From an uncultured Clostridium sp. (GTDB lineage: Bacteria; Bacillota; Clostridia; TANB77; CAG-508): DNA of 60,989 bases. Location: the NCBI GenBank assembly GCA_947245515.1, contig CAMXQV010000005.1:1-60989 (forward strand). The letters run 5' to 3'. Below, in pieces: positions 1-60,989 of this stretch. Within the stretch, counting starts at the first letter, position 1. Each line of letters starts with the position of its first letter. The notes under the pieces were generated by a model. It worked only from the letters and a program-made list of their open reading frames with translations, was not told the DNA's origin and made no database searches. Both the position numbers and the translations under genes were made by a program.

Positions 1-89
1 GTTCTGTTGCATAAGTTATCCGTATCGCTCGTTCCTCGCTAACGGCTAACTTAATTATAGCTTTTTTTTGTAGCTTTTCTAATCGATTT

Positions 90-125
90 ATATTACAAAA
101 ACCTTACGTTTTTGTAAGGTTTGTT
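90..125 (-). terminator. Putative intrinsic terminator after the histidine kinase gene
   Basis: Stem AAACCTTAC (99-107) / GTAAGGTTT (114-122). It runs into a T-rich tract on the minus strand directly after the stop at 127-129. Confidence 0.45.
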
Positions 126-126
126 T

Positions 127-1143
127 TTATGGGTTTATGTAACTGTTTTGAGGTATTGTTATTTTTGTTTCTGTCCCTTCTTTTTCTTCGGATTTTGCTT
201 CGATTTCTATTCCTAGTTTTTTACATAGTTTTTTGCATAGGTATAATCCTATTCCTGTTGATTTTTGGTTGCTATTTCTTCCATTGCTTCCTGTAAAGCC
301 TTTTTCAAAGATTTTTTTTATTTCTTCTTTTTTTATTCCTATTCCCTTGTCTTTTATGTATAGTTTTATTTTTTCTTTTCCTTTTTTGGAATAGATTTCT
401 ATTTCTAGTTTTTTATCTTTTTTTCTGTATTTTATACTGTTTTGTATTATTTGGTTTAATATAAATATTAACCACTTACTGTCTGTATTTACATATTCGT
501 CTAAATCATGTAAATTGATATTTGCTTTTTCCTGTATTAATAGGTTTTTGTTCTTTTTTATACTTTCGCTTACTATATCTTTTAGTTTGTATTTTTTTAT
601 GTAATAGTCTTTTTCTACTGTGCTACTTCTTGCATAATATAATACCTGCTCTATGTAATTTTCTACTTTATCTAATTCTTCATCTATGCTTTTAGTTATA
701 TTGTTTTTATTGTTTTCTATTATCATTTTACTTGTTGCTATTGGCATTTTTATTTCGTGTATCCATAGTTCTATATATTCTTTATAATCTTGTGTTATAT
801 ATTTATACCTATTTACATTTTCTATCATGGATTTATTTATTTCTGTAAGTATGTTTTTTAATAATTTTCCCTCTACAAAACTTGGTGTTTTAATTAGTTC
901 TGTAATCAGATATTTTTGTTCTAAACTCTCTATAGTACTTTCAATTTTTTTATAAAAGTTTCTTTTTGTAACATATTCTTTTATTATACTTATTAAATAC
1001 ATTACAACTATTACAACTGGTATATATATTTTTATAAAGGTGCCTATTGGATATATTGTTAAAAATATTTCTATTGTTAAGATTCCAAATAATAATAAAA
1101 TTATTGTTAATAATTTGTCTTTTAGAAAGTCTTTTAAATTCAT
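127..1143 (-). CDS. Sensor histidine kinase (small, two N-terminal TM helices)
   Basis: 338-aa ORF. H-box HEIKMPIATSKM and C-terminal ATPase G-box STGIGLYLCKKLCKKLG. Hydrophobic N-terminus. Lies immediately downstream of an OmpR-type regulator. Confidence 0.85.
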   Translation of the reverse strand: MNLKDFLKDKLLTIILLLFGILTIEIFLTIYPIGTFIKIYIPVVIVVMYLISIIKEYVTKRNFYKKIESTIESLEQKYLITELIKTPSFVEGKLLKNILTEINKSMIENVNRYKYITQDYKEYIELWIHEIKMPIATSKMIIENNKNNITKSIDEELDKVENYIEQVLYYARSSTVEKDYYIKKYKLKDIVSESIKKNKNLLIQEKANINLHDLDEYVNTDSKWLIFILNQIIQNSIKYRKKDKKLEIEIYSKKGKEKIKLYIKDKGIGIKKEEIKKIFEKGFTGSNGRNSNQKSTGIGLYLCKKLCKKLGIEIEAKSEEKEGTETKITIPQNSYINP

Positions 1144-1161
1144 TTTTTTCTTTCCCTTTTC

Positions 1162-1833
1162 TTATTTTAATATATAGCCTTGTCCTCTTCTTGTTTCTAT
1201 TATTTCTTTTAAATCTAATTCTTTTAATTTATTTCTTAATCTTGTAATATTTACAGTTAAAGTATTGTCATCTATAAAGCATTCATTATCCCATAAACTT
1301 TCCATTATTTCCTCTCTTGATACTATTTTTCCTCTATTTTGTACAAGATGATGTAGTATTTTAAATTCATTTTTTGTAAGTTCTATTTCTCTTTTCTCTT
1401 TTATAATTGTGCTTTTTGAAAGGCTTATTATAAATTCTCTACAATCTATTTTTTCTTGATTTTGCGTTTCTTTTATTGTTCTCCTTAATAAAGATGCTAT
1501 TTTTGCTAATAGTATTTGTAAATTAAAAGGCTTTGTTATATATTGATCTGCTCCATAATTGATGCTTATTAATTCATCTATTTCGTTATCTCTACTTGTA
1601 ATTATTATTATTGCCATTTCTGATTGTTTTCTTATTTCTTTGCATATATATTGCCCATCTATATTTGGTAAATTAATATCTAATAATATTAAATCTGGCT
1701 TTCTATCTATTATGTCTTGTATTGTATTGTCAAATTTTTCTATTGTCTCTGCTTGATATCCATTTTTATTTAAAAAGACTTTTAGTTCCTTTCTTAACTT
1801 TTCATCATCTTCTATAATTAATATTTTTTGCAT
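1162..1833 (-). CDS. Response regulator, OmpR/PhoB family
   Basis: 223-aa ORF. Receiver motifs (IIEDD, LILLDINLP, KPF) and a winged-helix C-terminus (LTKNEFKILHHL, RRGQGYIL). Confidence 0.9.
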   Translation of the reverse strand: MQKILIIEDDEKLRKELKVFLNKNGYQAETIEKFDNTIQDIIDRKPDLILLDINLPNIDGQYICKEIRKQSEMAIIIITSRDNEIDELISINYGADQYITKPFNLQILLAKIASLLRRTIKETQNQEKIDCREFIISLSKSTIIKEKREIELTKNEFKILHHLVQNRGKIVSREEIMESLWDNECFIDDNTLTVNITRLRNKLKELDLKEIIETRRGQGYILK

Positions 1834-1927
1834 TTTATAACCTCCATTAATATTATAACATATACAATTTTTTTTAGTTCTTTTATTTATATTTTTATTT
1901 ATACTTAAACTTTGCTTTTATATTTTT

Positions 1928-3853
1928 CTATAAATTTAACTGTTTAATCTTCTCAAAGGTATTTAAATCATATATTATCACTTGCTTTTGAGATAAAGTA
2001 TAAAATTTATCTTCGATATAAATAGCTCTATCAATATCATAAGTATCTTGTTTAATATCTCCAACTTTTTCAAAACCCTTATCTAAATCAATTTTAAAAA
2101 TAGCGAAACCATCTCTATATTCTTTATCATAATAATTATATGAATTAACTGGGAAACCAATTAACTCTTTATCTTTGTTATAAAATAAAGCCTTATGATT
2201 ATAAATAATTTCAGAATCAACATAAGCTTGACCAATACTTATATTAAACATCTCCCTTGGATTTTCTAAATCAGAGACATCGAACATAGACATTTTCATA
2301 CTTCCCTTAGTAACTCCTCCATATCCATTTGATTTAGTATTATAACCAATACCTATAATATGTGTTTCATCATATGGATGTAAGTAACTACTATATCCTG
2401 GAATTTTTAATTGTCCTTTAACAACTGGATTTCTTGGATTTGATAAATCTATTACAAATAGTGGATCTATTTGTTCAAAAGTCACAATATATCCTACTTC
2501 TCCAAGAAATCTAACAGAATATATCTTTTCACCTTTTGCTAAATCCTTTATAGCCCCAATTTCTTTTAAATTTTCATCTAATATAAATAATTGATTTGTT
2601 GTATTCTCCTTGTCATAGGATGTAGTAGCAATTCTTAATTTTCCATCAAATTCATCCATTGAAAATTGATTATTCAAATATCCATCTATATTTGCTTTAC
2701 ACTGTAATTGAATTTGCGATGCTTTCATATTAAATTTATATATAATATTTTCTGATTTATCTGAAAGAAAACCACTTTTATAAATTTGTTGTGTAATATA
2801 TAAATTTTCTTCACTTGCATAAATAGTATCACTTGCTCCAAAAAAGGTTTCAGTATTTACTTCTTTATTATCATAAATATTAAAGCCTGCTACTATCATA
2901 TAATTGTAGCTTTCAGTATCTTTAAAATATGCTATATCTGTACAAGGAATTGTCTTTTTTTCTTGTGTACTATTTGTATCTTTTACACATGGTAGAAGAA
3001 TATCATCTTCCATTTTTGTATCATAATAAGGTGTTTTGTTACTAATAAAGTAAATATTATCTCCTATCCTTCTTGATTGTATATAATTGCCATCTAACCC
3101 TACTGTTCTAATTAATTTTATATTACTCTTATTAGAAATATCATAGGTTAAGGCTTTAGCCATTCTACTAGAATAAATTAGTGATGTATCTATTGTTTCT
3201 TGGGTATTTCTTCTTTTCTTTTCTTCAAAAAATTCCTGACTATTTCCTAAAATGACTAGTCTATTTTCTTTTATATATAATTCTTTTGGATAAAATCTTT
3301 CATTTTTTTCTTCTATTTCTATTTTTGATAAAATTTTTAAGTTATTAGCTTTTATTATATATACTTTTTGTTCTGAAATATAGTAAATATATTCACCATC
3401 TGTTTTCACAATATCTGCTTCATCTACCTTTGATACTTGTACATTTGTCTTTGAAAAATTATCTGTTTTTGCCTCTTGTTTGGTTGTTCCTGAATTAATT
3501 GCTTCTGTAACTGCAACAAAATCCTCTGTAATTAATTTATTTGACTTATTTTGAGCTTTTTTTAAGACGTCTTTTAGTTCCTTTATATCTTTAAATCTTG
3601 GTAAATCATTTTTTATCTTTGATATTTTTGTTTCTGGTATTACCTTTGTTGAAGCTGGCTCATTTCCTTTGTTATAATAAATAAAACTAAAAGAAAACAC
3701 CAAAATAAACATTGCAAAACCTACTACATATTTTGTATATCCAATATTCGTTTTTCTATTTTGTTGTATTTTTTCTAAAGTTCTATTTTTTAAAGCTTTT
3801 GTTACTTTAATTTTGTCAAGTTCACTTTTATATTTTTCTATATTCATCTTCAA
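1928..3853 (-). CDS. Membrane-anchored beta-propeller domain protein, probable anti-sigma partner of the upstream ECF sigma
   Basis: 641-aa ORF. Short cytoplasmic N-terminus plus one TM (YVVGFAMFILVFSFSFIYY). Beta_propel-family motifs VDEADIVKTDGEYIYYI and DPLFVIDLSNPRNPVVKGQLKIPGYSSYLHP. Its start overlaps the sigma gene by 26 nt. Confidence 0.7.
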   Translation of the reverse strand: MKMNIEKYKSELDKIKVTKALKNRTLEKIQQNRKTNIGYTKYVVGFAMFILVFSFSFIYYNKGNEPASTKVIPETKISKIKNDLPRFKDIKELKDVLKKAQNKSNKLITEDFVAVTEAINSGTTKQEAKTDNFSKTNVQVSKVDEADIVKTDGEYIYYISEQKVYIIKANNLKILSKIEIEEKNERFYPKELYIKENRLVILGNSQEFFEEKKRRNTQETIDTSLIYSSRMAKALTYDISNKSNIKLIRTVGLDGNYIQSRRIGDNIYFISNKTPYYDTKMEDDILLPCVKDTNSTQEKKTIPCTDIAYFKDTESYNYMIVAGFNIYDNKEVNTETFFGASDTIYASEENLYITQQIYKSGFLSDKSENIIYKFNMKASQIQLQCKANIDGYLNNQFSMDEFDGKLRIATTSYDKENTTNQLFILDENLKEIGAIKDLAKGEKIYSVRFLGEVGYIVTFEQIDPLFVIDLSNPRNPVVKGQLKIPGYSSYLHPYDETHIIGIGYNTKSNGYGGVTKGSMKMSMFDVSDLENPREMFNISIGQAYVDSEIIYNHKALFYNKDKELIGFPVNSYNYYDKEYRDGFAIFKIDLDKGFEKVGDIKQDTYDIDRAIYIEDKFYTLSQKQVIIYDLNTFEKIKQLNL

Positions 3854-4328
3854 AACCTCCTTCCAATTTTTCCTTTAACATTTCTCTTGCTCTAAATAAC
3901 CAAGTTTTTATTGTTCCTTCTTTTTTCTTCATTAACTTAGCTATTTCTTTTACTTTGTAGCCTTCATAATATAATAAATAGATTACCGTTTTATAATTTT
4001 GAGGTAACTGGTTTACAATAGAAAATACTTCTTGTTCTTCTGTATTTTCAAAGGAAATATTTTCATCTAAGGATACTATTTTTTGGTTCCATGCAGATTT
4101 ATTTATATTTTTTGTTAGATTAATTGTTACACGTATAAACCATGCTTTTTGATGTTCTTCGCTTTTAAAACTTGGCTTTTTTTCGCTATATTTTATAAAA
4201 ACATCTTGAAATATATCTTCTGCATTTTCTATTGTTTTACATCTTGTTAGTGCAATTCTATATACTGTGTCTGCATATTTTTCTATTATTTCTTCTACCT
4301 TTTCTTTTTTTTGCATATTTAATTTCAT
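3828..4328 (-). CDS. ECF-type RNA polymerase sigma-70 family factor
   Basis: 166-aa ORF. Region 2 (DIFQDVFIKY) and region 4 (YYEGYKVKEIAKLMKKKEGTIKTWLFRAREML). Confidence 0.85.
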   Translation of the reverse strand: MKLNMQKKEKVEEIIEKYADTVYRIALTRCKTIENAEDIFQDVFIKYSEKKPSFKSEEHQKAWFIRVTINLTKNINKSAWNQKIVSLDENISFENTEEQEVFSIVNQLPQNYKTVIYLLYYEGYKVKEIAKLMKKKEGTIKTWLFRAREMLKEKLEGGFEDEYRKI

Positions 4329-4533
4329 TCCTTCCTAAGGCACAAATCTGGTTGGAAAAAAATTATAATTATTTTTCAACCTTCCCCTCCTATTACTATT
4401 AATACAAAGTAAATTACCTTTTGGTTTCAAATTTTTTTATTTTTTCATATTTATTATATATTATTATTGAATTAAAAAATACATATAGCAATCTCTTAAA
4501 AAAGAACAACTAAGAAAATAAAAGATTTTCATT

Positions 4534-4642
4534 AATTTGTTCTCACTCGATTTGAGTTTTCGACTGTAAGGAGAAAATCTCAAAGGGCTAGCGATTGTAG
4601 CTTTTTATACAATAGGAAAGTATAACTTTTCTATTGTATAAA
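4534..4642 (+). repeat. Intergenic repeat family A, copy 1 (two-hairpin element)
   Basis: AATTTGTTCTCACTCGATTTGAGTTTTCGACTGTAAGGAGAAAATCTCAAAGGGCTAGCGATTGTAGCTTTTTATACAATAGGAAAGTATAACTTTTCTATTGTATAAA. Near-identical blocks lie at 10515-10608, 19878-19987 (inverted) and 60857-60937. Confidence 0.85.
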
Positions 4643-4710
4643 TAAATTTAAGACTATTAATTAAAAATAAATTAAATATTTATTCCTAACTTAATAGTCT
4701 TAAACTTATA

Positions 4711-5859
4711 TTATCCTATTTTTCTTTTCCTCTTACTAATAATATTTGTAATTAAAATAAATAAAATTGAAAACACAATAATAATTGCCATATTAGTCAA
4801 GATTGGTTTCAAGGTCTCAAAATTAATTACTTCTAATCCTTTAATCAATTCATTATTACTTATATAATAAGAAGATGGTAATACATGTGCAATTTTTAAT
4901 ACAGAATCAGGTAACATTTCCATTGGCACAAAAGCACCACATAAAAAACAAGAACCTAAAGCTATTACATTTACAATTCCATTTATTGCATTTTTATTAT
5001 TTACTAAATTACCAATTAAAAATGCAATTGTTACTGCACAAATTGTAAAAATAAAAGAATTTACAATATAAATTAATCCATGTAAAGTAAACATTACCTT
5101 TCCAATCAATATAAAACTTAAAATCACATAAAAAATCCATAAACAACAAGCAAATAATAAATTAGATAATAAAAGCATTCTATTATACTTTTTATAATTT
5201 GTACTACTAATTAAGGTTCTCTTTGCAACTTTTTGTTCTTTAAAGCTTGAAAGTATTAAACAAATTACATATACACATCCTGCTAAAATACTATAATTTG
5301 CAAAATTATAGTAAAAGGTTGCTTTTTCTATATTCTCTGTATCCAGTTTAGATGTAATTTCTACCTTTGATTGTTTTGATAAAGTATCCTTAATTCTATT
5401 TAATAATACTTCTTCTGAATCATAGTTTTTCTGATAGGTATTTGCAACTTTTATATATCTTTCTAGCATCATTTCTGCAAGACTTGCTTGATAATCTCCT
5501 GTACTTTCTATTTTTATTTCAGGATTTTTACCTTCTAAAAACTCTTTTCGATAATCTTGTGGTATATAAATAATATAATTTACTTCTCTATAAAATAAAG
5601 CATCTTTAATAGCTTCTTCTGTTTGCTCAACTTCTTTTATATTACTATTTTGTTTTATATATTCTATAAGATTTTTAGTAATTCCTTCTTCTTCATCTTC
5701 ATTAATAATTAATACATCAGGTTTACTAGCAACAAAATTCATATTTGTTTCACTTGTTTGCATATTAAAGGCACTAAAAAAAATTAACATTACTGAATAT
5801 AATAAAATTGGCACTTTACATTTATTTAATACTTTTAAAAAGGTTTTAAATACTGTCAT
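4711..5859 (-). CDS. ABC-2 type transporter permease
   Basis: 382-aa ORF. N-terminal TM, large extracytoplasmic loop and a C-terminal block of 5-6 TM helices. Overlaps the upstream permease gene and follows an ABC ATPase. Confidence 0.7.
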   Translation of the reverse strand: MTVFKTFLKVLNKCKVPILLYSVMLIFFSAFNMQTSETNMNFVASKPDVLIINEDEEEGITKNLIEYIKQNSNIKEVEQTEEAIKDALFYREVNYIIYIPQDYRKEFLEGKNPEIKIESTGDYQASLAEMMLERYIKVANTYQKNYDSEEVLLNRIKDTLSKQSKVEITSKLDTENIEKATFYYNFANYSILAGCVYVICLILSSFKEQKVAKRTLISSTNYKKYNRMLLLSNLLFACCLWIFYVILSFILIGKVMFTLHGLIYIVNSFIFTICAVTIAFLIGNLVNNKNAINGIVNVIALGSCFLCGAFVPMEMLPDSVLKIAHVLPSSYYISNNELIKGLEVINFETLKPILTNMAIIIVFSILFILITNIISKRKRKIG

Positions 5860-7027
5860 ATTTTTGCCTCCTTATACTATAAAATGAAATTCCTATCATA
5901 ATAACTGCAAAAACTATTAAGCTTACTATATTAAAGAAATACCTATCTAAAGTATCATAATAATATAAAGAATAAAATCCATCTGTTATCATACTAGCAG
6001 GATTTATTTTATTAATAATTGGAAGATTTTTATCTACAATATATTTCATAGTAATACCCATCATTCCTGATAGGAAACATCCTAACATTGTTACAGAAAC
6101 TACTATACCTGTTTTTATATTTTCATTTGTTTTAAATATAGTTCCAATTGCTAATCCCATTGATAGTCCTGCAAAACTTCCAGATATCGCTAATAAAATA
6201 ATTAATGGTAAATTATTTCCAAAGTCAACTTTTAAAATAAAAATAGTAAATAAAAATAAAAGCAATAGACCTATTAATTGAGTGATATATGAAGCTAGTA
6301 CACTACTTAAAATCACCTTTACTTTAGGTGTTGGAGCCACAGACACTCTTTTTCCATTATTACTCATATTTGCTAAATTTTGATTTATTGCTACCATACC
6401 AAGTATTCCACCATATAAACATGCCATTGCAATTAAAGTATAAAATTCTATCCTTGTATAGCTTAAATTATTACTTGATATATTATTTATTTTTGTGTCC
6501 TGATTTTCTGCAAGATCTACAAGATTTTTATATATCTTTTCATAATCTATATTATAATTTCCTGACATTATTTCTTTTTTGATTTCGTCTTCTGCAAGAT
6601 TTCCAACTATATTACTTGTTCCTATTATTTCTTCAGTAACATATTTTAATATAGTTTGATTAATTCCACTTTCTTTAAATACTACTTTTGGTTCATCTTC
6701 TTTTAATATTATAAATCCATCTATTTCGTCATCTTCTAATAGCTTTTTTGCTTCTTCTTCTGTAGTATATTTTGTATTAAATAATCTATCTTCATTATTT
6801 TCATCACTAAGTGTTTTAAAGGCTTCTTTAAATATTTCGTTTTCTTTAAAGTCTTGATTTTCTATTATTGCTATATTTATAATTTCTAACTTTTCGCTAT
6901 TTTCGATATTTGAAAAGGCCATTTTAAAAAATGTTCCTAATATTATTGGAAAGGCAAAGGTCCAAAATATTAATATTCTATTTCTAGAGAGAGTTTTAAA
7001 GGCATATTTAAAATTATGTATAAACAT
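5846..7027 (-). CDS. ABC-2 type transporter permease
   Basis: 393-aa ORF with the same architecture as its neighbour. Its start (ATG 7027-7025) overlaps the ATPase stop codon (TAA 7029-7027) by 1 nt. Confidence 0.7.
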   Translation of the reverse strand: MFIHNFKYAFKTLSRNRILIFWTFAFPIILGTFFKMAFSNIENSEKLEIINIAIIENQDFKENEIFKEAFKTLSDENNEDRLFNTKYTTEEEAKKLLEDDEIDGFIILKEDEPKVVFKESGINQTILKYVTEEIIGTSNIVGNLAEDEIKKEIMSGNYNIDYEKIYKNLVDLAENQDTKINNISSNNLSYTRIEFYTLIAMACLYGGILGMVAINQNLANMSNNGKRVSVAPTPKVKVILSSVLASYITQLIGLLLLFLFTIFILKVDFGNNLPLIILLAISGSFAGLSMGLAIGTIFKTNENIKTGIVVSVTMLGCFLSGMMGITMKYIVDKNLPIINKINPASMITDGFYSLYYYDTLDRYFFNIVSLIVFAVIMIGISFYSIRRQKYDSI

Positions 7028-7966
7028 TAGTCTCTAAGTTCCTTTCCTGTTAATTCTAAAAATACATCATTTAGTGTTGGTCTTTCTGAATATATTTTGT
7101 TATAGTTTATGTTCTCTCTCTTTAAATACTCTATTAGTTCTACTAAGTTGTTTTTGCCTTTATTATATGTAATAAGTAAAAGGTTTCCATCATAGGTTAC
7201 TTCATCTACTTCTTTTATTTCTCTTAATTTCTCTAAATATTTATTATCTAATTTATTTACTTCTACTGTAACTTTTTCTTCTATTTTTGCTAATTCTTTT
7301 AGTTCATCTGTTGTTCCACTAGCAAGTATTTTACCTTTATCTAGTATTATTACTCTATCACAAATTATTTCAACTTCTTCCATATAATGTGTTGTATATA
7401 CTATTGTTGCTCCTTTATCTCTTAATTTTTTTATTCCATCTAATATGTTGTTTCTACTTTGCGGATCAACTGCAACTGTTGGTTCATCTAAAAATATTAA
7501 TTTCGGTTTATGTGCAATTCCACATGCTATGTTTAGTCTTCTAAGTAATCCACCTGATAATTGTTTTGGATAGAATTTTCTAAACTCTCCTAATCCAACT
7601 AGTTCTATTGCGTCTTCTATATATTCTTTTCTTTTATTTTTATCCTTTATGTATAATCCACAAAAATAATCTATATTTTCATATACTGTTAACTCTTCAA
7701 ATACTGCAACATCTTGAAATATTACTCCTATTTTTGCTTTTATGTCATATGCATCTGGTTTCATGGTTTTTTCAAAAATTTTTATTTCCCCTTTACTGAA
7801 TTTTAATAAAGATAATATACAATTTATTGTTGTTGATTTTCCACTTCCATTTGGTCCGAAGTAATCCTAAGATTTCTCCTTCTTGTACTTCAAAAGATAA
7901 ATCATCTATTGCTTTTAATTCTTTATATTGCTTAGTTAGATTTTTTACCTCAATAATTTTATTCAC
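7027..7966 (-). CDS. ABC transporter ATP-binding protein; reading frame broken at in-frame CGG (7858-7856), needs a +1 shift
   Basis: GTG start at 7966 preceded by GGGGGAAAAGG. N-terminus VNKIIEVKNLTKQYKELKAIDDLSFEVQEGEILGLL. Then CGG-A: skipping the C gives GPNGSGKSTTINCILSLLKFSKGEIKIFEKT, which joins the 245-aa ORF (LSGG signature, Walker B IFLDEP). Total length is 940 nt = 3n+1. Confidence 0.8.
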
Positions 7967-8299
7967 TTTCCTTTTCCCCCTTTATTTGTTTAAACCCTTT
8001 TAACATATCTAATACTGTTTCTCCTAGTAATTTGTTTATTTCTTCGTTCGAAATATTTATCATTTTTGTAGCATAATCTTAGCCATTGTACTACTCTTTA
8101 TAATTTTTGTCTATGTTTTTTATGTTTTCTTTTTATTACGATCACCAATATCCTTCATCTTTAATGAATCTATAAACTTTCCTTTATTTTCTTTTTGTAT
8201 ATTTATTGTATCCACTACAGGTGAATCAATCATTTTTACACTGTCTTCCTTATTAAATAATTTTTTAAAAATCTAATAAATTTTTTTATAATATCCATA

Positions 8300-10420
8300 C
8301 TATCTTGCGTTTCCTTTTAAATTACCTATTTCACCTGAACTTTTTGATAAATCTTCTATATTATTTACAACTTTAACATATTCCCAAGGTTTGCAACCAT
8401 CATACAATTTCATATCCATCTCATAACACTCAAATTTTTCTTCAAATTTTTTTTGTGTTAATTCTATAAAAGCTTGTGTATTTTTATCTGCAAAATAAAA
8501 CTTTTTTCCAAGGTCTGGTAAATCTATATATACATACAAAACAGGTCTTTTATCCTTATCACTTCTTTCATATACTCTATTTATCACGCACCTATTAAAT
8601 TTCAAATTTTTCTGATTTAGTAAAACTCCCTCCAAAATTCCTGTTGTTGAATTCTGGCATTTAGCAAAGTCAGGTAAATACTCTTCTAGTAATTTAAACT
8701 GCTTTTTTATAGAATCTTCTGCTGGCAAATTATAATCATCAATAGTCTTAGATTTTTCTACAAATTTTTTTATTGGGAAATTACCTTCTTTATCTGCAAT
8801 TCCAATACTTGAAAAAATCATTCCCACACTTTTTTCATCTAGATCTAATGTTGCACTAGCTCCTTTTTTATCATTTTTATGGCATTCTGTATCATTTCCT
8901 TTTCTGTTATCATGTTTCCTTATTTCATTATAACTTCTGCAAAAATTTTGTGGTCTACCCCCAAATTTATGTGCACTTAAATTCCAAGTTGGATCTAATA
9001 TAGTATCACCTTTTATTATTTTACCATTTGCAGCTATAATTTCAATATTTTTTACTTTTAAAAATTCATGTCTTCTACTTCGAACTATTTCTGTTTCAAT
9101 ACCAATCTTATTTAATATATATTTTTCGACTTGTACTATTCCATTACATACACCATAACCAGAATCTATTATTTTCCATAGTGGTCTCGCTTTATCATGA
9201 TCGAACACTTCTGTATTAAAATCAGGACTATAACTTATCTTTTTGCCAATAGCATTATCTATATATGCCAATTTTTGTATATCTGTCCAATTGGGATTAA
9301 TACCTTCAAGAACTGCTTCAATCCAATCTTCCGCATTTTTATATTCTTCAATCGTCGATGAACCTAATCCTAAATCATCATATATAGGAATTGATGGACA
9401 AATTTCAGCTAATTTAAATAGTTTCGGTTTGTCTTCCTTAGATATATTCATTCCATTAATATACAACAATTCATCTAAACCAATATATGATTCTAAATCT
9501 CCATTTAAATCAACTTTTAAACTAAACGGAATGAGTGAGCCTAAAACTCTTTCGTTTAGTTCTAGTTTAATAGCTTTAATATATTCTTCTGAAAACTCAG
9601 ATGTATCTATATCTTTTTTTATATTATTATCTAGTGTAGATAATATTTTCTTTTTATCATTAACACTTAAACTTATACTCTCAAACTTTGATATTAAATT
9701 TAATTGTTCTTCCTTTTGAAGTTTACTAGTAATCTGGTATGGAGCTATTCTTTTTTGTATTAAAAAATCCTTATTATTATTAAAGAAACTTATTAGTGAG
9801 TCAACATTTAATGATACTAGCACATACTGTATTGTCTCCTCACTTAATTTATATTTATTATTAATCAATATATTTATTTTACTTTGGTCAGGAAATGTCT
9901 TTAAAATATTTTCTATATAATACTCGTTAAATTTATAATATTCTATAAAATACTCTTTTATTTCTACATCTTCTATACTAGCTACAATACCACTAATTTC
10001 ACAACTTTCCATTCCTAACTTTTCTTCTAAATATTCTCTATTAAATAATATTTTTTGTTTATTTTTATCTTCTAAAGATTCTATTATTAGTTTTTTATAT
10101 TTATTCGATATATCATATCGCTCAAGAATATCCTCCTCTTGTAATATTTTCATTTTGTAAAAATCATCAAAAGATAAAATTATATTTAAAATTGCGAGTT
10201 TATCAAATGCTGACATAAACTCAAAATCTTCAAATAATCTTAATTTTATTTCATTATTAATAATACCTTTTATTATACTACTTTTTGCATTTAAGGGCAT
10301 TTCTCTATCCGTATTTAACAATTTTAATCTTTGTTGATCTTTTAAAGAATCTATACCTTTAAACTTTCTAAACTTCCCTATTAAACCTTCTAATAAAACT
10401 CTTAGATCTTTTGTATTCAT
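8300..10420 (-). CDS. Large hypothetical protein with a transglutaminase-like cysteine protease core
   Basis: 706-aa ORF. Putative Cys-His-Asp core: DSGYGVCNGIVQ, SRRHEFLKV, ILDPTWN. The N-terminal 400 aa is not recognised. Confidence 0.55.
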   Translation of the reverse strand: MNTKDLRVLLEGLIGKFRKFKGIDSLKDQQRLKLLNTDREMPLNAKSSIIKGIINNEIKLRLFEDFEFMSAFDKLAILNIILSFDDFYKMKILQEEDILERYDISNKYKKLIIESLEDKNKQKILFNREYLEEKLGMESCEISGIVASIEDVEIKEYFIEYYKFNEYYIENILKTFPDQSKINILINNKYKLSEETIQYVLVSLNVDSLISFFNNNKDFLIQKRIAPYQITSKLQKEEQLNLISKFESISLSVNDKKKILSTLDNNIKKDIDTSEFSEEYIKAIKLELNERVLGSLIPFSLKVDLNGDLESYIGLDELLYINGMNISKEDKPKLFKLAEICPSIPIYDDLGLGSSTIEEYKNAEDWIEAVLEGINPNWTDIQKLAYIDNAIGKKISYSPDFNTEVFDHDKARPLWKIIDSGYGVCNGIVQVEKYILNKIGIETEIVRSRRHEFLKVKNIEIIAANGKIIKGDTILDPTWNLSAHKFGGRPQNFCRSYNEIRKHDNRKGNDTECHKNDKKGASATLDLDEKSVGMIFSSIGIADKEGNFPIKKFVEKSKTIDDYNLPAEDSIKKQFKLLEEYLPDFAKCQNSTTGILEGVLLNQKNLKFNRCVINRVYERSDKDKRPVLYVYIDLPDLGKKFYFADKNTQAFIELTQKKFEEKFECYEMDMKLYDGCKPWEYVKVVNNIEDLSKSSGEIGNLKGNAR

Positions 10421-10514
10421 CTTTTCTCCTCTTTTTTATTTTTTATACTAAAATAATTATACATTATTTAATAAACAACTGCAATATTCAAGAAAGTTTA
10501 TTAAAAAAAACATA

Positions 10515-10608
10515 AATTGAGTTTTTGACTGTAAGGAGAAAATCTCAAAGGGCTAGCAATTATAGCTTTTTTATACAATAGGAAAATATGACTTTCCTAT
10601 TGTATAAA
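10515..10608 (+). repeat. Intergenic repeat family A, copy 2
   Basis: AATTGAGTTTTTGACTGTAAGGAGAAAATCTCAAAGGGCTAGCAATTATAGCTTTTTTATACAATAGGAAAATATGACTTTCCTATTGTATAAAAA aligns with copy 1. Confidence 0.85.
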
Positions 10609-10646
10609 AAAATACGAATTCATTATTAAAATTCGTATTTTTTATT
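10605..10646. terminator. Bidirectional intrinsic terminator
   Basis: Stem AATACGAATT (10611-10620) / AATTCGTATT (10630-10639). An A-run lies upstream and a T-run downstream, so a T-tract follows the stem on both strands. Confidence 0.6.
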
Positions 10647-10647
10647 C

Positions 10648-10722
10648 TTAATCTTTAATTCCGAATATTAATTTAACAAATCCTCTTAAGAATTTAGGAA
10701 CTTTTCTTACTACTACTGTCAT
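10648..10722 (-). CDS. Small ORF, 24 aa, cationic amphipathic peptide
   Basis: MTVVVRKVPKFLRGFVKLIFGIKD. Strong SD AAGGAGGG upstream of the ATG. Followed by the terminator. Below the ORF-track cutoff. Confidence 0.3.
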   Translation of the reverse strand: MTVVVRKVPKFLRGFVKLIFGIKD

Positions 10723-10740
10723 ATGTATCCCTCCTTTTCG

Positions 10741-10890
10741 TTAACATGCAAGCCACATAAATCCTACACAAACTACTGTTATACCGATTAAAAATAACCA
10801 TCCAGTTATGGGAAGTAATAAAACTAATAATATTCCTAATCCTAACCCAATTAAACATACTGCTAAGGTCTTTTTTAATAGATGTATCAT
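10741..10890 (-). CDS. Small membrane protein, 49 aa, two predicted TM helices
   Basis: MIHLLKKTLAVCLIGLGLGILLVLLLPITGWLFLIGITVVCVGFMWLAC. SD GGGAGG lies 7 nt upstream of the ATG. Confidence 0.4.
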   Translation of the reverse strand: MIHLLKKTLAVCLIGLGLGILLVLLLPITGWLFLIGITVVCVGFMWLAC

Positions 10891-11091
10891 TTTTCTACCT
10901 CCCATTCTTTTTTGTATATTATATTATTTTTTTATTTTATTTGTTCCTCTTTATGTTAAATTTTATATTTAAATTTTAAGCAATTGCTTTAATTTTCAAG
11001 TATCTACTTACAAAAAAATCGAAACTTGAATTTAATTAACTTGACTAAATTAATTTATTTTATATAATATATATAATAGGATGTGATTTAA

Positions 11092-11724
11092 ATGAATAAA
11101 ACAAAGGCTATAGAGTTAGTAAAATTATTAAAACAAACTTATCCAGAAGCAACTTGTAGTTTAGATTTTGAAACACCCTTTCAGTTAGTAATAGCAGTAA
11201 TGTTATCAGCACAATGTACAGATGAAAGAGTAAATAAAACAACACCAACCCTTTTTAAAAGATGTAACACAATACAGGACTTTGCAGAAATAGATATTAA
11301 AGAACTAGAAGAAATAATACATCCATGTGGATTTTACAAAAATAAAGCAAAAAATATAAAACTATGTGCACAACAAGTATTAGAAAAATTTCATGGCACT
11401 GTTCCACAAACAATGGAAGAATTAACTACTCTTGCAGGAATAGGCAGAAAAAGTGCAAATGTTATAATGCTAGAAGTATTTGGTAATCCCCAAGGAATTG
11501 CTGTAGATACTCACGCTAAAAGAATTTCAAACTTAATTGGACTTTCCTCTAAAAAAGAACCTGAAAAAATTGAACAAGATTTACTTAAAATTTTTCCTAA
11601 GGAATACTTAAAAGATATTAATCATTTATTTGTATGGCATGGCAGAAATACTTGTGTAGCAAGAAAACCTAAATGTGACTCTTGTTCTATAAAACACCTT
11701 TGCTCATATTACTCTAAAAAATAA
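11092..11724 (+). CDS. nth: Endonuclease III
   Basis: 210-aa ORF. HhH motif LAGIGRKSANVI, catalytic region VDTHAKR and a C-terminal 4Fe-4S cluster CVARKPKCDSCSIKHLC. Confidence 0.9.
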   Translation: MNKTKAIELVKLLKQTYPEATCSLDFETPFQLVIAVMLSAQCTDERVNKTTPTLFKRCNTIQDFAEIDIKELEEIIHPCGFYKNKAKNIKLCAQQVLEKFHGTVPQTMEELTTLAGIGRKSANVIMLEVFGNPQGIAVDTHAKRISNLIGLSSKKEPEKIEQDLLKIFPKEYLKDINHLFVWHGRNTCVARKPKCDSCSIKHLCSYYSKK

Positions 11725-11736
11725 ATATTTTTATTT

Positions 11737-11769
11737 ATGACAATTTATTTCAAAAATTGTCATTTTTAT
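11737..11769 (+). terminator. Intrinsic terminator after nth
   Basis: ATGACAATTT / AAATTGTCAT stem followed by TTTTATT. Confidence 0.6.
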
Positions 11770-11821
11770 TGTATAATTGTTAATTAATAGAGCATATTAT
11801 TATTAAAAAGAGGTGATTTTT

Positions 11822-11947
11822 TTGACAAATATAAATTGTTCTTTAAATTGTATTCATCAAAAAGATGGAAAATGTTCCTATACTTCTGTAAATCCTACTA
11901 GTGTGTCCTCTACTGAATGTGCATATTTTAAAGAAAATAAATCTTAA
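11822..11947 (+). CDS. Small Cys-rich ORF (41 aa, TTG start), possibly DUF1540-like
   Basis: SD AAGAGGTGA 5 nt upstream of the TTG. Peptide (M)TNINCSLNCIHQKDGKCSYTSVNPTSVSSTECAYFKENKS has four Cys. The family assignment is from memory only. Confidence 0.3.
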   Translation: MTNINCSLNCIHQKDGKCSYTSVNPTSVSSTECAYFKENKS

Positions 11948-12071
11948 AGTAAAATATTATTTATATTTTAAGCAATTTCCTAATTAATAAATAAATTTTT
12001 CCAAATAAATTGACAAATTTATCCTAAAGATATATATTTTGTTATATAAATATTTTTAGGGAGGTTTTAAA

Positions 12072-13350
12072 ATGTTAAAAAACAAATTTAAAGTCATTGC
12101 ACTTTTATCAGTAATTATTATATCATTTTTAGTTCCAATTTCAAAAGCTGAAAATGAAACACAACCGATTAATGAAGATCCAGAAGCAAATTATCAAAAT
12201 CAGCAACAAAACTCAACAAATACTCGGAACTACTACACCAGAAGCAAATACAACAGAATCAAATACTACTAATGAGGAAAATACAGACAATAATACTCCT
12301 TCTACTATTGATGAAGATAATAATTTCAAAAAAAGTGATGTTTATTTATATGGAAAAGACATAACAGTTGATTATATAGTAGATGGAAATTTATTTATAT
12401 GTGCAGAAACCGTTACAATTAAATCTCAAATAGGTGGAGATGCTTTTATAATAGCTAAATCCATAACAATTGAAGATCAAGCTTCTATTTATAGTAACCT
12501 ATTTGCAATATCTCAAGATTTAATGGTTAAAGGTGTTGCTTATGACGTATATGGTTTTGCAAAAACATCAAATATCTCTGGTTACATTTATAGGGACTTA
12601 AAACTAAATTGTTCTGATTTAACGCTCACAGGAAATATTGCAAGAAATGCTTATATAAATTGTTCTTCAATGAATTTTACAAATCCTGATGCAAATAGTT
12701 TAGAAGAGGATACTGAAGAAAATGATGATGAAGTTACATCAACTGGAAAAATAAATGGAAACTTATATTATAGTTCTTCTAAAGAAATAACTATTCCAGA
12801 AGGAGTAGTTGTAGGTGAGACAAATTACACAGAAATACCTGAAATTAACACTAAAGCTTTTTCAATTTATAACCTTTTTATTACAATTTTAACTACTGTA
12901 GTTACAACAATTACTATATGGTTATTATGTAGCTTCTTAGCACCTAAATTTATAAATCAAGCCAAAGAATTAGTAACTCAAAAAATATTACCAGTTTTAG
13001 GCTTTGGTATATTAACACCTATTGCATTAATTATAGCATCAATAATTTTAATATTGTTAAATATTACATCTTTTGTTGGAATAATTGCTATACTTTTATT
13101 AATTATATTATGTGCTATAAGTACATCAATATCAATAATTACTATTAGCCAAATTGTTTGTGATAAATTGAACTTTGAAACAAAACTTAAACAACTTGGA
13201 ATTATTGTTGCAGTTTCTATAATTTTATCAATAGTTAAGTTAATTCCTTTTATCGGTTCTGTAATAGGTTTCTTAGCTTATATACTAGGTTTAGGTTTAA
13301 TTACTTATAAAGTTATATTTAGAGAACAAAGCAAACTTTCTGATAAATAA
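12072..13350 (+). CDS. Secreted/membrane beta-helix (bactofilin-like repeat) protein; frame broken at in-frame CGG (12225-12227), needs a +1 shift
   Basis: SD GGGAGG plus ATG 12072. Signal peptide MLKNKFKVIALLSVIIISFLVPISKA. At AAT ACT CGG A the +1 frame continues as G TTTPEANTTESNTT into the 398-aa ORF. That ORF has repetitive V/I-x-G beta-helix-like segments and four C-terminal TM helices. Length is 1279 nt = 3n+1. Confidence 0.6.
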
Positions 13351-13363
13351 TCTTAAAGAACAT

Positions 13364-13417
13364 AACTAAGATTTTGTATGCAGTACAAACTACTTCAAAA
13401 TCTTAGTTACTTTTTTT
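13364..13417 (+). terminator. Intrinsic terminator
   Basis: AACTAAGATTTT / AAAATCTTAGTT 12-bp stem followed by ACTTTTTTTAT. Confidence 0.55.
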
Positions 13418-13451
13418 ATAAACCCTTTTTCTATAAACTTTAATAAACCTT

Positions 13452-15488
13452 TTAATTATGTTCCCAAATCATTTGTACTTTAAATAAATCTCCATCAATT
13501 ATTATATCTAATTTTCCTTTTTGTAAAGATGTTAAGCTTTGTGCAATTGATAAACCTAATCCACTTCCTTCTGTATATCTAGATTTATCTCCTCTAACAA
13601 ATCTTTGCATAAGTTCATCACTACTAATATTTAATTTATCTTTTGAAATGTTTTTAAAACTAATTCTTATCTCATTTCTATCTTGTTCTATATCAATATA
13701 AACTCTGGATTTCTCAACTGCGTATTTTGTTATATTACTAAATAAATTCTCTATAACTCTATACATATACCTACTATCTGCATCTATAATTACATCTTCT
13801 TTTGGAACTTTCATTTCTATAGACAATTCTTTTTGTTCAAATTTATCTTTAAACTCACCAACTGTCTGATTAATCAATTCTTTTATATTAATTTTTTCTA
13901 TATTTAATTTTACATTTCCTGATGAAACTTTTGAAGCTTCTACTAAATCTTCTATTAACTTTTTAAGTCTTTGTGACTTTTTATCTAAAATATCTATATA
14001 TTCTTTTATTTGTATATCTTCTATTTGTTCTTTTTTTAATAAATCTACATAGTTGATTATTGATGTTAAAGGTGTTTTTATATCATGTGATACATTAGTT
14101 ATTAATTCTGTTTTTAATCTTTCTGACTTTAGACTTTGTTCAATTGCATTAGAAAATCCTCCTGCTATATCATTAACATATATTGTCATGTGTTTTAAGG
14201 TACCTTTCATCTCACTATCATCTAAATGAATATCTGTTTTACCTTCATATATATTTTGCAAAGCTTTTTCTATCCTTTGCTCTTTATTTTGATATTCTCT
14301 TATTTTATAGTATGTCCAAATCCAAAAGGCTATTAATAATAATAATCCAATTCCTGTTGCATATGTGGTTACTAATATTGTACTTATAAATACAAATCCC
14401 CAATATATCCAAAATACTCTCCTTTTACCTATTGCTTTATTAGAAATAACCTCCTTATATTTTTTTATTTTATCTATTAACCTTTTTGAAATTTTATATA
14501 TAATAAAACTTTTTATAAAGGTTCTAGCTTTAATTCTTTTAATTGTTGTTACTCCTAATATAGCACAAAATGCATAACCTATAAAATAGCTAATTAAAAT
14601 CATTATAAACTTTATATAATCATACCACGAATAAGCAGTTTCTACAGTACTAAAACAGCTTGATATTCCAATAATACAAATAATAAATATAATTTCATAT
14701 GGAAGATTATCTATTCTATTTAAATTTATTTCTTCTATTCCCTTTTTATAACCAATAGACCATATTAAAAATATTCCTATAGTAATCAGTAATATAAAAC
14801 TAATAACTATGACATATATTGGAATGGTTTTATATTTCATCATGAATTGACATATTTGTTTATTTATTCCTAAAGAAGCAAATTGATCAATTTCACTTTC
14901 GTTACAATATGTATAAATTTTGTAATCATCTAAAGCGAAATCTTTATTGTAATCATCTTCTTCAATAAAATTTAGATAACTATATTGTGTATTATATTTT
15001 ATATTTTTATGATTCAACTTTTCAATATTTGTATCAATTTTTTTATCTTCAAATATCCAATATAAATTTTGATTTTTTATATTTTTTATATCTTTATCGT
15101 AATTTTGACTTTTTATATTAGTATACCTAGTTCCTGATTTTTTATTAATTATAATAAAGTCTATATAGGTTGACATTCCATTATAATACTTTTTATTTTT
15201 ATTAGTATAATAATACCATTCTCCATTATCATCATCTATTTTATAAAAACTGGTAATATTCAAATTTCCATTTTTTACTCTTTCACATTGCAATATTTCG
15301 TCCTTAATTTCCTGAAAATAACTATTAGCAAATTGTTCTGTTTCAATATAATTTCCTTCATTTCCTACTTCACTAAATTCCCTTAAAAAATATAAATGAA
15401 ATATGCTAATTCCTATTAATGCAACTATAATAGGAATTAAAATATAGCAAGTTATTTTTAATAAACTAGATTTTCTTATTTTCTCCAT
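13452..15488 (-). CDS. Sensor histidine kinase with a large N-terminal sensing region
   Basis: Start trimmed to MEKIRKSS (ATG 15488, SD GGAGGTGA). H-box VSHDIKTPLTSI and ATPase boxes NLFSNITKY and GSGLGLSIAQSL. Multiple TM helices. Confidence 0.85.
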   Translation of the reverse strand: MEKIRKSSLLKITCYILIPIIVALIGISIFHLYFLREFSEVGNEGNYIETEQFANSYFQEIKDEILQCERVKNGNLNITSFYKIDDDNGEWYYYTNKNKKYYNGMSTYIDFIIINKKSGTRYTNIKSQNYDKDIKNIKNQNLYWIFEDKKIDTNIEKLNHKNIKYNTQYSYLNFIEEDDYNKDFALDDYKIYTYCNESEIDQFASLGINKQICQFMMKYKTIPIYVIVISFILLITIGIFLIWSIGYKKGIEEINLNRIDNLPYEIIFIICIIGISSCFSTVETAYSWYDYIKFIMILISYFIGYAFCAILGVTTIKRIKARTFIKSFIIYKISKRLIDKIKKYKEVISNKAIGKRRVFWIYWGFVFISTILVTTYATGIGLLLLIAFWIWTYYKIREYQNKEQRIEKALQNIYEGKTDIHLDDSEMKGTLKHMTIYVNDIAGGFSNAIEQSLKSERLKTELITNVSHDIKTPLTSIINYVDLLKKEQIEDIQIKEYIDILDKKSQRLKKLIEDLVEASKVSSGNVKLNIEKINIKELINQTVGEFKDKFEQKELSIEMKVPKEDVIIDADSRYMYRVIENLFSNITKYAVEKSRVYIDIEQDRNEIRISFKNISKDKLNISSDELMQRFVRGDKSRYTEGSGLGLSIAQSLTSLQKGKLDIIIDGDLFKVQMIWEHN

Positions 15489-15499
15489 TTCTTCACCTC

Positions 15500-16198
15500 C
15501 TATTTTATATCTTCTATTTTGTAACCTATTCCCCATATTACTTTTAAGTATTTGGGCTCTTTGGGATTTATTTCGATTTTTTCTCTTATATGTCTTATAT
15601 GTACAGCAATAATATTTTCTGCTCCAAAACCTTCTTCTTTCCATACATTTTCATAAATTTGTGGGATTGAAAAAACTTTTCCTTTATTTTGTAATAAGAA
15701 TTTTAAAATATTATATTCTGTAGCAGTTAATTTAACTTCTTTTTCGTCAACAGATACTTTCTTGGTATCATCTTCTATTATTAAATTCCCTGTTCTATAT
15801 ATGTTGTCTGTTTCCTTTTTTTCTAAAGAACCAAGTTTTACATATCTTCTTAAATTTGAATTTACTCTTGCTATTAGTTCTAATGGATTAAAGGGCTTTG
15901 TAATATAATCATCTGCTCCTAAATTTAATCCATCTATTTTGTCATAGTCTTCTGATTTTGCAGACAATAATATTACTGGTATACTTCTTTCTTTTCTTAT
16001 TTCTTCTAGTGTTTCTAGTCCATCTTTTTCTGGCATCATAATGTCTAAAATTATTAAATGAATTTCGTTTTGTTTTATTTCTTTTATTGCTTCGTTTCCA
16101 TTATATGCTTTTATTATTTTGTAATTTTCTTTTTTTAGATATATTCCTATTGCATTTACTATTTCTCTGTCATCATCAACAACTAATATGTTATACAT
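15500..16198 (-). CDS. Response regulator, OmpR/PhoB family
   Basis: 232-aa ORF. Motifs VVDDD, LIILDIMMP, KPF, and a winged helix LTATEYNILKFL ... WGIGYKI. Confidence 0.9.
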   Translation of the reverse strand: MYNILVVDDDREIVNAIGIYLKKENYKIIKAYNGNEAIKEIKQNEIHLIILDIMMPEKDGLETLEEIRKERSIPVILLSAKSEDYDKIDGLNLGADDYITKPFNPLELIARVNSNLRRYVKLGSLEKKETDNIYRTGNLIIEDDTKKVSVDEKEVKLTATEYNILKFLLQNKGKVFSIPQIYENVWKEEGFGAENIIAVHIRHIREKIEINPKEPKYLKVIWGIGYKIEDIK

Positions 16199-16289
16199 TT
16201 TTATCTCCCCTTTATGTGCTTAGTATAACATATTATTTCTAAATAAAAAATAGAGAAAATATTAATTTTATCTTAAAATACAACTATCG

Positions 16290-16549
16290 CTACTTGAAAT
16301 GCAAAGCTTTTTTTATAATTATTTTTAATTTTATTAATTATTATAAATAGCGCGAGAAGGTTTCTAATTATTTATTTTTGAACGACTCCGGGGTAACCAT
16401 TCAAAAATTCTTAGAAAAATTTGATAAACTTTTCTATAGAATTTTTAGGATAGGGCAGTGAAAATAATAAATAATTAGAAACCTTTAGGAGCGAGTAGTT
16501 AATCTAATTATAAAAAATAATTATAAAAAAAGCCTTGCATTTCAAGTAG
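16290..16549. repeat. Long palindromic repeat family B, copy 1
   Basis: Outer arms CTACTTGAAATGCAAAGCTTTTTTTATAATTATTTTT and its reverse complement. The conserved core (ATAGCGCGAGAAGG .. GACTCCGGGGTAACC .. TTCTTAGAAAA .. TTTTCTATAGAA .. GGAGCGAGTAG) is shared with 29251-29497. Confidence 0.85.
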
Positions 16550-16554
16550 GAACT

Positions 16555-17052
16555 TTAATAATTCCTCACTCCTTGTAAATGGACAAATCTAATATTTTCA
16601 AAATCATATTCTGAAATTGACTTATTAAAACTATCAAAAGTATGAGAAGCAATTTTAATACCTGACAAAGTAAAAGGATTTTCCACATTTACAATAATTA
16701 AAGAATGTGTAAAAGTAAATCCATCAAAAGATAATTGAGCAATATCTCCCACTTCAATATTAGACTGTTTAACATCAATTCCATAAGGTCCAACTGAGCC
16801 ATTATTCGTTAAAAAATTATATAAAAATTCCACACCACTCCAAGATGGAGATTTATTATTTCCATTAATATAAAACCAGCCATTTACTTTATTATAATTC
16901 ATTGTTTGACATCCTGCATATATAGCTTGTGATACAAAACTTGTACAATCACCTCCAACTTTATCAAAATTATAATATTTTGGATTTCTATCAAATGCCC
17001 ACTTCTCAGCATAATCTACTGCTTTATTTCTATTATAATAAAATTCTTTCAT
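16555..17052 (-). CDS. Putative amidase-domain protein (NlpC/P60-like Cys hydrolase fold)
   Basis: 165-aa ORF. N-terminus YNRNKAVDYAEKWAFDRNPKYYNFDKVGGDCTSFVSQAIYAG is typical of the putative amidase domain family. Confidence 0.65.
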   Translation of the reverse strand: MKEFYYNRNKAVDYAEKWAFDRNPKYYNFDKVGGDCTSFVSQAIYAGCQTMNYNKVNGWFYINGNNKSPSWSGVEFLYNFLTNNGSVGPYGIDVKQSNIEVGDIAQLSFDGFTFTHSLIIVNVENPFTLSGIKIASHTFDSFNKSISEYDFENIRFVHLQGVRNY

Positions 17053-17065
17053 TTTTCACCTCTCA

Positions 17066-17356
17066 AATTGCCATTAGGGACGGAGATTTTTGGCAATTAT
17101 TTTTATTATTACTATTATTATTTTCTTACTCAGAAAATAATTCTAATTATTTATTATTTTAATTATTCCATTCTAAAAACTTTTTGCCATCAGGAACCAA
17201 GATTTTTAGCAATTTTTTTATATTATATTTTAAATGTTGCAGAAGATTTTTCTAATTTTCTATCTTTAAACAACGTTATATTACATTATTATTAATTTAA
17301 AAATAATAGCAGTCTTAGATGGCAGAATTGCCAAAATTCTCCGTCCCCAATGGCAA
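17066..17356. repeat. Paired-hairpin repeat family C, copy 1
   Basis: Hairpin AATTGCCATTAGGGACGGAGATTTTTGGCAATT (17066-17098) and partner AATTGCCAAAATTCTCCGTCCCCAATGGCAA (17326-17356). A degenerate third hairpin TTGCCATCAGGAACCAAGATTTTTAGCAA lies between them. Confidence 0.8.
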
Positions 17357-17400
17357 AAAAAATATGCCAAAACTTTTATTATTTTGACATATCTTTTTTA

Positions 17401-36128: not shown

Positions 36129-36462
36129 AATAAGAAAGCTCTGTAAAATAGATTTCATAATTTCCTTCTGTAGAAATTAATAGTTTTCTACCTTCTCTTT
36201 CTTCTATTTTACCATATTTAATAATAATTTCCTCAATTTCTGTATCAGTTAAGTTTCTATTTTTAATAGTTTTTTCCTCAAAAATATCTGCCTCAAGCTT
36301 TTGAATTAAAGTCTCTTTTTCTATTTTTTCCTTAGACGAAACTGTTTTATCTATAATTCCTTGATGATTTATAGTAACTCCTATTGTAACTCCTGCTAAT
36401 ATCAATAATATTATTATGGTTACAATTAATGTTATCAATGTAACACCTCTTGTATCTTTCAT
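36127..36462 (-). CDS. Prepilin-like protein (type IV pilin-type N-terminal hydrophobic segment)
   Basis: Start trimmed to MKDTRGVTLITLIVTIIILLILAGV (SD AGGAGGAG upstream of ATG 36462). A G/VTLITLIV motif resembles the GFTLIE cleavage/methylation motif but lacks Glu5. Confidence 0.45.
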   Translation of the reverse strand: MKDTRGVTLITLIVTIIILLILAGVTIGVTINHQGIIDKTVSSKEKIEKETLIQKLEADIFEEKTIKNRNLTDTEIEEIIIKYGKIEEREGRKLLISTEGNYEIYFTELSY

Positions 36463-36643
36463 TTTCTTTCTCCTCCTATGTTTTATCATTTTTCCTCTTC
36501 AATAAATATTTTTCCTCTAGCATTTAGCTTTGTAAATACATGTCCATCATCTAATTTGTTTTTAATTCATTCTTTTTTATTATTAACACCATTAAGTATA
36601 CAAAATTTAACTTAACAACTGTATGCTATATAACCTAGAATCT

Positions 36644-37138
36644 TTAATTTCCTCCAATAGCAATTATATAAATTGTTTTATTATTGTCATCTATATATAT
36701 ATCAGTAACTGAAGCATCCTCTACATCTTTAGACTTTAAAATTCCAATATTTTCTAACTTTTTCCAGTTATATTTAATATTATTTGGATTAAACTTCATT
36801 TCTAAATTTTCTATTTTTGAACTTTCCTTTTGATTCAAAAAATTATTATAACTTTCTTCTGTTAGTTCTGCTAAAATATCAATTTGGTATATTGTTGGTC
36901 CAATATCTCTTTCGCTATATAAGCTTTCAAAAGTGTAAAATATTTTTTTGCTTTCAGGGAAATTTTCAAATAAACTGTAAATTGTATCCTTACCCTTCTT
37001 AATTTCAATTTTTTTATTTTCTATTGGTAAATTTCCATGTTTTATAAATCTAATATTAGGATATATACATATTAAAATTGCAATAAAAGATATAAGTATA
37101 ATAATTATTCCAACTATCTTTTTCATATATTTTTCCAC
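36644..37138 (-). CDS. Hypothetical membrane-anchored protein
   Basis: 164-aa ORF with a single N-terminal TM (IVGIIIILISFIAILICIY). No motif recognised. Confidence 0.5.
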   Translation of the reverse strand: MEKYMKKIVGIIIILISFIAILICIYPNIRFIKHGNLPIENKKIEIKKGKDTIYSLFENFPESKKIFYTFESLYSERDIGPTIYQIDILAELTEESYNNFLNQKESSKIENLEMKFNPNNIKYNWKKLENIGILKSKDVEDASVTDIYIDDNNKTIYIIAIGGN

Positions 37139-37176
37139 CTCATAAGTTTTTGCTAAGATATTTATTTTAAAGCAAT

Positions 37177-37899
37177 TTAATTACATTTAAAATACTCCTC
37201 AATTATATATAATAGTTTATCTTTGTTTTCTTTAAATTGGCTTTTTCTATGTCCATTAGCTCCAGATGGATGGGGAAATCCTAATAAACATTGTTCTTTT
37301 TTTATCAATTTTTCTTTTATCATTTGTTGTAATATCTCTTCTACTGCTTTACCTAATGGAATTATTAATGTATTCGATAAACATTTTACTTCTTTATAAA
37401 AATATTTTTTTGTAAAATCATATAGTATTTTACTATCCATTATCTTAGGATTAGAACCTGTATAATTTTTATTATTTATGAAAACAGGATATGGAATTAT
37501 TGAAGTGGTATGAAGTAAGTGATCTTTATCTTCAAACAGTTCATTACAAGATTTTATATGTAATTTTCTATTTAGCTCCAATTCATCTAACATTTCAATA
37601 AGATTTTTTCTCATACTTCCTACAAATCTTGAACTTCTTTTGCATTCTATTTTTATTTGTTGTAGTTCTACTTCTTTTAATAATGCATTTCTTGCAGTTC
37701 TATATGCAATACTAGTTTGTGTCCATCCAGGTGTTATTCCTACTATAAATATTTTTGCTTTATAATTAATTATTTCATTATGTGGTGCATAATAAATTTT
37801 GATATTGTCATTATTATATAGTTCAAATTTTTCAATTAATATATCTTCCTTATTAAAGTTATCTAGTTTTTTTATTTCCTTACAATATTTCTCAAACAT
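37177..37899 (-). CDS. Uracil-DNA glycosylase superfamily-like protein (tentative)
   Basis: 240-aa ORF. FIVGITPGWTQ and GFPHPSGANGHR resemble the GxxPG and HPS motifs of the UDG fold. Confidence 0.4.
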   Translation of the reverse strand: MFEKYCKEIKKLDNFNKEDILIEKFELYNNDNIKIYYAPHNEIINYKAKIFIVGITPGWTQTSIAYRTARNALLKEVELQQIKIECKRSSRFVGSMRKNLIEMLDELELNRKLHIKSCNELFEDKDHLLHTTSIIPYPVFINNKNYTGSNPKIMDSKILYDFTKKYFYKEVKCLSNTLIIPLGKAVEEILQQMIKEKLIKKEQCLLGFPHPSGANGHRKSQFKENKDKLLYIIEEYFKCN

Positions 37900-38045
37900 T
37901 CTATCTCCCTACAAATTACTATCTTGTGTTTCGATTATATCACAAAGGACAAGTAATTTTCAACTTAATTACTTGTCCTTTGTAAATTGTATCTCATATA
38001 TATAAACTTGTAATATTTCCTTTTCATTATATCTACTAAAACAAA

Positions 38046-38128
38046 TACAGTTCACTATATTTAATTTTTACCTATTCTTAAAGTTATAAAGCTTTAAGTA
38101 ATAAGTAAATTAAAGATAGTGAACTGTA
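38046..38128 (-). terminator. Long nested hairpin immediately after the gap stop codon
   Basis: TACAGTTCACTATATTTAAT (38046-38065) pairs with ATTAAAGATAGTGAACTGTA (38109-38128). TTTGTTTT follows on the minus strand. Confidence 0.45.
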
Positions 38129-38132
38129 AATA

Positions 38133-39149
38133 TTATCCTATTTCTGCAAAATATTTAATTGTTCTTACCATTTGACTTGTGTAAGAATTCTCATTATCAT
38201 ACCAAGCTACAACTTGAACTTGATATAATCCTTCATCTATTTTAGTAACCATTGTTTGAGTTGCATCAAATAATGAGCCATATTTCATTCCAATAATATC
38301 AGAAGATACAAGTTCTTCTTCTGTATAGCCAAAAGATTGACTTGCTTGAGCTTTCATAGCTGAATTTATAGTTTCTTCTGTTATATTATCTCCTTTTACA
38401 ACTGCAACTAATATTGTAGTTGAACCTGTTACAACTGGAACTCTTTGAGCAGAACCAATTAATTTTCCATTTAATTCTGGAATAACTAATCCAATTGCTT
38501 TAGCAGCACCTGTTGAATTTGGTACAATATTAACTGCAGCAGCTCTAGCCCTTCTTAAGTTACCTTTTCTATGTGGTCCATCTAAAAGCATTTGATCTCC
38601 TGTATATGCATGAACTGTTGTCATTATTCCTGATTGAATTGGTGCATAGTCATTTAAAGCCTTTACCATTGGTGCTAAACAGTTTGTTGTACAAGATGCT
38701 GCTGATATAATTTTATCATCTGCAGTTATTATGTTTTCATTTACACCAAATACTACTGTTTTTAATTCTTTACCAGCTGGTGCTGATATTACTACTTTTT
38801 TTGCTCCTGCATCAATATGTGCTTGTGCTTTATCTTTATTTGTATAGAAACCTGTACATTCTAATACTACATCTACTCCAATTTCTCCCCATGGTAAGTC
38901 TTTTGCATCTTTTTCTGCATATATTTTTATTGTTTTTCCATCTACTGTTATTGATCCTTCTCCTGCTACTACTGTATCTGCCTTTTCATATCTTCCTTGT
39001 GCTGAATCATATTTTAATAAATGTGCTAACATTTCTGGACTTGTTAAATCGTTTATTGCAACGATATCATACCCTTCTGTTCCAAACATTTGTCTAAATG
39101 CTAGACGTCCTATACGTCCAAAACCATTGATGGCTACTTTTACTGACAT
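38133..39149 (-). CDS. gap: Glyceraldehyde-3-phosphate dehydrogenase
   Basis: Start trimmed to [15 protein letters not shown] (SD AAAGGAGGAAAAAAT). Active site [12 protein letters not shown]. Confidence 0.95.
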
Positions 39150-39231
39150 ATTTTTTCCTCCTTTAATTGTTGAATATGCTTTGTTATTCAACCTTTTTTA
39201 TTTAGTATTACCTTATTTTTTTAAGGTAATT

Positions 39232-39282
39232 CAATTCTATATCAAAAAAGAATACTTTTCAAGTATTCTTTAGAAATTTTTT
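39232..39282 (-). terminator. Terminator-containing 50-nt module, copy 2 (upstream of gap)
   Basis: CAATTCTATATCAAAAAAGAATACTTTTCAAGTATTCTTTAGAAATTTTTT differs from 36079-36128 by only a few mismatches. Confidence 0.55.
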
Positions 39283-39349
39283 CCATATTAATTTTTATTT
39301 ATTATTTGAAACTTTTTTTGCCAATAAACTTATTAATTTTAATATTTTA

Positions 39350-39547
39350 TATCCCAAAAGGCATGTATATATTATTTTTATATAATTTTAGATTGAAAGT
39401 AATTGAGATAGAAAATCTTTATAAATTTTATGGAAAGAGTTCAAGCTTGCCTTGGAAGGGTGCCATAAAATTTATTTAGATTTTCTACGAAAATTAGCTT
39501 GAGCTCTAAAATTATATAAAAATAATATATACATGCCTTTGGAGATA
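39350..39547. repeat. Long imperfect palindrome (element D)
   Basis: AAAGGCATGTATATATTATTTTTATATAATTTTAG .. CTAAAATTATATAAAAATAATATATACATGCCTTT. Inner arms AGAAAATCTTTATAAATTTTATGG / CCATAAAATTTATTTAGATTTTCT. Confidence 0.8.
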
Positions 39548-39597
39548 ATACAAATTTTAATAAATAATTAGGATTACTTTAAAATTAATAATAACTA

Positions 39598-41550
39598 TTA
39601 GCCCAATAGCTTTTCCAAAACAATAATAAACATAGCATGTGACCAACCAAGACCAATAACCCAATTAGGTTTCAAAGTATCATTATTAACCTGTTCCCCT
39701 AAAAAGCAATGCTTTCCAGCAGTTTTCACAACAAAATCAAAACACTCTTTAGCCTTTTTCTTTTCTCCTGAATCTAAATAATATAAAGACATCCACAAGT
39801 TCGCAATAGGCCAAGGATTACCCTTCATGTAATGATCTTGTTCAAACCTTTGGTATCCACCAGTATAAGTTCTAATAGTCAAATTAATTCTATCAATAGT
39901 ATTTCTAACCTTCTTTTCTTTAGGTTTAAAAACTGCAAAAGGTGTAACTATACCAAGCATACTAATATCCATCTTCTTATCTTCAGTATTTCTCAAAAAC
40001 ACTTTACTTTCATCATCAAACAAATTCTCATTAATAAATTTTTTAATTTCAGACTGTAGGTTTTCAATAATCTTTTGATTTTTTAAAACTTTTTCTTGCT
40101 TCAATCTATTATTTTCAAAATTAGATACATCATCACCTAAAATTGCATATATATTTTTCATACTTTCAAAAGCTGAATAAATACTTGCTAAAGAGTATAA
40201 ATGAATTCCTTCATGCATTTCCCATAAATCATAACTTACATGATATTTATGACCATTTATAGAATTGATATTTTGTTCTAATTCTTCTTTAACTTTATCC
40301 TCATGAATCTTAATATTTAACCAATCAGAAACATAATTTTCTAAGAATTCAATAGCTTTTTCACACATTTGCAAATTATCTTTTAAAAACTTCTCTGACT
40401 TTGTATATTTATAATGTTCATAAATACCATAAACTACACTAGCTGTCTCATCAATTTGATATCCCCAACAAGGAGCTAATTTTCCATCTGTAAAAAATCT
40501 TTGTTCCCAACTTCCATTTTTACTCTGTGTCTTTTTACAAAATACTTTATAAAACTTTTCTGTTTCTTTTTCCATCTTTAAAATATCTAAAGCTTTTGTT
40601 ATAAACACTGCATCTCTTGGCCAACAATATGCATATCTTCCACATTTAGTAAAATCTTCATCTATCTCTGGAGCTGCTATTATCCCACCAGTTTCAGAAT
40701 TTTGCAATAATGGAAATAATAAAATACTTCTTTTATATATTTCAAAAATTTTTTCTTCATAACTATTTGTGCTATCTTTTAAATTTAAACCATTATGCTC
40801 TTTTACATACTTCCTCCAATAAGTCTTAGTATCATTATATTCTTTAGAAATATCTATTTTACTTATTCTATTTATTTCGTTTTCTATTTGAGAAACATTT
40901 TTATTTTCGTCAACTGCAACACAAATATCTATACTTTTCTTCTCTCCTGGTTTTAAACAACCAATTTCATAACAAAGGCTTGAATCCTTTGACATTCCTA
41001 TATAATCTTTATCATGTATATCGCCTCTTTTTATTGTTTCTTTACTTCCATGAATTTGGTGCTTTACTACCTTATCTGTTTTTGAATATGTAGACATTAC
41101 AAAGTCATGTGCATATTGGAACATTCCATTATCTAATATCTTACAACTTACAAAGTTATTTTTATCAGACAATAACTCTGAATGTATAAAAAATCTTATA
41201 TTTAAATCAATTTTGCTTTCATTCAAAAAAATATATCTTTTAAATAATACATTTTCTTTAATAGAAATAAAATCAGTTTGCACTATTCTTAAATTAAAAT
41301 ATGTATTAGTTACTTCTGTATTTAAAATATTTGTATCTGTATCATAATATTGTTTATAAATATTATTAATATCATCATGCAAAAAAATCACATCAGAATC
41401 ATTGACCTTTACACCTGTATGATAAAAATTTATATATTGTCTATTATCTTTACTAGGAAAATAAAACCTCTGTAGTTCTCCCTTTTCAGTAAAGGTTGCT
41501 ATCATGTTTTTATTACCAATAATTGCTTCATTTAAATATTTATTTTGCAT
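39598..41550 (-). CDS. Glycoside hydrolase family 15 (glucoamylase-like)
   Basis: 650-aa ORF. GGIIAAPEIDE .. YAYCWPRDA .. motifs and an (alpha/alpha)6-type C-terminal region WPIANLW. Confidence 0.75.
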   Translation of the reverse strand: MQNKYLNEAIIGNKNMIATFTEKGELQRFYFPSKDNRQYINFYHTGVKVNDSDVIFLHDDINNIYKQYYDTDTNILNTEVTNTYFNLRIVQTDFISIKENVLFKRYIFLNESKIDLNIRFFIHSELLSDKNNFVSCKILDNGMFQYAHDFVMSTYSKTDKVVKHQIHGSKETIKRGDIHDKDYIGMSKDSSLCYEIGCLKPGEKKSIDICVAVDENKNVSQIENEINRISKIDISKEYNDTKTYWRKYVKEHNGLNLKDSTNSYEEKIFEIYKRSILLFPLLQNSETGGIIAAPEIDEDFTKCGRYAYCWPRDAVFITKALDILKMEKETEKFYKVFCKKTQSKNGSWEQRFFTDGKLAPCWGYQIDETASVVYGIYEHYKYTKSEKFLKDNLQMCEKAIEFLENYVSDWLNIKIHEDKVKEELEQNINSINGHKYHVSYDLWEMHEGIHLYSLASIYSAFESMKNIYAILGDDVSNFENNRLKQEKVLKNQKIIENLQSEIKKFINENLFDDESKVFLRNTEDKKMDISMLGIVTPFAVFKPKEKKVRNTIDRINLTIRTYTGGYQRFEQDHYMKGNPWPIANLWMSLYYLDSGEKKKAKECFDFVVKTAGKHCFLGEQVNNDTLKPNWVIGLGWSHAMFIIVLEKLLG

Positions 41551-41609
41551 TTTTTCTCCTTTTTAATATATAAAATCTAGATTTCATATATCATAATGTA
41601 AATTATAAT

Positions 41610-43253
41610 CTATCCTTCTATTACCTTTATTATTTGTTTTTCTAATTCCTTCATTTTTTCATTTATTCTAAATATGTCTTCATCTCTTAAATTTTTATCC
41701 TTTAAATCTTGTCTTACATAATCATCCATGTCTTTTATTTCTGATTTCAATTTCTCCAATCTTAATAACATTTCTGACTTCAAAGTATTTTTAATCTTTC
41801 TTTCAACTTTATGAGTCCTTTCTATTTGCTCCTTTAATTCATAGGTTTCGCCAAATTCTGGAATAGTTACGCCTATATTTGTTTCTTGCTCTATCTTTTC
41901 TTCTAATATCTCTTGTGACTCTGGTTCTCCATGAACTAAAAAGATATGTTTTGGTTTTTTTATAAAAGAATAAATAAAATTCATTAAGCCTTCTTGATCA
42001 GCATGACCTGAATATCCTTCTATATATTCAACTTTTGCATTTACTGCAATTTCTTCTCCAAATATTTTTACGTTTTTTGCTCCATTTACTATGCTATAAC
42101 CTAAGGTACCAGGTGCTTGATATCCTACAAATAGTATGGTTGATTTTGGATTCCATAAGTTATGTTTTAAATGATGTTTTATTCTTCCTACTTCACACAT
42201 ACCACTTGCTGATATTATTATACTTGGTGTTGTATCTTCATTTAAAGCTTTAGATTCATCTGCTGTTCTTGTAAATTGTAAGCCTGGAAATTCTAGGGGA
42301 TTGTCTCCACTATTTATCTGTTCTTGTGTTTCTTCATCAAATAAATCCATATTTTCTCTAAATACTTCTGTAGCAGATATTGCAAGTGGACTATCTACAT
42401 ATACTGGGGATTTCATTAGAGTTCTATATTTTCTTCTAAATTCTTCATCATCTATTATGTCTTTTAATTTATTAATTTCATATAATATTTCTTGTGTTCT
42501 TCCTACTGCAAAAGATGGTATTACTACTGTTCCTTTATTGTCTAGGGTTTCTGATACAATATCTAAAAATAATTTAGCTTTTTCTTCGTTTCTCATATGT
42601 AGTCTACTACCATAAGTAGATTCCATTACTAAATAATCTGTATCTTCAATCATCGTTGGTTCACTTAGTAGTGGAATATCGTTATTTCCTAAATCTCCTG
42701 TAAATACTGTTTTTGTCTCTTCTTCTCCTTCTTTTACCCATAATTCAATTATACTAGATCCTAACATATGTCCTGCATCATTAAATCTAACATGTATTTC
42801 AGGTGTTATTTCTATTATTTTGTCATATTGAACTGGTTCAAATAATTCTAAACATCGTACAGCTTCTTCAGCAGTATACAAAGGTTCTTTTTCTTCTTCA
42901 CCTTTTCTAATTCTTTTTCTATTTTTCCATTCATTTTCCATTTCTTGAATATGACCACTGTCTGGCAACATTAAGGTACATAGGTCACATGTTGCTTTAT
43001 GTGCATATATTTTATTTCTATAACCTTCCTTATATAATTTTGGTATTCTTCCAGAATGATCTATATGTGCATGTGTCAATAACATGAAATCTATGTCATT
43101 TACACTGAATTCAAAAGCTTCTGCATTTTCCATTTCTGTTTCTGCTTTTCCTTGCCACATTCCACAATCAACTAAAAATTTCTTTCCAGCACCTTCTACT
43201 AAAAAGTTTGAACCTGTAACAGTTCTTGTTGCTCCTAAAAATGTTATTTTCAT
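41610..43253 (-). CDS. MBL-fold beta-CASP hydrolase (RNA-metabolising type)
   Basis: 547-aa ORF. Motif THAHIDHSG, beta-CASP motifs ESTYG and GYSGHAD, and a C-terminal coiled-coil tail. Confidence 0.8.
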   Translation of the reverse strand: MKITFLGATRTVTGSNFLVEGAGKKFLVDCGMWQGKAETEMENAEAFEFSVNDIDFMLLTHAHIDHSGRIPKLYKEGYRNKIYAHKATCDLCTLMLPDSGHIQEMENEWKNRKRIRKGEEEKEPLYTAEEAVRCLELFEPVQYDKIIEITPEIHVRFNDAGHMLGSSIIELWVKEGEEETKTVFTGDLGNNDIPLLSEPTMIEDTDYLVMESTYGSRLHMRNEEKAKLFLDIVSETLDNKGTVVIPSFAVGRTQEILYEINKLKDIIDDEEFRRKYRTLMKSPVYVDSPLAISATEVFRENMDLFDEETQEQINSGDNPLEFPGLQFTRTADESKALNEDTTPSIIISASGMCEVGRIKHHLKHNLWNPKSTILFVGYQAPGTLGYSIVNGAKNVKIFGEEIAVNAKVEYIEGYSGHADQEGLMNFIYSFIKKPKHIFLVHGEPESQEILEEKIEQETNIGVTIPEFGETYELKEQIERTHKVERKIKNTLKSEMLLRLEKLKSEIKDMDDYVRQDLKDKNLRDEDIFRINEKMKELEKQIIKVIEG

Positions 43254-43263
43254 TTGATACCTC

Positions 43264-44844
43264 CTATAAGAATATTTTTACTTTTTTGTTAAATCTTATT
43301 TCTAAATCTTTATTTTTTATTCTCTCACTTATTCCTAATACTGTTTTTTCCTCAAAAACATTATCATCAAATAATTGAATATATAATTTTTCTTTTTCTT
43401 TTGTAAGTTTTATACATAATTCTTCTAAGTTTATTATTCTACTATTAAAAATGTTTTTAACCATTTTATAATTTATTTCTTCATCTTTCGAAAATACATT
43501 AACAGCTTTTAATTCTCCTGCTCTTTGTATGAGAACTCTTTCTATTCTTTCTATTCTCTTTTGTAATTGTTTTACTTCATATATATGTTTTTCGCTATTA
43601 AATGGTATCATACAGTAATATCTAAATTCGTAAATCAATTTAATAATTTCATGTTTAGTTTGAGCCTTGTTTAGTTTTGTATAATAACATCTTAAGAATT
43701 CTTTTTGTGCTTCAATTATTAATCTTTCTATTTCGTTATCAATATTTTCTGTATCAAGTAATAAAAGATATTTTCCCTTTTCTTCTAAATCTTTTCTAAA
43801 ATTTATATATTTTCTAGGACTTAACATATTATTTAGTTTTGCAATTCTTTGTAAATATTTTTCTTTTTCTTTATCCAGCATTTTTGATAAAACTTTAACA
43901 CTAAAAATCTTCTTTTCTAAAGGTAATAGTTCATTTCTTTTTATATATTCTTCTTTTAACCTCTCATTATTATTTAAAGTTTCCTCTAAATATTTTATTT
44001 TTTGTGTTAGCTCTTCTCTTTCTTTTGTTATCTTATTAATAAATATCTGACTATTTTGAGTCTTATCTAATTCTTCATCAACTTCTCTTTTGGCTTGTAA
44101 GATTTTATCTTTTGACTTCCCATTATATCTTACTTCTATCAACACAGATAGTTGACTTAATATCTCTATAAAACTTAATCCATCAACTTTTTCATATTTT
44201 TTTGACAAATCATTTTTTAATAATTCCATATAGTCTATTATGTATTCTTTATTATATATCCAATCGTTCATAAAAGATGTTCCAAGTAAAATTCTCATAT
44301 TTTGATATATTAAATTGTGATATATACTTTCCATTTCTTTTGGTATAGTTGTCCATGAATATCCATTAAAGTCTCTCATTGGTTCTACTTGATTTATACT
44401 ATTTCCAACATTTAAAAGACTTGATAAGGTTTTATTTATTATAAAATAATCTTCTTTTATAATTTCATCCTTTTTACTTATTTTAGAAATACAATACATT
44501 AATTTTCTTTCAATTGGATAACATATAATTTCTTTATTATTTTTATCTACTATAAAAGTTTTATTTCCTAATATTTCGCTTTCCTTTGAATTAGGTTTTA
44601 CTAATTGTATCTTGTCGCAGTTTTCCTCTATTTGATTTATAAACCTTTTAATAAATTCTTCTTTTGTTTCTACATCTTGTTTTACTGTTTGATAATCTTT
44701 ATAGGCTACATCTATTTTATATAATATACTAAGGAGAATACTTTTTACATCTTCCTTAAAGTTTTTTGTCTCTAAGGATTTCTCAAGTTCATTATTATAA
44801 TCTTTTTTTACTAACTTATTAAAAAAAGTATCTTTCTTTCGCAA
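43264..44844 (-). CDS. Hypothetical protein (coiled-coil rich)
   Basis: 526-aa ORF starting 2 nt after the ftsK stop and ending 10 nt before the beta-CASP gene. No motif recognised. Confidence 0.55.
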   Translation of the reverse strand: MRKKDTFFNKLVKKDYNNELEKSLETKNFKEDVKSILLSILYKIDVAYKDYQTVKQDVETKEEFIKRFINQIEENCDKIQLVKPNSKESEILGNKTFIVDKNNKEIICYPIERKLMYCISKISKKDEIIKEDYFIINKTLSSLLNVGNSINQVEPMRDFNGYSWTTIPKEMESIYHNLIYQNMRILLGTSFMNDWIYNKEYIIDYMELLKNDLSKKYEKVDGLSFIEILSQLSVLIEVRYNGKSKDKILQAKREVDEELDKTQNSQIFINKITKEREELTQKIKYLEETLNNNERLKEEYIKRNELLPLEKKIFSVKVLSKMLDKEKEKYLQRIAKLNNMLSPRKYINFRKDLEEKGKYLLLLDTENIDNEIERLIIEAQKEFLRCYYTKLNKAQTKHEIIKLIYEFRYYCMIPFNSEKHIYEVKQLQKRIERIERVLIQRAGELKAVNVFSKDEEINYKMVKNIFNSRIINLEELCIKLTKEKEKLYIQLFDDNVFEEKTVLGISERIKNKDLEIRFNKKVKIFL

Positions 44845-44846
44845 TT

Positions 44847-47258
44847 CTACTCTCCTTTCATTTTTAATTCATCTAATTGTTCAAGTGTCATTAGAACTTC
44901 TCTTGGCTTGCTACCTTGATAACCAGAAATAACACCTCTTTCCTCCATTTGATCTATTATTCTACCTGCTCTTGCATATCCAACTTTAAATCTTCTTTGA
45001 ATAAAAGAAGTAGATGCTTGACCAGTTTCTACTACTGTTTGAATTGCTTCTGTTAAAAATGGATCTGTTTCATCTTCTTCAGTAGTCTGAGCTATTTCTT
45101 TGTCTGTTTTGTTACTATTTTCTATGCTTTCTAAAATATCTTCACTATAAGTTGCAATTCCATTTGACTTGACAAAGTCAACTATTTTCTCGACTTCTTC
45201 ATCTGATACAAAAGCACCTTGAACTCTTGAAGGTTTTGGAGCTCCTGAAGGAAATAATAACATATCACCCTTACCTAATAATTTTTCTGCTCCAACACTA
45301 TCTAAAATAGTTCTTGAATCTACTTGTGATGAAACCGCAAAAGCTATTCTAGATGGAACATTTGCTTTAATTAGACCTGTTATAACATCTACTGATGGTC
45401 TTTGTGTAGCAATTACCAAATGCATACCTGCTGCTCTCGCTTTTTGTGCTAAACGACATATTGCATCTTCTACATCACTTTTTGCTACCATCATTAAATC
45501 TGCAAGCTCATCTATAATTATAACTATTTGAGGTAATTTTCCTACTTCATTTTCTTTTTCTATTGCATTATTATATCCTTTTAAATCACGAACACCTTTA
45601 CTTGCAAATTTATTATATCTGTCGTCCATTTCTTGTACTGCCCATGCTAATGCACCAGCTGCTTTTCTTGGATCTGTAACTACAGGGATTAACAAGTGTG
45701 GTATACCATTATATACTGATAACTCAACAACCTTAGGGTCAACCATTACAAATTTTACTTCACTTGGTTTTGCATGATATATTATACTTGTAATTATTGT
45801 ATTTATACATACACTCTTTCCTGAACCTGTTGAACCTGCAATTAAAACATGTGGCATTTTAGCAATATCTGCTAACTGAACCTTTCCTGCTACATCTTTT
45901 CCTAAAGCAATTGTTAATTTTGATTCACTATCAATAAAGTCAGTACTGTCTAAAACTTCTCTTAAATGAACAGCTTCTCTCTCTTGATTAGGTACTTCTA
46001 TACCAACTGCTTGTTTTCCTGGAATCGGAGCCTCTATTCTTATTGTTTCAGCTGCTAAATTTAATGCAATATCATCTGCAAGATTTGCTATTTTACTTAC
46101 TCTAACACCTTCTGCTGGTTTTAACTCATATCTGGTAATAGCTGGTCCAACTGAAACATTTTCAACTTTAGCAGATACACCAAAACTATATAAAGTCTTT
46201 TGAAGCTTTGTTGCAGTATCTGTTAAAGCTTTTGCTCCCCCTCTTAAAGCTTTTTTTGTTGGTTTACTTAAAATTTCAATTGGTGGATATTCATAATGTT
46301 CATCTTCCACTATAACTGCATGTTCTAATTGTAAAACTGCTTTTTTCTTATCTTCTTTTTCTTCTTCTACATCTTTAAATAAATTAGAGTCAATAACATC
46401 TGGTTCAATTGTGTTTGTTTCTATTTTATGTTTTTTAGTTTCTTTTGTTAAGGGCTCTAAGTCATCCTGTGAATGGTCATATTTCTCTAGACCTTGTATC
46501 TCTGTATTATCTACAAAAGTCCCACCATAATTAATTTTAATTTGTTCGTTCTTTGGTGCTTTTTGATCGTTCTCTATTTTTGCCATTTGGGCTTGAATTC
46601 TTTTTTCTTCTCTTTCTCTTTTTCTTCTTTGTGCTGGTGTTTCTGTTTGTTCCTTTTCTCTTCTCTTTCTATTTTCTTCTTTTTCCCCCTGTCTTTCTTC
46701 TTTCTTTTCTATCAGCCTTTCAACAAACATATTTATAATTTCAGATAAATTAATTCCAAAAGTAAATACAATTAATATTCCAGCAACACCTATACAAAAT
46801 ATAACAGAACCTACTTCTCCTAATAATTTTTCTAGTGGAACCGCTGCAACAGCTCCAATAGCTCCTCCACCTTTACTTTGACTTCCTAAATAATATGCAT
46901 CTTTTACGACCTCTGACATTTCTTTAGAATAAGATAATTCTCCAGAAGATATCTGAAGTACACTAAATACCACAGACAAGCTAATTACTGCAATAGTATA
47001 TTGAATTAACTTAGAAATCATTTCTTCCTTTTCTTCACATGCTAACTTTATTGCCACAAAAAATATTCCTATTGGTAATACATATTGCATTATTCCAAAT
47101 ATTCCACCTAAAACTTCATTTAATTTTTGCCCTATTACTCCAGATTTTGTATATATTAAAACAGCAGTTAATATACTTAAAACTATTAGTACTATTATTG
47201 TAATATCTATTTTTGATGCTGTTTTCTTCTTTTTATATTTTTTACCTCTTTTTGCCAT
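44847..47258 (-). CDS. ftsK: DNA translocase FtsK/SpoIIIE
   Basis: Start trimmed to MAKRGKKYKKKK (SD AAGGAGGA). Four TM helices and a K/E-rich linker. Walker A GSTGSGKS, Walker B IIIDELADL and a gamma winged helix. Confidence 0.9.
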   Translation of the reverse strand: MAKRGKKYKKKKTASKIDITIIVLIVLSILTAVLIYTKSGVIGQKLNEVLGGIFGIMQYVLPIGIFFVAIKLACEEKEEMISKLIQYTIAVISLSVVFSVLQISSGELSYSKEMSEVVKDAYYLGSQSKGGGAIGAVAAVPLEKLLGEVGSVIFCIGVAGILIVFTFGINLSEIINMFVERLIEKKEERQGEKEENRKRREKEQTETPAQRRKREREEKRIQAQMAKIENDQKAPKNEQIKINYGGTFVDNTEIQGLEKYDHSQDDLEPLTKETKKHKIETNTIEPDVIDSNLFKDVEEEKEDKKKAVLQLEHAVIVEDEHYEYPPIEILSKPTKKALRGGAKALTDTATKLQKTLYSFGVSAKVENVSVGPAITRYELKPAEGVRVSKIANLADDIALNLAAETIRIEAPIPGKQAVGIEVPNQEREAVHLREVLDSTDFIDSESKLTIALGKDVAGKVQLADIAKMPHVLIAGSTGSGKSVCINTIITSIIYHAKPSEVKFVMVDPKVVELSVYNGIPHLLIPVVTDPRKAAGALAWAVQEMDDRYNKFASKGVRDLKGYNNAIEKENEVGKLPQIVIIIDELADLMMVAKSDVEDAICRLAQKARAAGMHLVIATQRPSVDVITGLIKANVPSRIAFAVSSQVDSRTILDSVGAEKLLGKGDMLLFPSGAPKPSRVQGAFVSDEEVEKIVDFVKSNGIATYSEDILESIENSNKTDKEIAQTTEEDETDPFLTEAIQTVVETGQASTSFIQRRFKVGYARAGRIIDQMEERGVISGYQGSKPREVLMTLEQLDELKMKGE

Positions 47259-47271
47259 TTCATCCTCCTTT

Positions 47272-47383
47272 AAGATGATTTTTGGGACGGAGGAAAAAAT
47301 CATCTCTAAATTCAATTTTTATATAATCTCATATTATTTTTTTATTTTAAGATGATTTTTTCCTCCGTCCCAAAAATCATCTT
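47272..47383. repeat. Paired-hairpin repeat family C, copy 3
   Basis: AAGATGATTTTTGGGACGGAGGAAAAAATCATCT (47272-47305) and AAGATGATTTTTTCCTCCGTCCCAAAAATCATCTT (47349-47383). The element abuts the ftsK SD. Confidence 0.9.
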
Positions 47384-47449
47384 TGCAACTTAAAAATCAG
47401 ATTTCAAAAGTCTTGTTTTTTGACTTCTGGCATCTGACTTTTGCTCTTT

Positions 47450-47953
47450 TTATTCTAATTCTTTTCTACTATTTTGTATTGTTTTTATTGTATCTTCTAA
47501 GGCTATTTGCATTAAGTTTAATGCTTCTGTCATATTTGTTCCTAGCCTGTCTAAGGTTTCTTTCATTACTTCTTCTGTGTTTGCTAATAAGCTATCTGCA
47601 TATTCTTTTGTTCCTTTAGAAATTTCTCTGGACATTTCATTTGCTGTTTCAATAATTTCTGTTTTTTGGTCATAGGCTTTTCTTGTAATTTCATGCTCAT
47701 CTATCATAGAGATAATTCTATTTTCTGCTTCTTTTACTATGTTATCAGCTTCTTTTTGTGCTTCAACAATTATACGTTGTCTTTCTTCTTTGACCCATTT
47801 TGCTTGCTTTAATTCATCTGGTAATTTTAGTCTAATTTCTTTTATAATATCCATTAGTTGCTCTTTGTCTATTATTCCTTTAGAAGAAAATGGTATATTT
47901 TTTGCTTCTTCTAATATGTCTTCTAAAGTATCTAATAATGTGAATATTTCCAT
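47450..47953 (-). CDS. Hypothetical coiled-coil protein
   Basis: 167-aa ORF. Charged helical sequence. Homologues are often loosely annotated as ATPase-subunit-like (from memory). Confidence 0.55.
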   Translation of the reverse strand: MEIFTLLDTLEDILEEAKNIPFSSKGIIDKEQLMDIIKEIRLKLPDELKQAKWVKEERQRIIVEAQKEADNIVKEAENRIISMIDEHEITRKAYDQKTEIIETANEMSREISKGTKEYADSLLANTEEVMKETLDRLGTNMTEALNLMQIALEDTIKTIQNSRKELE

Positions 47954-47973
47954 TAGTTTGCCCCTTTCTATTC

Positions 47974-48522
47974 TTATTTCTTTTTGAAAAAAATAAGATT
48001 TGCTCGACCATATTTTCTTTTATCAATCATATCTATATCAAGTTCGTTAATCTTGTTTATTATTTGTTCTTCATCTGTTTCAACTATTATTATAGCTTCT
48101 TCTTTTAATAAGTTGTTTTTTATTAATAATTGTATGGCTTTATAGGCTAATTCTGTTTTATATGGTGGATCAAGATAAATTATGTCTAATTTCTCCTTTA
48201 CTTCGTTATTTAATACAAAATCATAGTCTTTGTTATATATTTTTGTTTGTTTTTCAAAATGAGTCTTTTCTATATTCTTTTTTATTATTTCTATTGCCTT
48301 TTTTGAGTTGTCACATAAAATTGCTTTTTTAGCTCCTCTGCTTAATGCTTCTAGCCCTATTGCACCACTTCCAGAAAATAAGTCTAAAAAAGTACTTTCA
48401 AGTATTTGATTTTGTAGAATATTAAATAATGATTCTTTTACTCTATCTAAGGTTGGTCTTGTATTTGTTCCTTCTAAAGTTGCTAGTTTTGTTCCTCTTG
48501 CTTTTCCACTTATTATTCTCAT
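47974..48522 (-). CDS. rsmD: 16S rRNA (guanine966-N2)-methyltransferase
   Basis: 182-aa ORF. MRIISGKARG, LDLFSGSGAIGLEALSRGA, LDPPY. Confidence 0.85.
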   Translation of the reverse strand: MRIISGKARGTKLATLEGTNTRPTLDRVKESLFNILQNQILESTFLDLFSGSGAIGLEALSRGAKKAILCDNSKKAIEIIKKNIEKTHFEKQTKIYNKDYDFVLNNEVKEKLDIIYLDPPYKTELAYKAIQLLIKNNLLKEEAIIIVETDEEQIINKINELDIDMIDKRKYGRANLIFFKKK

Positions 48523-48786
48523 AAATTTGCCTTTCTTTTGATATGATTATTTTATTCTTTTTTATTTGGTGGGTCAATAGTATTAATAGAAATGTAACAT
48601 ATATTTAACAGGATTGTAACATATATGCACATTTTCCTTGTTTTTACTTTTGTTTTGACATTAGACTACTTTTATTTTGTTTTTTATATATTTTCCTAAA
48701 GAACAAATTTATAAAATAAATTTGTGTACAAGATATTTAATATAAAAGAAGACCATCTTTTTGATAGTCTTCTTCTGTATTTTTTC

Positions 48787-49242
48787 TTATGCATCTCCTT
48801 TATTTACATCTTTTAGTAATTCTAATTGTGATATTAAAAGAGATTCCATTTTTGCTTTATAAATATCAAATTGTTTTTTTAAATCTTCTAACTCTTTTTT
48901 CTTTAAAACTATTTGATTTTCTAGTTCTATTGTCTGCTGTTTAACTGTATCTTTAGCTTCACTAATAATTTGTTCTGCTTGTTGCTTTGCTATATTTTTA
49001 ACATCATCTGCTGTACTCTGTGCAACAACTAAGGTACTTTGCAAGGTTGATTCAATGGTTTTGTAATGTTCAAGACTTTTAGATAATTCCTCGACTTTTG
49101 ATTTTAACTCTGTATTTTCTCTATAACTCTTAAAATAGTCTACTGTTAACTCGTCTAAAAAATCATCAATTTCTTCAACATTATATCCATTCATTAATTG
49201 TTTTGAAAATTTTTTATTTTCTATATCCAAAGGTGTTATCAC
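48787..49242 (-). CDS. divIVA: DivIVA domain protein
   Basis: 151-aa ORF. MITPLDIENKKFSKQLMNGYNVEEIDDFLDEL followed by a coiled coil. Confidence 0.85.
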   Translation of the reverse strand: MITPLDIENKKFSKQLMNGYNVEEIDDFLDELTVDYFKSYRENTELKSKVEELSKSLEHYKTIESTLQSTLVVAQSTADDVKNIAKQQAEQIISEAKDTVKQQTIELENQIVLKKKELEDLKKQFDIYKAKMESLLISQLELLKDVNKGDA

Positions 49243-49271
49243 TATTTTACCTCCTTACAGCATATTTCCAA

Positions 49272-49751
49272 TTAATTCATTCCATTATTTTTTAGCCAAG
49301 AAACTGATAATTTATTTCTCATTTCTTCTCTTGCCATTTCATTTGTAATTTCATAATTTGATGGTGCAACTAAAAATATAGAATTTGATACTTTTTGAAT
49401 ATATCCATCTAATGCATATACTCCACCACTAATAAAGTCTACAATTCTTCTAGCTACATCTTTGTTTACATACTCTAGATTAACAATTACAGATTTTTTT
49501 TCTTTTATGAAAGCACATATTTCATCTGATTGTTCAAAAGATGTTGGCTGAGATATAACCATTTTTATAGAGTTTGTTTGTGTTTGTTGCATTGGAACTA
49601 CTTTATTTTTTCTGCCAAATATTTTTTTATCTTCTAATATTTCTTCATCTTCATCTTCTTCATATTCATATATATTTTCATCATCGTATTCTTCTGTCTC
49701 TTTATCCATGCCAAATAGGTCCCATACTTTGTTCATTAGTGCTCCTGCCAT
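49272..49751 (-). CDS. sepF: Cell division protein SepF
   Basis: Start trimmed to MAGALMNKVWDLFGM (SD GGAGG). C-terminal SepF core VISQPTSFEQSDEICAFIKEKKSVIVNLEYV .. FLVAP. Confidence 0.85.
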   Translation of the reverse strand: MAGALMNKVWDLFGMDKETEEYDDENIYEYEEDEDEEILEDKKIFGRKNKVVPMQQTQTNSIKMVISQPTSFEQSDEICAFIKEKKSVIVNLEYVNKDVARRIVDFISGGVYALDGYIQKVSNSIFLVAPSNYEITNEMAREEMRNKLSVSWLKNNGMN

Positions 49752-49873
49752 ATAATAACCTCCTAAATCATTTTCTTTTTTGCTTATACTAAGTATCCAC
49801 TTTTTTAAGCATATTGTCAACATTTTTTCATAATATTACATTTTTTTAATAAAATTGTAATGTTTTCGTAATA

Positions 49874-51133
49874 TTAATTTATTTTTTCTAAATTTGGATT
49901 TATTATAATTTCATCATATATATTAATTTTTTTGTATTTCTTAATTTCGTCACTAGTCATGCCTTCTTTTTTTAATTCATCTGTTGTATATCCTTCAATA
50001 ATAGAATATTTTTCTCCTTCTTTCTTTACTTTTATTAAAATTTTACTTAAATATCCAGCACTACTCCTTACTACATATTTTTTTCCGTTTTCTTCTGCAA
50101 TAGCATGGTTTGGTACTTTAAGTCCAGATGCACTCCACCAAATTAGTTCAAAAGATATTTTTCTATAATTTATTAATTCTTTTATTTCTTTGTTTATTTT
50201 TAAAAATAGAACTACATCTCCATCTTGTTCATTAATAATATTAGTTATTTCAGCTGGAACTTCTGCATTATTTGATAATCTTATTTTGATTTTTTTTCCT
50301 ACCTCTGTTTGTTTTGCCTCCTCTGATGAAGTAATCGTAGCTATATAACAGCTAAAATTATCTATTATCTTCCCACACTCATCATTTGTTGCTACAACTT
50401 TACCTGTTTTTAAATCCAAACTTTCTAAATATTCTTTGCTTAAGGTTTCAAAATTTTCTGTAGTAAGTGTCTCTTCAAAGCCATCAACTTTATAAGATAC
50501 TATTCCACTTTTTGGTGAAGTTACATATTCAGCTCCAGAATTCAAACTATTTTCGTATCTTTTTCTTTCTTCAATTAACTGGTTCAAATATGAACCTTTT
50601 GGGCTAGCATCACCAGCTATTTTTGATTTTTTCTTTACTAGATTATCAATTTCTCTTTTATATTCTTCTAATTTTGTTACATCTTTTAATTTACTAATAC
50701 TATAAACCTTTTCATCAATTTGTTTTTCTAGTAATTTCATATCTGATAGACATAAACTCTTATCATTTTTCATTACCTCTTGTATTTTTTTATCTAGTTC
50801 CAATACTTTCTTCTTTAGATTTTCTTCATTATTGCTATAATATCTAAATATATTTTCGCTTTTCGCTACCTTCTCTCCTTCAATTTTTATTTGTTCCATA
50901 CCATTTTTATAGTTCTTACCTTTTACTACTGTTTCATCTCTTATTACATATCCAACTACTGTTTCTTCTTTATACAATTTTCCCTCTTCTATTGTAAAAA
51001 TATCTGTAGGTTCTTTTATTAATAGATACATGGTATATAAGACATATACTAATAACAAAAATAATACTATATACATAATTATTTTCTTCTTATCTATTTG
51101 CTTATCTTTTGATATCTGTGTTTTTTCTTCCAT
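49874..51133 (-). CDS. HlyD-like membrane-fusion/adaptor family protein (tentative)
   Basis: 419-aa ORF. N-terminal TM, central coiled coil and a beta-rich C-terminus. Confidence 0.4.
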   Translation of the reverse strand: MEEKTQISKDKQIDKKKIIMYIVLFLLLVYVLYTMYLLIKEPTDIFTIEEGKLYKEETVVGYVIRDETVVKGKNYKNGMEQIKIEGEKVAKSENIFRYYSNNEENLKKKVLELDKKIQEVMKNDKSLCLSDMKLLEKQIDEKVYSISKLKDVTKLEEYKREIDNLVKKKSKIAGDASPKGSYLNQLIEERKRYENSLNSGAEYVTSPKSGIVSYKVDGFEETLTTENFETLSKEYLESLDLKTGKVVATNDECGKIIDNFSCYIATITSSEEAKQTEVGKKIKIRLSNNAEVPAEITNIINEQDGDVVLFLKINKEIKELINYRKISFELIWWSASGLKVPNHAIAEENGKKYVVRSSAGYLSKILIKVKKEGEKYSIIEGYTTDELKKEGMTSDEIKKYKKINIYDEIIINPNLEKIN

Positions 51134-51134
51134 T

Positions 51135-52049
51135 TTACTCCTCTAGAATAATTTTTATATTCTTTTTAATTTCATCTTCTCCGTCAATCCATTTAGTCTG
51201 TTTATTCTTTCGAAACCATGTTAATTGTCTTTTAGCATATCTTCGCGTTTCCATTTTGATTTTTTCTACCATTTCTTCATAAGAAATCTTATTATCTAAA
51301 TACTGAATTACTTCTTTATAACCTAGTCCCTGTATCGAAGTTGGAAATTGGTTATATTTTTTGTGAATTTTTTCCACCTCTTGTATTAATCCATCTTCAA
51401 GCATTATATCAACTCTTTGATTAATCCTTTCATATAATTTTTCTCTTTTCCAAGAAAGTGCAAATACTTTATAATCAAATTCTATTTCGTTTTTTCTTGA
51501 TACTATTTCTTGCTCTGTTTTGTTTTTTCCTGTTGCCTTATATATTTCTAATATCCTAAAAATTCTTTTTCTATCTTTTCGACTAATTTTTTCTATTGCA
51601 ATAGGATCTATCTTTTTAGCTTCCTCATACAGTTTATCTAAGCCTTCTTTATCTGCTATTAACTCTAATTGTTTCCTATATTGTTCATTAAACTCAATAT
51701 TTGGATAGTCTATTTCATATATTAGACTATCTAAATATAAACCAGTTCCACCAACAACAATTGGAACTTTGCCTTTTTCTAAAATTTCTCTAATTGCTAT
51801 TTTAGCCTCTCTTTTATAATCTGCTACACTAAATCTTTCATCTGGTGAAACTATATCTATCATATAATGTTTAATTCCTTTTTTTTCTTGTTCTGTTGGC
51901 TTAGCAGTTCCTATATTCATGTCTTTATATATTTGCATTGAGTCACAAGATACTATTTCTCCTTTTATTTTCTTAGCTAATTCTATTGATAATGCAGTCT
52001 TTCCTGATGCTGTAGGACCACATATTACTATTACTTTTGGCTTTGACAT
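51135..52049 (-). CDS. miaA: tRNA dimethylallyltransferase
   Basis: 304-aa ORF. P-loop GPTASGKT, DSMQIYKDMNIGTAKP, GGTGLY. Confidence 0.9.
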   Translation of the reverse strand: MSKPKVIVICGPTASGKTALSIELAKKIKGEIVSCDSMQIYKDMNIGTAKPTEQEKKGIKHYMIDIVSPDERFSVADYKREAKIAIREILEKGKVPIVVGGTGLYLDSLIYEIDYPNIEFNEQYRKQLELIADKEGLDKLYEEAKKIDPIAIEKISRKDRKRIFRILEIYKATGKNKTEQEIVSRKNEIEFDYKVFALSWKREKLYERINQRVDIMLEDGLIQEVEKIHKKYNQFPTSIQGLGYKEVIQYLDNKISYEEMVEKIKMETRRYAKRQLTWFRKNKQTKWIDGEDEIKKNIKIILEE

Positions 52050-52093
52050 TTTTTCTCCTTTTTTATAAAAAACAGATAATTCCTTTTAATTTA

Positions 52094-54439
52094 TTATTTT
52101 CTAGAAAATTTTCTTTCTATATCATATTTTGTCATTTTTATTGCTGTTGGTCTACCATGAGGGCATGTAAAGGGATTTGGTAATTTTAATAATTGAGCCA
52201 TTAAACTTTCTACTTCTTCAGAGTTTAATGCCATATTAGCTTTTACTGCTGCTTTACAGGCTACTGTAGCAATAAATTTTTCTTCTTTTTCCTGTTTTGC
52301 TGTTCTTGCTACTGTATTGATTTCATCCAAAGTTTCTAAAAATAATTCTCTAGTGTCTAAATCTATACAAACTGTTGGAACACCAGTTAATTTAATTGTA
52401 TTTTCTCCAAATTCTTCTAAACTAAAACCAGCTTGTTCAAACATTTTTATATTATCTTTAGCTATATCCATTTCTTTATGTGATAAGGTTATTACATCAG
52501 GTAATAATAGCATTTGCGAATCTTTTGAAGTATCACTATAATAATTTTCCTTTACTTTTTCATACATAATTCTTTCGTGTGCTGCATGTTGATCTAATAT
52601 GTACATTTCGTCATTAATTTCCAATATTATATAGGTTTTAAAGGCTATACCTATAAATTTATAATTTGGTGTTTCAATTTCTTCTTGTCCTTCAAATACT
52701 GATACATTATCTTTTACAATATCTATTGCTGTTTGTTGATTTTCTTCTATTACCTTTTCTTCTTTTTCTTGTATTGGTAAGGTTCCAAATAATTTTGCAT
52801 ACATCTCATTAAAATCTTCTGAAACTGTTTTGGGGTTGTCTTTTAAGTCATTCATTTTCTCTTTAACTTCTTCAAATTCTTTTTGTACCTCTTCATTATC
52901 TATTTTCTTTATCTCTGAATCAATATCTTTAACGTTTTGTGTTTTTTCTGTAATTTTATCGCTTTCCAAACTATCTCTTTCAGTTAATTGTTCTGTTTTA
53001 CTTTTTGCTTCTGTTTCTTCTTTTTCGTTTTCTTGTATTTTTTCTTCCTCTTGTTTCACTTCCCTTGTCTCTAATCTATACTCTTGTGTTTTTTCCTCTA
53101 CTTTGTTTATTTCTTTTTCATGTATATCTTTTTCAAGTTTTTCTTTCATTTGCTTTAATTGTGTTAAAATATCCTCAGTGTTTATTGGCTGTCCTATATT
53201 TAAATCTTGAGCTTTTTTTATATTATTATTTTTTTCCCTTTCTTTAACTATATCTTCAATTACATTTGTTTTTATTTTGCTTTCTTCATCATTATATTGT
53301 TCTATTTCTCTTTCTTTTTGTTTCCTAAAAGAAAATAATCCTCCACTTTGTTGCTTGTTATTGTTTTCTCTTATTATTCTTAATCTTTCTTCAAAACTTT
53401 GTGCAGATCTATCTATTGTCCCATATTTGTTTTCTGTATTTGCTACTAGTTCAGTTTTTAATAAGGTATCTTTTATAGCATGATATATAGCTTGGAATAT
53501 TTTATTTTCTTCTTGAAATCTTACTTCTAATTTTGCTGGATGTACATTTACATCAACTTTTGCTGGGTTTATCTCTATATTTAGTATTACAAATCCAAAT
53601 TTTCCTATTGGTATTAGACCTTTATAGGCTTGTTCTGTCGCTGATGTTAAGGTCTTATCTTTTATATAACGTTTGTTTACAAAAAATAATTGGTTTGATC
53701 TATTTGATCGTGCAATTTCAGGCTTTCCAATTATTCCAGTAATTTTGATGTCTTCATATTGATAGTTTGTTTCCTTTGTTCCCTTTACTACATCTTTTCC
53801 ATAAATGCTATATACTACATCTTTTATTTCTCCACTTCCATTTGTTTGTATTATTGTTTTTCCTGTATTTATTAATTTTATAGCTATATTAGGATTTACT
53901 AAAGCTATTCTTGTTACTACATCTTCTATATATCCTGATTCTGTGTAATCTTTTTTTAAAAACTTATATCTTACTGGAGTATTGAAAAATAAATTTTTTA
54001 CTATTATTGATGTTCCTTTCTGACAACCTATCTCTTCTTTATTTATTACTTCTCCTGCTTCTACTACTACTTTATAACCTGTGGCTTGTGTTTCTGTTTT
54101 TGATACTAATTCTACTTTAGCTATTGATGAAATACTAGCCAAAGCTTCCCCTCTAAATCCCATAGAGGTTACTTCTTCTAAATCCTCTGCTGTTCTTATT
54201 TTACTTGTTGCATGTCTCTCAAAGGCTATTTCTAAATCATCTTGTGCTATTCCTTTTCCATTATCTGTTACTTTTATATAAGATATTCCACCATTTTTTA
54301 TTTCTACTGTTATATTTGTTGCTCCTGCATCTATTGAATTTTCTACCATTTCTTTTATTACTGATGCTGGTCTTTCTATAACTTCCCCAGCTGCTATTTT
54401 ATTTATTGTTAAATCATCTAATAAAACTATATTTCCCAT
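52094..54439 (-). CDS. mutL: DNA mismatch repair protein MutL with a long K/E-rich linker
   Basis: Start trimmed to MGNIVLLDDLTINKIAAGEVIERPASVIKE (SD GGAGGA). GHKL ATPase motifs and a C-terminal endonuclease domain (QHAAHERI, CPHGRP). Confidence 0.9.
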   Translation of the reverse strand: MGNIVLLDDLTINKIAAGEVIERPASVIKEMVENSIDAGATNITVEIKNGGISYIKVTDNGKGIAQDDLEIAFERHATSKIRTAEDLEEVTSMGFRGEALASISSIAKVELVSKTETQATGYKVVVEAGEVINKEEIGCQKGTSIIVKNLFFNTPVRYKFLKKDYTESGYIEDVVTRIALVNPNIAIKLINTGKTIIQTNGSGEIKDVVYSIYGKDVVKGTKETNYQYEDIKITGIIGKPEIARSNRSNQLFFVNKRYIKDKTLTSATEQAYKGLIPIGKFGFVILNIEINPAKVDVNVHPAKLEVRFQEENKIFQAIYHAIKDTLLKTELVANTENKYGTIDRSAQSFEERLRIIRENNNKQQSGGLFSFRKQKEREIEQYNDEESKIKTNVIEDIVKEREKNNNIKKAQDLNIGQPINTEDILTQLKQMKEKLEKDIHEKEINKVEEKTQEYRLETREVKQEEEKIQENEKEETEAKSKTEQLTERDSLESDKITEKTQNVKDIDSEIKKIDNEEVQKEFEEVKEKMNDLKDNPKTVSEDFNEMYAKLFGTLPIQEKEEKVIEENQQTAIDIVKDNVSVFEGQEEIETPNYKFIGIAFKTYIILEINDEMYILDQHAAHERIMYEKVKENYYSDTSKDSQMLLLPDVITLSHKEMDIAKDNIKMFEQAGFSLEEFGENTIKLTGVPTVCIDLDTRELFLETLDEINTVARTAKQEKEEKFIATVACKAAVKANMALNSEEVESLMAQLLKLPNPFTCPHGRPTAIKMTKYDIERKFSRK

Positions 54440-54658
54440 TATTTTTCCTCCGTTTTTCTTCTCCTTTGTTTCATATTCTATCATAAAGTATTTTAAAAAT
54501 CTATAATCTTATAACAATTGATGAACAAATCTGAAAAATCAAAAATTTTTCAGTAAATTTGTGTACAAGGTTTTTATATAATATAAAGTTAGAACTACTT
54601 TCTTATTATATAAAAATAAAAGAAGATGTCCTATTAAATTGGACACCCCATTATTTTT

Positions 54659-60989: not shown

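Follow-up and report, generated by a model that had tools for sequence, protein, structure and literature searches.

Paired hairpins with a GGGACGG loop in gut Clostridia look like selfish DNA lodged at gene boundaries

Three loci in a 60,989-nucleotide stretch of DNA from an uncultured Clostridium sp. (the window, meaning that whole stretch) appear to be copies of a multi-copy repeat family that is widespread in gut Clostridia and so far undescribed. Judged from sequence, the basic unit of this family is a hairpin of about 30-35 nt, with an AT-rich stem of almost any sequence and a loop of 10-17 nt starting with GGGACGG, which in the window species is extended to GGGACGGAG(G). Units are arranged as solo hairpins, as inverted pairs 20-250 nt apart with the G-loop arm first on either strand, and in nested or tandem form in some genomes. 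Family members resemble selfish DNA that has settled between genes more than they resemble a purpose-built translation switch. The interpretation that we hold with moderate confidence is that of a REPIN/MITE-like, non-autonomous element that spreads in the form of a loop-tagged hairpin and persists at the borders of genes, the mRNA hairpin that it leaves near the SD being a side effect.

Three inverted pairs in the window and a wider family

The window has a G+C content of about 25%. Contigs of ENA assembly ERZ14651247 match it at 99.95% identity, and the mouse-gut MAG 'uncultured Clostridia bacterium MGBC161478' (GCA_948857205.1) at 88-98%. The motif GGGACGGAG occurs in it exactly six times, against 0.70 expected from shuffles, and none of 100 shuffles reached six, which upholds the earlier view that such a GC-rich loop motif is unexpected by chance. 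An exact motif search of the window located the sites at 17077, 33792 and 47284 on the plus strand and at 17339, 33867 and 47363 on the minus strand. They form three inverted pairs at the places given in the original prediction: copy A (about 17066-17356), copy B (about 33779-33886) and copy C (47272-47383). Each of the six arms folds locally into a hairpin whose loop holds the motif and whose perfect stem measures 6-12 bp, and none of the other GGGAC sites in the window has a comparable stem. The stems are unlike between the copies (AAGATGATTTTT, AAGATGACTTT and TTGCCA) and yet self-complementary, just as had been described; the arms of copies B and C, which lie 13.5 kb apart, are 91-97% alike. 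Within a pair, the arms measure 33-53 nt and are 85-97% complementary, so that each copy possesses the terminal inverted repeats that are a feature of MITEs.

Taken in mRNA sense, the 5' arm of copy C (47349..47383, minus strand) is composed of AAGATGATTTTT, the loop GGGACGGAGGA and AAAAATCATCTT, with a perfect 12-bp stem and the motif at 47363-47371. It is followed by an AT-rich spacer of about 43 nt (47306..47348), unlike the spacers of the other copies, and by the 3' arm (47272..47305, minus strand), which has an 11-bp stem and a loop that reads CCTCCGTCCC on the minus strand and GGGACGGAGG on the plus strand. This arm ends 13 nt from the ATG of ftsK (47258) and 3 nt from a GGAGG SD. In copy B, the 5' arm (33854..33886, minus strand; AAGATGACTTTA GGGACGGAGG AAAAAGTCATCT, 10-bp stem) immediately follows the tpiA stop codon TAA (33887-33889). 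A spacer of about 38 nt (33816..33853) leads to its 3' arm (33779..33815, minus strand; GAAGATGATTTTTT CCTCCGTCCCC AAAATCATCTTC, 12-bp stem), which is 97% complementary to the copy C arm and lies 22 nt from the gpmI ATG (33757). The 5' arm of copy A (17328..17356, minus strand; TTGCCA TTGGGGACGGAGAATTT TGGCAA, 6-bp stem) starts about 44 nt past the L19 stop, and its 3' arm (17066..17098, minus strand; AATTGCCA AAAATCTCCGTCCCTAA TGGCAATT, 8-bp stem) lies about 14 nt from the Amidase_6 ATG (17052). The interior of this copy (17099..17327) is much longer, at about 230 nt. Positions 17135-17179 within it align with the interior of two MITE-like repeats elsewhere in the window (16290-16549 and 29251-29500), and the interior is probably a nested or composite insertion.

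Each copy is flanked by co-directional genes on the minus strand, as had been reported: the genes for ribosomal protein L19 and an Amidase_6 protein for copy A, tpiA and gpmI for copy B, and a 167-aa ORF and ftsK for copy C. The copies end about 14-15, 22 and 13 nt, respectively, from the next start codon; with copy A taken at about 15 nt, these values agree to within 1 nt with the 14, 22 and 14 nt first noted.

The wider family was explored by scanning one genome per bacterial species (596 Gb) for GGGACGGAG+DWWW and WWWH+CTCCGTCCC separated by a gap of 40-70 nt, which returned at least 120 loci. Among the matches listed, at least 84 are low-GC loci, almost all from genomes of uncultured gut Clostridia, and their hosts include humans, mice, ruminants, rabbits and chickens. 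In the matches listed, one and the same loop is framed by at least 25 different stem hexamers (for example GATGATTTT, GTGCCAAT, TTGTCAAT, GTGACAAT, ATGTTTTTT, CTTGTTTTT and GTACA), and spacers are unlike between family loci. Nested pairs were found at two loci (L057 and L150), some pairs have one partner with a mutated motif, and solo hairpins occur without any partner. The MAG RGIG9027 carries tandem arrays in which a unit of 15-16 nt, GGGGACGGAGATTTTC, is repeated up to 12 times and, beyond these, inverted arrays that lack local stems.

About 35 further loci among the matches listed are high in GC, and in these the motif resides mostly in the stem of a plain palindrome. The high-GC groups sharing the 9-mer are Xanthomonadales, Myxococcales, Pseudohongiella and others, and in some of these bacterial families a TA directly adjoins CTCCGTCCCC. 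Given a scan of 596 Gb and a local stem of at least 6 bp in only 10 of the 112 high-GC arms listed, these families may be unrelated or chance matches and were not accepted as members.

Searches of reference collections support the view that the family is so far undescribed. An Rfam search of the window at the gathering threshold gave no match, and a permissive Rfam search gave miRNA-precursor and other sub-threshold matches, which are generic long hairpins without motif identity. The full-text search of the accessible literature library yielded no bacterial context for the motif, returning only plant mariner/Stowaway TIRs and unrelated primers. Plasmid and phage records contained no significant match to the element and no full-length IS with the same ends; a rodent microvirus record was a weak match only and, on reading, did not have the motif.

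A constant loop core, free stems and one long fold

Since the family scan had chosen loci on the motif itself, a sample blind to the motif was required. It comprised 80 loci from metagenomes (954 kb, 29% G+C), fetched by gpmI similarity alone (75-90% protein identity). In this sample 15 of 20 GGGACGG sites lie within the loop of a hairpin whose stem is perfect over at least 6 bp, that is, stem complementarity is kept around 75% of the motif sites. The control, formed by 41 permuted 7-mers with about 300 sites, placed about 4% of them in such loops (the overlapping words GGGGACG and GGACGGG excepted). Searching by stem instead (CGGGATT, TGTCAA, ATGATTT, GAACTTT and AGGACA) retrieved hairpins whose loops, with few exceptions, show (G)GGGACG(G) on their 5' side and a varying 3' side (GTCTCCA, GACTTG, TCCTTAA, AGCTT). 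Even hairpins of one stem family keep the same 5' loop half (GGGACG or GGGGACGG) and vary in the 3' part. Taken together, the motif-blind test and the stem-based search indicate that the constrained core is GGGACGG. In the motif-blind data and the window combined, the G-loop arm comes first in ten pairs out of ten.

This delimits what is conserved in the loops. The original prediction had regarded the whole loop as conserved, including an anti-SD-like CCUCC; GGGACGG is indeed invariant family-wide, but CCUCC is not. Among the 186 arms in the matches listed, the position following GGGACGGAG is occupied by A 84 times, by G 80 times, by T 20 times and by C twice, so that the CCUCC-completing G is present in just 80, and the loops of relatives include GGGACGGGTC and GGGACGGTTC. 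The GGAGG/CCUCC extension is a trait of one sub-family.

The description of the element as a pair of hairpins also requires a qualification. Every arm can form its own hairpin around a motif loop, but the arms of a pair are mutually reverse-complementary, and the minimum-energy form of the RNA or of single-stranded DNA is therefore one long hairpin. Such a single long hairpin is the predicted minimum-energy fold of the sense RNA in each of copies A, B and C, with energies of -83.9, -47 and -59.2 kcal/mol and z-scores of -7.1, -7.6 and -11.6, respectively. The long hairpin of about 35 bp is worth about -57 to -59 kcal/mol, versus about -41 kcal/mol at best for the kissing two-hairpin form; in copy C, the local hairpins alone contribute -10.8 and -9.4 kcal/mol, and a full 10-bp loop-loop duplex adds -20.6 kcal/mol at most. 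According to these folding models, the kissing-loop form would be a metastable alternative and a possible kinetic intermediate, not the stable state. Moreover, the element reads 5'-GGGACGGAG...CTCCGTCCC-3' on either strand. Its orientation relative to a gene is thus uninformative, and the SD-proximal loop is CCUCCGUCCC whatever the orientation.

Placement at gene boundaries and tests for function as RNA

Two neighbors could be assigned for 76 elements among the matches listed, of which 54 lie between tandem, 17 between convergent and 5 between divergent genes. The neighboring genes are unrelated housekeeping genes. Very often the upstream ORF ends at or inside the 5' stem: in at least seven independent loci its stop codon is the TGA of ATGATTTTG within the stem, and in other loci a TAA or TAG abuts the stem. 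A placement test was applied to the 43 elements among the matches listed that have at least 40 nt of spare intergenic space. The outer 10% of that space holds 22 of the 43 (about 8.6 expected), with 14 abutting or overlapping the stop-codon side and 8 on the SD side, where about 4 were expected. The excess on the stop side is as expected if insertions into expendable final codons are tolerated thanks to the stop that the element brings along. The excess on the SD side is weak, and nearness to the SD results mostly from the very short spacers of compact operons. The abutment on the SD emphasized in the original prediction thus holds for two of the three window copies, which adjoin the SD although 41-66 nt are free on the opposite side, but across the family it largely reflects operon compactness. 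In 8 of 9 informative cases, a solo hairpin stands downstream of a stop codon with its G-loop in sense orientation. Because gene and replication directions are confounded in Firmicutes, this bias fits a strand-specific insertion of single-stranded DNA equally well.

These placements could also be read as the mark of a selected cis-acting RNA, in which a factor reads the GGGACGG loop, or the loops kiss or pair with the SD, to set processing, stability or translation. A loop conserved over many stems and species, solos in sense orientation, locations after a stop or before an SD above the uniform expectation and stable folds (z -7 to -12) all speak for this explanation. The element is also likely to be co-transcribed with its flanking genes, as suggested by the absence of terminators between them. 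The substitution pattern argues the other way. Across 39 tandem contexts among the matches listed, mismatches between the long-range arms, read on the sense strand, comprise 36 G:U and 33 A:C, and those in the local stems 4 of each; with no excess of G:U over A:C, there is no sign that G:U is preferentially tolerated. Neither this tolerance nor a constant association with a gene family, both expected of a selected cis-regulatory RNA, was found. The 17 copies between convergent genes, the unrelated neighbors, the lack of a conserved CCUCC, the burial of both loops in the long hairpin and the absence of an Rfam family weigh against it as well, as do near relatives without the element at the same junction and the decay of single copies. 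We therefore regard a selected cis-acting RNA as unlikely. The intercistronic CCUCC device, which the original prediction had preferred, is not supported in view of the same substitution counts, the unrelated neighbors, the sequestration of both loops and the poor conservation of CCUCC, and also of the existence of solos and the lack of a downstream SD at the convergent copies.

Other regulatory readings were considered as well. No terminator-like hairpin with a U tract was detected on the sense strand near the copies, as would characterize an intrinsic terminator, and promoter-like matches near the copies are at background level. Terminator, uptake-sequence, CsrA-site and guanidine-II-like readings are unsupported in view of the gene context, the solos and the absence of a U-tract hairpin. 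Invertons of gut bacteria are likewise inverted repeats with a shared core upstream of genes, a superficial likeness that raises the question of whether a global invertase could read these repeats and flip a promoter upstream of the next gene. With lengths of 20-70 nt, the spacers are too short for inversion, and they contain no consistent promoter, a single spacer orientation is seen in all assemblies examined, and both solo units and convergent-gene contexts occur, so this explanation deserves next to no credence.

Turnover of copies and a proposed mobile loop-tagged hairpin

The abundance of the element differs widely between related species, from about 50 copies per Mb down to almost none. 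The window holds three pairs in 61 kb, compared with two pairs and two solos with the exact 9-mer in the 954 kb from relatives. Between tpiA and gpmI, the window, L199/L200 and L102 possess an element, their spacers (38-62 nt) being unrelated, and the junction is empty in L188-L198, L201 and L203-L216, the relatives compared at this junction having gpmI identities of about 84-88%. In L102 the element has replaced the last tpiA codons. A second example is the GGGtGRT gene: in four lineages a hairpin stands right after its stop, with unrelated stems (TTGTCAAAA, TGATCCTTTTT, TGAACTTT and TCGGGATT), in L244 a degenerate inverted pair lies slightly downstream of the stop, and in about 15 other lineages there is a terminator only and no element. 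Resident copies decay: two strains of the window species have GGGATGGAGG and CCTACGTCCC in copy B, with 2 changes per 20 motif positions versus 4 per 39 spacer positions. All assemblies of the window species carry all three copies, and thus no very recent movement is seen. One apparent presence/absence polymorphism at copy B (L005), with a gpmI 100% identical to that of the window and 66 divergent upstream nt, was set aside; this 'empty site' is probably a chimera or a recombinant. Short-read contigs often end within the element.

A multi-copy, lineage-specific element that is present or absent at orthologous sites and whose copies decay corresponds to the fallback of the original prediction, a MITE-like element with an insertion preference. 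Of that prediction's interpretation, this part is supported and the preferred intercistronic device is not. Among the points counted against mobility, besides the lack of recent movement and the negative searches for an enzyme and a target duplication described below, are that the same junctions (tpiA-gpmI and GGGtGRT) are occupied repeatedly and that some empty sites resemble the 5' stem (ATGATTT, TTGACAAT). The idea, suggested by this resemblance, that stems are copied from the target was rejected as a general rule on account of identical stems across loci and species, such as CGGGATT in L212, L213 and L258.

The uneven copy number also bears on a further explanation, namely that the motifs are dispersed duplex sites bound by a host protein that reads GGGACGG (for instance a factor of the nucleoid, of segregation or of recombination), with the palindrome being secondary. 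Gyrase and IHF bind the BIMEs of E. coli and provide an analogue. The conservation of the motif independently of the stems agrees with such sites, and so do the tandem GGGGACGGAGATTTTC arrays and inverted arrays without local stems in one MAG, which resemble clustered sites. A duplex binder would have no need of the stem complementarity seen around three quarters of the motif sites, and copy numbers that differ this much among related species (about 50 per Mb at one extreme, almost none at the other) are unlike those of an essential host site, which makes this explanation improbable.

The search for a mobilizing enzyme covered several compartments. No transposase or recombinase was present in the window ORFs, between neighboring elements, next to the arrays or among the recurrent ORFs of the loci. 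A tblastn search of about 3 Mb of fetched loci with three approximate Y1 queries (IS200, IS608 and E. coli RAYT) gave no homologue, and no full-length IS with the same ends was found among the fetched loci. In 34 same-family copies, there was no target-site duplication at any combination of offset and length, in contrast to the fixed-length duplication of DDE-type MITEs.

These results weigh on the proposal that the family is a MITE of a DDE transposon of the IS630/Tc1-mariner superfamily. The proposal draws on the 10-mer CCTCCGTCCC, which is identical to part of the Ppmar2 TIR, a plant mariner/Stowaway end with TA followed by CTCCCTCCGTCCCAG, and which continues into an A-run in many copies. 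It is also favored by a giant-virus MAG in IMG/VR that is dense with Stowaway-like MITEs with TAC..CTCCGTCCCAGAT ends and by the TA adjoining CTCCGTCCCC in some high-GC bacterial families. The Stowaway/mariner TIR, however, reads CTCCCTCCGT... at its outer terminus and is accompanied by a TA duplication, whereas the Clostridia motif has the opposite polarity, with the G-rich strand first, lies 10-12 nt inside the arm and in a loop, and has no duplication of TA or any other target. A DDE enzyme, which binds double-stranded DNA, would make no use of the local stems, and no IS630-like gene was seen in the window ORFs or among the recurrent ORFs of the loci. We accordingly regard the 10-mer match as coincidental or, at best, as a faint lead, and an IS630/Tc1-mariner origin as quite improbable.

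Nearly all known REP/REPIN sequences and RAYT enzymes belong to Proteobacteria and a small number of other phyla. Together with BIMEs, they are the closest known kind to the Clostridia family. Both are multi-copy extragenic hairpin units of 20-40 nt located mostly downstream of genes, arranged mainly as inverted dimers able to fold into one larger hairpin, with lineage-specific abundance, no target duplication and some units overlapping coding ends (PMC3733652, PMC3116915). REP dimers fold into larger hairpins and are found downstream of genes, in the spaces that separate unidirectional or convergent ORFs; known REP loops are mostly of 2-5 nt, and tagged REPs have not been reported in Firmicutes (PMC3733652). 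The location of the tag distinguishes the two: the GTAG/CGTC tag of REPs is unpaired at the foot of the stem, while in Clostridia the conserved GGGACGG sits in a loop of 10-17 nt. The Clostridia stems also differ from those of REPs in being AT-rich and freely variable, stem feet included.

Elements of the Correia/NEMIS, RUP, ERIC and bcr1 type are gene-adjacent palindromes of about 100-150 nt that are co-transcribed as long hairpins cleavable by RNase III and that sometimes supply stop codons or alter expression. The Clostridia element resembles these MITEs in its long palindromic hairpin beside genes. It differs in that they have plain terminal repeats, a target duplication (TA for Correia) and a parent IS, whereas here there is no duplication and each arm is itself a hairpin. 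A further comparison is offered by the Rep origins of CRESS-DNA viruses and rolling-circle plasmids and by IS200/IS605 ends, in which a conserved loop or adjacent sequence is combined with a co-varying stem and strand-biased insertion. The hairpin with conserved loop and co-varying stem and the strand bias of solos are shared with these HUH systems; unlike their origins and ends, which are single and beside their own gene, the Clostridia hairpins are dozens of orphans dispersed in the chromosome, with no cognate gene found in the loci searched.

Stem complementarity whatever the sequence, a conserved loop, the lack of a duplication, inverted doublets and strand-biased solos all point to recognition of folded single-stranded DNA. 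HUH enzymes recognize folded single-stranded DNA at Rep origins, IS200/IS605 ends and REP sequences, the latter through RAYT (PMC6006769, PMC3733652). The mobile loop-tagged hairpin that we favor would accordingly be built on a putative trans-acting enzyme that recognizes the loop motif on the folded hairpin, and the unit would be copied or moved via single-stranded or cruciform DNA. The leading guess for the class of this enzyme is an HUH/Y1-type nuclease, analogous to RAYT or to the TnpA of the IS200 family. Propagation would require that both loop and stem be intact, which would account for constant loops, for stems that are unlike between sub-families and for the decay of single resident copies. 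Insertions would survive only at gene boundaries, either within the short gap that separates a stop from the following SD or within the final codons, where the element itself would provide the stop (the TGA of ATGATTTTG). A resident pair would then be co-transcribed with its operon and form a hairpin of about 35 bp immediately ahead of the following SD. This hairpin may incidentally alter RNase III processing, mRNA stability or translation, as a consequence of the insertion and not as its reason.

A bolder proposal, which we put forward only tentatively and consider rather doubtful, is that these units represent a new class of bacterial mobile hairpin, whose enzyme reads a loop sequence of 7-9 nt (GGGACGG) instead of a tag at the stem foot or a terminal repeat. 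In such a class the stem would be free, insertion would be strand-biased at the 3' ends of genes and would donate a stop codon, and the unit would double itself into inverted pairs and tandem arrays through a single-strand DNA enzyme of gut Clostridia. Given the sense-strand bias of the solos, it might possibly lead a second life as an RNA element.

If true, a loop-tagged counterpart of REP would extend intragenomic replicators to a major part of the gut microbiome, and the family would point to a hairpin-reading enzyme in uncultured low-GC gut Clostridia. The elements have practical consequences as well. They break short-read assemblies, whose contigs end inside them, and they rewrite gene C-termini and stop codons. 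They also place 35-bp RNA hairpins within housekeeping operons such as gap-pgk-tpi-gpmI, where they may change expression between strains. Finally, the motif constitutes a simple marker for tracking these Clostridia lineages.

A possible composite insertion and other repeats of the window

The copy of the hairpin-pair element (the GGGACGG-loop repeat) at 17066-17356 suggests a nested or composite insertion, because its interior carries a block of about 45 nt (17135-17179) in common with two MITE-like repeats located elsewhere in the window. These repeats, at 16290-16549 and 29251-29500, are each about 260 nt long and share about 80% identity, and each possesses its own set of inverted ends of 40-47 nt.

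A further family, with a unit of 75 nt, occurs three to four times and in both orientations (4572-4646, 10538-10612 and 60866-60940, plus a partial occurrence at 19877-19918). Its layout comprises a terminator-like sequence, GCTAGCGATTGTAGCTTTTT, followed by a hairpin, TATACAATAGGAAA...TTTCCTATTGTATA. In addition, the gap region is flanked by an inverted repeat (39330-39392/39505-39567), whose 63-nt arms show 86% complementarity and are separated by 112 nt, and by a terminator-like block, AAAAAAGAATACTTTTCAAGTATTCTTT, which measures about 65 nt and occurs twice, at 36064-36137 and at 39217-39290.

Gene-level features of the window

The window and the ENA assembly ERZ14651247 both carry a segment of about 690 nt (window ~37231-37919), encoding a weak UDG-superfamily ORF (37177-37899), that is missing from L167, a contig of the mouse-gut MAG MGBC161478 with 98% identity elsewhere. 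This segment is an indel polymorphism between gap and the next gene.

The SRP54/ffh gene (20110-21463, minus strand) is divided into two ORFs, with a break near 21100-21140. The upstream ORF (21050-21463, minus strand) encodes the N domain and GTPase positions 1-36, and the downstream ORF (20110-21012, minus strand) encodes the remainder of the protein. Since the downstream frame stays open 5' of its listed start, where it reads GKLANLLRKQGKKPLLVACDIYRPAA, this split indicates a frameshift or sequencing error. The gene for ribosomal protein L19 (17401-17985) encodes a product of 194 aa, compared with the usual ~115 aa, the surplus being a long acidic C-terminal extension.

Repeats sharing motifs beyond the Clostridia

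Repeats sharing motifs with the Clostridia family, the hairpin-pair elements of gut Clostridia, are also found in a giant-virus MAG (IMG/VR GVMAG-S-1021933-23, ~20% G+C; loci L018-L027, L034, L035 and L038). There, modules of about 100 nt, spaced every 0.1-1.5 kb, bear the ends TAC..CTCCGTCCCAGAT...ATCTGGGACGGAG..GTA and are Stowaway/mariner-like MITEs with a plant-type terminus. High-GC bacteria harbor palindromic repeats with AAAAAGGGGACGGAGGTAATTAAGC-type arms, including Xanthomonadales (L061, L073, L120, L129, L141), Myxococcales (L070, L081, L084) and Pseudohongiella (L092, L103, L137, L158). These repeats, possibly unrelated to the Clostridia family, have a 9-11-mer in common with it but usually lack a local hairpin.

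Arrays, coding contributions and empty sites

The MAG RGIG9027 contains tandem arrays (L046, L063, L077, L082, L097, L107, L114, L118) in which 2-12 copies of the unit GGGGACGGAGATTTTC, 15-16 nt long, precede 1-12 copies in inverted orientation; copy numbers are unequal between the two sides, and the end of a contig is a frequent location. The low-GC, phage-like contig L014 (1078-1494 and 1974-2231) carries two element copies 586 nt apart. In this contig and in two others of the same type (L017, L032), ORFs begin within the element and run through it (MSMGTENFDN(I/V)KNEIIDKFKIIGCQKTP...), and thus the repeat supplies N-terminal coding sequence to predicted ORFs.

Some element-free alleles display a short 5'-stem-like sequence (ATGATTT; TTGACAAT) exactly where other lineages have the hairpin. 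Such sequences lie at about -40 from gpmI in relatives with an empty tpiA-gpmI junction (L188-L198), and past the stop of the GGGtGRT gene, whose 3' end bears different-stem hairpins in four lineages, in L218 and L220. Such a resemblance could be a footprint left by excision, could reflect targeting guided by homology, or could be coincidental.
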